Program-made: the position numbers and the translations under genes
From: Candidatus Liptonbacteria bacterium
GTDB lineage: Bacteria; Patescibacteriota; Minisyncoccia; UBA6257; 2-01-FULL-56-20
Length of the DNA stretch: 37,153 nucleotides
Assembly (NCBI GenBank): GCA_016182105.1
Contig: JACOXZ010000004.1
Location: 1-37,153 of the forward strand
Direction of reading: 5' to 3'
Shown: positions 1 through 37,153 of the stretch, piece by piece
How the letters are laid out: the number at the start of each line of letters is the position of its first letter
Numbering within the stretch: the first letter of the stretch is position 1
The notes under the pieces: generated by a model
The model's database searches: none
What the model saw: the letters and a program-made list of their open reading frames with translations, nothing else
What the model was told of the DNA's origin: nothing

Positions 1-2958
1 AGAAGTTTTGGCTCTTCCGGAAGCCGAGCCTAGCGACGCTCTTGAGAAGACAACTTTGGTCCGCAGTAGCGTCTGGGCATTGCTGTTCGCTGAAGACAAG
101 GTCACCGAGGTTGTGGTTTGCGAGGTATTGCCAAGCGCAGCCACTGTTTCACCCGTGGTGTCATTGGTCGTGTCAGTTGAAGTCGTAACCTTAAAGACGT
201 GAGTCGTGTTGTCTGTCGCGCCGGATGACTGGTAGGAAGGCACGTCAGCCTTTAAGACAAGCAAAGCTGATTGAGCCTTGGGCACAACAAAGGAGATTCC
301 GCTGAAGGTGTATATGTACCCAGGACCAGGATTAGAGGATGAGGCCGCGGTTGCGGGCGCGCCAGCGCTCGCGAGGAAGCTGCCGTCAGCCTTGTAGATA
401 TTAAAGTTCTGGAAGGCTGATTTTACGCCGCTAGCAACGCCGCTGGTAGCTGCCACCTGCTGGAAGATCTTAAGATCGGTGATCCTTACGTCTTCGATGT
501 TCGTGGTCTCGGTAAAGCTGAACCGAGCGAGTTCAACTTGAGTTGAACCCATAACCCGATAATCAGGAGAAGTCCCTCCTGCCGCGACAACTACTGTGGG
601 CTGTCCAGCAACGGCCAAATCTTGGCCTGGAGTATTGCTGCAGCTTATCGAGGTGCCGGTTATGGCTCCTGAGCCAGAGCAGGCGCTAAGAGTCGTAACA
701 GCGGTGTAGGTAACGGCTGCTGCGCTATTCAAGACGTCAGCCACCACGTCCACAGTCTTCGACTGGCCAGATGGGACATTCAAACTGCCGGAGAAGGTGT
801 AACTCGCTGAAGCGGAGAGGGTTGTTTGGGTAATGCCAAACTGACTGCCGCTAGACATCAACTTCAAATTCTGGAAGTTGGTCGAGGAAGCGGATGTTGC
901 GATCGTGATCGTGTTCAAGTTCACGCCTTCAGCTGAAGAGGCTGTGAGGGTGTAAGAACCGATCTTCACTCCATTCGCTCCCTTAGAGACTTGCTGCGTG
1001 CCCAGTCCGACGTTCTTCGCGACGGTCAAGGCATTAGCAGCCAAGGTAAGGGCGCTCCCGCTCACCGAGCCGCTTGAAGCGGTCTGCGAAGAAATCTGAC
1101 CTTGAAGGTTAGATGTGTTTCCAGTGAGTTTCCCTTGGATCGTACTGAACGCTGCGCCGGTCTGAATGTCGCCTTTTAGGGTAAGAATTCGGGTCGTATT
1201 CGCCGGAACAATGTAGTTTATCGGCGAGGTCGAGTTCCCGAAACAGTTCGTGGCGGTTGAAGTCGCAAAGGCACCGGCTGTATCCGTACAAGACGGATTT
1301 GCCCCGGCGTTGTGCAACGAGTTAATCGTTGTGCCGATTTGGTTTCCCGCATCATCAGTCAAGCTCACGTTTTTGATCTCAACGTCCCAGGTATTACCCA
1401 AGGTGCCGGTTGGAACAAGCTGGAAAGTCAGCCATTTGACCTTCACCGCCTCGCCAGCCGCGTAGATCTTAAATTTAAGAAACGCGCTGCTCGCTGCGCC
1501 TTTGGCCACGTTCCCGGTTGGCGAGTCTGTTGCCAGATCAACCGTCAAAGATCCTTGTAGAATCGAGATTTGGACACCAGTGCCGCCGTTTACGGTAATC
1601 GAGACCGGCACATTGTACTGGGTGTCTATCGCTAAGACGTCGTAGGAGTTTAGAACTTCAAACTGGAAATTGAAGCTCGGAGAACCCATTACGTCTGCCT
1701 TGACCTGAACATTGCTGTTGCCGGTGTTTAATTTGACCGGCGATGAGGAAAGGTCAAAGTGAGCTGCGCCGTCGCCAGATACTGTAGGTAGTGTTGGGCC
1801 AGATTGCACGCCATTTACGAAGAGCCGGACGTTTTTAATGTCGCTCTTTGAAGCCGAACCAACCACCTTAAAGGTGAGACCCTTCAGCCAAACCGGGTTA
1901 TTGGTCGGGTTAAAGGTCCACTGGGAGACTACAACGTCCTGAGTGCCGGCATAAACCGAGGTTCCCACGGAAGATGAACTAACCGTGACCGAAGCAATCG
2001 AAGGATTCGATACCGAAGTAACGGTAAAGACATTACCGCTTATCGGGAATGCCCCGCTTGTCGCTACCGCGGTATTATTGAAGTCAACTGCGGCAATGCT
2101 TGACGCCATGTCCATGGTAAAGGAAACAGTGTTTCCGGCATTTAGTCCTGTTGCAGGATCAATTGCCAAAGACAAGCTCCTCGTCTGGCCGGCGTTTATG
2201 CCTAGATTCAAGCCGGTAAAGTTGATCACGCCTGAAGTAATCGAGCTGAACTGGCCGACTACCTTGCCATTCTCAATCAAGTAGGCTGAGGAAATCGACG
2301 AGTCAGAGAGAACGCCTTGCTTCGTGAACTTCAAGTCGTTCACAGTGACGCCGCCTGCGGTGCCAGCTGTCAGGTTCACTTTCAAAACTTCGACCCTCGC
2401 CGCAGCGGAGCCGGAGCTTGAAATGAGTGATCCGGCCGCAGGATTGTCCGCAGCACGACTTACTGCAAGACCAGATGCTGGAGCCGGAATAATTGGACCA
2501 GGCCCAGGCGTTACTGGACCGCCGCCTACAGAACTAAGGTAAGCTCGCGTCTTTGGACCGAAATAGCCGGCTGTTGGAGAAATTCCAACTGAAGCCTGGT
2601 ACTTACCTAAAGCTGCTTGCGTGAGCGAACCAAAGTATCCTGTGGGCGCTGAGACTGCGGTCAAAAAGCCGCCGTTAATCAGCATCTGCTGAAGGGCGCT
2701 AACATCGTCTCCTCTGCTTCCCAAGGTGAGGTCTCGGGTATAAGCGTAGGAGCCGCTAGGCGTCCCTTGCACAGCTGCTAACTGAGCTTGGAGAGCTTGA
2801 ACAAGCTTCAAAAGATCAGCGATCTGCTTAGTGAGGTCGGCTACTGACTGACCATGAGCCACTGGAACTGCTGGCAAAACATAAAGCGCTCCTGAAAGCC
2901 ACAGAGAGGTAGTTGCAGTTAGCGCTATCGAAGCTAATTTCTTACTGAATGTATTCAT
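1..2958 (-). CDS. Large secreted or cell-surface protein, N-terminal part only. The ORF starts at 2958 and runs open off the left edge of the window. It has a signal peptide (MNTFSKKLASIALTATTSLWLSGALY...), a putative peptidoglycan-binding domain (GDDVSALQQMLINGGFL...GYFGSLTQAALGKYQ...GYFGPKTRAYL) and then long Thr/Ser/Gly/Val-rich repetitive beta-type domains.
   Basis: I translated the minus strand by hand from ATG at 2958-2956. The ORF track has no long ORF in 1-2958 on either strand. A minus-strand ORF with no stop inside the window would be omitted, which fits. The PG_binding_1-like motif is visible. An AT-rich promoter-like region lies upstream at 2959-3266. Confidence 0.6.
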   Translation of the reverse strand, partial: MNTFSKKLASIALTATTSLWLSGALYVLPAVPVAHGQSVADLTKQIADLLKLVQALQAQLAAVQGTPSGSYAYTRDLTLGSRGDDVSALQQMLINGGFLTAVSAPTGYFGSLTQAALGKYQASVGISPTAGYFGPKTRAYLSSVGGGPVTPGPGPIIPAPASGLAVSRAADNPAAGSLISSSGSAAARVEVLKVNLTAGTAGGVTVNDLKFTKQGVLSDSSISSAYLIENGKVVGQFSSITSGVINFTGLNLGINAGQTRSLSLAIDPATGLNAGNTVSFTMDMASSIAAVDFNNTAVATSGAFPISGNVFTVTSVSNPSIASVTVSSSSVGTSVYAGTQDVVVSQWTFNPTNNPVWLKGLTFKVVGSASKSDIKNVRLFVNGVQSGPTLPTVSGDGAAHFDLSSSPVKLNTGNSNVQVKADVMGSPSFNFQFEVLNSYDVLAIDTQYNVPVSITVNGGTGVQISILQGSLTVDLATDSPTGNVAKGAASSAFLKFKIYAAGEAVKVKWLTFQLVPTGTLGNTWDVEIKNVSLTDDAGNQIGTTINSLHNAGANPSCTDTAGAFATSTATNCFGNSTSPINYIVPANTTRILTLKGDIQTGAAFSTIQGKLTGNTSNLQGQISSQTASSGSVSGSALTLAANALTVAKNVGLGTQQVSKGANGVKIGSYTLTASSAEGVNLNTITIATSASSTNFQNLKLMSSGSQFGITQTTLSASASYTFSGSLNVPSGQSKTVDVVADVLNSAAAVTYTAVTTLSACSGSGAITGTSISCSNTPGQDLAVAGQPTVVVAAGGTSPDYRVMGSTQVELARFSFTETTNIEDVRITDLKIFQQVAATSGVASGVKSAFQNFNIYKADGSFLASAGAPATAASSSNPGPGYIYTFSGISFVVPKAQSALLVLKADVPSYQSSGATDNTTHVFKVTTSTDTTNDTTGETVAALGNTSQTTTSVTLSSANSNAQTLLRTKVVFSRASLGSASGRAKTS

Positions 2959-3091
2959 TTAGTTTTTTCTTTCGACTAGTTTTTTGTTTATTTTTGTGAT
3001 TTTTAAGCTATTTCAACCCGTTACCGACCGCGGTCCCTAAAGTCGTGAGGTAACTCTTGGACTAGAACGAGCAAATAACTTTTTGATTTCA

Positions 3092-3120
3092 AATTAAAAA
3101 ACTCGCTTTTCAAAGCGAGG
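3092..3120 (-). terminator. Intrinsic terminator for the HTH-regulator gene: hairpin CTCGCTTT-TC-AAAGCGAG followed on the minus strand by a T-run.
   Basis: Perfect 8-bp stem at about 3103-3120 and an A-run at 3094-3101 on the plus strand (T-run on minus). It lies downstream of CDS 3267..3926 (-). Confidence 0.5.
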
Positions 3121-3266
3121 CTGATGTCAGCTCTTAGCTGACAACTGTTAGCTTTTAGTAAGCCCTGAGAGCTAGAAGCTAAAAGCTATAAGCTTAATTG
3201 GTTCAGCCTCACTCTGAACCCTAGATTAATTATAGCAGTATTTATAACGAAAATACTGGTGTGAGG

Positions 3267-3926
3267 TTACGCTTGCGATGTAAAACCCTTAATTTGGTAG
3301 TGACTGGAAAGACCGGCGGTCCCGACTTTTTCAATCAAACCCTGCTCGATAAGGGTTTGGAGGTCATAACGAACTGTTCTATCGCTTACATCCGGCAAAA
3401 ATTCCTGAATATCCTTTAATCGGCAGTTGCCGAATTGCCGGATTCTCTCGAGAATTGCCGATTGCCGGATTGCCGCTCTAATTGAAGCCTTATCATCAAT
3501 ACTTGTTTCTTCGCTGGCTTTTTTATTATCTTCTTTATGTTCTCTCTTAACTTTCTCCATATTATCCACAGGAATTGGCTTTTTGGAAAAAATAGGCTCT
3601 AAATTCAAATCCGGCAATTTTGCCGTATTCTCGAATTCGGCAATTGCCGAATTAAAATTGCCGATTTCATTAATTACTAGGTAACTGTTTGCCGGATTAA
3701 TTAGATTTACATCAGTCCCCAGCCTTAAAAGATATTCAATTGAATTTAAAACTAACCGGCATTCGGCATAATCCTTTAAAATGGCTGTGGATAAAATCTT
3801 TAGAGCTTGATCTTCTAGCTGTTTTGCCAAACTTCCGTTCTTCAGAATTCCGGATACTCTAAAAATGGCATAACTTATTTCGTAGGCCTTTTTAGTGGCA
3901 AATTGACTGAAATTGTCATCCGGCAT
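3267..3926 (-). CDS. Transcriptional regulator with a C-terminal DeoR-type winged HTH (…DVSDRTVRYDLQTLIEQGLIEKVG…). The N-terminal domain is unassigned.
   Basis: 219-aa ORF with a DeoR-like HTH motif at the C-terminus. Many CGGCAATTGCCG-type palindromes are embedded in the gene and just upstream of it. Confidence 0.55.
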   Translation of the reverse strand: MPDDNFSQFATKKAYEISYAIFRVSGILKNGSLAKQLEDQALKILSTAILKDYAECRLVLNSIEYLLRLGTDVNLINPANSYLVINEIGNFNSAIAEFENTAKLPDLNLEPIFSKKPIPVDNMEKVKREHKEDNKKASEETSIDDKASIRAAIRQSAILERIRQFGNCRLKDIQEFLPDVSDRTVRYDLQTLIEQGLIEKVGTAGLSSHYQIKGFTSQA

Positions 3927-3940
3927 TTTACAAAACTATT

Positions 3941-3961
3941 ATTGCCGGATAATCCGGCAAT
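3941..3961. promoter_or_regulatory. Perfect 21-bp palindrome ATTGCCGGAT-A-ATCCGGCAAT in the 36-bp gap upstream of the HTH-regulator gene. Candidate operator.
   Basis: Seen directly. The same half-site (TTGCCG / CGGCAA) recurs at least 10 times inside the regulator ORF. Confidence 0.45.
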
Positions 3962-3962
3962 G

Positions 3963-4742
3963 TCAATTTTGCCGAAGGATTTCCTCGGCATTGCGGAAAC
4001 CTTTAATCGTGCCGCAGTCGAGCCGCCTGCCGCCAAATTCCCAACCATAGATAAGACCGTGAGCCTCGAGCTCCTTTTGGAAAGCTTCGGTAATGCCTAA
4101 GACGTCTTCATTTAATGATGCGAGGCCTCTCTCTAAGTTTTTAAGATTTCTTAGTATAGCCGGGGTCAAGGCATAGCCGCCCACAATCGTAAGGTTAGAG
4201 GGCGCTTCGCTAATTTTTGGCTTCTCTACAATTTCGGAAATTTGATAAAACCGTCGCCTTTCAGATCTTTTAATCCCTACCACCCCATAGCGCGGAACGA
4301 ATTTCCTCGGCACCCGCTCTAAAAGCAAAATAGGAGCTTGGTAATCATGAAAAAGCTTAATTAAAGAAACCAGGGGAGGTGGGTCGTGAGACAAGAGATC
4401 ATCGCAGTAGCGCACTACAAAAGGATCTTTTTTGACGAGATCAGCCGCTTGTAAAACCGCATGCCCGGTCCCCAGAGGTTTCTCTTGGAAACGAAAATGA
4501 ATTTTAAGTCCTTCAAGTTTTAGAGAATTAATACTTAAATACTTTTTAAAATATTTCTCATGGTTGGGGCTCACAACTAAAATAACTTCCTCGATGCCGC
4601 TTTCTTTGGCCTCTCGGAGCACATAGCCTAAAAGCGGATCGCCATTCAAAGGCACAAGGGCCTTGGGCGTACGCCAAGTAAGCGGCCGCAAACGTTTCCC
4701 AATACCGGCTACCGGCAAAACAAGCTTAGTAATTTTCTTCAT
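3963..4742 (-). CDS. galU: Sugar-1-phosphate nucleotidyltransferase, UTP-glucose-1-phosphate uridylyltransferase (GalU)-like. The likely start is the internal MKKITKLVLPVAGIGKRLRPLT; the ORF track extends it to 4790.
   Basis: N-terminal LPVAGIGKRLRPLT...PKALVP and EKPLGTGHAV motifs are typical of GalU/RmlA-type nucleotidyltransferases. An ATG at 4742-4740 directly abuts the stop of the upstream gene. Confidence 0.6.
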   Translation of the reverse strand: MKKITKLVLPVAGIGKRLRPLTWRTPKALVPLNGDPLLGYVLREAKESGIEEVILVVSPNHEKYFKKYLSINSLKLEGLKIHFRFQEKPLGTGHAVLQAADLVKKDPFVVRYCDDLLSHDPPPLVSLIKLFHDYQAPILLLERVPRKFVPRYGVVGIKRSERRRFYQISEIVEKPKISEAPSNLTIVGGYALTPAILRNLKNLERGLASLNEDVLGITEAFQKELEAHGLIYGWEFGGRRLDCGTIKGFRNAEEILRQN

Positions 4743-4743
4743 C

Positions 4744-5469
4744 TTATATACCCCACTCGGTTGAAGCAAGGATAAAAACGAGAAACACAAACAAAAAAGA
4801 AAGTCCTACGATGATTTTTTTAGGGAAAAGGAACCCCCGAAGATAATCTAAGGTTAAAGCCAGGATGACAAGCGTGAAGGCTCCGAAAAAAGCCATCTGA
4901 TAATAAAAGCTAAATGGCAGAAAAAGCAGGAGAAACGCAAGCTCAAGGCCAAGAAGACCAAGGATTCCAAGGGCAAGAAGCTTCTTGGAACTCCCAGCTT
5001 TCAAAGTTCGAGGACTCGAGAACTCTTCGTAGTTGTAGAGATTTTTGCTTAAAAGAAAAAGAATGGCGGTCATGACGAGTGACCAAAAAGTTACACTCAA
5101 GCTCCCCCAGCTAGAAAATCTATGGAAAAAACCGGAAGTGACAAGAAAAATTAAGGCTACAGTCATCAGCTTATAAGCTAAGACTCTTTTTATGAAAATA
5201 AGATCCTTAATTCCTAGGATTAAATAAAGAGTCAGACTTAAAAAAGCTCCTCTAACTAAACCTCTTTCGAAGACTGCGGCGCTTAGGGTCGTAAGAAGAA
5301 AAGGGAGTACCAAACGAAAAATTTGAAAAGGCGGAAAAAAATAAAGATAGAACGCTATCAAAAGGAAAAGCCAGAACGGCAAAAAAAGCCAGGCCGCCCC
5401 AAAGATGGCGGCCTTAAATATCAAAAACCAGGGAATTGACCTTGAAATTGACCTTAACTTTACTGCCAT
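4744..5469 (-). CDS. Polytopic integral membrane protein of unknown function. The start is uncertain because the annotated ATG overlaps the clpB 3' end by 56 nt.
   Basis: 241-aa, highly hydrophobic, multi-TM ORF. Confidence 0.45.
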   Translation of the reverse strand: MAVKLRSISRSIPWFLIFKAAIFGAAWLFLPFWLFLLIAFYLYFFPPFQIFRLVLPFLLTTLSAAVFERGLVRGAFLSLTLYLILGIKDLIFIKRVLAYKLMTVALIFLVTSGFFHRFSSWGSLSVTFWSLVMTAILFLLSKNLYNYEEFSSPRTLKAGSSKKLLALGILGLLGLELAFLLLFLPFSFYYQMAFFGAFTLVILALTLDYLRGFLFPKKIIVGLSFLFVFLVFILASTEWGI

Positions 5470-8062
5470 CTTTCAGTTCTCCTCGAATAATTTTATCGGC
5501 CAATTTATCGAGGATTAATTTCTGAATGATCCTTTTCAAGGGCCTAGCACCGAACTCCGGATCAAAGCCTTCTTTGGCCAAGTGTTTGCGGGCTCCCGGA
5601 TCAATCGCGATTTTAATTCTATGCTCGAGGAGCCGCTTTTGAACCAAGTCTAGCTGGATCTCGATTATTTTTTCGATATCTTCCGGCCGCAGGGGATTGA
5701 AGATAATAATCTCATCAATGCGGTTCAAAAACTCCGGCCGGAAATTATCCCTCAATGCTGTCATGATCTTCCCTCGATAATCGTCTTCTTCTCTTTTTAA
5801 TTCCTCGTGGGAGGGAGCGGTGAAACCCAAGCTGGACATTGCCCGAAGATACTGGCTTCCTACATTCGAGGTCATAATGATAATCGAGTTTTTGAAATTC
5901 ACTATCTTGCCTTTGCCGTCGGTGAGCCTGCCGTTATCAAGAATTTGAAGGAGGATATTAAAAACTTCGGGGTGGGCTTTCTCAATTTCGTCAAAAAGAA
6001 TGAGGCTATAGGGCCTGTGGCGCACGGTCTCTGTGAGCTGTCCGCCTTCTTCGTGACCGACATAGCCGGGGGGCGAACCGATGAGGCGGCTAACCGAATG
6101 CCTCTCCATATACTCGGACATGTCAATGCGGATCAAAGCCTTGTCGTCGTTAAACATAAACTCGGCCAAGGCCTTGGCGAGTTCGGTTTTGCCGACACCG
6201 GTTGGACCAAGAAACATAAATGAACCCAAGGGACGATACTCGTCAGAAAGACCTGCTCTTGCCCTGCGCAAGGCGCTAGAAACGGCCTCGATGGCTTCTC
6301 TTTGGCCAACCACTCTTCCTTCTAAAATTTCCTCTACCTTCAAAAGCTTTTCGCTTTCTGACTCCAAAATCCTTTGAATCGGGATACCGGTCCAGACCGA
6401 AACAACGGCAGCCACATCTTCTTTATCTACTGCTTCCTTGAGGAAACGCGGGTCTTCTTCATTTTTTGTTTTAAATTTAGATCGTTCGCTGAAATTTTTC
6501 TTTTCAAAGATTTCAAAATCTTTTTGGGCTTGAGGTAACTCTCCATAGAGGAGCTTGGCCACTTTCTCGAGGTCGCCGGCTCTCTCCGCTAGCTCCGCCT
6601 CCCTCTTCAAACTTTCCATTTTCTGGCGCAGCTGATGGAGAGTTTCGAACTTGATCCGCTCGGCATGCCACTTCGCTGAAAGTTCGTCATTCCCTTCTTT
6701 GAGGCGCTTGAGTTCTCTTTCAATCTCTTTAAGCCGTTCTCCGCGCTTTTTGCCTTTTTCTTGAGAGATGGCCTGTTTTTCAATTTCTAACTTGGTTATC
6801 TCCCGGCGCAATTTATTAATTTCTTTAGGCAAACTTTCACTCTGAATTCTTCGCGCGGCTGCTGCCTCGTCAATCAAGTCCACTGCCTTATCTGGCAAAA
6901 AACGGTCAGAAATATAGCGGGCCGAGAGATTCACGGCCTCGTGAATCGCCTCGTCGCTTATGCGAATACCGTGGTGAATTTCGTATTTTTCCTTGAGACC
7001 ACGGAGGATGGAAATGCTATCTTCAATCGAGGGTTCTTCAACTAAAATCGGCTGGAAACGACGCTCCAAGGCCGGATCTTTCTCGATATAGCGCTGATAT
7101 TCCCTCGTTGTCGTTGCGCCAATCGCGTGAAGCTCGCCTCGGGCCAGCGCCGGCTTCAGGAGATTTGAAGCATCAATCGCGCCTTCGGCGGCGCCCGCAC
7201 CCACAATCGTATGGATCTCATCAATGAAGAGTAAAAGCCTACCGCTCGCGTTTTTAATTTCTTTAACAAAAGCCTTGAGACGGTCTTCAAATTCGCCACG
7301 GAATTTCGTCCCGGCAATTAGTGCCCCAAGATCAAGCATAATAATCTGTTTGTCCTTCAAGGGTTCTGGAACGTCGAGAGAGACAATCCTTTGAGCGAGG
7401 CCCTCCACAATCGCGGTTTTTCCGACACCGGACTCACCTATTAAAACAGGGTTATTTTTGGTGCGGCGGCTCAAAACCTGAATCACGCGCGAGAGCTCTT
7501 CCTCACGGCCGATCAATGGGTCAAGCTCGCCTGCCCGCGCTTTGTCTGTAAGGTTAATCGCATATTTTTCAAGCACCTGGAACTTTGTCTCTGGCGTCTC
7601 ATCAGTAATACGAACTGACCCTCGAAGCTGGGCAAGCACCCGGAAAGCTGTTTCCCTGCGGAGACCGAATTGCTGCAGAATTGCCTGGGCAGGCGAAGGC
7701 ACCTCGAGTAAGGCGAGGAGAAGATGCTCACAAGAAATGAATTCGTCTTTTTGTTGGGTCGCGATTTTCGCCGCCTGATCAAGAACCTTCATAAGCTCTT
7801 GGGAAAGGTAGAGCTGACCGATGTTTGAACCGCTTATAAGCTTAGGCAGACGCCCGAGTTCGGCTTCAATCTGTTCCTGTATTTTCTCCAAACTTATTCC
7901 CGAGCGAACCAAGACCGGCTGAACCAAAGACTGCGAATCCTGGATTAAAGCCGTAAGAAGGTGGAGAGCCTTGAGCTCGCCCTGGCTTCTTTGAGCCGCA
8001 ATATCCTGCGCGTTCTGGAGCGCCTCTTGAGCTTTAATGGTAAAACGTTGAAAGTTGGCCAT
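5414..8062 (-). CDS. clpB: ATP-dependent chaperone ClpB: two AAA+ modules with a coiled-coil middle domain.
   Basis: Walker A sites GESGVGKT and GPTGVGKT are present, with a long coiled-coil between them. 882 aa is the typical ClpB length and N-terminal domain arrangement. Confidence 0.9.
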   Translation of the reverse strand: MANFQRFTIKAQEALQNAQDIAAQRSQGELKALHLLTALIQDSQSLVQPVLVRSGISLEKIQEQIEAELGRLPKLISGSNIGQLYLSQELMKVLDQAAKIATQQKDEFISCEHLLLALLEVPSPAQAILQQFGLRRETAFRVLAQLRGSVRITDETPETKFQVLEKYAINLTDKARAGELDPLIGREEELSRVIQVLSRRTKNNPVLIGESGVGKTAIVEGLAQRIVSLDVPEPLKDKQIIMLDLGALIAGTKFRGEFEDRLKAFVKEIKNASGRLLLFIDEIHTIVGAGAAEGAIDASNLLKPALARGELHAIGATTTREYQRYIEKDPALERRFQPILVEEPSIEDSISILRGLKEKYEIHHGIRISDEAIHEAVNLSARYISDRFLPDKAVDLIDEAAAARRIQSESLPKEINKLRREITKLEIEKQAISQEKGKKRGERLKEIERELKRLKEGNDELSAKWHAERIKFETLHQLRQKMESLKREAELAERAGDLEKVAKLLYGELPQAQKDFEIFEKKNFSERSKFKTKNEEDPRFLKEAVDKEDVAAVVSVWTGIPIQRILESESEKLLKVEEILEGRVVGQREAIEAVSSALRRARAGLSDEYRPLGSFMFLGPTGVGKTELAKALAEFMFNDDKALIRIDMSEYMERHSVSRLIGSPPGYVGHEEGGQLTETVRHRPYSLILFDEIEKAHPEVFNILLQILDNGRLTDGKGKIVNFKNSIIIMTSNVGSQYLRAMSSLGFTAPSHEELKREEDDYRGKIMTALRDNFRPEFLNRIDEIIIFNPLRPEDIEKIIEIQLDLVQKRLLEHRIKIAIDPGARKHLAKEGFDPEFGARPLKRIIQKLILDKLADKIIRGELKDGSKVKVNFKVNSLVFDI

Positions 8063-8076
8063 CGCTTAGAATTTTA

Positions 8077-9348
8077 TCAGGGATTTGGCCGTTTGCCAAG
8101 AGTTACCCTAAGAGTTATCTCTTTGCCTCCGCGATTGATCTTTAGCTCTACCTTATCTCCAACGCCGAACTTCGAGATCGCTTCAATGAGCGTCCTGTCT
8201 TTGTCGATCTTTTCGCCGCTCACTTCTAAAATTATATCTTCCGCTTGAAGACCGAAGAGAGCCGCGGGTGAGTTTGGCTCCACGGCTGGTCCCTCATCGC
8301 TTCCTCTAACCAGTGCACCGTATTCAACCGGGAGTTTCTGCTGTTTCGCTATCTCCGGAGTCACTATAAAATAGCGAACCCCCAAAAACGGCGCCTGGAT
8401 CTCGCCCGTGGCTCTAACAGACTGGATATCGCGTTTAGCGAGATTCACTGGAATAGCAAAACCGATACTCTGGGCACCGGAGGCAATGGCCGTGTTAATG
8501 CCCACGACCTGGCCCCGTAGATTTAAAAGCGGACCGCCGGAATTGCCCTGGTTAATCGCCGCGTCGGTTTGAATTACGCCCTGAAGCCGTTCACTAAAAT
8601 CGCCTCCGCCAGAAGCAACGATGTTCCTTGAGAGGCCGGAGATAACACCTACGGAAACCGTGTTTCGGAATTCCCCTAAGGCATTCCCTATCGCAATCGC
8701 AGTTTGTCCGATCTCTAGAGTGTCGGAATCGCCGAGCTCGACCACCTTAAGGCCATGGGCTTCGATTTTAATTATGGCCAAATCCTGGGCTGGATCTCTC
8801 GCTAAAACTTTGGCTGAATATTTTTTGCCGTCATTCGTAAAAACAGTGTAGGAGGCCGTTCTGTCGGCAACCACGTGCTTGTTCGTCAAAATAAGGCCGT
8901 CAGAAGAAATAATGAAGCCGCTGCCGCCGCCAACTTCTTCAAACCTGGTGCCTTTCTCGCAGGGAACAAAAAATTGAGGAAACTGATCGCCGAAAAGATC
9001 CCTGAATTCCGGCGGCAAGTCTAGGAAAGGACTCGAAGGGCAATTTTCAATAATGGAAACATTCTTGGAGATAGTAATCGAAACCACTGCCGGCGAGGTT
9101 TTTTTAACCGCCTCAACCACTGCTCTTTCATAATCAATGGCTGGTTTATAAAGAGGAGTTGGGCTTTCTTTTGGCGGCTCGGTGGTCGGCGCTCCTGGTT
9201 TCTCGCCGGTTAAGGGCAAGATAAAGTTTTTGAAAAAGTCCTCAAAGATATTGGCCTTGGCCGTTTCTCTCGTAATCCCAAAACCGATGATTGCTCCTAA
9301 AAGTAGTATTCCCGAAAAGGCCAATAAAAATTTATAGCTTTTTTTCAT
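8077..9348 (-). CDS. htrA: HtrA/DegP-family periplasmic serine protease with a C-terminal PDZ domain. The likely true start is MKKSYKFLL. The ORF-track start at 9378 adds MRRSRSASNG, which is encoded by a terminal repeat of the element at 9346-9467.
   Basis: Trypsin-like catalytic motifs are present, including GNSGGPLLN. A PDZ-like C-terminus and an N-terminal TM anchor are visible. The gene lies 14 nt upstream of clpB on the same strand. Confidence 0.85.
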   Translation of the reverse strand: MKKSYKFLLAFSGILLLGAIIGFGITRETAKANIFEDFFKNFILPLTGEKPGAPTTEPPKESPTPLYKPAIDYERAVVEAVKKTSPAVVSITISKNVSIIENCPSSPFLDLPPEFRDLFGDQFPQFFVPCEKGTRFEEVGGGSGFIISSDGLILTNKHVVADRTASYTVFTNDGKKYSAKVLARDPAQDLAIIKIEAHGLKVVELGDSDTLEIGQTAIAIGNALGEFRNTVSVGVISGLSRNIVASGGGDFSERLQGVIQTDAAINQGNSGGPLLNLRGQVVGINTAIASGAQSIGFAIPVNLAKRDIQSVRATGEIQAPFLGVRYFIVTPEIAKQQKLPVEYGALVRGSDEGPAVEPNSPAALFGLQAEDIILEVSGEKIDKDRTLIEAISKFGVGDKVELKINRGGKEITLRVTLGKRPNP

Positions 9349-9467
9349 CCCGTTAGAAGCAGATCGCGATCTGCGCAAGTCTGCAGGTTTACCTTATTGT
9401 AACGACTATGCATTTGGTTGATATTCAATTTATTTGCAACGCGATCGCGGCTTCTAACGGGACTCAT
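9346..9467 (-). repeat. Copy 1 of the TIR-bounded intergenic element. Left arm CATCCCGTTAGAAGCAGATCGCGATCTGCG; right arm CGCGATCGCGGCTTCTAACGGGACTCAT. It spans exactly from the iscS stop (ATGA overlap) to the htrA ATG.
   Basis: Inverted repeat with a CCCGTTAGAAGC core, and each arm carries its own GATCGCGATC / GCGATCGC palindrome. The AT-rich centre is about 65 nt. Homologous copies are at 26963-27088 and 31175-31298, and a fourth pair flanks tRNA-Pro. Confidence 0.6.
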
Positions 9468-10768
9468 TTCAAAATTATTTTAATAATCCCAAGTCCATTG
9501 TCAATCTCGCTTTTAGTGGTTGGCCGGCCGAAACTTATCCGAAGACTTTTTTTAATCCGGTCTCCCGTAAAACCCAAAGCTTTAAGCACGTATGATGGCT
9601 CGGCGCTTCTTGACCGACAGGCTGAACCCGTTGAAACCGCTAAACCCCTTAAATCAAATTTAATAGTGAGATCTTCGGCCTCATAATCGGGAAAGTAGAT
9701 ATTCAAAATATTCGGCAGCCGCTCGCCTTTTTCCTTAGGACCGTTAAGTTCGACTCCTGGGTAAATTTTTTTTAGGCCCTCGAGAAAATACTCCGAAAGT
9801 TCCCGGAGGCGTTTAGCTTCTCTCTCTTTATTTTTTTGAATAAGTTCTACTGCCTTCGCAAAACCAACTACTAAGAGAACGTTCTCCGTGCCGGAACGCA
9901 AAGAGAACTCCTGGCCGCCGCCAGTGATAATAGGTTTTAGGTGATAAGTTTTAGGTGATAAGTTCCGAATGTATAGGGCGCCGACGCCTTTGGGACCGTA
10001 AATTTTATGAGCCGAGATGGTCATCAAATCAACCCCGAGCTTTTTGACATTACAATCTAAAAACTGGAATGCTTGGCTGGCATCGGTATGAAATAATGGA
10101 TAAAGCCAGCCAAATTTTCCTTCCCGGCTACCGCTCGGCCGCCCAGCGAGCGGCCTCGCTGGCGATGCTCCCTGCGCTCCTCCCCGCTCTGCGGGGAGAC
10201 CATGCCCGCTCGGTCGCATAGCCGCGCCAGCAAGGGAAATTTGGCTGGCCTTGAAGTCAGAGATAATTTTCGAAATCTCGGCTATTGGCTCTATAGTCCC
10301 AATCTCGTTATTAGCATACATTATCGAAACCAAGATAGTTCGCTCGTCCAAAAATGACTCGAGTTTTTTTAAATCAACCAGCCCTCCTTCTTGAACCGAA
10401 AGGTAGACTACCTCTACTCCTTCGGTCTTCAGATCCTCCACGGTTTCAAGAATTGATTCGTGTTCAATAGAGGAAACAATAATCTTGGGAATAACTGACG
10501 GATAATTTGCTTTAAAAACTTTAATCGCGCCCCGCAAAGCCAAATTATTAGCTTCGGTAGCAGAACCAGTAAAAATAATCTCGCGAAAATCAACGCCCAG
10601 AGCCGCGGCTATCGTCTCTCTTCCGCGATCTAGAGCGGCGATTGCTTCCTGACCGAAAGAATGAAGCGAACCCGGATTCCCGAAGGCCAGGGAGAAATAG
10701 GGCCTCATCGCCAATTCAACCTCCGGATGAACGGGGGTTGAAGAAGCGTAGTCTAAATATATTCTCAT
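9464..10768 (-). CDS. iscS: Cysteine desulfurase (IscS/NifS family, PLP-dependent). It carries an in-frame insertion of about 50 aa that is GC-rich at the DNA level.
   Basis: SAHKIYGPKGVGALY PLP-lysine motif and the C-terminal GSACRSRSAEPSYVL active-site Cys loop are present. The insert SQISLAGAAMRPSGHGLPAERGGAQGASPARPLAGRPSGSREGKFGWLYP lies between conserved blocks, as seen by comparison with the E. coli IscS sequence from memory. Confidence 0.85.
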   Translation of the reverse strand: MRIYLDYASSTPVHPEVELAMRPYFSLAFGNPGSLHSFGQEAIAALDRGRETIAAALGVDFREIIFTGSATEANNLALRGAIKVFKANYPSVIPKIIVSSIEHESILETVEDLKTEGVEVVYLSVQEGGLVDLKKLESFLDERTILVSIMYANNEIGTIEPIAEISKIISDFKASQISLAGAAMRPSGHGLPAERGGAQGASPARPLAGRPSGSREGKFGWLYPLFHTDASQAFQFLDCNVKKLGVDLMTISAHKIYGPKGVGALYIRNLSPKTYHLKPIITGGGQEFSLRSGTENVLLVVGFAKAVELIQKNKEREAKRLRELSEYFLEGLKKIYPGVELNGPKEKGERLPNILNIYFPDYEAEDLTIKFDLRGLAVSTGSACRSRSAEPSYVLKALGFTGDRIKKSLRISFGRPTTKSEIDNGLGIIKIILK

Positions 10769-11349
10769 ACACGCTTGTTTTGGAATGTCACTTTGGCGAG
10801 CTCTCCGGTTGCCCTATCGGGAATAACGAGCGAGCCGTCTCGGCGATAGAGATCATAGAGCTGTCTAGTGAGCTTCACATCGTTCAAGCAGTAATTTTTG
10901 AGCTCATCGATGCGGCCGCTCTTCCAAAGTAGAATGGCCTCGCTACCATGCTGATCTTTAGTTACTCCCAAATTGGCGTAGGCCAATTTGCTTAAACTAA
11001 TCCTTGTTCCGGTTTCCATCTCCACTTCTTCTAGAAGGTCGATTCGCTCTTTTTTCCATAAATCAATATCACGAGTTTCTGGCGAGCCTTGGAAATAATT
11101 GGCCAAAACCGGAATATCATAACGATTGATGCTGAAACCCACCAAACTCTTGGCGTCCCTAAAAAGCTCGGCGAGCTTCTCTCTTTCCTGTTCCTCAAAA
11201 CAAAAATAGGCGTCTTTTAAATAGGAATAGGCGCCGACCACGGAGATCTTTAAAGCCGTAAAATTATTCCACCCCACTTCTGGGTCGGTAAAAAAATTTT
11301 TAGTTTCAATATCAAAAACTAAAGTGTCAGACATGACGATCGGCGACAT
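10765..11349 (-). CDS. DEDDy-type 3'-5' exonuclease domain protein (RNase D / DnaQ-like fold).
   Basis: LVFDIETKNF (Exo I DxE) and a C-terminal YCLNDVKLTRQLY (YxxxD) motif are present. There is a 4-nt ATGA overlap with iscS. Confidence 0.55.
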   Translation of the reverse strand: MSPIVMSDTLVFDIETKNFFTDPEVGWNNFTALKISVVGAYSYLKDAYFCFEEQEREKLAELFRDAKSLVGFSINRYDIPVLANYFQGSPETRDIDLWKKERIDLLEEVEMETGTRISLSKLAYANLGVTKDQHGSEAILLWKSGRIDELKNYCLNDVKLTRQLYDLYRRDGSLVIPDRATGELAKVTFQNKRV

Positions 11350-11812
11350 TCGAGGCCGCGTAGCTTCCGGGCTTGGTCTTAACCTTGAAGTTATAAGCCC
11401 GGATCATAGCTACCACCTCTTGAATAAGAGATTTGGTTGGGCCGCCCTCGCCGATATCCACATGAATTTCAAAGTCAAAAACCATTCCGGGAAATCTTTT
11501 GAGCTCACGAAGCGTCTTCTCCGCGATCTCAAGCGAGGCAAGCACTTCTTCAATCACGCGGTCGCGCAGAGTGTGGAATTTTCCGAATTGGAAGCGACGC
11601 CAGAAATAGCGGCCTCCGTTCCCAACCCTGTGGATTACAATCGCTGTCACAAAATCTGCCCGACCGCTTGAGAGAACTTCGGAGTCGCTGCCAATCGTGA
11701 TGCAATAGCGGCGCTCCGGCTCTGTCTTCATAAAGCGGATGATCTCCTCGACCACCTGACTTATGGAAAGTTTTAGGCCGAAAGAACTGTTAAATAATAG
11801 TAGTGGACTCAT
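11327..11812 (-). CDS. YkuK/DUF458-family protein with a predicted RNase H-like fold.
   Basis: Resembles B. subtilis YkuK as recalled from memory: ...CITIGSDSEVL...FVTAIVIHRVGNGGRYFWRRFQFGKFHTLRDRV.... It overlaps the upstream exonuclease gene. Confidence 0.5.
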   Translation of the reverse strand: MSPLLLFNSSFGLKLSISQVVEEIIRFMKTEPERRYCITIGSDSEVLSSGRADFVTAIVIHRVGNGGRYFWRRFQFGKFHTLRDRVIEEVLASLEIAEKTLRELKRFPGMVFDFEIHVDIGEGGPTKSLIQEVVAMIRAYNFKVKTKPGSYAASNVADRHV

Positions 11813-11870
11813 TGATTAAATAAGGGGCCTCGAACCTGTTGTATGGAGACCCCTTTGTTTGGTTAGACCC

Positions 11871-12095
11871 CTATGACGGTTTCCTTGATTCCAATTCACG
11901 GATTACCTCCTCCCTCGCTTCAGATGTGGTCATATCGTGTTTGAACACCGATTTTGCAACACTGCAGAGTTTCGGGCACACACGCTCGATGTCCCCCGGT
12001 TTGATATGCTTTTGCCACACGCCGACAAGAATTTCAGTAATCAGACCGTCTAGCTCCGTCTGTACATTCATAGGATCAAACCTCCTTTCTAGCAC
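11871..12095 (-). CDS. Small hypothetical protein of 74 aa.
   Basis: ORF only; no domain recognised. Confidence 0.3.
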   Translation of the reverse strand: MLERRFDPMNVQTELDGLITEILVGVWQKHIKPGDIERVCPKLCSVAKSVFKHDMTTSEAREEVIRELESRKPS

Positions 12096-12153
12096 TTACC
12101 GAACTAAATTCAATAAGGAGCTAAATAAACCCTAGCAAGTAAAAAAGTCGTTG

Positions 12154-13468
12154 TCAATTCTTTTTGATTAAAGTTTTAAGACGTCTTAATTCTTTCGCCA
12201 ACACATCTTTTTTTCTCGCCTCAAGCCGCAATCTCAAAAACGGCTCGGTATTCGAGCCCCGGAGATTGAACCAAAATTCATCGGTTTCAATAGTGAGGCC
12301 ATCAAGATGGGAAAAAATTTTAGCCGCTCTTTTATAAAAATTTTCCACTGCTTTAATCGTCTTCGCTGTATTGCTTTTTATATTTAGCCGGAAATTTGTT
12401 TCGGGAATCCGATAATAAAAAGGGAGGTGGTCGAGCCACTCTGAAAGTTTTTGGCCTTTTTCCTTGAAGTGACTTACGCCATTTATCATCTGAATCGCGG
12501 CCATAATTCCTGAATCAAAATAAGCGGCATGCTTACCGAAAATAGTCTGAAAGTAATAATGACCTGACCCTTCAGCTCCAAAATTGGCTTTCACCTTCTT
12601 CATAGTTTTTTTTATAAAATAGGTGCCTACTCGCGACTGAACCAGAAAGTTTTTAAAGCGAGAATTTTCCCTCACCTGCCAGCCAACTCCAGCGTCAATT
12701 ACATAAGGAGGAGAAAAACGGCTCATCAAAAAAAGAATGGCCTCGTCGGGATAAATTGGCCGGCCGCGATCATCCACAAAAAAAGCCCGGTCGCCGTCAG
12801 CGTCAAAAATAACTCCAAAATTCGCCTTGTGCTGCAGAACAGCGCTTATCAAATCCTTTTTAGCAAAATCAAAAAGTGGATTCGGGCCATGCGCTGGAAA
12901 ACGGCCGTCTGGTTTGCCGTTTATAATTATTGATGTGAGAGGCGAGGAACGCCGGAATAAATTTTTTAAGACCGGACCAGTTCCGCCGTTCGAAGAATCA
13001 AAGACCACCTTAAGCGGGGCTTTGATTTCGAAAAATTTACTTAAAAACCTAGTGTATAAGTTTAAATATGGCATTACCGCTTATTGGCGAGGCCTGCTCG
13101 CCCACAATTTTTAAGCCGTTGTATTCTTTCGGGTTATGGGAGGCGGTAACCATAAGCCCGCCTCGAGCCCCAAATTGATTCACTAAAAAATAAAGCATTG
13201 GCGTGGTTATAAGTCCGGCCCTAAAGAGCTTCGCCTTTGGCACGCCGGCCTTAAGACCCTGAAGCACGGCTTTATATAGTTTAGGCGAGCTTAGTCTCGC
13301 GTCATGGCCTACCACTACACCACCTTTCCCGAAAAGTTTTTCGGCCGAATTACGCACAATCTCAAATACCGCTTTTTCGTTTAGGTCTTTGGGGTAGAGC
13401 CCCCTGATGTCGTAGGCCTTAAAAATCTCCCTCTTTAAAGTAACGGCTTCCTTTTTCTCCATGCTCAA
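12154..13468 (-). pseudogene. Phosphomannomutase/phosphoglucomutase (alpha-D-phosphohexomutase family), split into two overlapping ORFs (13049..13468 N-terminal, 12154..13074 C-terminal). The cause is a -1 frameshift near a TTTAAA run, so it could also be a sequencing error.
   Basis: The N-terminal ORF has the TASHNP active-site serine loop. The C-terminal ORF has FDADGDR (Mg site), GSGHYYF and RGSNTEP (phosphate-binding). Hand translation shows both frames over 13049-13074. Confidence 0.6.
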
Positions 13469-13494
13469 ACATTATAAACCCTTCTTCTCGCTAG

Positions 13495-15606
13495 TTGAAT
13501 TTTTGGAGCGGTTGTAAGAAAATTAGGTGCAAGATGGCGAGAAGGAATAAAAGAGAAACCGAAGAAAACGGCGAGGATAAGGAAGGACGACTTGGCGGAG
13601 AGACCAAAAGAAGCTTAGTTGCTCTTGCCTTTCTGGGGCTCGCCATAATCCTCGTTCTTTCAGGACTAGATCGCGCCGGACCAGGGGGGAATTTTATCTA
13701 TGCAATTCTTACACGCTTTTTTGGAATCGGCTATTTCCTTTTGCCGGCAATGCTGCTCATCGTCTCTGGCGTCCTCCTCTCTTCTAAAAATAAAAAAATT
13801 TGGGGGGTGACCTTACTCGGCGCAACACTCCTAGTTCTCTCGACCCTGGGCCTCATTGAACTAACCTTAAAAGGCAGGGGTGGATGGTTGGGACTTCTCT
13901 TGGGGTCGCTCAAATCTATTTTCGGCAGTACTGCGAGCGCCATAATTAATATAGTAATCCTTACCGCCTCGATTCTCATTATTCTTAATGTTCCTTTAAT
14001 AAAAATAAGTTGGCCGAAGAAAACCGCGCTCACAGAATCAGAAGAAAAGGAGGTGAAAGAAGCTATTCACGAAAACGAAGACGAAGACGAAGAAAAACGC
14101 GAGAAGGAAGAAACCGAAGAGGGGGGGGTTCTTAAAAAAGAAAAGTTAAAACCCCTTCAATTATTTAGATCCAAAAAGCTTGTGCCGCAAGCTCTAAAAA
14201 ACTACGTCTTTCCTCCTCTTTCACTTCTTAAATCAGCGACCGAGAAGCCGGGAACCGGCGATCTTCGAGCCAATGCCAATATTATCAAAAGAACTCTTGA
14301 AAATTTCGGCATGGCTGTTGAGATGAGCGAAGTCAATATCGGGCCCACGGTCACGCGCTACACCTTAAAGCCGGCTGAAGGCGTGAAGCTTTCAAAGATT
14401 ACTGCCTTGAATCAAGACCTGGCTTTGGCCTTAGCTGCTCATCCTATTCGGATTGAAGCACCGATTCCGGGAAAGTCTTTGGTCGGCATTGAAGTGCCAA
14501 ACCGAGCCGCAGCGCTTGTAAGACTGGGAAGTCTTATGAGCTATCCTGAATTTCAAAATTCAGGTCTTTTAACTTTCGCTTTAGGCAGAGATGTAAACGG
14601 CGATCCGATTCTCGCCGATATTGAAGATATGCCGCATCTTTTAATCGCCGGCGCAACCGGCTCTGGAAAATCCGTGGTCATCCATTCACTCATAACTTCT
14701 CTTCTCTACAAAAACTCGCCGGCCACTTTAAAATTAGTCTTAATCGATCCCAAGCGGGTTGAGCTTTCGGTCTACGAAGGCTTGCCGCATCTTGTCTCGC
14801 CGATCATAACCCACAGTAAGAAAGCGGCAGCTGTCTTCCGTTGGGTCTTGAGCGAAATGGAGCGGAGATACGAACTCCTTGAGAGTGCCGGCCGCCGCGA
14901 CATCCAGGGCTACAACAAAGACAACTCTCGCGACCCCATCCCCTACCTCCTTATCATTGTTGATGAACTGGCTGACCTTATGACCTCATATGGCCGGGAA
15001 GTTGAGGGATCAGTCATTCGATTGGCCCAGATGGCGAGAGCTACGGGCCTTCATTTAGTTCTATCAACCCAGAGGCCGTCAGTTGAGGTACTTACTGGTT
15101 TAATCAAGGCCAATATCACCAGTCGCATCGCTCTTCAGGTCGCGAGTCAAGTGGACTCACGCACCATTCTTGATGCCTCTGGCGCTGAGAAGCTCTTGGG
15201 CGGAGGCGATCTTCTTTTTATCTCCGCGAAGCTTTCTAAGCCTAAAAGAATCCAGGGAAGCTACGTCTCGGAAGAAGAAATCTTGCGTGTAGTTGATTTC
15301 ATTAAAGATGAAAATCGGGTTCGCGAAGAATCGCAAGCTATTGATTTTAACGGCGACACATCTGCCTTGTCGGAAGATATTTTCGAGGGGTCCTCGGAAG
15401 AAGACGAACTTTACGAAGAAGCCGTGGAAGTGGTGGTTCGCGCCAAAAAAGCCTCGGCCTCGCTTCTCCAAAGGCGTCTTAAAGTCGGCTACGCGAGAGC
15501 GGCGCGCCTCCTAGATCTCATGGAAGAGGCGGGCGTCGTGGGCCCTGGCGAGGGCGCGAAACCCCGGGAGGTCTTCTTAGAGAGAATTCCGGATAAACGT
15601 TCTTAA
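13495..15606 (+). CDS. ftsK: DNA translocase FtsK/SpoIIIE: N-terminal TM segments, an acidic linker, an ATPase core and a C-terminal gamma (winged-helix) domain. The true start is possibly the internal MARRNK.
   Basis: LLIAGATGSGKS Walker A and VIVDELADLM Walker B motifs are present. The C-terminal ...SASLLQRRLKVGYARAARLLDLMEEAGVVGP matches the gamma-domain consensus. Confidence 0.85.
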   Translation: MNFWSGCKKIRCKMARRNKRETEENGEDKEGRLGGETKRSLVALAFLGLAIILVLSGLDRAGPGGNFIYAILTRFFGIGYFLLPAMLLIVSGVLLSSKNKKIWGVTLLGATLLVLSTLGLIELTLKGRGGWLGLLLGSLKSIFGSTASAIINIVILTASILIILNVPLIKISWPKKTALTESEEKEVKEAIHENEDEDEEKREKEETEEGGVLKKEKLKPLQLFRSKKLVPQALKNYVFPPLSLLKSATEKPGTGDLRANANIIKRTLENFGMAVEMSEVNIGPTVTRYTLKPAEGVKLSKITALNQDLALALAAHPIRIEAPIPGKSLVGIEVPNRAAALVRLGSLMSYPEFQNSGLLTFALGRDVNGDPILADIEDMPHLLIAGATGSGKSVVIHSLITSLLYKNSPATLKLVLIDPKRVELSVYEGLPHLVSPIITHSKKAAAVFRWVLSEMERRYELLESAGRRDIQGYNKDNSRDPIPYLLIIVDELADLMTSYGREVEGSVIRLAQMARATGLHLVLSTQRPSVEVLTGLIKANITSRIALQVASQVDSRTILDASGAEKLLGGGDLLFISAKLSKPKRIQGSYVSEEEILRVVDFIKDENRVREESQAIDFNGDTSALSEDIFEGSSEEDELYEEAVEVVVRAKKASASLLQRRLKVGYARAARLLDLMEEAGVVGPGEGAKPREVFLERIPDKRS

Positions 15607-15611
15607 TAACC

Positions 15612-16271
15612 ATGCCAGAAAATATTAATTTCCAAGATTTTTTCAATTCCAAAATCCGCGAAAGAGGACTGACTTTAAAAAAACTTTCAGAGCTTTCTGG
15701 CATTACTTTGAAATACCTTGAATATTTGAGCGCCGGCAATTTCGAGGCACTGCCCTCCGCTCCATACTTCCGCGGCTACCTTGAAAAACTCGGCCGAATC
15801 CTGGATTTCGACGATGCAGAGTGGTGGCAAAATATTAAAGAAGAAGAAGTCGTTAAAACCTCTGGCACTCTAGACCAACTGCCTAAAAATCGTTTTGCCT
15901 TGAGTTCGCCCGTAAAATTTATCTGGCCGGCTATTATTCTCATCCTTGTAGTTTTTTATTTCGGCGCGAGATTCTCGAAGATTTTTGGCCAACCCCGAGT
16001 TTCGATTGCCTATCCGACCGAGGCATTCACTAATATTGCTTCTCAAAAAATAGTCGTGCGCGGTGAGCTAAAAGACGGCGATAAACTGGTTATAAATGGC
16101 GAGGTTGTGGTTCTGGAAGACGACGGCTCTTGGGAAAAGAACATCCTTCTTGAGCCCGGACTTAATACAATTCTTATCACCGCGAAAAAATTTCTGGGCC
16201 GCGAAATCCGGATCATAAGACAGGTCCTCTATAAACCTGGAGAAGTGAGTCCAATCCCTCCTTCTCAGTAA
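15612..16271 (+). CDS. RodZ-like protein: N-terminal XRE-type HTH, one TM segment and an extracytoplasmic C-terminal domain.
   Basis: LTLKKLSELSGITLKYLEYLSAGNFEALPSAPYFRGYLEKLGRIL resembles the RodZ N-terminal HTH. A single TM (WPAIILILVVFYFGA) follows. Confidence 0.45.
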   Translation: MPENINFQDFFNSKIRERGLTLKKLSELSGITLKYLEYLSAGNFEALPSAPYFRGYLEKLGRILDFDDAEWWQNIKEEEVVKTSGTLDQLPKNRFALSSPVKFIWPAIILILVVFYFGARFSKIFGQPRVSIAYPTEAFTNIASQKIVVRGELKDGDKLVINGEVVVLEDDGSWEKNILLEPGLNTILITAKKFLGREIRIIRQVLYKPGEVSPIPPSQ

Positions 16272-16296
16272 GCGCCCTAACTGATAGACTTAAAAT

Positions 16297-17325
16297 ATGA
16301 CAGCTCAAGACAAAAGCAAAAAGAAACCGACTGAAGATAAAACCGATCTAGAGAGTCTTCTTTCTGGGCTTAGGGAGAAATTCGGCGAAGGCGCGATTAT
16401 GACGCTCGGCGATGCGAGAAGGGTTGATGTGGCAGTTATCCCGACCGGCTCTTTCTCTTTGGACATCGCCTTGGGAGTCGGCGGCTTGCCTAGAGGCCGA
16501 ATTGTCGAAGTTTTCGGTCCGGAAGGGAGCGGCAAGACCACCCTGGCCTTGAATGTCGTTGCTCAAGCTCAAAAACAAGGCGGCAAAGCTGCTTTTATTG
16601 ATGCTGAGCACGGCCTAGACCCTGAATACGCCGGCCGATTGGGAGTTAAAGTAAACGAGCTCCTGATATCCCAGCCTGATAATGGCGAAGAAGCCTTGAA
16701 TATTTTAGAAAGCCTGGTCAGGTCAAATATGATTTCGGTCGTAGTTGTGGACTCGGTCGCGGCCCTTACCCCTAAAATGGAGATTGAGGGCGAGATGGGG
16801 GCGCAGTACATCGGACTGCAGGCCCGGATGATGTCCCAGGCCCTCCGAAAGCTCACGGCCATTGCCGCGAAAAGCCAGACCTTGATAATTTTCATAAACC
16901 AGATCCGCATGCAGATCGGCATAATGTTTGGCAATCCCGAAACCACTCCCGGCGGCCGGGCCTTGAAATTCTACGCCTCGGTCCGCATTGACGTCCGTAG
17001 GATCGCCCAAGTCAAGAAAGGCGAGGAGACTGTGGGCAGCCGCGTTAAAGCTAAGGTAGTCAAAAATAAAGTGGCTCCGCCCTTTAAGTTCGCTGAATTT
17101 GACATCTTCTTCGGCCGGGGCATCTCTTACGAAGGCGATGTCTTAAATACCGGCATTAAATACGGAGTCGTCGCTAAATCCGGCTCAAGTTACAGCTTCG
17201 AGGACCAAAAGCTCGGCACCGGCTTTGAGAATGTCCGCGCTAAACTTTTAGAGGACAAAAAACTCCTTAAAGCCATAAAAGACGCCGCACTAAAAAAAAT
17301 TAAAGCCGCGGAAGCAGCTCTATAA
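16297..17325 (+). CDS. recA: Recombinase RecA.
   Basis: [12 protein letters not shown] Walker A is present. The L1/L2 loop regions and overall collinearity with RecA hold over 342 aa. Confidence 0.92.
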
Positions 17326-18270
17326 GCGGCGGATAGCCTCTTCAAGTCCCGGAAGAGAGGCGCTGAAGATTAAGTAGCCTTTAATTGAGAGGTAAACAAA
17401 AGCCGCGCCTGGAGCTGTGAAGCTAAGAATTCTTACTGGCTGGTTTTTAGAAAGTCCGTCTTTAAATCCTATATTAGAGCGCACCCCGGGCGAGGTCAGA
17501 AACAGATTTTCCAAGTCCGGCGACCTCTCAAGTTTTTCAATCTCAGCCCCGAAGAATAACCAGCTCTTGCCGGGTTTAAGCTCTAAAAGATAACCGGGCC
17601 AAGAACCGTTTTGATCTCGGTAGACAAACATATTGAAGTCAGGATTAAAATTTGTAAGAAGAAAATCCGAACTTAAAGATTTAACATTTATAGAAGAAAA
17701 AAACTCGGAAATTGCGGGGTGCCCCCCATTTTGGTCTTGGACCTCGATTTCAAGAAATTTGGAGTTGGAATTCGTTTCGGCTAAGAGATTTAAAACTCTT
17801 TGGCCAAAAGTTTGAAGCTCGGCGGCGCTTACGGCCTCCCCAGGGATCACGAATTTCAAAACCTCGTCAGGCGTAGCCCTGAAAAAAGAACGATGAGTGA
17901 ATTCGGGCGTGGTTAAGGGTTTTTTATTATCCGCTACTGGCTCGGGGGAGGAGGAAAGAACTCCGCCTTCAAAAATCTTTGAAAGCGCTGGATAGATTAC
18001 ATAGTAACCAATGGCGAGAAGCCCGGAGATAGCCAAAATAAAAAAGAAGAACTTTAAAGCCTTGGAAGTCGCTCGCTTAACATCCTTGGGAATGGCCGCG
18101 AACCTAGGAGGCATAGCCACATATTTGGGGAGAGGAGATGAACCGCCAGAGAGAGACATTGACTTAAGGTCAGACTCCAGGGTTCGGATGCTTATTTCAG
18201 TCGGCGGCGCTGGCACAGTCGGTCCTCCAACTTTCTTTCCCCTTGAACTTTGAGGAAAATTTTCTGCCAT
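17320..18270 (-). CDS. Hypothetical membrane-anchored protein (N-terminal cytoplasmic tail, one TM, large extracytoplasmic domain).
   Basis: 316-aa ORF with one hydrophobic segment ([23 protein letters not shown]) and no recognisable domain. It is convergent with recA. Confidence 0.4.
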
Positions 18271-18313
18271 CTTTCTAGTTATTCCAATTATACCCCACCT
18301 TTAATTTAATAAA

Positions 18314-18448
18314 GGCTAAGAGATTTTTTAGACAGCTCTCGGAGGCAGGTGAAGCTTGGTTTCCGAAGGAATTCACCTGCCGAGAGCGCAGGCGGGCTCC
18401 GATCGCTGGAATCGGAGAACCGCCGGTGTCTAAAAAAATCTCTTAGCC
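18314..18448 (-). ncRNA. Highly structured element of about 135 nt between the pnp stop and the 17320..18270 start. The outer stem is 21 bp (GGCTAAGAGATTTTTTAGACA / TGTCTAAAAAAATCTCTTAGCC). The inner stems are GCTCTCGGAGGCAGGTGAA / TTCACCTGCCGAGAGC, CTCCGAT / ATCGGAG and a UUCG-type tetraloop.
   Basis: Nested inverted repeats seen directly. Its function (ncRNA, leader, processing site or MITE) is not determined. Confidence 0.4.
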
Positions 18449-18462
18449 TTATATATCAACAA

Positions 18463-20556
18463 TTAAAGCTGCTTTATCGAAAGACCAATCCTGCCGTCTT
18501 CGTCGGCTCTCACGATCTTCGCCTTAACAAAATCTCCGACTTTCAAAACATCGCTCACGTTTTTCACAAAACCGTCCTTGAGCTCCGAGACATGGATCAT
18601 GCCGTCCTTGCCGCCGCCCAAGTCCACTATCGCTCCGAAATCAAGAATCTTAATGACCGTGCCCTCTATAACCTCGCCGACTTTGAAATCTCGAGTAATG
18701 GCTTTGATCTCCTCTACCGCGGAGTCCATTTTATCCCGCTTGCTTCCCGAGACGAAAACCCGACCGTCGTCCTCTACGTCAATGCCAATGAGCTCATATT
18801 TCTTAATCAAACCCTTGATCATCTTCCCGCCCGGTCCGATCACAGCCCCAAGCTTCTCCGGATTCACCCTAAGTTGAGCGATATTCGGCGCATAGACGGA
18901 AATCTCGGGCCGTGGCGAGTGTATAACTGATTCCATAAGTTTCAAGATTTCGAGCCGGGCTTTTTTGGCCTGCTTCAAGGTCTCCTGAAGCATCTCCATG
19001 GTCAAACCTTCAATCTTCACATCCATCTGGATGGCGGTGAGGCCGTCTTTCGTGCCCGCAGCCTTCAAGTCCATATCACCATGATGATCCTCCGGCCCCT
19101 GGATGTCGGTCAATATCTTATATTTGCCGCTCTCCCCAGCCATCATCCCCATAGCAATTCCGGCTGCGAGCTTCGCAAGCGGCACTCCGGCATCGAAGAG
19201 AGAAAGCGAGGAAGCGCAGACAGTGGCCATTGAGGAAGACCCGTTTGAAGAAAGAATTTCGGAGACCACCCTGATCGTATAGGGAAATTGTTCCTGCGAA
19301 GGAATAAGCGAGCGCAGGCCTTTCTCAGCTAAGGCGCCGTGGCCGATCTCTCTCCGACCCGGGCCCCGAAAAGAGCCGATCTCGCCAACTGAGTAAGGCG
19401 GAAAGTTGTAGTGAAGCAGGAAGCGGCGTGTCGCGGTTCTCTCCATGGTCTCGATAAGCTGCTCTGCGCCGGGAGGGGCTAAGGTGGTTACGGCTAAGGC
19501 CTGGGTATTGCCTCGGATGAAAAGCGCTGAGCCGTGCGTCCGCTCAAAAATCCCGACTTCGGCATAAAGTTCCCGAACCTCGTCGAGACGCCTGCCATCC
19601 GGCCTTTTTTCTTTCTCCAAAATATTCTTGTGAACCAGCTCGTCAATGGCTTCTTCAAATAAAAACTCGGCAGCCTTATAGTTAAGGTTTTCAAATTTTG
19701 CTTGGAGATGCTCAAAATAAGATTTTCTAAGATCGGCAAGCTTCTCCTGAAACCCGCTTTTACTTGATTCGTAAACTGCTTCCTCCAAGCGGCTCGCCAA
19801 AAATTTCAAAGCTTCTGCTCTAAGTTCGGCTTCAACCTCGGCTAGGGCTATTTCAGCCTTCGGCTTTCCGACCTCCTGAACAATCGATTCCTGAAAATTA
19901 ATGAGTTTATCGATCTCTTCGGCGGCATAAGTCCATGCCTTGAGCACATCTTCTTCGGAGGCTTCTTTGCCAGCAAGCTCGATCATATTGATCTTGCCAT
20001 CTCTCCCTGCCGCAAAGGTTTCGAAAACAAAATCCGGTTTGGCTAAGTCAGAATTATTCGGATTAACTAAAAATTCTTTCCCTACTTTGGCAATTCTTAC
20101 CCCGCTAATTGGCCCGTTCCAGGGCACGTCAGAAATCCCGAGGGCGGTTGAGGCGGCAATAAGTCCTACAAAATCCGGCTCGTTCTCTTCGTCAAATGCA
20201 AGCACTGTGACCACCACCTGAATCTCACGCCTCACCCGCTGGTCGAAGAGCGGCCTAATCGCTCGATCAACTAAGCGGCCTGCCAAAATCGCCTCTTCTG
20301 ACGGCCGGCCTTCACGACGGATGAAACGGCTGCCGATGATCTTCCCAGCCGCATAAAATTTCTCCTCGTAGTCAACCTTAAGCGGAAGATAATCAACGCC
20401 CTCGTCTCGCTTGGACATAACCACAGTCACAAGCACTGCCGTTTCTCCATATTTGGCTAGGACTGCGGAATTGGCCTGCCCTGCGAGAGGTGAGATTTCT
20501 AAAGTCAGGGTTTTACCGTTAACCTCAGCAGAAAATTGCTTCTTTTCGAGTTTCAT
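18463..20556 (-). CDS. pnp: Polyribonucleotide nucleotidyltransferase (PNPase): two RNase PH domains plus KH and S1 domains.
   Basis: 697 aa with RNase PH-like motifs, and a C-terminal KH followed by an S1 domain (GEVIEGTVIKILDFGAIVDLGGGKDGMIHVSEL). Confidence 0.92.
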   Translation of the reverse strand: MKLEKKQFSAEVNGKTLTLEISPLAGQANSAVLAKYGETAVLVTVVMSKRDEGVDYLPLKVDYEEKFYAAGKIIGSRFIRREGRPSEEAILAGRLVDRAIRPLFDQRVRREIQVVVTVLAFDEENEPDFVGLIAASTALGISDVPWNGPISGVRIAKVGKEFLVNPNNSDLAKPDFVFETFAAGRDGKINMIELAGKEASEEDVLKAWTYAAEEIDKLINFQESIVQEVGKPKAEIALAEVEAELRAEALKFLASRLEEAVYESSKSGFQEKLADLRKSYFEHLQAKFENLNYKAAEFLFEEAIDELVHKNILEKEKRPDGRRLDEVRELYAEVGIFERTHGSALFIRGNTQALAVTTLAPPGAEQLIETMERTATRRFLLHYNFPPYSVGEIGSFRGPGRREIGHGALAEKGLRSLIPSQEQFPYTIRVVSEILSSNGSSSMATVCASSLSLFDAGVPLAKLAAGIAMGMMAGESGKYKILTDIQGPEDHHGDMDLKAAGTKDGLTAIQMDVKIEGLTMEMLQETLKQAKKARLEILKLMESVIHSPRPEISVYAPNIAQLRVNPEKLGAVIGPGGKMIKGLIKKYELIGIDVEDDGRVFVSGSKRDKMDSAVEEIKAITRDFKVGEVIEGTVIKILDFGAIVDLGGGKDGMIHVSELKDGFVKNVSDVLKVGDFVKAKIVRADEDGRIGLSIKQL

Positions 20557-20600
20557 ACATTCGTGGTATTCGCATAAATTCGTAGATTGGCATTATTTTT
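20557..20600 (-). promoter_or_regulatory. Conserved leader motif directly upstream of the pnp ATG. On the plus strand it reads ATTCGTGGTATTCGCATAAATTCGTAGATTGGCATTAT: three ATTCG direct repeats plus ATTGGCAT.
   Basis: It is about 90% identical to 28381-28427 upstream of the solute-binding protein gene. The same words also occur upstream of glyA at 36677-36770. Confidence 0.5.
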
Positions 20601-21177
20601 TAATAATAATTCGGGGAATTTCCTCAATATTCACAAACCGGTCAGCCGCTTCCTGAATCTTCGCGGAGGCGCTTCTCCTGAAAGCCGCGACTTCCACAAA
20701 TCGGCCCATACCCCATTTTAAATAATCAATAAGCGGCATAAAGTCGCCGTCGCCTGTCACAAGAACCACCACGTCTAAAAATGAAGCCATCCGAATCGCG
20801 TCAACTGCCATGCCGACATCCCAATCAGCTTTCCTAAGACCATCAGGATAAATCTGGAGCTCTTTGGACCTAAGCTCCAGGCCTGATTTTTCCAGAGCTT
20901 CGAAAAAAGAAGTTTCCCCTGCCGCGGTTTCACTACTTACCACGTAGGCTACTGCCCGGATAAGTTGCCGACTACCAACAAGGTACTTTATGAGCTCGCG
21001 ATAATTTACGCGGCCGTGGTATAAGTTCTTCGCTGAATGGTAAAGATTTTGAACGTCAACAAAAATCCCTACCCGCTGATTCTCATAACTGCTGTCTGAC
21101 CGGTTAATTAACATGCCAATTTTGTTCGAGCGAAGCGAGAAGACCCGCCTGCCGGACGGGCAGGCAAAATTGAGCAC
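20593..21177 (-). CDS. NYN-domain (LabA/DUF88-like) protein, a predicted RNA nuclease, inserted between rpsO and pnp.
   Basis: VGIFVDVQNLYHSAKNLY... and a C-terminal LVTGDGDFMPLIDYL fit the NYN/LabA-like fold. Confidence 0.55.
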   Translation of the reverse strand: MLNFACPSGRRVFSLRSNKIGMLINRSDSSYENQRVGIFVDVQNLYHSAKNLYHGRVNYRELIKYLVGSRQLIRAVAYVVSSETAAGETSFFEALEKSGLELRSKELQIYPDGLRKADWDVGMAVDAIRMASFLDVVVLVTGDGDFMPLIDYLKWGMGRFVEVAAFRRSASAKIQEAADRFVNIEEIPRIIIKK

Positions 21178-21379
21178 CCCGCCCTAATTTTGCTGTCTGA
21201 TTCAGGGCGCGGCGCGAGGGCGAATAGCCCTGCCCTATTCGGGCAAGCGCCGCATGTTGATGTCTTGTTAAAATTTTTGGTCATGTATTTTCTTATTATC
21301 TCTAGCAAAATTAGAGCGGGGTAAAGGTTTGGTGATGAAAAATTCTACGCCTACTGCTTGAATTTTTTAACCAAAGCCT
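21178..21379 (-). promoter_or_regulatory. Structured rpsO to NYN/pnp intergenic region. A 17-nt inverted repeat CCCCGC(C/T)CTAATTTTGC encloses about 105 nt of GC-rich hairpins (CAGGGC...GCCCTG, GGGCGAATAGCCC, GCCCTATTCGGGC). This is a possible processing or regulatory hairpin cluster.
   Basis: Inverted repeats seen directly. It is placed where E. coli carries the RNase III-processed pnp leader hairpin, which is established knowledge. Its function here is inferred. Confidence 0.35.
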
Positions 21380-21646
21380 TTACTTCTTAAGTTCCAGTTT
21401 TTTAATCAACTTGGCATAGGTCTGCGGCTTTTTTTTGCTTAAATAGGCAAGAAGCTTTCGGCGGTGGCTCACCATATTAAGGAGCCCTCGACGAGAGTGG
21501 TGATCTTTAGGATTCTTTTTGAGGTGGTTAGCAAGTTCATCCATTTGTCTTGTAATCATCCCAATCTGAACCTCGGCCGAGCCCGTGTCTTTCTCGTGGC
21601 GACGGTGCTCGGCAATGACCCTCACCTTAACCCGTTTCGTGAGCAT
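21380..21646 (-). CDS. rpsO: 30S ribosomal protein S15.
   Basis: 88 aa and collinear with S15 (…HHSRRGLLNMVSHRRKLLAYL…). It shows the classical rpsO-pnp synteny. Confidence 0.9.
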   Translation of the reverse strand: MLTKRVKVRVIAEHRRHEKDTGSAEVQIGMITRQMDELANHLKKNPKDHHSRRGLLNMVSHRRKLLAYLSKKKPQTYAKLIKKLELKK

Positions 21647-21743
21647 TGAATAATTTTAATTTAAATGAATGAAAAATGCAACCAGGTAGTAGAAGTTCTA
21701 TTAAGCGTTGCTATCTTTCTAAGGTGCGGGGTAAAATATATAG

Positions 21744-22614
21744 GTGATGGGACTAGAAAATCTTCTAAAAGATTATCTGAATTACCTGGAGATTGAAAAG
21801 AATAGAACGCTCGAGACCCGCGAAAATTACGAGCATTATTTGAATACCTTTTTGGCCTCGGCCAAAGTCCGCGACCCAGAAGAGATTACTGATAGAATCG
21901 TGCGCAATTTCCGGTTGACTTTGGCTCGGAAAAACATCAAAAAAATCACCCAGAATTATTACGTGATTGCCTTACGGAATTTCTTAAAATATCTAGTGAA
22001 GCGCGATATAAAAACCCTTTCGCCTGACAAAGTAGAGCTTCCTAAGGTAAGCCGGGCTGAAATTGAAACCTTGGAATATGAAGATTTGGAGCGCTTGCTT
22101 AAAGCTCCCAAAGGCCGCGACCCACGTAGTCTCCGCGACCGCGCGATTCTAGAAACACTTTTTTCAACCGGGCTCCGGCTTTCGGAACTTTGCGCCTTGA
22201 ACCGCTACTTGGATTTGAAACGGGGCGAAATTTCGGTTCGCGGCAAGGGCGGCAAGCTCCGGCTGGTTTTCATCTCGGACCGGGCCAAAGGAGCCATTAA
22301 AGAATATCTTCAAGGAAGGACTTGTGAGCCTAACTAAAAAAGGACGAGCCACCCACAGGATCACGCCCAGAGCCGTGGAACGTCTAGTTAATCATTGGGC
22401 CAAAGCCGCTGGCATCCCCAAAAAAGTCCACCCTCACCTCATCCGCCACCAATTCGCCACAGACCTTTTAATAAACGGCGCTGACCTCCGTTCGGTCCAA
22501 ATTCTCCTCGGCCACTCGAATATCTCGACCACCCAAATCTATACGCATTTAACCAACAAAGAACTCCGCGAGGTTCACAAAGCTTTTCACGGGAGAAGAC
22601 GAAAAGAAAAGTGA
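21744..22614 (+). pseudogene. xerC: XerC/XerD-like tyrosine recombinase split by a +1 frameshift near 22318-22326. Parts: 21744..22337 (N-terminal SAM-like plus start of catalytic domain) and 22324..22614 (catalytic C-terminus with HxxR and the Tyr nucleophile).
   Basis: The N-terminal LLKDYLNYLEIEKNRTLETRENYEHYLNTF resembles the XerC N-terminus. C-terminal motifs are [26 protein letters not shown]. The two frames join as ...EYLQGR / [10 protein letters not shown]... with one extra nucleotide. Confidence 0.65.
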
Positions 22615-23477
22615 CGGGAAAAATGCGGCTTAGAAAAAGAATCATGACTATATTGGCACTAGCCGCGCTTTACCTTATCCTCACCTCCTTATGGGGGTTC
22701 TACAGTGCCATTAAACCACATAGAATTCTTTCAAAAATCACGCCGCAAAATTTTGGTCTTGAATACGAAACGGTTGTGTTTCAAACCAAAGATAATTTGA
22801 AACTGCACGGCTGGTGGGTACCGAACAAAACAAGTGGTGCAAAAACAATCATTATCCTGCACGGTTATCCGGCGGACAAAGGCAATGTTCTTCCGGCTCT
22901 ATTATTTTTGGCCCCAAAGTACAACCTTTTTTTGTTCGACTTCCGCTATCTTGGCCAAAGCGATGGCACTTATTCAACTGCCGGCGCAAAAGAAATTGAT
23001 GATCTGCTCTCTGCGATCGAGTATCTGAAAACGCGGGATATTAACGAAGTTGGCGTCTGGGGTTTTTCAATGGGCGGCGCCGTGGCTCTGGTGACCGCGA
23101 GAGAAGCGCCGGAGATAAAAGCAATTGTTTCCGAGGCGGCCTATGCCCGGCTCAAACTCATGGCTTATGAGCTCTATCGACTCCCGCTCCTGAAATACCC
23201 CTTGGGCTGGCTCACTGGAATTTGGGCCAAAGCGTTTTTGGGTATTGACCTCACAAAGATTGCCCCAGTTGAGTCGGCGAAAGAGATCATTCTTCCGGTT
23301 TTACTGATTCACTCCACTAACGATGAAGTGATTCCGTTTTCCCACGCTTTGCTCATCAAAGACGCCCTAAAAGACAACAAGAAGGCCGAATTCTGGTTCA
23401 GGGAAAATCTGGTTCACGGCGAGCTCGGTCAAGAGTACGAAAAACGCATCGAGGATTTTTTCGCAAGAAACCTATAA
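22611..23477 (+). CDS. Membrane-anchored alpha/beta-fold hydrolase (GxSxG serine hydrolase).
   Basis: N-terminal TM, then HGYPADKGN and the nucleophile elbow GFSMGG, plus acid and His residues (…[10 protein letters not shown]…). Confidence 0.55.
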
Positions 23478-23486
23478 GCGTCGAGT

Positions 23487-23620
23487 GTGGGCAGGGAGGA
23501 TTTTCACTGCTCGGTCGCCGTCGGCGACCTCCGCTCTAAGAACCCTCGGTTCTTAGTATTCTCCGAGACGGGAGGACGTTATCTCCTCCCGACCCCTCCT
23601 TTTGTTCAAATCCTCCTATG
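23487..23620. repeat. Three-hairpin element, copy A. Hairpin 0 is GGTCGCC-GTC-GGCGACC, hairpin 1 is CTAAGAACC-CTC-GGTTCTTAG and hairpin 2 is CGGGAGGA-CGTTATC-TCCTCCCG. An inverted T-arm copy GTTCAAATCCTCC follows. A degenerate direct repeat of the tRNA 3' end (GGCAGGGAGGATTTTCAC) lies at the left.
   Basis: It is homologous to 33047-33160 (copy B), with compensatory changes in all three stems. Confidence 0.55.
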
Positions 23621-23675
23621 TGCCCCCGGGAGGATTTGAACCTCCACGCCTTTCGGCATACGGTCCTAAACCGTA
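23621..23675 (-). pseudogene. 3' fragment of a tRNA-Leu(UAG)-like gene: anticodon arm TACGG-TTTAGGA-CCGTA, long variable hairpin GCCGAAAGGC, T-arm GGAGGTTCAAATCCTCC and 3' acceptor strand CGGGGGCA. No matching 5' acceptor or D-arm is present.
   Basis: Hand folding of the reverse complement of 23621-23700. The 5' 25 nt neither pair with the 3' acceptor nor form a D-arm. Confidence 0.4.
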
Positions 23676-23729
23676 TGTGTCTTTGAAAACTGAAAACCGC
23701 AGTCAAACTAAGATAAAAAGGAGGATCAC

Positions 23730-24860
23730 ATGGAAGAGTTCATGTTAGGACTGTACGTCAGCGTAGGCATTGCGGTAGGCATTGCGAGCGTTGCCGCTCT
23801 ACTCTACTCTGTTATTTTGCTTATCAACTTCCTGGCAAAACGCAACTTATTTTTTACTATTGTCCAGGAAGGGAAGGCGAAGGCAGTCAAAAAGTGGGGG
23901 GAGTTTCACAAACTTATCATTGTCTACAAAGACCATGCCTTCGATCAAGACTGGAATGTCCGCCATGCTAGCCTAGCTGATGAAGAAGCAGAGGATTTTT
24001 GGGACGACAAAACACAAGGATTCGTTAAGAAACAAGTGGAGCTGCAGATCCAAAAACCACTCTTTGGCGGACTACTGGGAAAGATAATCGGAAAGGTGTT
24101 TTGGATAGGCATTCCGCCTATCTACACAATCCATGAATATACTTTCCGATGGCTAGGACTCCGGCAAAGAGCTCGCAAAGAACTAGGCAGAGAGGGTGAG
24201 CTAGTAGAACAAGTTGTAGATCGAGAAGAACAACTGGACTTCATCTTGCTCCAGGACGATACATACTTTACCTTCATCAAGAGGGCTGAAACTAGAGGCA
24301 AGGGGATGTTGGTTCCTATAGATGTTGAGGTAATTCTCACTATTAGGATCGTGAACCCCTACAAAGCCCTATTCAGGGTGCAGGACTGGCTTGAAGTAAC
24401 ACTAAATCAGTTAATCCCGGTTGTCCGAGGATTCGTGAGTAGCCGCGAGTATGAAACAGTGATTAGCGGCCTTGAAGAGGGAAAACCGAAACCCGAAAGA
24501 GACGAATCAATGGAGCCCGAGGCGAGAAAGAAAGACCCCCTCCTCGCAGGCATTGCCCACTATGTTTTAACTCGCTATGGTGTCCTAATCAAAAAGGTGG
24601 GCATTGGTAGCGTGACTCCGCCTGAAGAGGTAGCAACCGCCGGAATCAAAAAATGGGGGGCTGAACGGGAGAAGGAAAGAATCCAGGCTGTTTATCAAAC
24701 AATCGCGGATTTTGGAGACACTGGTTTACTCGTTCGAACGCTGGAAGCAGTAGAAAGTGCGGGAAATAAGCAAGGTAACTGGGTCATTCCCTTGGGCTTA
24801 TCGCCCCAGAGCATACTCGAATCAATCAGGGGCAGAAAAAAGGAGGAGGTAGAAAAATGA
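23730..24860 (+). CDS. SPFH/band-7 (stomatin/prohibitin/HflK-C-like) domain membrane protein. A strong GGAGG Shine-Dalgarno lies 8 nt upstream.
   Basis: N-terminal TM, then FTIVQEGKAKAVKKWGEFHK… and …VPIDVEVILTIRIVNPYKALFRVQDWLEVTLNQLIPVVRGFVSS…, which resemble the SPFH core. The C-terminal charged region is coiled-coil-like. Confidence 0.5.
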   Translation: MEEFMLGLYVSVGIAVGIASVAALLYSVILLINFLAKRNLFFTIVQEGKAKAVKKWGEFHKLIIVYKDHAFDQDWNVRHASLADEEAEDFWDDKTQGFVKKQVELQIQKPLFGGLLGKIIGKVFWIGIPPIYTIHEYTFRWLGLRQRARKELGREGELVEQVVDREEQLDFILLQDDTYFTFIKRAETRGKGMLVPIDVEVILTIRIVNPYKALFRVQDWLEVTLNQLIPVVRGFVSSREYETVISGLEEGKPKPERDESMEPEARKKDPLLAGIAHYVLTRYGVLIKKVGIGSVTPPEEVATAGIKKWGAEREKERIQAVYQTIADFGDTGLLVRTLEAVESAGNKQGNWVIPLGLSPQSILESIRGRKKEEVEK

Positions 24861-25642
24861 AAAAGACATTTCTGCCTTTCCTCTTTGTAGCCATGGGGAC
24901 GATGGCTGTAATGGTTGTGGTTATGCAGGGAGCCCCAGGAGTACTTCATCAGGGTTTACGGCCTGTCTTGCTCACTATTGCCGGAGTAGCAACCGGTATC
25001 CTGTCTGTCCTACTCCTCCTCGGCCTATTGGTAACAATATTAAACCGTCGCCGAGGAACTCTAAAAGAAAGACAGGCCAAAGAGGCAACTGGACCGTATG
25101 CGAGAGACAAGGATACGGGCATTAGTACCTCTAAAAAATGGGGGCTCGGCTGGCTCTTGACGATCTTGGTGCTAGCTGCGTTCGGCTTAGTGGTATGGAA
25201 AGTTATCTTGCCTATCGCAACCGCTGAGGTTAAGCCGGATTTCACCTTGACTTCTCCGCCGGATAGCGACTACATCAAACTGCCGATGAAGAGCGTGATA
25301 ACGGTGGTGGTGATGCCTTATCTTGACACGACAGCGGTAAGCGACACCGCCGACTACTACTTTGACCCGTACGCTGAAGCAGAGTACGGAGACGAGGAAG
25401 ATAACACCTGGACGGCCTGGTTATCTATACCGTGGGGGGTAAGGGAAATATGTGTGGAACCCCACGAAGAAATCGAGGTGCAGGACAGATTCGCTAATGG
25501 AAGAGTTGGCGAACCATTCTTCGATAACCCGACTCTTCGGTTAACGGTTGACGATCTCCAAAGAGCAGACGACGACCTAACGGGGGTGAGATTTAGAAAC
25601 CTTACGGAAAAACCGATCGAGGTCACAATCCACCTTCGTTAG
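24857..25642 (+). CDS. Hypothetical membrane protein (two TM segments, acidic C-terminal domain), translationally coupled to the SPFH gene by an ATGA overlap.
   Basis: ORF plus hydrophobic segments; no recognised domain. Confidence 0.4.
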   Translation: MKKTFLPFLFVAMGTMAVMVVVMQGAPGVLHQGLRPVLLTIAGVATGILSVLLLLGLLVTILNRRRGTLKERQAKEATGPYARDKDTGISTSKKWGLGWLLTILVLAAFGLVVWKVILPIATAEVKPDFTLTSPPDSDYIKLPMKSVITVVVMPYLDTTAVSDTADYYFDPYAEAEYGDEEDNTWTAWLSIPWGVREICVEPHEEIEVQDRFANGRVGEPFFDNPTLRLTVDDLQRADDDLTGVRFRNLTEKPIEVTIHLR

Positions 25643-25664
25643 TGCTTCGTTAGTGATTAACCAA

Positions 25665-25699
25665 AAGCCCCCGAGGAAACTCGAGGGCTTTTTATTTTT
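25665..25699. terminator. Bidirectional intrinsic terminator AAGCCCCCGAG-GAAA-CTCGAGGGCTT followed by TTTTATTTTT. It sits between the convergent genes 24857..25642 (+) and 25714..26112 (-).
   Basis: Canonical GC-rich stem with a GAAA loop and a T-run, seen directly. Confidence 0.7.
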
Positions 25700-25713
25700 A
25701 TGAGTACTAACGC

Positions 25714-26112
25714 CTAGCAACCCGCAAATGCTGATGGTCCACCCGTAAAGAATGACGAAAGAATAAGCGGAACGCCTTTCGCAAAAAGGGCAACGGCGAC
25801 GGCGATTGCTGCGTAAACTAATGTATGACTAGCAGATTTTACCTTTTCAGGATCACCTGCAGCTGTAAGGTACTTAAAGGCGGCGATCAGCACAAAAATG
25901 ACAGAAAGAACAATCAGAAGGGTAAAAAGCCAGCCGATTACGGAACATAAAACAGAGATTGCGCCTGTCAGGGTTGTGGGAACCGGCACGCTGGGGCCTT
26001 GAGCTAAAGCCAAGAGTGGTAGACCAATATTTGCTACCACCACCAAAGCAGTTATCTTCGAAAAATTCCTTTTCATATATTCAAGTTTTATTCGACCTTT
26101 CCCTAAATTCAC
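25714..26112 (-). CDS. TrbC/VirB2-like small membrane protein (pilin-like): signal peptide, two hydrophobic segments, and an AAGDPEKV motif between them.
   Basis: It is paralogous to the next two ORFs; the motifs are AAGDPEKV, SAGNPEKV and SAGSPEKI. The topology is typical of T4SS pilin-like proteins in small-genome bacteria. Confidence 0.45.
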   Translation of the reverse strand: MNLGKGRIKLEYMKRNFSKITALVVVANIGLPLLALAQGPSVPVPTTLTGAISVLCSVIGWLFTLLIVLSVIFVLIAAFKYLTAAGDPEKVKSASHTLVYAAIAVAVALFAKGVPLILSSFFTGGPSAFAGC

Positions 26113-26151
26113 TTTAGTATAGCATATGGGAAAAGCAAGTCCTGGGGATTT

Positions 26152-26517
26152 TTACGGAATTTGAAAGAAATTCTTAATAATAGCGGTTATCCCTAGGCCT
26201 AGAATGATGACAAGAAATCCGCCTACCGCCCAGAAAAGAGTCTTCTTGCCAGTTTGGACTTTCTCGGGATTCCCGGCTGAAGTCAAAAGCTGGAAAGCGC
26301 CTATTAAAACCATAATTGAGACAATGGGGATAGCGACATAGAAAAGGGCTTCCGCAATTTTGGTGGCCACGCAGCCTAAATTGGCATTCACGCCACTGCA
26401 GTTGCTGATTGGATTTACAAGGTTGATGGAGATTTGGTGACCGCTAACATGAGTAGCTAAGGCCCTCTCAAAAAGACCGCTCCAGCTTAATATTTTTTCC
26501 AGAATCCAGCTAATCAT
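26152..26517 (-). CDS. TrbC/VirB2-like small membrane protein, paralog 2.
   Basis: LLTSAGNPEKVQTGKK motif between two TM segments. Confidence 0.45.
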   Translation of the reverse strand: MISWILEKILSWSGLFERALATHVSGHQISINLVNPISNCSGVNANLGCVATKIAEALFYVAIPIVSIMVLIGAFQLLTSAGNPEKVQTGKKTLFWAVGGFLVIILGLGITAIIKNFFQIP

Positions 26518-26536
26518 TAATTTGAATTATATCATT

Positions 26537-34132: not shown

Positions 34133-34711
34133 TTAGAGTATTTTCTTGGAACGCCGAGATATAAAACTCGATAGAGCAAAAAATAGTATAAGACCAAAAA
34201 GCAAAGCTACTTCAGCAAACTTGAGATATTGCCTTAGGATTAAGAATAAGCTGCTCGTTCCATAGCCCAAGCCACCAACAATCGCGATCCAAAAAATAGA
34301 GGCGACGAGATCAGCTTTAAAAAATTCTTTAAGCGGAATTTTAAGAGAGCCGCTTCGCACTAATATCGAACGGTGAAATCCGTAGGCAAATTTGGAGATG
34401 AAGATGGTGCGCGACGGACGGGATTGTAAATGATCGTCAAAGGGCTTGGCGAATTTCTCGACCCAGCGATTTATAAAAGAGAAAGTCCCGTTACTATATT
34501 TTCTCCCCAAAAAATACCACCCAAGGTCTCCGAGGAGGACCGCGGAGATCACAACCAAAAACATATCGCCAAAATCAAATGCTCCCCGATAAGTGAGAAA
34601 AGCAGCAGTAAACAAAACGAACTCGCCTTCAAATAAAAGGCCTATAAAAATCAATAAATAGCCGAGCGGAGCAGAAATAGTAAGGTAATCCAGGAGTATA
34701 GAATGTGGCAT
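34133..34711 (-). CDS. dedA: DedA / VTT-domain (SNARE-associated) family membrane protein.
   Basis: 192-aa multi-TM protein with a DedA-like G-rich re-entrant motif region (…VLLGDLGWYFLGRKYS…). Confidence 0.5.
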   Translation of the reverse strand: MPHSILLDYLTISAPLGYLLIFIGLLFEGEFVLFTAAFLTYRGAFDFGDMFLVVISAVLLGDLGWYFLGRKYSNGTFSFINRWVEKFAKPFDDHLQSRPSRTIFISKFAYGFHRSILVRSGSLKIPLKEFFKADLVASIFWIAIVGGLGYGTSSLFLILRQYLKFAEVALLFGLILFFALSSFISRRSKKIL

Positions 34712-34720
34712 TTTATCGAT

Positions 34721-35453
34721 CTAGTTTAAGCTGTAAAAATTCTCGAAGATCTTCGCAACTAGGATTGGGCCGGTGCCGCTTGGAACAGGTGTATAGGTTA
34801 TAGGTTTTAGGTTATAGGTTGGGGACGAAAGCGAAGCAGCGTCGAAGTCGCCACGGCCGTTGTCGTAGCCGAAATCAATGAGGAGTGCACCGGATTTGAG
34901 CATCTCGGGCTTGATGAGTCCTGCCTTACCGACGCCGGAGATGATAAGGTCCATATTTTTCAAAACACCGAAATCACTGCCTCTATCCAGAACATAAAGT
35001 TCGCGAACTTTTCCCAAGAGCCAGGTCACGATAACCTTGCCAACTAAAAAGCCGGTTCCCACGACCGCCACCTTGCTAGTGAGTATAAAACGCGCCAAGC
35101 GCCCGTTCGCCCAAAACATCCACGTCCTTTTCGCGAGGAATGACATTCAAGATATAGTGCTTATTCAAATGCTCAGGAAGTGGCAACTGCACAATCACCC
35201 CGCCGCAGGTCTTGTGTTTTGAAATTTTTAACACTTCTTCTCGGAGCGAATCGTTTTTAATCTCTTTAGGAAATTTATAAAGCCGGAAATCTACCCCCAG
35301 CTCTTTCGCGGCTTTTTCTTTTTGCTTTAGGAAACTGATTGACGCGGGATCCTCGCCAACCAAAACTGTGGCCAAGAATTTTTCAGGTTTTGGTTTAGAC
35401 CGCAGTTTAGCAAGAATACTTTCAGCGATTTTTTTGCCGTCGATAACATTCAT
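34721..35453 (-). pseudogene. folD: Bifunctional methylenetetrahydrofolate dehydrogenase/cyclohydrolase FolD, disrupted. The N-terminal ORF 35076..35453 and C-terminal ORF 34721..35146 overlap in different frames. The conserved PCTP segment appears to be missing. The C-terminal part carries an in-frame insertion of about 8 aa (PTYNLKPI) encoded by the 23-nt repeat.
   Basis: N-terminal: …GVIVQLPLPEHLN…EKDVDVLG… C-terminal: …VAVVGTGFLVGKV…SGVGKAGLIKPEMLKSGALLIDFG…TPVPSGTGPILVA… Compared with E. coli FolD from memory, about 23 residues around PRLRPCTPRG are absent. Confidence 0.55.
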
Positions 35454-36676
35454 AATCCTTTCGAATATTTAAGCGGAAAATCGCGGCAAAGTTTTTTAAC
35501 CCCTAGAGATACATTCTTTCCTCTCGAAAGTACTTCGCCGATCAAGTTGCCTATTATTTTCATTTCTCTCTCCTTCATCCCGCGCGTGGTCAAGGCCGGC
35601 GTGCCGAGGCGAATTCCAGACGGGTCCATCGGCGGTCGCGGATCGAAAGGAATCGTGTTTTTGTTCACGATAATTCCTTGGGCTTCGAGCCGGTCGCTCA
35701 CTTCACGGCCAGTAATCCCCTTGTCTCGTAAATCTAGGAGCACGAGGTGAGTGTCAGTGCCGCCGGAAACCAGCCGAAAACCCTGGCGTTTCAATTCCTC
35801 GGCGAGCGCCTTTACGTTTTTTACGACTTGCTTCGCATATTTCTTGAAACTCGGTTGCATCGCTTCATAAAGCGCGACAGCAGTCGAAGCAATTTGATTC
35901 GCGTGCGGGCCGCCCTGAAGGCCAGGAAAAACGGCTTTGTCTATTTTTGAGGCCAGTTCTTTTTTACAAAAAATGAGCGCTGCACGCGGACCGCGGAGTG
36001 TTTTGTGGGTCGTGGTCGTAACCACATCCGCATACTTAAAAGGAGACGGATAGACGCCGCCCGCAACGAGTCCGGCAAAATGCGACATGTCTACCATAAA
36101 ATAAGCACCCACGACATCAGCGATCTTTCTGAACTTTTTGAAATCAATGATACGGGGGTAAGCGGTGTAGCCCGCAATAATGAGCTTCGGTTTCTCCCGC
36201 TTCGCGATTTTCATAATCTCGCTGTAGTCCAAGAGTTCGGTTTTGCGATTCACGCCATACTGCACTGACTTCCACGCTTGCCCGGTAATACTCACCTTGT
36301 GTCCATGCGTTAAGTGACCACCCATATCAAGCCGGAGGCCCATAATTTTTTCGCCGAATGGCACGAAGCCGAAATAAACGGCGAGATTAGCCGGCGAGCC
36401 AGAATAGGCCTGGACATTCACATGCCATGCACGCGGCGAGAGCTTAAAGAGCTTCAGCGCACGCTCTTTGCAAAGATTTTCTATTTCGTCAATTACCGCA
36501 TTACCGCCATAGTACCGGGCGCCGGGGTACCCTTCGGCATATTTATTAGTTAAAGGCGAACCCAGGGCCCGAAGCACCCCACCCGAGACATAATTCTCTG
36601 AAGGAATGAGATTTAAAGTGTCATCCTGACGCTTAATTTCTTTCTTTATTAAATTCTCAATCAGCTTGTCCTTCAT
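35450..36676 (-). CDS. glyA: Serine hydroxymethyltransferase.
   Basis: 408 aa. The PLP-lysine region VVTTTTHKTLRGPR is present and the sequence is collinear with SHMT throughout. Confidence 0.92.
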   Translation of the reverse strand: MKDKLIENLIKKEIKRQDDTLNLIPSENYVSGGVLRALGSPLTNKYAEGYPGARYYGGNAVIDEIENLCKERALKLFKLSPRAWHVNVQAYSGSPANLAVYFGFVPFGEKIMGLRLDMGGHLTHGHKVSITGQAWKSVQYGVNRKTELLDYSEIMKIAKREKPKLIIAGYTAYPRIIDFKKFRKIADVVGAYFMVDMSHFAGLVAGGVYPSPFKYADVVTTTTHKTLRGPRAALIFCKKELASKIDKAVFPGLQGGPHANQIASTAVALYEAMQPSFKKYAKQVVKNVKALAEELKRQGFRLVSGGTDTHLVLLDLRDKGITGREVSDRLEAQGIIVNKNTIPFDPRPPMDPSGIRLGTPALTTRGMKEREMKIIGNLIGEVLSRGKNVSLGVKKLCRDFPLKYSKGL

Positions 36677-36770
36677 ATAAATTTATGATGCAAATCTACA
36701 AATAATATGCCAATCCACAAATTGCGAATTCGCAATTAGCATAATTGGCATCAAATTCGCATTATTGGCA
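36677..36770 (-). promoter_or_regulatory. glyA upstream region built from the same words as the pnp and solute-binding-protein leaders: ATGCCAAT … TTGCGAATTCGCAA (14-nt palindrome) … ATTGGCAT, then AATTCGCATTATTGGCAT.
   Basis: Direct comparison with 20557-20600 and 28381-28427. Confidence 0.4.
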
Positions 36771-37153
36771 TCACGGAGTGAATACTTCCTTATCCCGGTG
36801 CATCTGCGGAACCATCATCTCTGGATGCCAGGATTTTTTGAGTTCTTCGACGTCAGATGAACCTTGATACTTTCCGCCCTCGCCAACATAATCTTCAACT
36901 TTGCTAACTAAAGGCGCCACTTCATAGAAAACCATCTGGGCAATCCTGCGGCCGACAACAAGAGGAATAAAATAGTGCTGGGAATTGTTGGTGACCTCCA
37001 TGGTCCATCGATTGTAATAGCCCACGTCGCCCCATCCAGCGTCTTTGCAGACCTCGACGAAGTTTCGGCCCAAAGACGACCGGGCGTACATTTTGGCCAC
37101 GCAAATATCCCTGCCGCCCACAAATTCTTCGGTGTGAGCGAGAATCGTTTCTC
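36771..37153 (-). CDS. dcd: dCTP deaminase / dUTPase-superfamily protein, C-terminal part. The N-terminus lies beyond the right edge of the window.
   Basis: …ARSSLGRNFVEV…AGWGDVGYYNRWTMEVTNNSQHYFIPLVVGRRIAQMVFYEV… matches the Dcd C-terminal half (GRSSLARLG…DPGW…LEF). The frame stays open through position 37153. Confidence 0.55.
   Translation of the reverse strand, partial: ETILAHTEEFVGGRDICVAKMYARSSLGRNFVEVCKDAGWGDVGYYNRWTMEVTNNSQHYFIPLVVGRRIAQMVFYEVAPLVSKVEDYVGEGGKYQGSSDVEELKKSWHPEMMVPQMHRDKEVFTP

What the first reader, a model, noticed from the sequence alone, without database searches (positions are those of the whole stretch)
9346..9467. Family of roughly 120-bp elements with CCCGTTAGA terminal inverted repeats, placed exactly between one gene's stop and the next gene's ATG (copy 1, iscS to htrA)
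Three loci share one architecture on the minus strand. The upstream gene's stop overlaps or is followed by ATG-NNT-CCC-GTT-AGA-(A/G)(A/G)(C/T). About 60-90 nt of AT-rich sequence follows. The unit ends with the inverted arm …TCT-AAC-GGG-ATG, where the final ATG is the start codon of the downstream gene (htrA, a VirB2-like gene, and the small gyrA-upstream protein). In copies 1 and 3 each arm also carries its own palindrome, AGATCGCGATCT or GCGATCGC. Short direct repeats flank the unit (TCAT, TTCAT and ACCCAT). The apparent mini-ORFs inside are not conserved (41, 6 and 17 codons), so the signal is nucleotide-level. Two readings are possible. One is MITE-like mobile promoter cassettes that insert at CAT/ATG. 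The other is a long-range RNA stem that pairs the region just 5' of the start codon with a site about 100 nt upstream, for processing or translational control. I do not recognise this as a described element class.
Basis: seen in the sequence. Interest (0 to 1): 0.75.

Follow-up and report, generated by a model that had tools for sequence, protein, structure and literature searches.

The report
Start-codon-targeting mini transposon relics
The roughly 120-bp units are real: they are small non-coding copies of a selfish DNA element that, in related genomes, carries an 86-amino-acid nuclease gene, and they insert exactly at gene start codons, duplicating four bases so that both neighbouring genes stay intact.

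Summary
Exact CCCGTTAGA occurs 8 times in the window (0.35 expected), forming four inverted pairs.

The same arms at the same spacing occur in at least 120 species genomes, mostly Patescibacteria. There, 91 of 134 copies carry a 4-nt direct duplication, against 1 of 134 in a control. In 74 of 134, a long ORF starts on the base after the arm.

Relatives have clean empty sites at the orthologous junctions of copy 1 (iscS-htrA, ...GAAATGAAAAAA...) and copy 3.

In 76 of 80 loci fetched by protein similarity alone, the same arms enclose an 86-aa single-domain GIY-YIG nuclease gene about 275 bp long. Its last codons (SLTG) are the right arm, and its stop codon lies in the duplicated target. Copy 2 matches these cassette ends over 21 and 25 nt. 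Copies 1 and 3 share only the arms.

No promoter-like site lies inside the elements. A promoter-like site for htrA sits upstream, in the end of iscS.

Verdict: these are MITE-like relics of a GIY-YIG cassette. The closest described relative is the Ssn/NTS system, but the published repeat consensus is not met. How the elements move is inferred, not shown.

The parts
9348..9462 (-). Copy 1, measured arm to arm including the terminal T...A pair. It is a class-b miniature element between iscS and htrA.
   Evidence: The orthologous site is empty in L206 and occupied in L207.
9453..9462 (-). Copy 1, gene-distal (left) terminal inverted repeat TCCCGTTAGA. Pairing continues through AGC at 9452-9450.
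9348..9357 (-). Copy 1, gene-proximal (right) terminal inverted repeat TCTAACGGGA. Its last A is the A of the htrA ATG.
9463..9466 (-). Copy 1, left copy of the duplicated target (TGAG). Its TGA (9466-9464) is the iscS stop codon.
   Evidence: The empty site in L206 reads GAAATGAAAAAA.
9344..9347 (-). Copy 1, right copy of the duplicated target (TGAA). It lies inside the htrA start ATGAA.
9345..9467 (-). Copy 1 relay mini-ORF: 40 codons, MSPVR...LLLTG, then TGA. Its ATG overlaps the iscS stop and its TGA overlaps the htrA ATG.
   Evidence: Its translation and its role in coupling are inferred.
9440..9449 (-). Copy 1, left subterminal palindrome CGCGATCGCG.
9359..9374 (-). Copy 1, right subterminal palindrome or hairpin GCAGATCGCGATCTGC, next to the gene-proximal arm.
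9477..9504 (-). Promoter-like site TTGACA-16-TAAAAT inside the 3' end of iscS. It ends 9 nt upstream of the left ATG and lies outside the element.
   Evidence: The held part of the empty-site relative L206 (it begins at TGACA) shows the same hexamers at the same spacing.
26965..27083 (-). Copy 2, a class-a miniature element between a solute-binding-protein gene and a T4SS-pilin-like gene. The flanking TGAA duplicates are at 27084-27087 and 26961-26964. The subterminal hairpin GGAAACGC-AGA-GCGTTTCC is at 26997-26979.
   Evidence: Its ends match full-length GIY-YIG cassettes over 21 nt and 25 nt at 100% identity.
31177..31293 (-). Copy 3, a class-b miniature element between a Lactamase_B_3 gene and the 100-aa protein gene upstream of gyrA. 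The flanking TGGG duplicates are at 31294-31297 and 31173-31176.
   Evidence: The orthologous site is occupied in L212 and L213 and empty in L216.
33533..33640 (-). Copy 4: 13-nt arms CCCGTTAGAAAAT / ATTTTCTAACGGG with a C...G terminal pair, enclosing tRNA-Pro(UGG) at 33551-33622 with 4-nt spacers. The flanks (CTTG and TGAA) are not duplicated. This copy is atypical and unexplained.

Best explanation
**What it is.** The 9346-9467 unit and its siblings are non-autonomous, MITE-like copies of a very small selfish DNA element family.

**The full-length form.** It is not in this window; it is seen in related genomes. It is about 285 bp long. Ten-to-twelve-bp terminal inverted repeats (YCCCGTTAGAG...CTCTAACGGGR) enclose one gene for an 86-aa single-domain GIY-YIG nuclease. 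The right repeat encodes the protein's last residues (SLTG). The stop codon is supplied by the first bases of the duplicated target.

**Insertion.** Elements insert at TRRA-type 4-mers such as TGAA, TGGA, TGAG and TAAA, and duplicate them. When the 4-mer is the TGAA of a start codon, often an ATGA stop/start overlap, the left copy keeps the upstream gene's stop. The element's terminal A plus the right copy rebuilds the downstream gene's ATG. Neither gene is damaged.

**Shown here:** the arms, the duplication, the start-codon abutment, the orientation bias, empty sites for copies 1 and 3, and the nuclease cassette that shares the same ends (copy 2's ends match it beyond the arms).

**Inferred:**
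- (a) The GIY-YIG nuclease mobilises both full-length and miniature copies. It probably acts on the arms and the subterminal hairpin folded in single-stranded or cruciform DNA (about 0.4-0.5).
- (b) After insertion, transcripts still start from the old promoter just upstream of the left ATG.
- (c) Ribosomes starting at the left ATG translate a short relay ORF. It ends in the right arm, either at TAA (7 nt before the host ATG) or at TGA overlapping the host ATG, and they reinitiate on the host gene. Copy 1 has exactly this arrangement; copies 2 and 3 do not (about 0.4 as a general mechanism).
For: **Family and distribution.**
- The arm 9-mer is far above chance in the window.
Most are Patescibacteria; others are Omnitrophota, Planctomycetota, Deltaproteobacteria and more.

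**Target duplication.**
- The 4 nt outside the terminal Y/R pair are identical on both sides in 91 of 134 copies, against 1 of 134 in a shifted control.
- This holds for both subtypes: 53 of 74 with T..A ends and 35 of 54 with C..G ends.

**Position and orientation.**
- In 74 of 134 copies, an ORF of at least 60 codons begins with the base right after the arm.
- The CCT-R-YY signature sits at the gene-proximal end in 44 copies and at the gene-distal end in 4.
- A subterminal hairpin of -6 kcal/mol or better occurs at the gene-proximal end in 49 of 74, in a mid-element control in 4 of 74, and at the gene-distal end in 10 of 74. The stems differ in sequence.
- Arm positions 10-12 vary between copies but stay Watson-Crick paired in 68-72 of 74.

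**Empty sites.**
- Copy 1: L206 (HtrA 90% identical) reads ...ttttgaaATGAaaaaaaatt with no element. L207 (90%) is occupied.
- Copy 3: L216 is empty. L212 and L213 are occupied.

**The coding partner.**
- Of 80 metagenome loci fetched only by similarity to the GIY-YIG protein, 76 have the gene bracketed by CCCGTTAGA...TCTAACGGG, 273-284 bp apart. Many carry 4-nt duplications.
- L125 and L121 show the cassette between two co-directional host genes. The left ATG reads through the arm (MNPVRE...), and the stop TGA overlaps the host ATG.
- The protein matches Pfam GIY-YIG at 5.7e-14. At least 1745 homologues are 70-85% identical. The AlphaFold model has pLDDT 91.6, and its best structural matches are UPF0213 and Slx1.
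- Copy 2 matches cassette ends over 21 and 25 nt.
- No other coding cargo lies between arms in 1.15 Mb of loci.

**Relay ORF and promoters.**
- The left-ATG frame is open across the interior in 20 of 60 copies, against 7 and 4 of 60 for the other two frames. It ends at TAA 7 nt before the host ATG in 13 copies and at TGA overlapping it in 7. When the spacing would fuse it in frame to the host gene, it is never open (0 of 11).
- TAnnnT hexamers pile up 6-11 nt upstream of the left ATG: 32 occurrences across 60 copies, against about 9 expected from background.
- A promoter-like site lies upstream of copy 1 and in its empty-site relative.
Against: - No GIY-YIG cassette lies in this 37-kb contig, so a source of nuclease for these particular copies is not shown.
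- Copies 1 and 3 (class b, with CGCGATCGCG palindromes) share only about 15 nt of arm with the cassettes. Their descent from a GIY-YIG cassette is therefore not shown.
- GIY-YIG enzymes hydrolyse DNA and are not known to join strands. No known transposase is of this type, so an insertion chemistry that gives a 4-nt duplication is unexplained.
- Many C..G-type full-length cassettes lack a clean duplication. Instead they have flanks that extend the inverted repeat, such as TTTAC...GTGAA.
- The relay ORF is broken early in two thirds of copies, including copies 2 and 3.
- Copy 4 (the tRNA inside the arms) does not fit a simple insertion.
- Window copy 1 and its L207 orthologue have identical ends but unalignable interiors. 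The two duplicated 4-mers of copy 3 co-vary between relatives. Both need extra assumptions: repeated insertion at the same site, or conversion.
Confidence: 0.78

Rival explanations
1. The miniature copies are MITEs of a conventional DDE transposon (for example IS1380- or piggyBac-like, with CC... ends and 4-5-bp duplications). The GIY-YIG gene is only a passenger between the same ends.
For: - Arms plus a 4-nt duplication are the classic footprint of DDE transposition.
- From my own knowledge, untested here: IS1380 and piggyBac ends begin CC/CCC and give 4-5-bp duplications.
- GIY-YIG enzymes are not known to join DNA strands.
Against: - In 1.15 Mb of loci enriched for the element, no transposase-sized ORF is bracketed by the arms. 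The four far-apart arm pairs fall inside host genes.
- 76 of 80 GIY-YIG genes found by protein similarity alone sit exactly between the arms.
- The protein's invariant C-terminus is encoded by the arm itself. That argues for co-evolution rather than a passenger.
Confidence: 0.1
2. This is a host-retained Ssn/NTS-like system. The arms and hairpins are cleavage sites for a single-strand-specific GIY-YIG nuclease that modulates incoming or replicating DNA, and the copies are kept for that purpose.
For: - Chenal et al. 2025 (PMC11893778) show that single-domain GIY-YIG Ssn nucleases cut ssDNA next to hairpin repeats. Those repeats flank the ssn gene and occur in hundreds of copies.
- Here the nuclease gene is likewise flanked by inverted repeats.
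- A subterminal hairpin is conserved in position but not in sequence.
- The ends of copy 1 are identical in two lineages while its interior is scrambled.
Against: - The published SRM consensus matches none of 82 cassettes or 134 miniature copies.
- Target duplications, clean empty sites and exact start-codon placement point to insertion events rather than sites evolved in place.
- Whether the protein belongs to the cd10448 clade could not be tested.
Confidence: 0.12
3. The unit is a cis-acting RNA element. The arms pair in the mRNA to mask the start codon, or to direct cleavage that produces a new 5' end at the AUG, for example to regenerate a leaderless mRNA.
For: - The closing stem is the minimum-free-energy fold, with z-scores of -4.2 to -6.7, and it pairs the AU of the start codon.
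- The arms co-vary at positions 10-12 and tolerate G-T pairs on the sense strand.
- -10-like hexamers lie 6-11 nt upstream of the left ATG, so the element would be transcribed as a 5' leader.
Against: - There is no Rfam match.
- The interiors are unconserved.
- The same arms enclose a protein gene, and in other phyla they occur away from start codons.
- Duplications and empty sites show that the sequence arrived by insertion.
- Pairing arms are expected of such an element at the DNA level anyway.
Confidence: 0.08
4. The unit is a mobile promoter cassette: the AT-rich core carries an outward promoter that drives the downstream gene.
For: - The core is AT-rich.
- There is a strong orientation bias relative to the downstream gene, 44 to 4.
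- A recurrent AGTCG...CAATAA-like motif appears in several interiors.
Against: - The consensus scan finds no sense-strand promoter-like site inside copies 1-3.
- The best site lies upstream of the element, and the held part of the empty-site relative carries it too.
- The interiors of orthologous copy 1 are unalignable.
- The orientation bias is explained by the nuclease ORF, which must be co-directional with the host gene.
Confidence: 0.07
5. The unit is an invertible switch (inverton): the inverted repeats are recombinase sites that flip the core.
For: Inverted repeats about 100 bp apart lie upstream of genes.
Against: - Orthologous copies in relatives are all in the same orientation.
- The flanks carry target duplications.
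- The same arms enclose a nuclease gene or a tRNA.
- None of the 10 window ORFs scanned against Pfam, and no cargo found between arms in the fetched loci, is a recombinase. The other window ORFs were not scanned.
Confidence: 0.02

Closest known systems
Ssn nucleases with NTS/SRM repeats (Chenal et al. 2025, Nat Commun, PMC11893778)
   Same: A single-domain GIY-YIG protein of about 90 aa whose gene is flanked on both sides by inverted-repeat DNA. Related repeats are scattered through the genome, mostly between genes. The authors noted that the repeat-gene-repeat layout looks like an insertion sequence.
   Different: - In Ssn, each repeat is a local 20-50-nt hairpin. Here the two arms lie 100-275 bp apart and pair with each other.
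- The published SRM consensus is not matched.
- Here there are 4-nt target duplications, clean empty sites, exact start-codon placement, and an ORF that uses the arm for its C-terminus. None of these is reported for Ssn.
- Membership of the protein clade is untested.
Bacterial MITEs such as Neisseria Correia elements (own knowledge)
   Same: 100-150-bp non-coding units with terminal inverted repeats and a short target duplication. They are many-copy and intergenic, lie next to gene starts, and are able to fold as long hairpins in transcripts.
   Different: The arm sequence and the duplication differ (TA for Correia; TRRA here). The parent here carries a GIY-YIG nuclease, not a DDE transposase. 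Insertion is at the start codon itself.
REPIN-RAYT systems and IS200/IS605-derived palindromic elements (own knowledge; also discussed in PMC11893778)
   Same: Units of about 100 bp made of two inverted repeats that fold as a hairpin. They are thought to be mobilised in trans by a small, often single-copy nuclease or transposase that acts on single-stranded hairpin DNA.
   Different: Those use HUH/Y1 transposases and leave no target duplication. Here a duplication is present and the partner is a GIY-YIG protein.
UPF0213 (BH0048, YhbQ-like) and Slx1 structure-specific GIY-YIG nucleases
   Same: Best sequence and fold matches of the cassette protein: 1zg2 at E=3.4e-7 by sequence, and Foldseek hits to 1zg2 and to Slx1 (7cq2, 4xlg). 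Slx1 cuts branched and stem-loop DNA.
   Different: Those are host repair or uncharacterised genes. They are not known to sit between inverted repeats or to be mobile.
Rickettsia palindromic elements (own knowledge)
   Same: Short palindromic mobile elements that are tolerated in compact genomes because they insert without destroying genes.
   Different: RPEs insert in frame inside ORFs and are translated as part of the protein. Here in-frame fusion with the host gene is avoided: 0 of 11 in-frame cases are open.

Membership tests
MITE (non-autonomous terminal-inverted-repeat element) | Terminal inverted repeats | tested here: met
   Arms of 10-14 nt are perfectly complementary in all four window copies. 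Positions 1-9 are invariant, and positions 10-12 are paired in 68-72 of 74 copies.
MITE (non-autonomous terminal-inverted-repeat element) | Short direct duplication of the target | tested here: met
   The flanking 4-mers are identical in 91 of 134 copies against 1 of 134 in a control. In the window, copies 2 and 3 are perfect, copy 1 matches at 3 of 4 positions, and copy 4 is not duplicated.
MITE (non-autonomous terminal-inverted-repeat element) | Small size with no transposase-sized ORF | tested here: met
   The units are 98-128 bp. The mini-ORFs are unconserved beyond the arm.
MITE (non-autonomous terminal-inverted-repeat element) | Presence/absence at orthologous sites | tested here: met
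   Copy 1: L206 is empty, L207 is occupied. Copy 3: L216 is empty, L212 and L213 are occupied.
MITE (non-autonomous terminal-inverted-repeat element) | A longer coding partner with the same ends | tested here: met
   76 of 80 GIY-YIG loci are bracketed by the same arms. Copy 2's ends match over 21 and 25 nt. For class-b copies 1 and 3, only the arms match.
MITE (non-autonomous terminal-inverted-repeat element) | The partner's protein catalyses the movement | not testable with these tools
   This needs biochemistry or a transposition assay.
Ssn / NTS-SRM system (PMC11893778) | Single-domain GIY-YIG protein of about 90 aa | tested here: met
   Pfam PF01541 at 5.7e-14 over 86 aa, with a GIY-YIG fold. 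This was seen in related loci, not in the window.
Ssn / NTS-SRM system (PMC11893778) | Gene flanked on both sides by the repeat | tested here: met
Ssn / NTS-SRM system (PMC11893778) | Repeats fit the published SRM consensus HGTCWYN(0-2)YYVSBRHN(0-5)WNVSBRGN(0-2)RNCYNB | tested here: not met
   There are no matches in 82 cassettes, 134 miniature copies or the window.
Ssn / NTS-SRM system (PMC11893778) | Protein belongs to the CDD cd10448 clade | not testable with these tools
   Neither CDD nor an SsnA reference sequence was available. The best solved relatives are UPF0213 proteins.
Ssn / NTS-SRM system (PMC11893778) | Site-specific cleavage of single-stranded DNA only | not testable with these tools
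   This needs an enzyme assay.
REPIN-RAYT / IS200-IS605 derivatives | No target duplication, and an HUH/Y1 transposase partner | tested here: not met
   A duplication is present. The only cargo between the arms is a GIY-YIG gene.
DDE-transposon MITE (IS1380/piggyBac-like lead) | A DDE transposase gene between the same arms | tested here: not met
   None was found in 1.15 Mb of fetched loci. Whole genomes were not searched.
Described structured RNA family (Rfam) | Match to a curated covariance model | tested here: not met
   Only tRNAs reach threshold in the window. Nothing matches around copy 4 even at E up to 1.
Inverton (invertible promoter) | Both orientations found at one locus | tested here: not met
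   Orthologous copies of copies 1 and 3 are all in one orientation. The sample is small and no read data were available.

The most novel reading that the evidence does not exclude
The 86-aa GIY-YIG protein is itself the mobilising enzyme of an insertion-sequence-like element of about 285 bp. That would be the smallest autonomous transposable unit known and a transposase class outside the DDE, HUH, serine and tyrosine types. The element is built to land on start codons. There it borrows the host gene's start signal for its own ORF (MNPVR... read through the left arm). It ends on a stop taken from the duplicated target, which overlaps the rebuilt host ATG, and so hands ribosomes on to the host gene.
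Probability: 0.33. Interest if true: 0.85.

Novelty: new variant of a known kind. Interest (0 to 1): 0.68.

Why it matters
- **Where a parasite can live in a packed genome.** Patescibacteria genomes have almost no spare DNA. Duplicating the four bases shared by one gene's stop and the next gene's start is a way to insert without breaking either gene. That would explain a repeat family seen across many candidate phyla.
- **A test case for the small GIY-YIG nucleases.** Single-domain GIY-YIG proteins are numerous, and most are unstudied. Here there is a defined sequence (arm plus hairpin) to test them on. It also makes it possible to ask directly whether they move DNA, a question the Ssn study left open.
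- **Consequences for annotation.** The elements create false mini-ORFs and shift apparent start codons.
- **Consequences for gene expression.** Many host genes would acquire a structured 5' leader of about 120 nt. This matters for understanding leaderless or short-leader translation in these bacteria.

Tried and rejected
- **Literature search for the arm sequence.** It returned only unrelated primer hits. Four further searches found nothing that describes this element. Only the Ssn paper is related.
- **tRNA cargo as a rule.** Only window copy 4 of 134 elements contains a tRNA.
- **Conserved mini-protein.** Only MxPVR, which is encoded by the arm, is shared.
- **Internal promoter.** Not found.
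- **SRM consensus.** No matches.
- **Larger elements with the same arms.** The four far-apart arm pairs are chance matches inside host genes, an RND-type transporter and DnaE among them.
- **Phage carriage.** There are no miniature-pattern hits in 2.9 million viral contigs. The single full-length-pattern hit lacks the gene and looks like chance.
- **Exact-protein look-ups.** The window's HtrA and IscS found nothing. Relatives were reached through homologue searches instead.
- **Supplementary files of the Ssn paper.** None are held.
- **AlphaFold-database fold search.** The library was unavailable.
- **Class-b full-length partner.** None was found among the fetched loci.
Full report
**1. The observation**

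- Copy 1: ATGAGT-CCCGTTAGAAGC...GCTTCTAACGGG-ATG.
- Copy 2: ATGAAT-CCCGTTAGAGAT...ATCTCTAACGGG-ATG.
- Copy 3: ATGGGT-CCCGTTAGAAAC...GTTTCTAACGGG-ATGGGT.

In copies 1 and 2 the upstream gene's TGA overlaps the left ATG. In all three, the base after the right arm is the A of the downstream ORF's ATG.
- an Aminotran_5 (IscS-like) gene followed by an HtrA-like protease;
- a solute-binding protein followed by a weak T4SS-pilin match;
- a Lactamase_B_3 protein followed by a 100-aa protein, then GyrA.

Exact CCCGTTAGA occurs 8 times against 0.35 expected. The occurrences form four pairs, not three. The extra pair (33534-33639) encloses tRNA-Pro(UGG) with 4-nt spacers. All four units fold with the arms as the closing stem, z = -4.2 to -6.7. 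The window is a complete 37,153-bp contig of a Candidatus Liptonbacteria MAG.

**2. The family outside the window**

I scanned one genome per species with CCCGTTAGARR-N76-106-YYTCTAACGGG. Most are Patescibacteria (Saccharibacteria, Paceibacterota, Kaiser-, Nomura-, Uhrbacteria and others). Some are Omnitrophota, Planctomycetota, Deltaproteobacteria, Edwardsbacteria and Stahlbacteria.

Across the 134 units in these loci and the window:
- **Terminal pair.** The base outside the 9-mer is T on the left and A on the right in 74 units, and C/G in 54.
- **Duplication.** The next four bases are the same on both sides in 91 of 134, against 1 of 134 in a shifted control. That is 53 of 74 for T..A ends and 35 of 54 for C..G ends. 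The duplicated 4-mers are TGAA/TTCA, TAAA/TTTA, TGGA/TCCA and TGAG/CTCA, roughly TRRA.
- **Start-codon abutment.** In 74 of 134, an ORF of at least 60 codons begins with the first base after the arm. With a threshold of 70 codons the figure is 67 of 118.
- **Arm pairing.** Arm positions 10-12 differ between copies but stay Watson-Crick paired in 68-72 of 74. Position 12 was not imposed by the search.
- **Polarity.** A CCT-R-YY signature and a stable hairpin sit at the gene-proximal end. The signature is gene-proximal in 44 and gene-distal in 4. The hairpin reaches -6 kcal/mol or better in 49 of 74 at the proximal end, 10 of 74 at the distal end and 4 of 74 mid-element. The hairpin stems differ in sequence.

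**3. They are insertions**

Synteny iscS-htrA-clpB holds in relatives.
- L206 (HtrA 90% identical) reads ...ttattaaaataattttgaaATGAaaaaaaatt. The iscS stop overlaps the htrA start and there is no element.
- L207, equally related, is occupied.
- L208 (69%) has an ordinary 46-nt spacer with a TTGACA-16-TATAAT promoter-like site.

For copy 3, L212 and L213 are occupied and L216 is empty, reading ...tttaagagATGAGCaat. These are clean empty sites that hold a single copy of the duplicated bases.

**4. What the elements derive from**

Unpaired arms in some loci turned out to bracket a unit of about 275 bp that encodes a small protein. It is a GIY-YIG domain protein:
- Pfam PF01541 at 5.7e-14.
- At least 1745 homologues, mostly exactly 86 aa and 70-85% identical, from several phyla.
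- The consensus ends ...NRLKRFLSLTG.
- The AlphaFold model has pLDDT 91.6.
- The best structural matches are UPF0213 BH0048, Slx1 and the I-TevI catalytic domain.

As an unbiased test, I fetched 80 metagenome loci by protein similarity alone. In 76 of them the gene sits between CCCGTTAGA and TCTAACGGG, 273-284 bp apart. The right arm encodes the last residues (tCT CTA ACG GGn = S L T G). The stop codon is the first three bases of the flank. The first four flank bases are ATGA in 25, GTAA in 17, GTGA in 14 and ATAA in 4 of the 82 arm-bracketed units scored.

In T..A-type cassettes at start codons, the left (duplicated) ATG often reads straight through the left arm into the nuclease (MNPVRENK-MWYTY...). 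This holds for 14 of the 24 cassettes that have a left ATG. L125 and L121 show the whole arrangement between two co-directional host genes.

Window copy 2 matches cassette ends over 21 nt on the left and 25 nt on the right at 100% identity. Its TTACGG-hairpin-CCTATC end looks like a deletion between two KRF-coding GAAGCGCTTC palindromes of the gene. That is my inference from the sequences. Copies 1 and 3 share only the arms with the cassettes.

No other coding cargo lies between arms in 1.15 Mb of fetched DNA.

**5. Consequences for the host genes**

The promoter reading fails. No sense-strand sigma-70-like site lies inside copies 1-3. An 11/12 site (TTGACA-16-TAAAAT) lies inside the end of iscS, 9 nt before the left ATG. 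The L206 contig begins at TGACA and shows the same hexamers at the same spacing before its empty site.

Across the family, TAnnnT hexamers pile up 6-11 nt upstream of the left ATG: 32 occurrences across 60 copies, against about 9 expected from background (examples). The targeted genes therefore look leaderless or short-leadered. The element would then be transcribed as a new 5' leader.

The frame set by the left ATG is open right across the interior in 20 of 60 copies, against 7 and 4 of 60 for the other two frames. It then ends in the right arm, at TAA 7 nt before the host ATG (13 copies) or at TGA overlapping it (7 copies). When the spacing would fuse it in frame to the host gene, it is never open (0 of 11).

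I read this as a relay ORF that hands ribosomes to the host start by termination and reinitiation. Copy 1 is a textbook case: 40 codons with ATGA overlaps at both ends. Copies 2 and 3 stop early, so the relay is not universal. It is inferred, not shown.

**6. Mechanism of movement**

Movement itself is inferred from the empty sites, the duplications and the wide distribution. The agent is not shown. I favour the GIY-YIG protein acting on the arms and subterminal hairpin folded in single-stranded or cruciform DNA, for four reasons:
- it is the only gene ever found between the arms;
- its C-terminus and the arm are one and the same sequence;
- arm positions co-vary to keep pairing;
- its nearest characterised relatives are structure-specific (Slx1) or, in the related Ssn family, single-strand- and hairpin-specific (PMC11893778).

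Against this, GIY-YIG enzymes are hydrolases with no known strand-joining activity. A 4-nt duplication therefore needs host repair or ligation.

**7. Comparison with what is known**

The nearest description is Ssn/NTS: small GIY-YIG nucleases whose genes are flanked by hairpin repeats that are also dispersed through the genome. The authors remarked that the layout looks like an insertion sequence. This family differs in four ways:
- it does not fit the published repeat consensus;
- its arms pair with each other rather than forming local hairpins;
- it has target duplications and empty sites;
- it sits on start codons.

It works like a MITE family and passes every MITE criterion I could test. 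It is not a REPIN/RAYT or IS200/IS605 derivative, because a duplication is present and the partner is different. No DDE partner was found. I found no paper that describes it, but the library is incomplete.

**8. Loose ends**

- Copy 4 (a tRNA inside the arms, with unduplicated flanks) is unexplained.
- Window copy 1 and its L207 orthologue have identical ends (24 and 27 nt) but unalignable interiors, while the flanks are about 90% identical.
- Copy 3 and its orthologues are 94-98% identical throughout, which is more than the flanking coding DNA. The two duplicated 4-mers also change together: TGGG/TGGG in two lineages and TGAG/TGAG in a third.
- Both patterns suggest either repeated insertion at the same start codon or conversion between copies.

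**Verdict.** The finding is real and non-random, and it is a mobile-element relic rather than a promoter or a host-evolved RNA switch. It belongs to a widespread family, seemingly not described in the papers I could search, that is tied to a tiny GIY-YIG nuclease cassette.

Noticed in passing
window 33533-33640 (minus strand); flank 33636-33706: A fourth arm pair encloses a complete tRNA-Pro(UGG) with only 4-nt spacers. Its flanks (CTTG and TGAA) are not duplicated. The left flank overlaps a degenerate tRNA-like sequence (20 bits, E = 0.28). It is the only one of 134 elements with a tRNA inside.
   Followed up: partly
window 21176-21322 (minus strand): A different inverted-repeat unit has 19-nt arms, ACCCCGCTCTAATTTTGCT...AGCAAAATTAGGGCGGGGT, 109 nt apart. 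Its right arm runs into the GTG start listed for ORF 20593-21177. This is the same 'arm abuts start codon' geometry with different arms, so it may be a second family.
   Followed up: no
window 18312-18450 (minus strand): A 139-nt unit has perfect 18-nt inverted arms (AAGGCTAAGAGATTTTTT) around a GC-rich, highly self-complementary core. It lies between the PNPase gene and the next gene, just upstream of a TATAAT box. No Rfam family reaches its gathering score there.
   Followed up: no
window about 33490-33522 (minus strand), within the 33274-33550 stretch between tRNA-Pro and tRNA-Phe: A palindromic GC-rich repeat (TTTTCCGCCAGAGGCGGATCCGCCCTCGGCGG) recurs at 87-97% identity, in both orientations, in unrelated loci L132, L190, L196 and L103. 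It is another dispersed repeat family in these bacteria. The 277-nt tRNA-to-tRNA stretch has no ORF of at least 60 aa that lies wholly within it and no Rfam match.
   Followed up: partly
L130 1240-1475: A tRNA-like gene appears to be interrupted after its anticodon region by an insert. In that insert, a second tRNA is bracketed by CCCCGTAC...GTACGGGG arms. A full-length GIY-YIG cassette sits immediately after the 3' end of the outer tRNA-like sequence.
   Followed up: no
L014 5794-5821, L126 2568-2600, L109 2379-2415 and others: Short 'solo hairpin' forms exist, made of CCCGTTAGA, up to about 20 nt, then TCTAACGGG. Some are nested inside longer copies. They could be minimal elements or footprints.
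   Followed up: no
window 31173-31297 compared with L212 and L213: The two 4-nt duplicated copies that flank copy 3 change together between relatives: TGGG/TGGG in two lineages and TGAG/TGAG in a third. The empty site reads TGAG.
   Followed up: partly
L004 4330-4760 and L026 2100-2560: More distant small GIY-YIG genes (about 28% identical) are flanked by direct repeats of partial tRNA sequence rather than by CCCGTTAGA arms. This hints at other small GIY-YIG cassettes with other target sites.
   Followed up: no
window 3390-3800: A cluster of overlapping inverted repeats is built on AATTCGGCAATTGCCGAATT, inside or next to ORF 3267-3926, in the lowest-GC part of the window (0.39).
   Followed up: no
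window 10102-10252: An imperfect inverted repeat (27-nt arms, 85% complementary, 97 nt apart) lies inside the iscS-like coding sequence.
   Followed up: no

Follow-up and report, generated by a model that had tools for sequence, protein, structure and literature searches.

The window, a stretch of 37,153 nucleotides (nt) from a Candidatus Liptonbacteria contig, carries on its minus strand (9464..10768) a gene for a NifS/IscS-type cysteine desulfurase of 434 amino acids (aa), recognised by its open reading frame (ORF) and the domain PF00266. The public record of the identical protein reads "cysteine desulfurase [Candidatus Liptonbacteria bacterium]". Both the PLP lysine K255 (SAHKIYGPKG) and the catalytic cysteine C384 (GSACRS) are intact and fall in columns that are invariant among the aligned orthologs, and the protein matches human NFS1 (6nzu_A) with an E-value of 3.6e-83. 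The phmmer alignment with this chain consists of two blocks, query residues 3-173 against chain residues 5-172, and query residues 225-424 against chain residues 174-367. Because the alignment splits here (query 173/225, chain 172/174), residues 174-224 are an insertion of 51 aa (ASQISLAGAAMRPSGHGLPAERGGAQGASPARPLAGRPSGSREGKFGWLYP; 10097..10249, minus strand), which has no counterpart in the solved IscS/NFS1 structures and stands where the solved enzymes have a single-residue gap. An earlier note on this DNA, made from the sequence alone, had claimed about 50 extra residues between conserved blocks, in good agreement with this result. Inteins are some 130 aa long or longer and have splicing blocks, Cys, Ser or Thr at both junctions and a C-terminal His-Asn. 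An intein was rejected, as the insert has only 51 aa, runs from A174 to P224 and is a Gly/Pro/Arg-rich coil of low confidence.

The structure was modelled with AF2, as the earlier note had suggested. The model obtained with 30 sequences was too poor (pLDDT 58), and the one based on a 120-sequence alignment was used (pLDDT 88.9, pTM 0.88). In this model residues 162-183 form a helix, residues 184-224 a coil with pLDDT values of 45-72, and residues 225-229 a strand with His227 and Asp229. The insert is thus predicted as low-confidence coil between helix and strand, that is, as an excursion from the helix-to-strand turn. From the model, and from the fact that several lineages have kept the insert, we infer that the turn is probably solvent-exposed and the insert harmless.

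Composition and fold of the insert

The insert has a G+C content of 0.68-0.71 in 100-nt windows, with a maximum of 0.77 at 10131-10230, which is the top value of the whole window (mean 0.475, standard deviation 0.069; approximately 4.3 standard deviations above the mean). A G+C content of about 70% in a genome of about 45% had been noticed before, and the measured values, 69-77% against a window mean of 47.5%, bear this out. The two hairpins described at the same time are also present, CTCCCCGC/GCGGGGAG at 10180-10198 and CCAGCGAG/CTCGCTGG at 10143-10162. In addition, an outer inverted repeat of 27 nt (I1), absent from the earlier description, flanks the GC-rich part, with 85% complementarity between 10102-10128 and 10226-10252. 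The 171-nt RNA of the gene strand forms a long hairpin with a folding energy of -94.9 kcal/mol, against -72.4 +/- 4.1 kcal/mol for dinucleotide shuffles (z = -5.5), and in the minimum-free-energy fold the two 27-nt arms of I1 pair with each other.

These arms form the outer stem, P1. Its 5' arm in gene sense (10226..10252) has a lower G+C content than the core and codes for KASQISLAG, and its 3' arm (10102..10128) codes for REGKFGWL. The conserved family core, defined by a full-length match to the covariance model (CM) R1, covers 10120..10234. It contains the family signature CGAGCGGGCATGGT (10199..10212), identified from the sequence and read as ..S-G-H-G.. in the window gene. Hairpin P3 (10180..10198), CUCCCCGC-AGA-GCGGGGAG, has 8 bp and a triloop; it is a perfect inverted repeat (I8) and covaries across 99 copies. 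Hairpin P4 (10137..10155), GGCCGC-UCGCUGG-GCGGCC, carries the conserved CUCGCUGGG cap and was placed by the CM alignment, in which the P4 stem covaries. All these features are on the minus strand, so the mRNA of the window gene has the sense sequence of the element. In this copy the helix beside the signature is degenerate, and the GAGCGAG motif of the family is replaced by the variant GAGCGCAG.

The earlier note had also claimed kinship between the insert and three-hairpin elements at 23.5 and 33.1 kb. Word counts, blastn-short and the CM reduce this to chance resemblance. One 10-mer, GCTCGGTCGC, is common to positions 10208 and 23509, and the named word TCGCTGGCG occurs a single time in the window. 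With filters off, R1 found 10120-10234 as the sole copy in the whole window, 33039-33113 reaching only 2.9 bits (E = 5). The blastn search that had been proposed against the genome was run with blastn-short against the 37-kb window, where it found no second copy of the insert. As the window holds a single copy, repetition inside the source genome is deduced from related genomes. Three other GC peaks were rejected as further copies, none of them matching R1: 7102-7201 and 15472-15571 are ordinary conserved protein regions of ORFs 5414-8062 and 13495-15606, and 33429-33528 is an unrelated intergenic stretch.

Orthologous loci

The proposed ortholog alignment was made with 30, and later 120, cysteine desulfurases, which have lengths of 376 to 495 aa and several loops of variable length, and the DNA of close-relative loci was compared around the insert (L081-L085). 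The indel is evident, and the preserved reading frame claimed from the sequence alone is confirmed: the frame is open, and where relatives lack the core the difference in length, 108-120 nt, is divisible by three in every case. L081 (GCA_900206355.1; 87% protein identity) and L082 (ERZ1292619; 79%) have the same element at the same codon as the window copy, and they are longer than the core-less L084 and L085 by 108 and 111 nt. In L082 the outer stem differs in sequence (CTTTTTCTCCTGGC with GCCTGGAGAAAAAG) and keeps its complementarity, as do the divergent outer-stem arms of L001 and L086; hairpin P3 of L082, GTCTCGC-GAA-GCGAGAC, is unlike that of the window and still complementary. An assembly chimera, or some other artefact of a metagenome-assembled contig, is suggested by the odd composition only and is practically out of the question, since L081 and L082 have the same insert at the same codon in independent assemblies of other samples.

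In L083 (76-77% identity) the same site holds 120 additional nt that belong to another subfamily and run in antisense orientation. Its R1 match on the minus strand is marginal (12.1 bits, E = 0.39), so the antisense assignment is based chiefly on a comparison of the sequence by eye with L001 and L086. L084 and L085 retain GGTTTCGG, the end of the antisense element as found in L083, and for this reason they are regarded as deletion scars and not as virgin sites. Judging from these alignments, the element appears to have been either inverted or gained twice at the desulfurase loop, and also partly deleted, among close relatives. According to the earlier note, a comparable segment of normal G+C content in all close relatives would have meant a lineage-specific loop. 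What the close relatives have is the element in some cases, the element inverted in one, and scars in two.

Farther orthologs, including two Wolfebacteria genomes (L001 and L088), have inserts with a G+C content of 63-66% in loci of 37-46%. These inserts share the core motif, lie in either orientation and occupy the same loop or a second loop past the conserved A-L-R-G motif. Several other types of insert sit in the same desulfurase loop, and among 111 orthologs the span between the anchor motifs is 30 aa or less in 54, 31-45 aa in 40 and more than 45 aa in 17. Such variability in the length and contents of the loop would fit an ordinary protein loop that expanded in one lineage without any part played by mobile DNA, G+C content and palindromy being incidental. 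We consider this very improbable, because the same nucleotide element, as scored by the CM, is found between genes and in unrelated genes, because it occurs in both orientations at the same desulfurase loop, and because its compensatory changes keep base pairs and not amino acids.

A dispersed hairpin family

A search of flanking DNA for GC islands bearing the motif identified copies upstream of the L086 desulfurase (intergenic), inside the MnmA gene of L086 and in an intergenic region of L088. A metagenome collection was then scanned with the pattern CGAGCGGGCATGGT N{40,66} TCGCTGG, and at least 120 contigs matched. The same pattern gave only two matches in 2.9 million viral contigs, both judged to be chance and not family members, as their helices are broken and they score 19-21 bits; the metagenome signal is therefore far above chance. 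A relaxed regular expression gave two chance matches per Mb in GC-rich control genomes, and for this reason only matches to both pattern and structure were counted.

The alignment of 99 copies (A2) defines a core of approximately 115 nt, which consists of CGAGCGGGCAUGGU, hairpin P3 with a loop usually of three bases, GAGCGAG, and hairpin P4 capped by CUC-GCU-GGG. Around the core there is a long outer stem whose sequence varies from copy to copy. The signature columns are invariant in A2 by design of the scan, and the signature is also present in copies found independently of it (L086, L088 and L090). GAGCGAG, which the scan pattern does not demand, occurs in more than 90% of the 99 copies. Standard base pairs are found in 94.1% of the cells, against 73.1% in column shuffles, with none of 500 shuffles reaching the observed value, and doubly changed (compensatory) cells number 279, against 69 in the shuffled alignments. 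A shift of the 3' partners by one, two or three columns reduced pairing to 43-65% of the cells. For instance, P4 columns 129/145 contain the pairs UA (63), AU (22), CG (8) and GC (3).

R1 matches the window copy at 10120-10234 (minus strand), which belongs to the training alignment, with 53.7 bits and an E-value of about 1e-11. Outside the training set it recovers the orthologous copy of L082 (59.6 bits, E = 1.5e-12), the in-gene and upstream copies of L086 (86 and 73 bits), the intergenic copy of L088 (83 bits) and an antisense in-gene copy of L088 (47 bits). The window insert is one copy of a dispersed, multi-copy hairpin family, and not a private repeat of its source genome.

Searches for a known relative of the family gave negative results. 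Rfam 15 has no match to window positions 10000-10350 at E <= 10, its sole match in L099 (7250-7650) is a spurious snoRNA (E = 4.6), and at gathering scores the window and 15 loci contain tRNAs only. With no CM match, group I/II introns, known ribozymes and the other Rfam 15 families were ruled out. No match to a canonical copy was obtained by blastn in plasmid and phage collections, and no description of the family was found in the literature searched, with subscription journals mostly outside it. A small ORF, with its AUG in the signature and a GGAGG upstream in one subfamily, was also rejected: reading of the aligned copies shows that GGAGG is not conserved across subfamilies, and the compensatory changes preserve pairs, not codons.

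Strand asymmetry, distribution and mobilisation

With 60-nt flanks, the signature strand has the more stable fold of the two strands in 103 of 104 copies, with a mean difference of -12.7 kcal/mol, and it has 611 G-U pairs against 276 in the complement across the 104 copies. As a palindrome acting only as a duplex would show no such asymmetry, this suggests that the active form of the element is single-stranded, either RNA or single-stranded DNA. Local GC skew has no association with the strand of the element (28 against 31), and no homolog of IS200/IS605 TnpA was found by tblastn with two Y1 transposases in the 2.09 Mb searched, so that a model of single-stranded-DNA transposition gains no positive support. 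No transposase or autonomous partner was seen beside the copies. No target-site duplication could be delimited: L084 and L085 have deletion scars in place of clean empty sites, and the intergenic spacer of L087 has diverged too far for comparison.

The contigs bearing the element range from 32% to 72% G+C. A very common subtype adjoins a threonyl-tRNA synthetase gene whose product shares 82% identity with a protein of Candidatus Aminicenantales, and on this basis the family extends at the least to Aminicenantes as well as Patescibacteria. Identity can be as high as 85-93% between copies from separate loci of different genomes, whereas it is 69-74% between copies of one and the same genome, which implies that the subfamilies are old or have been exchanged. 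The window copy is diverged, with 63-77% identity to other copies and 82% to its L082 ortholog, the latter figure matching that of the host gene (83%). The conservation of unpaired motifs across phyla is the most unusual feature of the family. For a selfish miniature transposable element, conservation of the core across phyla is unusual, and it could point to a cellular function.

Genomic context and in-gene copies

In the family census the copies are mostly intergenic. The four possible arrangements relative to neighbouring genes occur 18, 14, 12 and 11 times, without bias, and the genes adjoining the copies are mutually unrelated. A cis-regulatory role as leader, riboswitch or terminator was rejected on these two grounds. 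The genes with in-frame copies, identified with Pfam, are cysteine desulfurase (two loops), TsaD, TGT and MnmA. The copy in TsaD of L109 is sense, and those in TGT of L158 and MnmA of L086 are antisense. Every in-gene copy examined, sense and antisense alike, keeps the frame and has no stop codon, whereas 35% of all copies have no open frame on the sense strand. The in-gene copies have thus passed a filter, which is what one would expect if an insertion that shifts the frame of an essential gene, or falls at a bad place in it, does not survive. A census of host proteins with a peptide profile gave no match at E <= 1e-3, the query being too short and compositionally biased.

It is also conceivable that the insert is absent from the protein, either because it is cut from the mRNA as a small unconventional intron or because the ribosome bypasses the hairpin. 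Yeast mitochondria, whose genomes are richer in AT, have mobile GC-rich hairpins (GC clusters, 'byp' among them) that may lie within coding sequence; a 'byp' element disrupts the reading frame, and the ribosome passes over it. This precedent for bypassed GC-rich hairpins in a yeast mitochondrion, the long outer stem that brings the flanks together and the presence of a highly stable structure within an essential gene would all be compatible with removal or bypass. We nevertheless regard it as distinctly unlikely. Unlike the 'byp' elements, the in-gene copies keep the frame, and all of those examined are free of stop codons in a family where about a third of the copies lack an open frame in sense. 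Lengths differ by 108, 111 and 120 nt, no intron or ribozyme family matches, and a signal acting at the RNA level would fail in the antisense copies.

Origin and nature of the insert

The explanation that we favour, and hold to be very probable, is that the window segment is a copy of a dispersed hairpin repeat in a permissive loop of the desulfurase, selfish or neutral in nature and translated in frame as a disordered loop. A repeat copy would have landed, or been inherited, in the turn between the helix and the strand with the His-Thr-Asp motif. With a length that is a multiple of three and no stop in the gene frame, it would most likely be transcribed and translated together with the desulfurase, giving a disordered excursion of approximately 40 residues rich in Gly, Pro, Ala, Arg and Ser. 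As the fold and the catalytic residues are untouched, we propose that the enzyme tolerates the insert. The family as a whole would be selfish or neutral DNA, lying between genes in any orientation and surviving inside genes only where the frame is kept in a permissive loop. For the window copy we infer a transposition-like origin, translation and harmlessness.

Partly overlapping with this explanation, the conserved core could be a functional structured module of RNA or single-stranded DNA, either cellular or encoded by the element, that serves in protein recognition, processing or catalysis. The copy in the mRNA might then act in cis, for instance by attracting RNase III or by slowing ribosomes. 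This is possible but, in our judgement, rather doubtful. It is consistent with the conservation of the joining sequences besides the stems (as with GAGCGAG), with the strong covariation and the strand asymmetry, with the presence of the family in both Patescibacteria and Aminicenantes, with an identity that is higher across genomes and loci than within one genome, and with the fact that the sense strand is the mRNA strand in the window. However, copies show a random orientation to the genes beside them and lie in unrelated contexts, in-gene copies also occur in antisense, no Rfam family matches, and the window copy itself has a degenerate helix by the signature and a variant of GAGCGAG.

A broader and tentative proposal goes beyond the window copy. 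The core of about 115 nt may be the heart of an undescribed, cross-phylum class of hairpin elements that spreads via a folded single strand, RNA or single-stranded DNA, in which the invariant motifs CGAGCGGGCAUGGU, GAGCGAG and CUCGCUGGG would be a recognition or catalytic module for an enzyme. Elements of this class could settle in permissive loops of essential genes, whichever way round they lie, and could be a general source of disordered insertions in small-genome bacteria. We would put this no higher than one possibility among several.

Comparison with known elements

The earlier note had read the segment as GC-rich palindromic DNA inserted in frame, in the manner of Rickettsia palindromic elements (RPEs). 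This reading is supported by the copies in other genes and between genes, and by the variety found among the close relatives. The ten RPE families, from RPE-1 up to RPE-10 (Ogata et al. 2000, 2002; summarised in PMC10969869), are repeated palindromes found between genes and in frame in housekeeping genes. They have in common with the present family a palindromic unit of approximately 100-150 bp, many copies, both intergenic and in frame in unrelated housekeeping genes, and an added peptide compatible with the fold of the host protein (PMC10969869). The likeness is one of behaviour only, as the hosts here are Patescibacteria, Aminicenantes and others, and not Rickettsia. Unlike RPEs, the family has a GC-rich core that is conserved across phyla and a variable outer stem, it includes in-gene copies in both orientations at one site, and its encoded peptide is predicted to be disordered. 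Membership in the RPE families is unlikely.

Bacterial miniature inverted-repeat elements that at times lie within genes, such as ERIC, BOX and Correia, do not extend beyond one genus or family, and conserved terminal inverted repeats and target-site duplications are their defining features (PMC10969869, PMC2229807, PMC3184786). The present family is similarly short, non-coding, hairpin-forming, dispersed and independent of orientation, with occasional in-frame fusions (PMC10969869, PMC2229807, PMC3184786). In contrast to these elements, it showed neither a target-site duplication at the loci compared nor a parent insertion sequence in the 2.09 Mb searched. In contrast to classical miniature inverted-repeat transposable elements, its termini vary between lineages, being inverted repeats within each copy, and its centre is conserved.

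REP/REPIN sequences, which RAYT transposases mobilise, have 20-40 nt and a GTAG or CGTC tag, are extragenic and are accompanied by a RAYT gene (PMC3733652). They share with the family GC-rich, strand-specific hairpins that imply a single-stranded intermediate, and a high copy number (PMC3733652). Identity with a REP/REPIN-RAYT system was rejected, because the core has approximately 115 nt, copies lie within genes, no Y1 transposase is found in the 2.09 Mb, and there is no GC-skew bias. No GTAG or CGTC tag was noticed by eye in the aligned copies. PARCELs are tandem intragenic palindromic units that build repeat proteins (PMC2996958). They share with the family a palindromic DNA with coding capacity in both orientations and an occurrence in microbes that are only distantly related (PMC2996958); the family element, in contrast, is a single-copy insertion and mostly intergenic.

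In-frame palindromic repeats in essential genes have been regarded mainly as a trait of Rickettsia, and the same behaviour is now found in bacteria of the Candidate Phyla Radiation. The family differs from the known cases in that its centre is conserved and not its ends, that it also occurs in one or more unrelated phyla, and that it has no Rfam match. If confirmed, the family would give a concrete origin to some of the unexplained low-complexity insertions in proteins of Candidate Phyla Radiation bacteria, and the R1 covariance model could be used to mask or annotate them. The strand-specific folded core would likewise be a defined target in finding the mobilising machinery. The family would also be a warning of annotation artefacts: in L086, for example, the desulfurase protein as called begins with a spurious N-terminal extension that has taken in the upstream copy.

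Repeats in the coding loops of the desulfurase and MnmA genes

The cysteine desulfurase gene of the window contains a tandem 14-nt unit, AGGTTTTAGGTGATAAGTT, at 9930-9964, which encodes ..SPKTYHLKP... Close relatives of this unit are found at 33748-33777 and 34794-34817; both are intergenic, lie approximately 1 kb apart and form a 24-nt perfect inverted pair. Several loops of the desulfurase orthologs carry inserts of the PNTYNLKP- or NPKSYILNP- type, and the 14-nt unit looks like a second repeat family entering coding loops. A 44-nt repeat starting with ATTCGTGGTATTCGCATAAATTCGTAGATTGGCATTAT is present in two copies, 89% identical, at 20559-20602 and 28389-28432, both adjoining gene ends. At L087, a locus on another contig, words of the same family form AT-rich hairpin inserts within both the desulfurase gene and the MnmA gene (10001-11353 and 13439-14665). 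These inserts occupy exactly those loops in which other genomes have the GC-rich element.

Variation among copies of the GC-rich element

In the Aminicenantes-type copies (L092, L104, L113 and roughly 15 further loci; also L099, L101, L111, L114 and related loci), the entire hairpin of approximately 230-250 nt, including its arms, is kept across contigs, as in ..TTTCCGTGAT...ATCACGGAAA.., so that the repeated unit of this lineage is much longer than the core of the R1 covariance model. Intergenic copies of the element can also corrupt gene calls. For instance, the N-terminal extension of the called protein P0010 at a further locus (L086, 10001-11482), starting with MTLALALSLRSNHARSGSETLL, is false: here an intergenic copy, located upstream of the true start (MKRIYFDY), has been translated in antisense.

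Hairpin elements adjoining tRNA sequence

The two three-hairpin elements of the window, at 23508-23670 and 33030-33273, share 78% identity across 40 nt, and each adjoins tRNA sequence. They are unrelated to family R1, and the kinship with the GC-rich element proposed in the earlier note is discarded. The first borders a tRNA 3' fragment that has no ARAGORN call, and the second lies downstream of tRNA-Phe, whose 3' end is repeated at 33030-33047. Together with the tRNA sequence, these elements resemble attachment-site remnants of an integrated element. Between tRNA-Phe and tRNA-Pro there is also an intergenic stretch of 67-71% G+C with hairpin potential (33429-33528), which matched neither Rfam nor model R1.

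A recurrent motif near start codons

The motif TTCTAACGGG(A/G) recurs at 9346-9375, 9422-9467, 26963-26992, 31175-31204, 31253-31298, 33530-33545 and 33625-33640. It lies at start codons or directly upstream of them, and could be a promoter specific to the lineage or a signal for initiating translation. The palindrome GATCGCGATC is often found in front of it.

Follow-up and report, generated by a model that had tools for sequence, protein, structure and literature searches.

Two unrelated minus-strand genes of Candidatus Liptonbacteria, pnp and a gene for an extracellular solute-binding protein, start directly behind nearly the same 38 nucleotides, which raises the question of what this leader is and how widely it is used. 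The original prediction, made from the window (the whole 37,153-nt stretch of DNA that we analysed), suspected a promoter or regulatory module shared by these two genes, with a rearranged version before glyA. We find that it is not private to them: the family is present throughout Patescibacteria, and the element is a previously undescribed intergenic repeat occurring across the whole Patescibacteria (CPR) radiation.

Copies in the window

The two leader copies and the genes behind them are:

20559..20596, minus strand: single arm, copy 1, ATTCGTGGTATTCGCATAAATTCGTAGATTGGCATTAT on the plus strand; in gene sense ATA, ATGCCAAT, CTACGAAT, tt, ATGCGAAT, a, CCACGAAT, which is four head-to-tail units, the outer one at 20586-20593
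18463..20556, minus strand: pnp (polynucleotide phosphorylase), downstream of copy 1 (NF008805, E 3e-254)
28389..28426, minus strand: single arm, copy 2, ATTCGTGGCATTCGTATTAATTCGTAGATTGGCATTAT on the plus strand; in gene sense ATA, ATGCCAAT, CTACGAAT, ta, ATACGAAT, g, CCACGAAT, with the outer unit at 28416-28423
27085..28380, minus strand: family-1 extracellular solute-binding protein, downstream of copy 2 (PF01547, E 1e-26)

The near-identity of the 38-nt motif before these unrelated genes is real, with 35 of 38 positions the same. In a repeat search of the window the similarity of the pair ran to 44 nt, with 89% identity, and did not reach into the flanks of the two copies, so a segmental duplication is ruled out. 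The gene-sense 19-mer ATAATGCCAATCTACGAAT has two exact matches and a further one, with three mismatches, at 36685-36703 on the plus strand, compared with a mean of 0.02 matches in shuffles. Chance similarity or a private local duplication might be suspected, since the window holds only three loci. However, there are hundreds of copies in other genomes, and together with the 0.02 expected matches and the unrelated flanks these refute that reading, whose probability we consider negligible. The prediction of a shared, selected cis-element, and not a product of intergenic drift, is supported. Both copies also match an nhmmer model built from 110 CPR arms (E 5.9e-10 for copy 1 and 9.9e-10 for copy 2).

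Three ATTCG direct repeats had been described, and we find them in copy 1 at 20559, 20568 and 20578; with a fourth unit, ATTGG at 20586, the spacings are 9, 10 and 8 nt. Both copies do abut minus-strand ATGs. However, the gaps from their inner ends are 2 nt for pnp (ATG at 20554-20556) and 8 nt for the solute-binding-protein gene (ATG at 28378-28380) instead of the predicted 1-7 nt, and the copies had been drawn slightly wider. On the other side, the TAA stop of an NYN gene (20593-20595) overlaps the outer end of copy 1, and between the gyrA TAA stop (28428-28430) and the outer unit of copy 2 the distance is 4 nt, the modal value in CPR. The copies are half-elements in the NYN-pnp and gyrA-solute-binding-protein stop-to-start spacers and follow the rule for the distance of the outer end to the stop codon. 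Both have an atypical form, a lone arm with its inner end against the ATG: the inner end is as close to an ATG as this in only three of 49 arms, two of which are the window's own. The S15-NYN-pnp gene order is kept in relatives, and in three of them (PNPase 64-70% identical) the NYN-pnp spacer contains no arm and has other short repeats.

The region before glyA is not a rearranged version of this leader. It carries the canonical converging two-arm form, and the pnp and solute-binding-protein copies are the unusual ones:

36728..36773, minus strand: distal (stop-adjacent) arm, with the gene-sense units ATGCCAAT, ATGCGAAT, ATGCCAAT, ATGCTAAT and TTGCGAAT at 36764-71, 36755-62, 36744-51, 36735-42 and 36728-35
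36720..36737, no strand: centre of the element, a perfect 18-nt palindrome, AATTGCGAATTCGCAATT, at which the arms meet without a loop
36685..36729, plus strand: proximal (start-adjacent) arm, with the units ATGCAAAT, CTACAAAT, ATGCCAAT, CCACAAAT and TTGCGAAT
35450..36676, minus strand: glyA (serine hydroxymethyltransferase), downstream of the two-arm element; a split folD comes next

Five ATGCNAAT-type units on each strand surround the palindrome (36677-36770). The 14-nt palindrome that had been noted here, TTGCGAATTCGCAA at 36722-35, is confirmed as the core of the 18-nt one. The proximal arm has degenerate cores (CAAAT) and its outer unit, at 36688, lies 11 nt from the glyA ATG (36674-36676), while the TGA stop of a dCTP-deaminase-like gene (36771-36773) overlaps the outer unit of the distal arm by 1 nt.

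Anatomy and distribution of the repeat

The repeating unit is the 8-bp ATRCGAAT, and four or five units placed head to tail make up an arm. Counted from the outer end, the cores are spaced by 8, 10 and 9 or 8 bp, the patterns 8-10-9 and 8-10-8 predominating, and a conserved flank of 3-6 nt (..RYR) lies outside the outer unit. The full element consists of two arms that converge on a centre of 0-55 nt, with their outer ends toward the neighbouring genes. Converging arm pairs outnumber diverging ones by 63:1 when core arrays are counted and by 27:1 with the HMM. Conservation does not differ between the arm next to a stop codon and the arm next to a start codon (20:20, Wilcoxon p 0.85). Unit-by-unit conservation measured from non-seed anchors was uninformative, as the registers mix.

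We searched a genome collection with the degenerate pattern ATGCSAAT-N3-CGAAT-N5-CGAAT, which matched at least 115 stretches; under uniform composition, 2 x 596 Gb should give about 35. About 105 of the matches listed are in CPR MAGs from more than 20 candidate phyla, including Saccharibacteria, many Parcubacteria/Paceibacteria lineages, Woese- and Roizmanbacteria, Gracilibacteria, and Doudna- and Kerfeldbacteria. Thus the case that had been named against a shared module, that only these copies exist and lie inside a larger duplication, does not hold, with at least this many stretches elsewhere and a similarity that ends at 44 nt. A fourth C[GA]AAT core, which the pattern does not force, is present in 83 of 113 CPR matches and in none of eight non-CPR matches among those listed. 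Likewise conserved without being forced are T+9 (86%), A+18 (75%), T+19 (89%) and the pair Y-2/R-1. The element loci range in GC from 0.29 to 0.59. Three contigs labelled Gammaproteobacteria or Chloroflexi carry the element.

The loci were chosen for a strict match to the pattern, and genes in them were called with a crude ORF caller. In about 0.75 Mb of such loci, each selected for containing an arm, we counted 173 arms, nearly all of them intergenic. The density is about one element per 12 kb. Copies from a single genome agree in spacer, flank and loop bases (identity 0.63, versus 0.39 between genomes), and the positions of the elements turn over between related genomes. Shared spacers and positional turnover fit copy-propagated repeats or mobile promoter cassettes better than binding sites that evolved in place. 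We found no match to the pattern in 2.9 million viral contigs, and on this basis rejected a phage origin or phage mimicry. The full-text literature yielded no description of the element, including searches with exact 15-16-mers, and the motif is absent from the TM7x promoter cassettes used in Saccharibacteria genetics.

Gene context, promoter resemblance and RNA folding

The arms keep strict distances to the genes around them. The outer end (ATGCSAAT) lies 4 nt from a stop codon or overlaps it by 1 nt, and it lies 6-9 nt from a start codon, so that two-arm elements fill the whole stop-to-start spacer. Of the spacers between tandem genes 18% carry an arm, compared with 20% for divergent and 9% for convergent pairs, and most of the "convergent" cases conceal unannotated small ORFs. 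Arms therefore prefer regions with a gene start, and the predicted location in 5' regions is borne out. The genes that flank the elements form a coherent set, mostly of housekeeping or highly expressed genes, and include nusA five times, ssb four times, secY and rplX three times each, several other L and S ribosomal proteins, and tuf, frr, smpB, groEL, recA and mreB. Genome maintenance is represented by ssb, recA, a recJ-like gene and ruvA, and genes for PD-(D/E)XK proteins (PF13366) adjoin three elements. Among 111 neighbouring proteins there is no recurrent transcription-factor family, and hence no sign of autoregulation; neither a RAYT (Y1 transposase) gene nor a candidate binding protein emerged from these neighbours, in agreement with the original prediction, which named no factor. 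In a small sample, no arm lies within 200 nt upstream of 25 tRNA genes, and none precedes the one 16S gene. The 16S match in locus L059 is atypical.

Gene starts in these loci are themselves unusual. Shine-Dalgarno-like sequences precede 10% of genes in the loci and none of the 41 element-adjacent genes, and the commonest position of ordinary -10-like hexamers is 6-7 nt ahead of the ATG; from the overall 10% and this peak we conclude that short or absent leaders are normal here. Three canonical intrinsic terminators were found, all upstream of the element. In locus L035 a single arm follows the terminator after 16 nt and is itself followed by the ATG after 6 nt, which places the arm over the core promoter. 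A canonical -10 box comes shortly after an arm in L019, L042 and L091.

The arm might itself be a sigma-70-type promoter cassette, possibly bidirectional, that is reused before many highly expressed genes and needs no dedicated factor. The original prediction held that the spacing is not sigma70-like, and this is half right: the hexamers are weak, matching at 7-8 of 12 positions, but the consensus read outward, TTCGYA-N16/17-TAKATT-N6-R, has the correct geometry. TTCGYA would be the -35 and TAKATT the -10 hexamer, 16 or 17 nt apart and followed after 6 nt by a start at a purine that has a pyrimidine before it, at -1; the unit spacing of 8+10+9/8 yields exactly a 17- or 16-nt spacer, and the conserved Y-2/R-1 flank would supply the start. 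If -10 hexamers overlap here on the two strands, the conserved A+5 and T+9 could supply their positions 2 and 6, and the start sites, at -2 and +16, would then be 18 bp apart. Bidirectional promoters with these paired positions and this 18-bp distance between start sites are documented (bioRxiv 10.1101/2020.01.31.928960), although in the element the hexamers are weak and the further CGAAT units and the second arm are left unaccounted for. Outer ends at 6-9 nt from the ATG, the order seen in L035 and the highly expressed types of gene downstream also agree with a promoter, as do scan matches at two of the window's copies: TTGGCC-18-GATAAT (9/12), which overlaps the outer end of the solute-binding-protein copy, and TTGGCA-17-CATCAT (9/12) at 36713-36685 on the minus strand in the glyA element. 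However, the scan gave no site at the pnp copy, the hexamers lack the consensus -12T and -35G, and neither the CGAAT cores inside the would-be spacer nor the fifth unit is explained. The arms beside stop codons would drive antisense transcription of the upstream gene and yet are as well conserved as the others, and the window's own arms are oriented wrongly for outward firing. The lack of arms before the sampled tRNA and 16S genes and in viral contigs also speaks against it. Within two-arm elements, -10-like hexamers are not biased toward either strand (71 sense, 77 antisense), which speaks against a directional promoter there; with the equal conservation of the arms, a palindromic operator is the better fit. 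We regard the promoter cassette as an unlikely explanation.

Because elements occur between ribosomal-protein genes, which are co-transcribed in other bacteria, they could indicate a role at the RNA level. The arms would then pair into a long imperfect hairpin between a stop and the next start of a polycistronic transcript, where RNase III-like or REP-like processing or stabilisation could take place, or which could couple termination to initiation, with a sequence-specific RNA-binding protein to explain the cores. Two-arm elements do fold stably as RNA, at -28 to -42 kcal/mol (z -3.4 to -5.6), the glyA element reaching -37.9 kcal/mol (z -5.5). The exact filling of spacers, the separation of tight gene groups and the lack of Shine-Dalgarno-like sequences at the adjacent genes are in keeping with this, and a second palindromic element, unrelated to this one and present both in the window and in L070, likewise spans from stop to start. 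However, the arms show little sign of selection for pairing. The spacer identity of partner arms is 0.55 versus 0.50 +/- 0.026 for unrelated or shuffled partners and the core-N identity 0.53 versus 0.47 +/- 0.026, so there is no arm-to-arm covariation beyond the shared consensus, and we reject a selected hairpin. Single arms are well conserved in both orientations, which give different RNA sequences, and unpaired they are unstructured, folding no better than shuffles (MFE 0 for copy 1 and -1.2 kcal/mol for copy 2). Divergent spacers also carry the element, which is seldom found in spacers that are truly convergent. At the gathering score, Rfam families in the window are limited to four tRNAs, none at the element, and those in 18 element-rich loci to rRNA, tmRNA and tRNA, all away from elements. 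Together these observations make an RNA-level element distinctly improbable. An intrinsic terminator is ruled out by the unstructured single arms, the scarcity in convergent spacers and the true terminators upstream, which the element does not replace; no terminator-like site was found at the window arms.

Proposed operator model and comparison with known systems

We tentatively propose that the element is a multi-site operator or promoter-operator cassette acting on DNA and bound by a DNA-binding protein conserved in CPR, a proposal that we rate close to, though short of, an even chance. The model draws on selection for the sequence across the lineage, an architecture of repeated units such as cooperative operators have, the absence of hairpin covariation, the association with 5' regions, the coherent gene set, and the absence from viral contigs and Rfam. 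A radiation-wide protein would recognise each quasi-palindromic unit (AT-N-CG-N-AT) and assemble cooperatively along the arm, from a high-affinity outer unit inward, until it covers or flanks the core promoter of the downstream gene. The outcome would be co-regulation of mostly housekeeping or highly expressed genes. The range of loops, 0-55 nt, would be unusual for one rigid oligomer touching both arms.

Cooperative arrays of this kind are known from omega of pSM19035 (7-bp heptads, direct or converging), the 8-bp tandem met-boxes of MetJ and the ParR/parC iterons. These systems share with the element several contiguous short repeats at or near a promoter in direct or converging but not diverging arrangement, and the met-box AGACGTCT, like the unit here, is quasi-palindromic around a central CG. 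At least two or three contiguous repeats at a promoter characterise such arrays, and the element has four or five units per arm, with the arms of L035 and L019 at the core promoter. In contrast to the uniform spacing of known arrays (7, 8 or 10-11 bp), that of the element is irregular, 8/10/9. Their sites are confined to one operon or plasmid locus, whereas the element has some 60-100 sites per genome at housekeeping genes, with arms at both edges of the spacer and a putative binding protein. The DnaA boxes of E. coli oriC also form opposed arrays with a strong outer site and close sites inward. However, the unit is unrelated to TTATCCACA, and the element occurs in many copies per genome at gene starts and not at the origin.

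A Gram-positive-type LexA box (CGAAC-N4-GTTCG) has the same CGAA core, and ssb, recA and ruvA are among the neighbours. We rejected it, as the core of the element always ends in T, its direct repeats 8-10 bp apart are not a 14-bp palindrome, and its neighbours are mainly translation and secretion genes. The SOS response in Patescibacteria has reportedly been the subject of a 2017 study. We also take the motif to differ from those of sigma-54, ECF sigma factors, Fur, ArgR, PurR (PurBox), Spo0A, MraZ, DnaA and the dif/Xer sites.

Dispersed repeats offer another comparison. Like REP/BIME elements and MITEs such as the Neisseria Correia elements, the element is an intergenic inverted repeat of about 90-120 bp with genome-specific subfamilies, can lie between the genes of an operon and may have promoter-like ends. 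It might accordingly be a selfish repeat, the arms being terminal inverted repeats with sites for a transposase or nuclease widespread in CPR and any host function incidental. The two features expected of a MITE, inverted repeats (63:1 in fixed orientation) and similarity within genomes (0.63 versus 0.39, in spacers, flanks and loops), are both found; turnover of positions, single arms that look like solo terminal repeats, the presence of two or more palindromic families per genome and the three PD-(D/E)XK neighbours add to the resemblance. However, no target-site duplication was seen in the 3-6 nt immediately outside the ends, where 59 of 90 positions are inverted-complementary and 10 of 90 direct, the palindrome running on for about 6 nt. 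REP elements and MITEs are limited to a species or genus, whereas the core of this element, an array of 8-bp units, spans a superphylum of more than 20 candidate phyla across its wide range of GC; a single arm forms no hairpin of its own, unlike REP, and the neighbourhood contained no transposase. A host function is suggested by the preference for 5' regions of essential genes and by the persistence of the element in streamlined genomes of about 1 Mb that have lost the spare bases around it, and we consider a purely selfish repeat quite implausible. Putative mobile promoters are similar in that near-identical 40-nt segments precede non-homologous genes within a genome, just as in the original observation, although they differ from the element, which has internal repeats, is palindromic when complete and is conserved well outside any single genome.

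The lineage-wide core with genome-specific "dialects", the inverted pairs in intergenic regions and the neighbours in genome maintenance could also suggest a DNA-uptake signal for CPR competence and type IV pilus machinery. Known uptake sequences are single 9-12-mers that occur about once per kb and are also scattered in coding DNA, whereas the element is an array of fixed internal order and spacing, occurs about once per 12 kb and is almost exclusively intergenic. Its fixed polarity toward genes would go unexplained. Saccharibacteria are naturally transformable, which counts in favour of uptake, but the paper that describes transformation mentions no uptake sequence (PMC10633639). We judge this explanation very improbable.

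A bolder version of the operator model, possible in our view but doubtful, is that the element is a lineage-defining "punctuation": a single DNA-binding protein conserved in the radiation would polymerise on ATRCGAAT arrays at both edges of the spacer, and in this way promoters of genes for translation, secretion and DNA maintenance would be set, gated or insulated. If true, these host-dependent bacteria with reduced genomes would have a global growth switch for which other phyla offer no described counterpart.

CPR/Patescibacteria make up a large share of bacterial diversity, and to our knowledge almost nothing is known of how they control gene expression. A cis-element of 35-40 bp in more than 20 candidate phyla offers a concrete entry to this question. 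It could serve as bait for a global regulator, as the query of a genome-wide scan for a regulon, and as a portable promoter or operator part in the tractable Saccharibacteria. It is also a practical marker for recognising CPR contigs, and together with the leaderless, Shine-Dalgarno-poor gene starts it informs the calling of gene starts in CPR.

Related arrays upstream of three window genes

We located two near-identical arrays, which the original prediction had placed before pnp and the solute-binding-protein gene, together with a related sequence upstream of glyA. Each array, here called an arm, is a head-to-tail run of four or five 8-bp ATRCGAAT units whose outer end is the ATGCSAAT side. 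The arms were read from the sequence.

18463-20556, minus strand: pnp, ATG 2 nt from copy 1; upstream neighbour an NYN-domain gene, its TAA overlapping the first unit
20559-20596: arm copy 1, upstream of pnp
27085-28380, minus strand: family-1 solute-binding protein gene, ATG 8 nt from copy 2; upstream neighbour gyrA, its TAA ending 4 nt before the first unit
28389-28426: arm copy 2, upstream of the solute-binding-protein gene
36677-36770: spacer upstream of glyA, filled by ten related units, five per strand

The two copies are identical at 35 of 38 positions, and the motif reads, in gene sense, ATA followed by ATGCCAAT CTACGAAT nn ATRCGAAT n CCACGAAT. They do lie close to their start codons, at 2 and 8 nt rather than the predicted 1-7 nt, and the expected glyA relative is also present, as two sets of five units that meet at the palindrome AATTGCGAATTCGCAATT. 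The gene-sense 19-mer has two exact occurrences, with 0.02 expected by chance, and the similarity between copies 1 and 2 ends after 44 nt. Together these results exclude both segmental duplication and chance similarity, the latter being vanishingly improbable. The copies are thus not parts of a larger duplicated segment, as had been considered. The family extends across the CPR (Patescibacteria).

Arm architecture and distribution across the CPR

A motif search beyond the window, as the original prediction had suggested, was carried out in one representative genome per species with the pattern ATGCSAAT-N3-CGAAT-N5-CGAAT, which forces three cores (the CGAAT parts of the units) in every locus chosen. 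It matched at least 115 stretches, mostly in CPR MAGs and with housekeeping genes downstream; by our own arithmetic, chance alone would give ~35 in 2 x 596 Gb at uniform base composition. Among the matches listed, only 8 came from clearly non-CPR genomes and looked random, the remainder being CPR MAGs, and as an internal control the unforced fourth core, C[GA]AAT, was present in 83 of 113 CPR matches and in none of the 8 non-CPR ones. By depositors' labels, the matched lineages include Saccharibacteria, Gracilibacteria, the Microgenomates Woese- and Roizmanbacteria, and, within Parcubacteria/Paceibacteria, Nomura-, Taylor-, Zambryski-, Wolfe-, Yanofsky-, Jorgensen-, Lipton-, Moran-, Falkow-, Buchanan-, Jackson-, Andersen-, Kerfeld- and Doudnabacteria. 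Canonical CPR-type arrays are also present in loci labelled Gammaproteobacteria (L039, L104) and Chloroflexi (L112); mislabelling or contaminated bins may account for this. The GC content of the loci ranges from 0.29 to 0.59. In 2.9 million viral contigs the pattern did not occur.

Alignment of 110 arms gave the consensus A-n-R-Y-R followed by ATGCSAAT MTR CGAAT nn ATR CGAAT nnnn CRAAT. Positions not forced by the pattern are conserved within the arm (T+9 86%, A+18 75%, T+19 89%) and in the flank (Y at -2 94%, R at -1 85%), which identifies the unit as the quasi-palindromic 8-mer ATRCGAAT. Counted inward from the outermost, successive cores are spaced 8, 10, 9 in 44 arms or 8, 10, 8 in 25. Paired arms, with their outer ends outward, converge on a loop of 0-55 nt (63 converging against 1 diverging among core arrays, 27 against 1 by arm HMM). 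The palindrome extends ~6 nt past the outer unit in two flavours, ending in ACG or ATA, and the flavour is identical at both ends of any one element. In locus L017 (~4640-4760 and 440-500) the outer ends are capped by small GC-rich hairpins of the GGCTGCC-TGAAC-GGCAGC type, and one single arm there is flanked by two terminator-like hairpins.

Spacer, flank and loop bases share an identity of 0.63 within one genome against 0.39 between genomes. Such homogeneity, along with turnover of positions, would be expected of a purely selfish, MITE-like repeat; conservation across the superphylum and tight retention in streamlined genomes fit this reading poorly, and we consider it quite unlikely. The flanks outside the arms are inverted-complementary at 59 of 90 positions and direct at 10 of 90, so that no target-site duplication is visible. 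That the repeats serve as a DNA-uptake signal seems highly unlikely. The PNPase of the window is 100% identical to a Candidatus Liptonbacteria protein, the next-best PNPase being only 71% identical. Three relatives keep the S15-NYN-pnp gene order but carry no arm between NYN and pnp, elements lying in other spacers instead. These arm-less spacers are L116 2427-2500, L117 2440-2500 and L118 2437-2500; they hold other short tandem repeats instead (GAATAGA-type in L117, CTTGACACATGACC x2 in L118), and the S15-NYN spacer of L118 holds a full two-arm element.

Gene context and candidate function

With genes in the loci called by a simple ORF finder, the outer end lies 6-9 nt from a start codon in 25 of 75 cases, and 4 nt from a stop codon in 17 of 70, while another 7 of 70 show a 1-nt overlap with the stop codon (TAAtgc). 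At the inner end the nearest gene is mostly at least 60 nt away, and in compact spacers the two-arm element spans from stop codon to start codon. Both window arms follow the stop-codon rule (1-nt overlap for copy 1, 4 nt for copy 2) and are atypical in that the next ATG comes right after the inner end. Arms occupy 18% of tandem, 20% of divergent and 9% of convergent spacers, most of the last involving small ORFs missed by the caller or tRNA-like sequence; single arms show both orientations (32 against 33). Three canonical intrinsic terminators were found in arm-bearing spacers, all upstream of the element; in L035 a terminator is followed after 16 nt by a single arm, and the ATG comes 6 nt further on. 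A good -10 box lies just downstream of an arm in L019, L042 and L091, and elements set apart tight gene groups in L054 and L030. Downstream genes are overwhelmingly housekeeping, with nusA (five times), ssb (four), secY, rplX, pilC-type and recJ-like genes (three each) recurring, along with genes for ribosomal proteins L4, L11, L7/L12, L13, L15, L16, L22 and S7, and tuf, frr, smpB, groEL, recA, mreB and trigger factor. In L108 (~2930-2965) an arm is immediately preceded by a CIRCE-like inverted repeat, TTAGCACTC-N9-GAGTGCTAA (HrcA operator). In L040 (3150-3260) an arm lies right behind a stop codon, with a tRNA D-arm-like sequence, TAGTCTAGTGGTTAGG, after it; this sequence gave no ARAGORN call and may belong to an intron-containing tRNA.

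Two-arm elements are predicted to fold as RNA at -28 to -42 kcal/mol (glyA -37.9, z -5.5), and perfect single arms have no predicted RNA structure. Partner arms showed no covariation, either at spacers (identity 0.55 against 0.50 +/- 0.026 for unrelated arms) or at the core N (0.53 against 0.47 +/- 0.026). Since partners are no more alike than unrelated arms and single arms are unstructured, selection acts on each arm's sequence and not on pairing. Action at the RNA level would suit the stop-to-start placement, the presence of elements between genes for ribosomal proteins, and the existence of another, unrelated palindromic element that shares the architecture; we judge it unlikely.

Arms next to a stop codon are conserved as well as those next to a start codon (20:20, p 0.85) and share their base preferences, and -10-like hexamers inside elements have no strand bias (71 against 77). 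Read outward, the arm has the form TTCGYA-N16/17-TAKATT-N6-R(+1), position -1 being Y. The geometry is correct for a sigma70 promoter and only 7-8 of 12 positions match, so that the earlier view of the spacing as not sigma70-like holds in part. In a promoter scan, the solute-binding-protein and glyA copies each gave a 9/12 site and the pnp copy gave none. Bidirectional promoters are described in which the -10 elements of the two strands overlap and transcription starts lie 18 bp apart (bioRxiv 10.1101/2020.01.31.928960); judging by the base pattern, A+5 and T+9 of the arm could occupy positions 2 and 6 of such -10 elements. A bare promoter cassette, possibly bidirectional, is the main rival, a doubtful one: it accounts for geometry, gene set and turnover of positions, but not for the repeated cores within the would-be spacer or for the conservation of arms that would fire antisense. 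In ~107 CPR loci (L002-L115), ordinary -10-like hexamers (TAnnnT) are most frequent 6-7 nt upstream of the ATG, and of the genes that have a real upstream spacer just 10% show a Shine-Dalgarno-like sequence, suggesting that leaderless or near-leaderless mRNAs are widespread in these genomes. None of 41 arm-adjacent genes has such a sequence. In the window, TGnTAnAAT boxes lie 6-9 nt before the ATG of several genes.

We tentatively favour sequence-specific protein-binding DNA in promoter regions, either a multi-site operator or a promoter-operator cassette. This is suggested by the phylum-wide conserved CG-centred 8-mer, the ordered head-to-tail arrays, the strictly converging pairs, the equal conservation of arms and their lack of covariation, the 5'-region placement and the coherent housekeeping gene set. 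A putative protein would bind the arrays sequence-specifically at promoters of neighbouring genes; no autoregulated candidate binder surfaced among these genes. The readings are not mutually exclusive, as a copy-propagated promoter-operator cassette would merge the operator, bare-promoter and MITE-like views. Rfam gave no family match to the element in the window or in element-rich loci, and the literature search, which did not cover the Patescibacteria SOS-network study, found no paper with the 15-16-mers or such an element. Array operators and dispersed repeats between genes are familiar types of element; the unit, architecture, positional rules and taxonomic breadth found here appear undescribed in the literature searched.

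A second palindromic element and other window features

A second palindromic 5' element of ~115-125 nt, unrelated to the CGAAT arms, occurs three times in minus-strand sense.

9346-9467, minus strand: second element, 5' stem starting at the upstream gene's stop codon
26963-27084, minus strand: second element
31175-31298, minus strand: second element

The outer stems read TCCCGTTAGAR..GATCGCGATC and the inverse, and at three window genes CTAACGGG, the end of the 3' stem, directly precedes the ATG. As RNA it is predicted to fold at -40 to -45 kcal/mol (z -4.3 to -7.1). It had no Rfam match, and it occurs twice in another CPR genome (L070 4447-4561 and 7809-7919), between CAT and ATG.

The window also holds two split genes, which are frameshifts, assembly indels or pseudogenes, and several repeats.

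34721-35146 and 35076-35453: folD as two overlapping ORFs, one the catalytic and the other the NAD(P)-binding domain
21744-22337 and 22324-22614: Xer-like tyrosine recombinase, split in two, adjoining rpsO
9932-9960, 33748-33771 and 34794-34817 (inverted): 24-29-nt repeat CTATAACCTAAAACCTATAACCTA
23534-23573 and 33077-33116: 40-nt direct repeat, 78% identical, containing hairpin CTAAGAACCCTCGGTTCTTAG
25714-26965: three small genes in tandem, their domains pilin-like, of the type IV secretion kind (PF18895/TrbC)

One CTATAACCTAAAACCTATAACCTA copy lies within a folD fragment and one within an aminotransferase gene. The 40-nt repeat, found once after a hydrolase gene and once after the S1 gene, could be a terminator used in both places or the remnant of an attachment site; a tRNA-like sequence follows one copy at ~23630-23700. 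The three pilin-like genes lie directly downstream of the solute-binding-protein gene.

Follow-up and report, generated by a model that had tools for sequence, protein, structure and literature searches.

Two copies, A and B, of a small structured unit lie beside tRNA genes in the window, by which we mean the whole 37,153-nucleotide stretch of Candidatus Liptonbacteria DNA that was analysed. From the sequence comparisons laid out below we lean towards the reading that both are small non-autonomous mobile DNA elements, with a core of about 100-130 nt, that come with a target-restoring duplication. The core is a real, conserved, structured unit that recurs across Patescibacteria, and the finding, more general than a tRNA-Leu-specific RNA, is best read as a new and unusual small mobile element of this group.

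Two homologous copies beside tRNA genes

Copies A (23504-23616) and B (33046-33156) are homologous, and their stems are maintained through double substitutions. The alignment of the two, already proposed in the preliminary description of this DNA, is borne out: it is the top non-self local alignment of the window, with a score that none of 2000 shuffles reaches, and a repeat search also recovers the pair (40 nt, 78% identity). A covariance model of the core, run over the entire window, matches only these two places (B at 33073-33142 with 84 bits, A at 23530-23602 with 76 bits) and finds no third copy. At the gathering threshold, an Rfam scan of the window returns four tRNAs and nothing else. 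The features of the two loci are as follows, where S is the repeated segment of the target gene, X' an inverted copy of its end and P1 the stem closing the element.

23486..23503, plus strand: left repeat of copy A (S-left), TGTGGGCAGGGAGGATTT, which in reverse complement reads as a tRNA-Leu 3' end (T-loop, T-stem 3' strand, acceptor, ACA); the final 9 nt of the repeat are the 5' strand of P1
23504..23603, plus strand: core of copy A (covariance model match given above)
23513-23529, plus strand: hairpin 0 of copy A, after junction TCACTGCTC and before TCCGCT
23536-23556, plus strand: hairpin 1 of copy A, then TATTCTCCGAGA
23569-23591, plus strand: hairpin 2 of copy A, then tail ACCCCTCCTTTT
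23604..23616, plus strand: X' of copy A, GTTCAAATCCTCC, which repeats tRNA-Leu positions about 53-65 in sense orientation; 3' strand of P1, pairing also with the real T-arm
23619..23680, minus strand: tRNA-Leu(UAG) pseudogene, without an ARAGORN call and below the Rfam tRNA gathering score
33031..33045, plus strand: left repeat of copy B, GTGCCGCGGGTCAGA, a direct repeat of 33201-33215 (reverse complement, tRNA-Phe positions 60-75); its final 7 nt are the 5' strand of P1
33046..33140, plus strand: core of copy B (covariance model match given above)
33063-33074, plus strand: hairpin 0 of copy B, after junction CGCTCCGCTATCTCACT
33079-33099, plus strand: hairpin 1 of copy B, then TATTTTCCTATA
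33112-33131, plus strand: hairpin 2 of copy B, then tail ACCCCTTCC
33141..33156, plus strand: X' of copy B, CAGTTCGATTCTGACC, which repeats the T-arm of tRNA-Phe (positions about 51-66) in sense orientation; 3' strand of P1
33159..33200, no strand assigned: 18-bp perfect hairpin between X' and tRNA-Phe, a terminator-like tRNA-Phe trailer and the centre of the palindrome formed by X' and the real T-arm
33199..33273, minus strand: intact tRNA-Phe(GAA), the target gene of copy B (ARAGORN; Rfam 72.4 bits)

The core common to A and B consists of hairpin 1 (9 bp, loop CTC), a TATTYTCC-NNNA junction, hairpin 2 with a CGGGA/TCCCG base and a variable top, and the tail ACCCCTYCC. It had been claimed that every stem keeps its pairing through double substitutions. 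This holds for hairpin 1 (CTAAGAACC/GGTTCTTAG in A versus TTAGAAACC/GGTTTCTAA in B, with double substitutions at 3 of 9 pairs) and for hairpin 2 (CGGGAGGA/TCCTCCCG versus CGGGAAAC/GTTTCCCG, with three), but not for hairpin 0, which is present in both copies with 7 bp versus 4-5 bp and unlike sequences that do not align column by column; it is a variable hairpin in a conserved position, to which column-wise covariation is not applicable. Both copies fold with the fourth, closing stem P1, whichever strand is taken and whether it is folded as RNA or as DNA: in A, GGAGGATTT (23495-23503) pairs with AAATCCTCC (23608-23616), and in B, GGTCAGA (33039-33045) pairs with TCTGACC (33150-33156). The folding z-scores of the copy A core range from -4.4 to -5.8 over both strands, as RNA and DNA.

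Either copy is preceded by a direct repeat of the 3' end of the adjoining tRNA, which in the case of B is the opposite-strand tRNA-Phe(GAA) with its 3' end 42 nt away. Beside A, the reported 13-bp perfect inverted copy of a T-arm is present as described, GTTCAAATCCTCC at 23604-23616 against GGAGGATTTGAAC at 23629-23641.

The element recurs across Patescibacteria

The core, defined by hairpin 1, TATTYTCC and the ACGGGA-hairpin 2 segment TCCCGACCCC, occurs at least 156 times on about 145 Patescibacteria contigs, several of which carry two copies; the 156 comprise 110 plus 46 found by the covariance model in the retrieved loci. More than 150 homologous copies score between 34 and 91 bits. When one genome per species was scanned with an exact pattern, 27 loci emerged; about 24 are real, and all named records among the real ones are Patescibacteria (Paceibacterota, Saccharibacteria-labelled, Nealsonbacteria, Colwellbacteria), the others being unclassified 'bacterium' MAGs. 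Metagenomes were scanned with a looser pattern, for which the counts are lower bounds. Copy number is low, with 1-3 copies per contig, and a complete Nealsonbacteria genome of 640 kb matches the exact pattern once.

No Rfam 15 family matches the element at the gathering threshold, and a scan of 23400-23760 at E<=10 yielded weak chance matches only, for example Clostridiales-2 (19 bits vs 58.6) and ar14. Viral contigs contain no match. As literature searches by topic and by core sequence found no description of it, the element is apparently a previously undescribed structured unit of ~110 nt, widespread in ultra-small Patescibacteria.

The junction sequences TATTTTCC, ACGGGA and CCCGACCCC are nearly invariant over phylum-level lineages, a pattern also compatible with a host function. 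About half of the copies are of a Saccharibacteria type with the tail CCCCTCTCC GATGTGGGATG and no clear target duplication, and their 5' extension (..GTGGTAATACCRAGTTAG-GTCGC..) abuts the start codon of the genes for S17, L14, S18, NusG, S21, GatC and others; such copies may be old, domesticated or functional. Tandem or permuted units occur at three loci (L022, L017, L023), and the copy at L096 is a mosaic, which indicates recombination among copies. Likeness of copies within a genome can thus reflect gene conversion, as in this mosaic, and not recent transposition alone.

Position of the copies at tRNA and tmRNA T-loops

In about half of the copies, the element directly follows the 3' end of a convergent tRNA or tmRNA gene. 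A convergent tRNA is found within 260 nt downstream in 66 of 148 pattern matches, covering at least 31 anticodons, while none of the 148 has a tRNA on the element's own strand or upstream; at one locus (L125) the partner is tmRNA. Ten further copies, counted among those with enough downstream sequence and including A of the window, have a T-loop-like tail and adjoin only a tRNA fragment or nothing; contig ends interrupt another three.

In 52 of the 59 non-redundant tRNA-type copies, the sequence flanking the element on its 5' side directly repeats the 3' segment of the tRNA. The inner end of this repeat is in the T-loop, at junctions 56/57 or 58/59, 18 or 22 nt from the 3' end, and its outer end coincides exactly with the tRNA 3' end in 14 copies, lies 1-9 nt past it in 17 and 11-76 nt past it in 15. 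CCA is part of the repeat solely where the tRNA gene encodes it, which argues against reverse transcription of a mature tRNA.

Behind the core, X' is a sense-strand copy of positions about 53-65 of the adjoining tRNA, pairing with the end of the left repeat (this being P1) and, across the trailer, with the real T-arm. Its longest exact match averages 10.1 nt to its own tRNA versus 6.3 nt to other tRNAs, and its own tRNA is the better match in 56 of 59 copies. At tRNA sites X' looks partly element-borne, given the T-loop-like termini and the first 11 nt of X' shared by both L096 copies. The tRNA association is systematic, involving the T-loop of any tRNA or of tmRNA, and is not specific to tRNA-Leu.

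The same signature at protein genes

At locus L034 the element follows codon 19 of rplK, with an 86-nt stretch of the gene start on both sides and, after the core, a 13-nt X' that corresponds to the end of the left repeat in inverted orientation. The 5' end of a fusA-like gene is the target at L057 (S of 82 nt) and the 3' end of rplK at L093, and at three loci (L070, L131, L053) the element sits at one and the same point within the final codons of rpsI; at L070 there are two nested copies, of which the older, more diverged one is farther from rpsI. Without exception, the protein-gene cases have the complete gene 3' of the element's plus strand and the partial copy 5' of it, and the insertions in rplK, fusA and rpsI leave the gene intact. 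No common tetranucleotide is present at the protein-gene junctions.

Read 5' to 3' on the element's plus strand, the general layout is thus S, core, X', a spacer, and S again, now continuous with the rest of the gene. S runs from an outer point to the insertion point, and X' is an inverted copy of its last 5-16 nt. Target duplications measure 10-88 nt overall (60-88 nt in rplK, fusA and rpsI) with one end fixed, and one intact gene copy survives in all cases. Outer limits of S cluster precisely at gene ends, as expected if the duplication is of variable length and only gene-rebuilding events survive selection.

Stem conservation points to DNA rather than RNA

The covariation of the stems had been taken as evidence for a functional RNA, and a structured non-coding RNA is the first alternative to be weighed: a small RNA or cis element acting in tRNA 3' processing, in termination or in mRNA leaders, with stems selected as RNA and a closing stem whose match to the tRNA would have an RNA function. 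The helices do covary as those of structured RNAs do. Among 95 distinct copies, 96% of pair cells hold standard pairs, 13 of 18 pairs are changed on both sides, and the stems contain 166 compensatory cells, a number reached by none of 500 shuffles. The strong covariation, together with the near-invariant junction nucleotides, speaks for this alternative, as do stable RNA folds on both strands (z-scores from -3.8 to -5.8 in 3 of 4 folds) and the setting of the non-tRNA copies, which lie between the cistrons of ribosomal-protein, ssb-rpsR, nusG and gatC operons, mostly co-oriented, so that the reverse strand is sense, and abutting start codons.

The composition of the stems argues otherwise. One-sided changes of the G-U type account for 4 of 1656 pair cells; counted separately, hairpin 2 has 987 Watson-Crick pairs, no G-U and one A-C, and hairpin 1 has 795 Watson-Crick pairs, three G-U and one A-C. 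With G-U pairs nearly nil in about 1,650 pair cells whichever strand is read, the strand asymmetry of a functional RNA, in which G-U is tolerated on the transcribed strand, is not seen. Moreover, hairpin loops occur in reverse-complemented form, in both hairpins of L141 and in L122, and at L020 one trailer hairpin has opposite orientations in the two repeats. Stems that are Watson-Crick on both strands, combined with flipped loops, are the behaviour of DNA inverted repeats and not of selection on one RNA strand.

Orientation and context add to this picture. The element's plus strand is opposed to the nearest ORFs in 76 of the non-tRNA copies and not opposed in 11 (61 vs 26 for tRNA copies), a bias rather than a fixed relation, and the rplK and fusA 5' insertions are inverted relative to most copies. 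Read on one strand, the tRNA-type copies lie behind the tRNA terminator; read on the opposite one, they are antisense. On inspection of the alignments no conserved promoter is visible on either strand; a reading of the core as a small ORF, promoter or Shine-Dalgarno element was rejected likewise, there being no conserved start codon or -35/-10 geometry. The failure of Rfam to provide a family even at E<=10 also weighs against an RNA, and target duplications of 15-88 nt and tandem or nested arrays are DNA events. The step from covariation to functional RNA consequently does not stand in view of the near absence of G-U, the flipped loops, the inconstant orientation and an insertion signature in every well-preserved copy. 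We regard the RNA alternative as unlikely, and DNA-level hairpins of a mobile element fit better than an RNA gene.

No linked integrase or transposase

It is still less probable that the repeats are attL/attR remnants left behind by integrase-driven integrative elements or by prophages with tRNA and tmRNA T-loops as their targets, the core being a conserved attP arm. As in classical tRNA-integrating elements, the repeat spans the T-loop to the exact tRNA 3' end with CCA only if encoded, tmRNA is likewise a target, locus L022 displays tandem accretion, and a tyrosine recombinase ORF is located about 900 nt upstream of A. However, this ORF encodes a XerC/XerD-type housekeeping protein and is split by a frameshift, and a phmmer search with the window's Xer protein, which divergent integrases could escape, gave no homologue near any of the 147 loci (968 kb). 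The DNA between the repeats amounts to just about 110-190 nt, which is the conserved core itself, repeats of 60-88 nt are found inside rplK, fusA and rpsI, which are not integrase-type sites, and an inverted target copy is foreign to att sites. A prophage or viral origin was also rejected because of the zero matches in viral contigs.

In the flanks, screened over 2-14 kb around each copy, there is no recurrent protein family, the neighbours being diverse housekeeping genes, and neither an integrase nor any other family is enriched. No transposase, nickase, TnpA, Rep, RAYT, DDE enzyme or IntI linked to the element was seen there.

Ordinary intergenic terminator hairpins, alike by chance or composition, are already refuted as an explanation by the shuffling result and by the more than 150 homologous copies, even though A and B lie at the 3' ends of plus-strand genes and a terminator-like hairpin follows B.

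A decayed tRNA-Leu at locus A

The half tRNA-Leu beside A is a decayed remnant of the element's target whose 5' part was lost later. The preliminary description had recognised a 5'-truncated class-II tRNA-Leu(UAG) here, and this assignment is upheld: ARAGORN calls no tRNA, and the Rfam tRNA model (RF00005) aligns to 23619-23690 with 20.2 bits against a gathering score of 29, leaving the D-arm and 5' acceptor unaligned. The anticodon arm (UAG), the long variable arm, the T-arm, the 3' acceptor and ACA are kept, and the 5' acceptor, D-arm and promoter region (about 110 nt) are missing. Relatives sharing the block of SPFH, pilin and solute-binding-protein genes, which were compared at protein identities of only 38-56%, have an intact minus-strand tRNA-Leu(TAG) upstream of the SPFH gene (L149, L152), the SPFH gene of the window being located at 23730-24860. 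In a third relative (L148) the contig ends within the 5' half of the tRNA-Leu, which is followed by the leader gtttgaaaactgaaaac as in the window from 23681 onward (23681-23729). Given the intact orthologous gene, 23619-23680 is a truncated pseudogene. By the covariance model the element is absent from these relatives, and therefore the tRNA-Leu is ancestral and has lost about 110 nt, while the element is an addition. An intact or intron-split tRNA-Leu was considered for this locus and rejected, as no 5' acceptor or D-arm is nearby and the anticodon loop, where group I introns sit at 35/36, is intact.

The left repeat of A shares TGTG..GGAGGATTT with 23619-23637, whereas the acceptor strands differ (GGCAG vs CCCCCG). 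The repeats, which have the T-arm and the ACA end in common, for this reason stem from two different tRNA-Leu genes, through recombination at the common T-arm, which may have inactivated the tRNA-Leu.

Comparison with known systems

In order to place the element we compared it with several classes of small or mobile genetic units. It resembles REPINs/REP-BIME, MITEs (Correia, ERIC, RUP) and the Rickettsia palindromic elements in being short, protein-less, hairpin-forming, non-autonomous intergenic DNA. As in REPINs and MITEs, the arms are kept complementary by compensatory change and the unit is often co-transcribed with its neighbours; as with the Rickettsia palindromic elements, it is tolerated in or beside essential genes of small genomes. 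In contrast to REPINs and MITEs, no RAYT or DDE enzyme was seen linked to it and a genome holds only 1-3 copies; it also has a branched core of three hairpins, conserved over phylum-level lineages, and a long, variable, gene-restoring duplication along with an inverted copy of the target end. The conserved terminal inverted repeats and fixed short duplication of a classical MITE are missing: the termini are weakly inverted-repeat-like, and this only at tRNA sites, and duplications vary over 10-88 nt.

With integrative elements that target tRNA and tmRNA genes and with their deletion derivatives (cis-mobilisable elements), the element has in common the T-loop junction, the repeat reaching to the tRNA 3' end so that the gene is regenerated, the use of tmRNA and tandem accretion. 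A T-loop sublocation class of integrase sites was reportedly defined by Williams in 2002, and the corresponding direct repeats of the tRNA 3' segment from the T-loop are those found in 52 of 59 copies. Unlike these elements it has no integrase, tyrosine or serine, by the att site (phmmer, 968 kb of loci), an insert of about 0.1-0.2 kb, at least 31 tRNAs targeted by one core family, protein-gene targets and an inverted target copy.

The HUH single-strand transposons (IS200/IS605 with their PATE derivatives, and IS91/ISCR) likewise have DNA hairpins near their ends, on which their function depends, a strand and orientation bias and non-autonomous forms. IS91-type elements insert at GTTC/GAAC, and here the GTTC tetranucleotide of the T-loop is found at many junctions (56/57), while a break between CCCC and TTCC would suit a nick site. 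Yet IS200/IS605 and IS91/ISCR elements make no target duplication or inverted copy, no TnpA or Rep was seen here, and in place of their fixed 4-5-nt target the element's protein-gene junctions share no tetranucleotide.

Like integron attC and the CTX-phage attP(+) hairpin, P1 is conserved in structure rather than in stem sequence, and two inverted target-like copies about 100 nt apart fold into a target-mimicking duplex. P1 (5-13 bp) is, on the other hand, too short for two recombinase-binding sites, no IntI was seen, and the sole Xer gene is that of the window, a housekeeping gene. Unlike attC, the core sequence is highly conserved. The alignments contain no attC boxes (R''/L''-L'/R', GTTRRRY) or extrahelical bases; the stems are perfect and the contexts are housekeeping operons and tRNAs.

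Finally, Patescibacteria tRNA genes harbour self-splicing group I introns of >200 nt at 35/36 in the anticodon loop, on the tRNA strand (PMC13011429). These too are selfish structured nucleic acids disturbing tRNA genes of the same phylum, but the element is located on the opposite strand, beyond an intact tRNA, and matches no Rfam intron model. The combination of a variable direct repeat with a stem-forming inverted target copy fits none of the standard transposon, integrase and intron classes compared.

A possible route of insertion

As single-stranded DNA the element would fold into a cloverleaf made up of the closing stem P1 and three hairpins. At insertion a strand end at the target would become linked to it; the compact cloverleaf would return the 3' end of the element to the junction, where a polymerase could copy the end of S, producing X' and P1. 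Were synthesis then to resume upstream on the original template, S would be duplicated. The process could be replication-coupled, hairpin-primed or by template switch, and either host enzymes or an unlinked HUH-type nickase could drive it. The stems would be kept perfectly Watson-Crick by subsequent recombination or gene conversion, both among copies and of X' with the adjacent T-arm. We infer the snap-back and template-switch steps from the anatomy of the copies alone, and the hairpin-primed or template-switch route in particular is possible but doubtful. Many tRNA junctions lie directly after GTTC (56/57), and at two independent loci the left repeat starts exactly after the tail ..GACCCC, at the CCCC-TTCC break just 3' of hairpin 2; both observations hint at a nickase.

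Three other routes were considered and rejected. For a retro-copy of a mature tRNA, the left repeat resembles an 18-mer primer-binding site ending at m1A58 and the boundary fits, yet the repeats next to CCA-less genes are without CCA. Locus L052 is the lone ambiguous case in this respect. A guide-RNA system, in which X' would be a 3' guide on a TnpB- or bridge-RNA-like scaffold, has no nuclease or recombinase nearby, and X' is identical, not complementary, to the tRNA. A simple interruption of the T-arm would require a reverse-complement T-loop after the core; the T-loop in X' is sense, and X' is therefore a true inverted copy.

We tentatively propose that the mobile element represents a new kind of protein-less selfish DNA: a cloverleaf of ~100 nt without a recombinase of its own that would invade the most conserved gene ends (tRNA/tmRNA T-loops, rplK, rpsI, fusA) through either hairpin-primed or template-switching synthesis or a nick at the CCCC-TTCC break, the target end being copied twice, once inverted as the element's own closing stem and once directly to rebuild the gene.

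Implications for Patescibacteria

The tiny genomes of Patescibacteria are thought to be poor in mobile DNA, and yet a conserved 100-nt element is scattered over many of their lineages at the least dispensable genes. If it is mobile, as its anatomy suggests, essential genes were entered without killing the host, by way of the gene-end duplication. As it would then carry homology of its own to a universally conserved target, the element could spread between distant Patescibacteria by DNA uptake. It yields tRNA fragments and pseudo-tRNAs that confuse annotation, and it places long hairpins at tRNA 3' ends. Should it be an RNA instead, it would constitute a new and widespread RNA class of the candidate phyla radiation (CPR); and it offers a ready marker for horizontal exchange among CPR lineages.

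A second insert-like sequence beside tRNA-Pro

The 3' end of tRNA-Pro(TGG), which lies reverse-complemented at 33551-33568, has a diverged direct copy a short distance away, and a further stretch resembling a tRNA is found on the minus strand:

33318-33335: GTCGGGCTACCCGGATTC, diverged direct repeat of 33551-33568
33636-33706, minus strand: weak resemblance to a tRNA, 20 bits

The two repeats enclose 214 nt of GC-rich sequence with strong self-complementarity (for example TCCCGCCTATTGTT / AACAATAGGCGGGA). It matches neither the covariance model of the three-hairpin element nor any Rfam family, and relatives are absent among the fetched loci. The region 33318-33568 looks like a second insert, different from the element, that sits at the tRNA T-loop and carries the same target-duplication signature. 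The match at 33636-33706, just upstream of tRNA-Pro, is probably another tRNA fragment: its acceptor and the start of its D-arm are good (GGCGGGCTATAGTGTAATGGTAGCAC), and an unrelated palindrome comes next.

Repeats at gene starts and a split recombinase

Several further repeats and one recombinase gene were located in the window:

9346-9375, 9422-9467, 26963-26992, 31175-31204, 31253-31298, 33535-33547 and 33630-33642: TTCTAACGGG / CCCGTTAGAA motif
20559-20602 and 28389-28432: 44-nt repeat, 89% identity
9930-9964, 33748-33777 and 34794-34820: ATAGGTTTTAGGT(G/T)ATA, short tandem or inverted repeats
21744-22614: XerC/XerD-type tyrosine recombinase, in two overlapping ORFs

The TTCTAACGGG / CCCGTTAGAA motif, often adjoined by the palindrome GATCGCGATC, occurs directly at the start codons of several genes as well as on both sides of tRNA-Pro, and may be a common promoter, operator or initiation signal. 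The 44-nt repeat stands directly upstream of two minus-strand genes, pnp and the solute-binding-protein gene, and is a leader or promoter common to them. tRNA-Arg has one set of ATAGGTTTTAGGT(G/T)ATA repeats just upstream of it, and locus L094 contains a similar stretch. The recombinase ORFs cover model positions 1-190 and 209-295, a split due to a frameshift or else to an error in the assembly. In the syntenic relative L149, the intact tRNA-Leu(TAG) and the SPFH gene are separated by a LAGLIDADG-like ORF (3279-3812) that is missing from the window.

Tandem, permuted and mosaic copies of the element

Several arrangements of the element itself were observed in the fetched loci:

L017, about 2300-2440, minus strand: permuted unit
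L023, about 1310-1440, minus strand: permuted unit
L022, 1-345: at least 2.3 tandem units of 148 nt
L096, 5473-5565 and 5965-6057: a pair of copies on the same contig

The left repeat of L017 and of L023 begins precisely at CCCC|TTCC, after the ..GACCCC of the element tail, so that each holds one circularly permuted full unit and one partial unit. Together with the tandem units of L022, this permutation may mark a nick site or be a rolling-circle signature. The L096 copies have 96% identity over the stretch that runs from hairpin 1 through the tail, and both carry the same odd insertion in hairpin 2. Their 5' parts differ, and each is located at a different tRNA. This mosaic structure implies that copies of the element have recombined or undergone gene conversion with one another.
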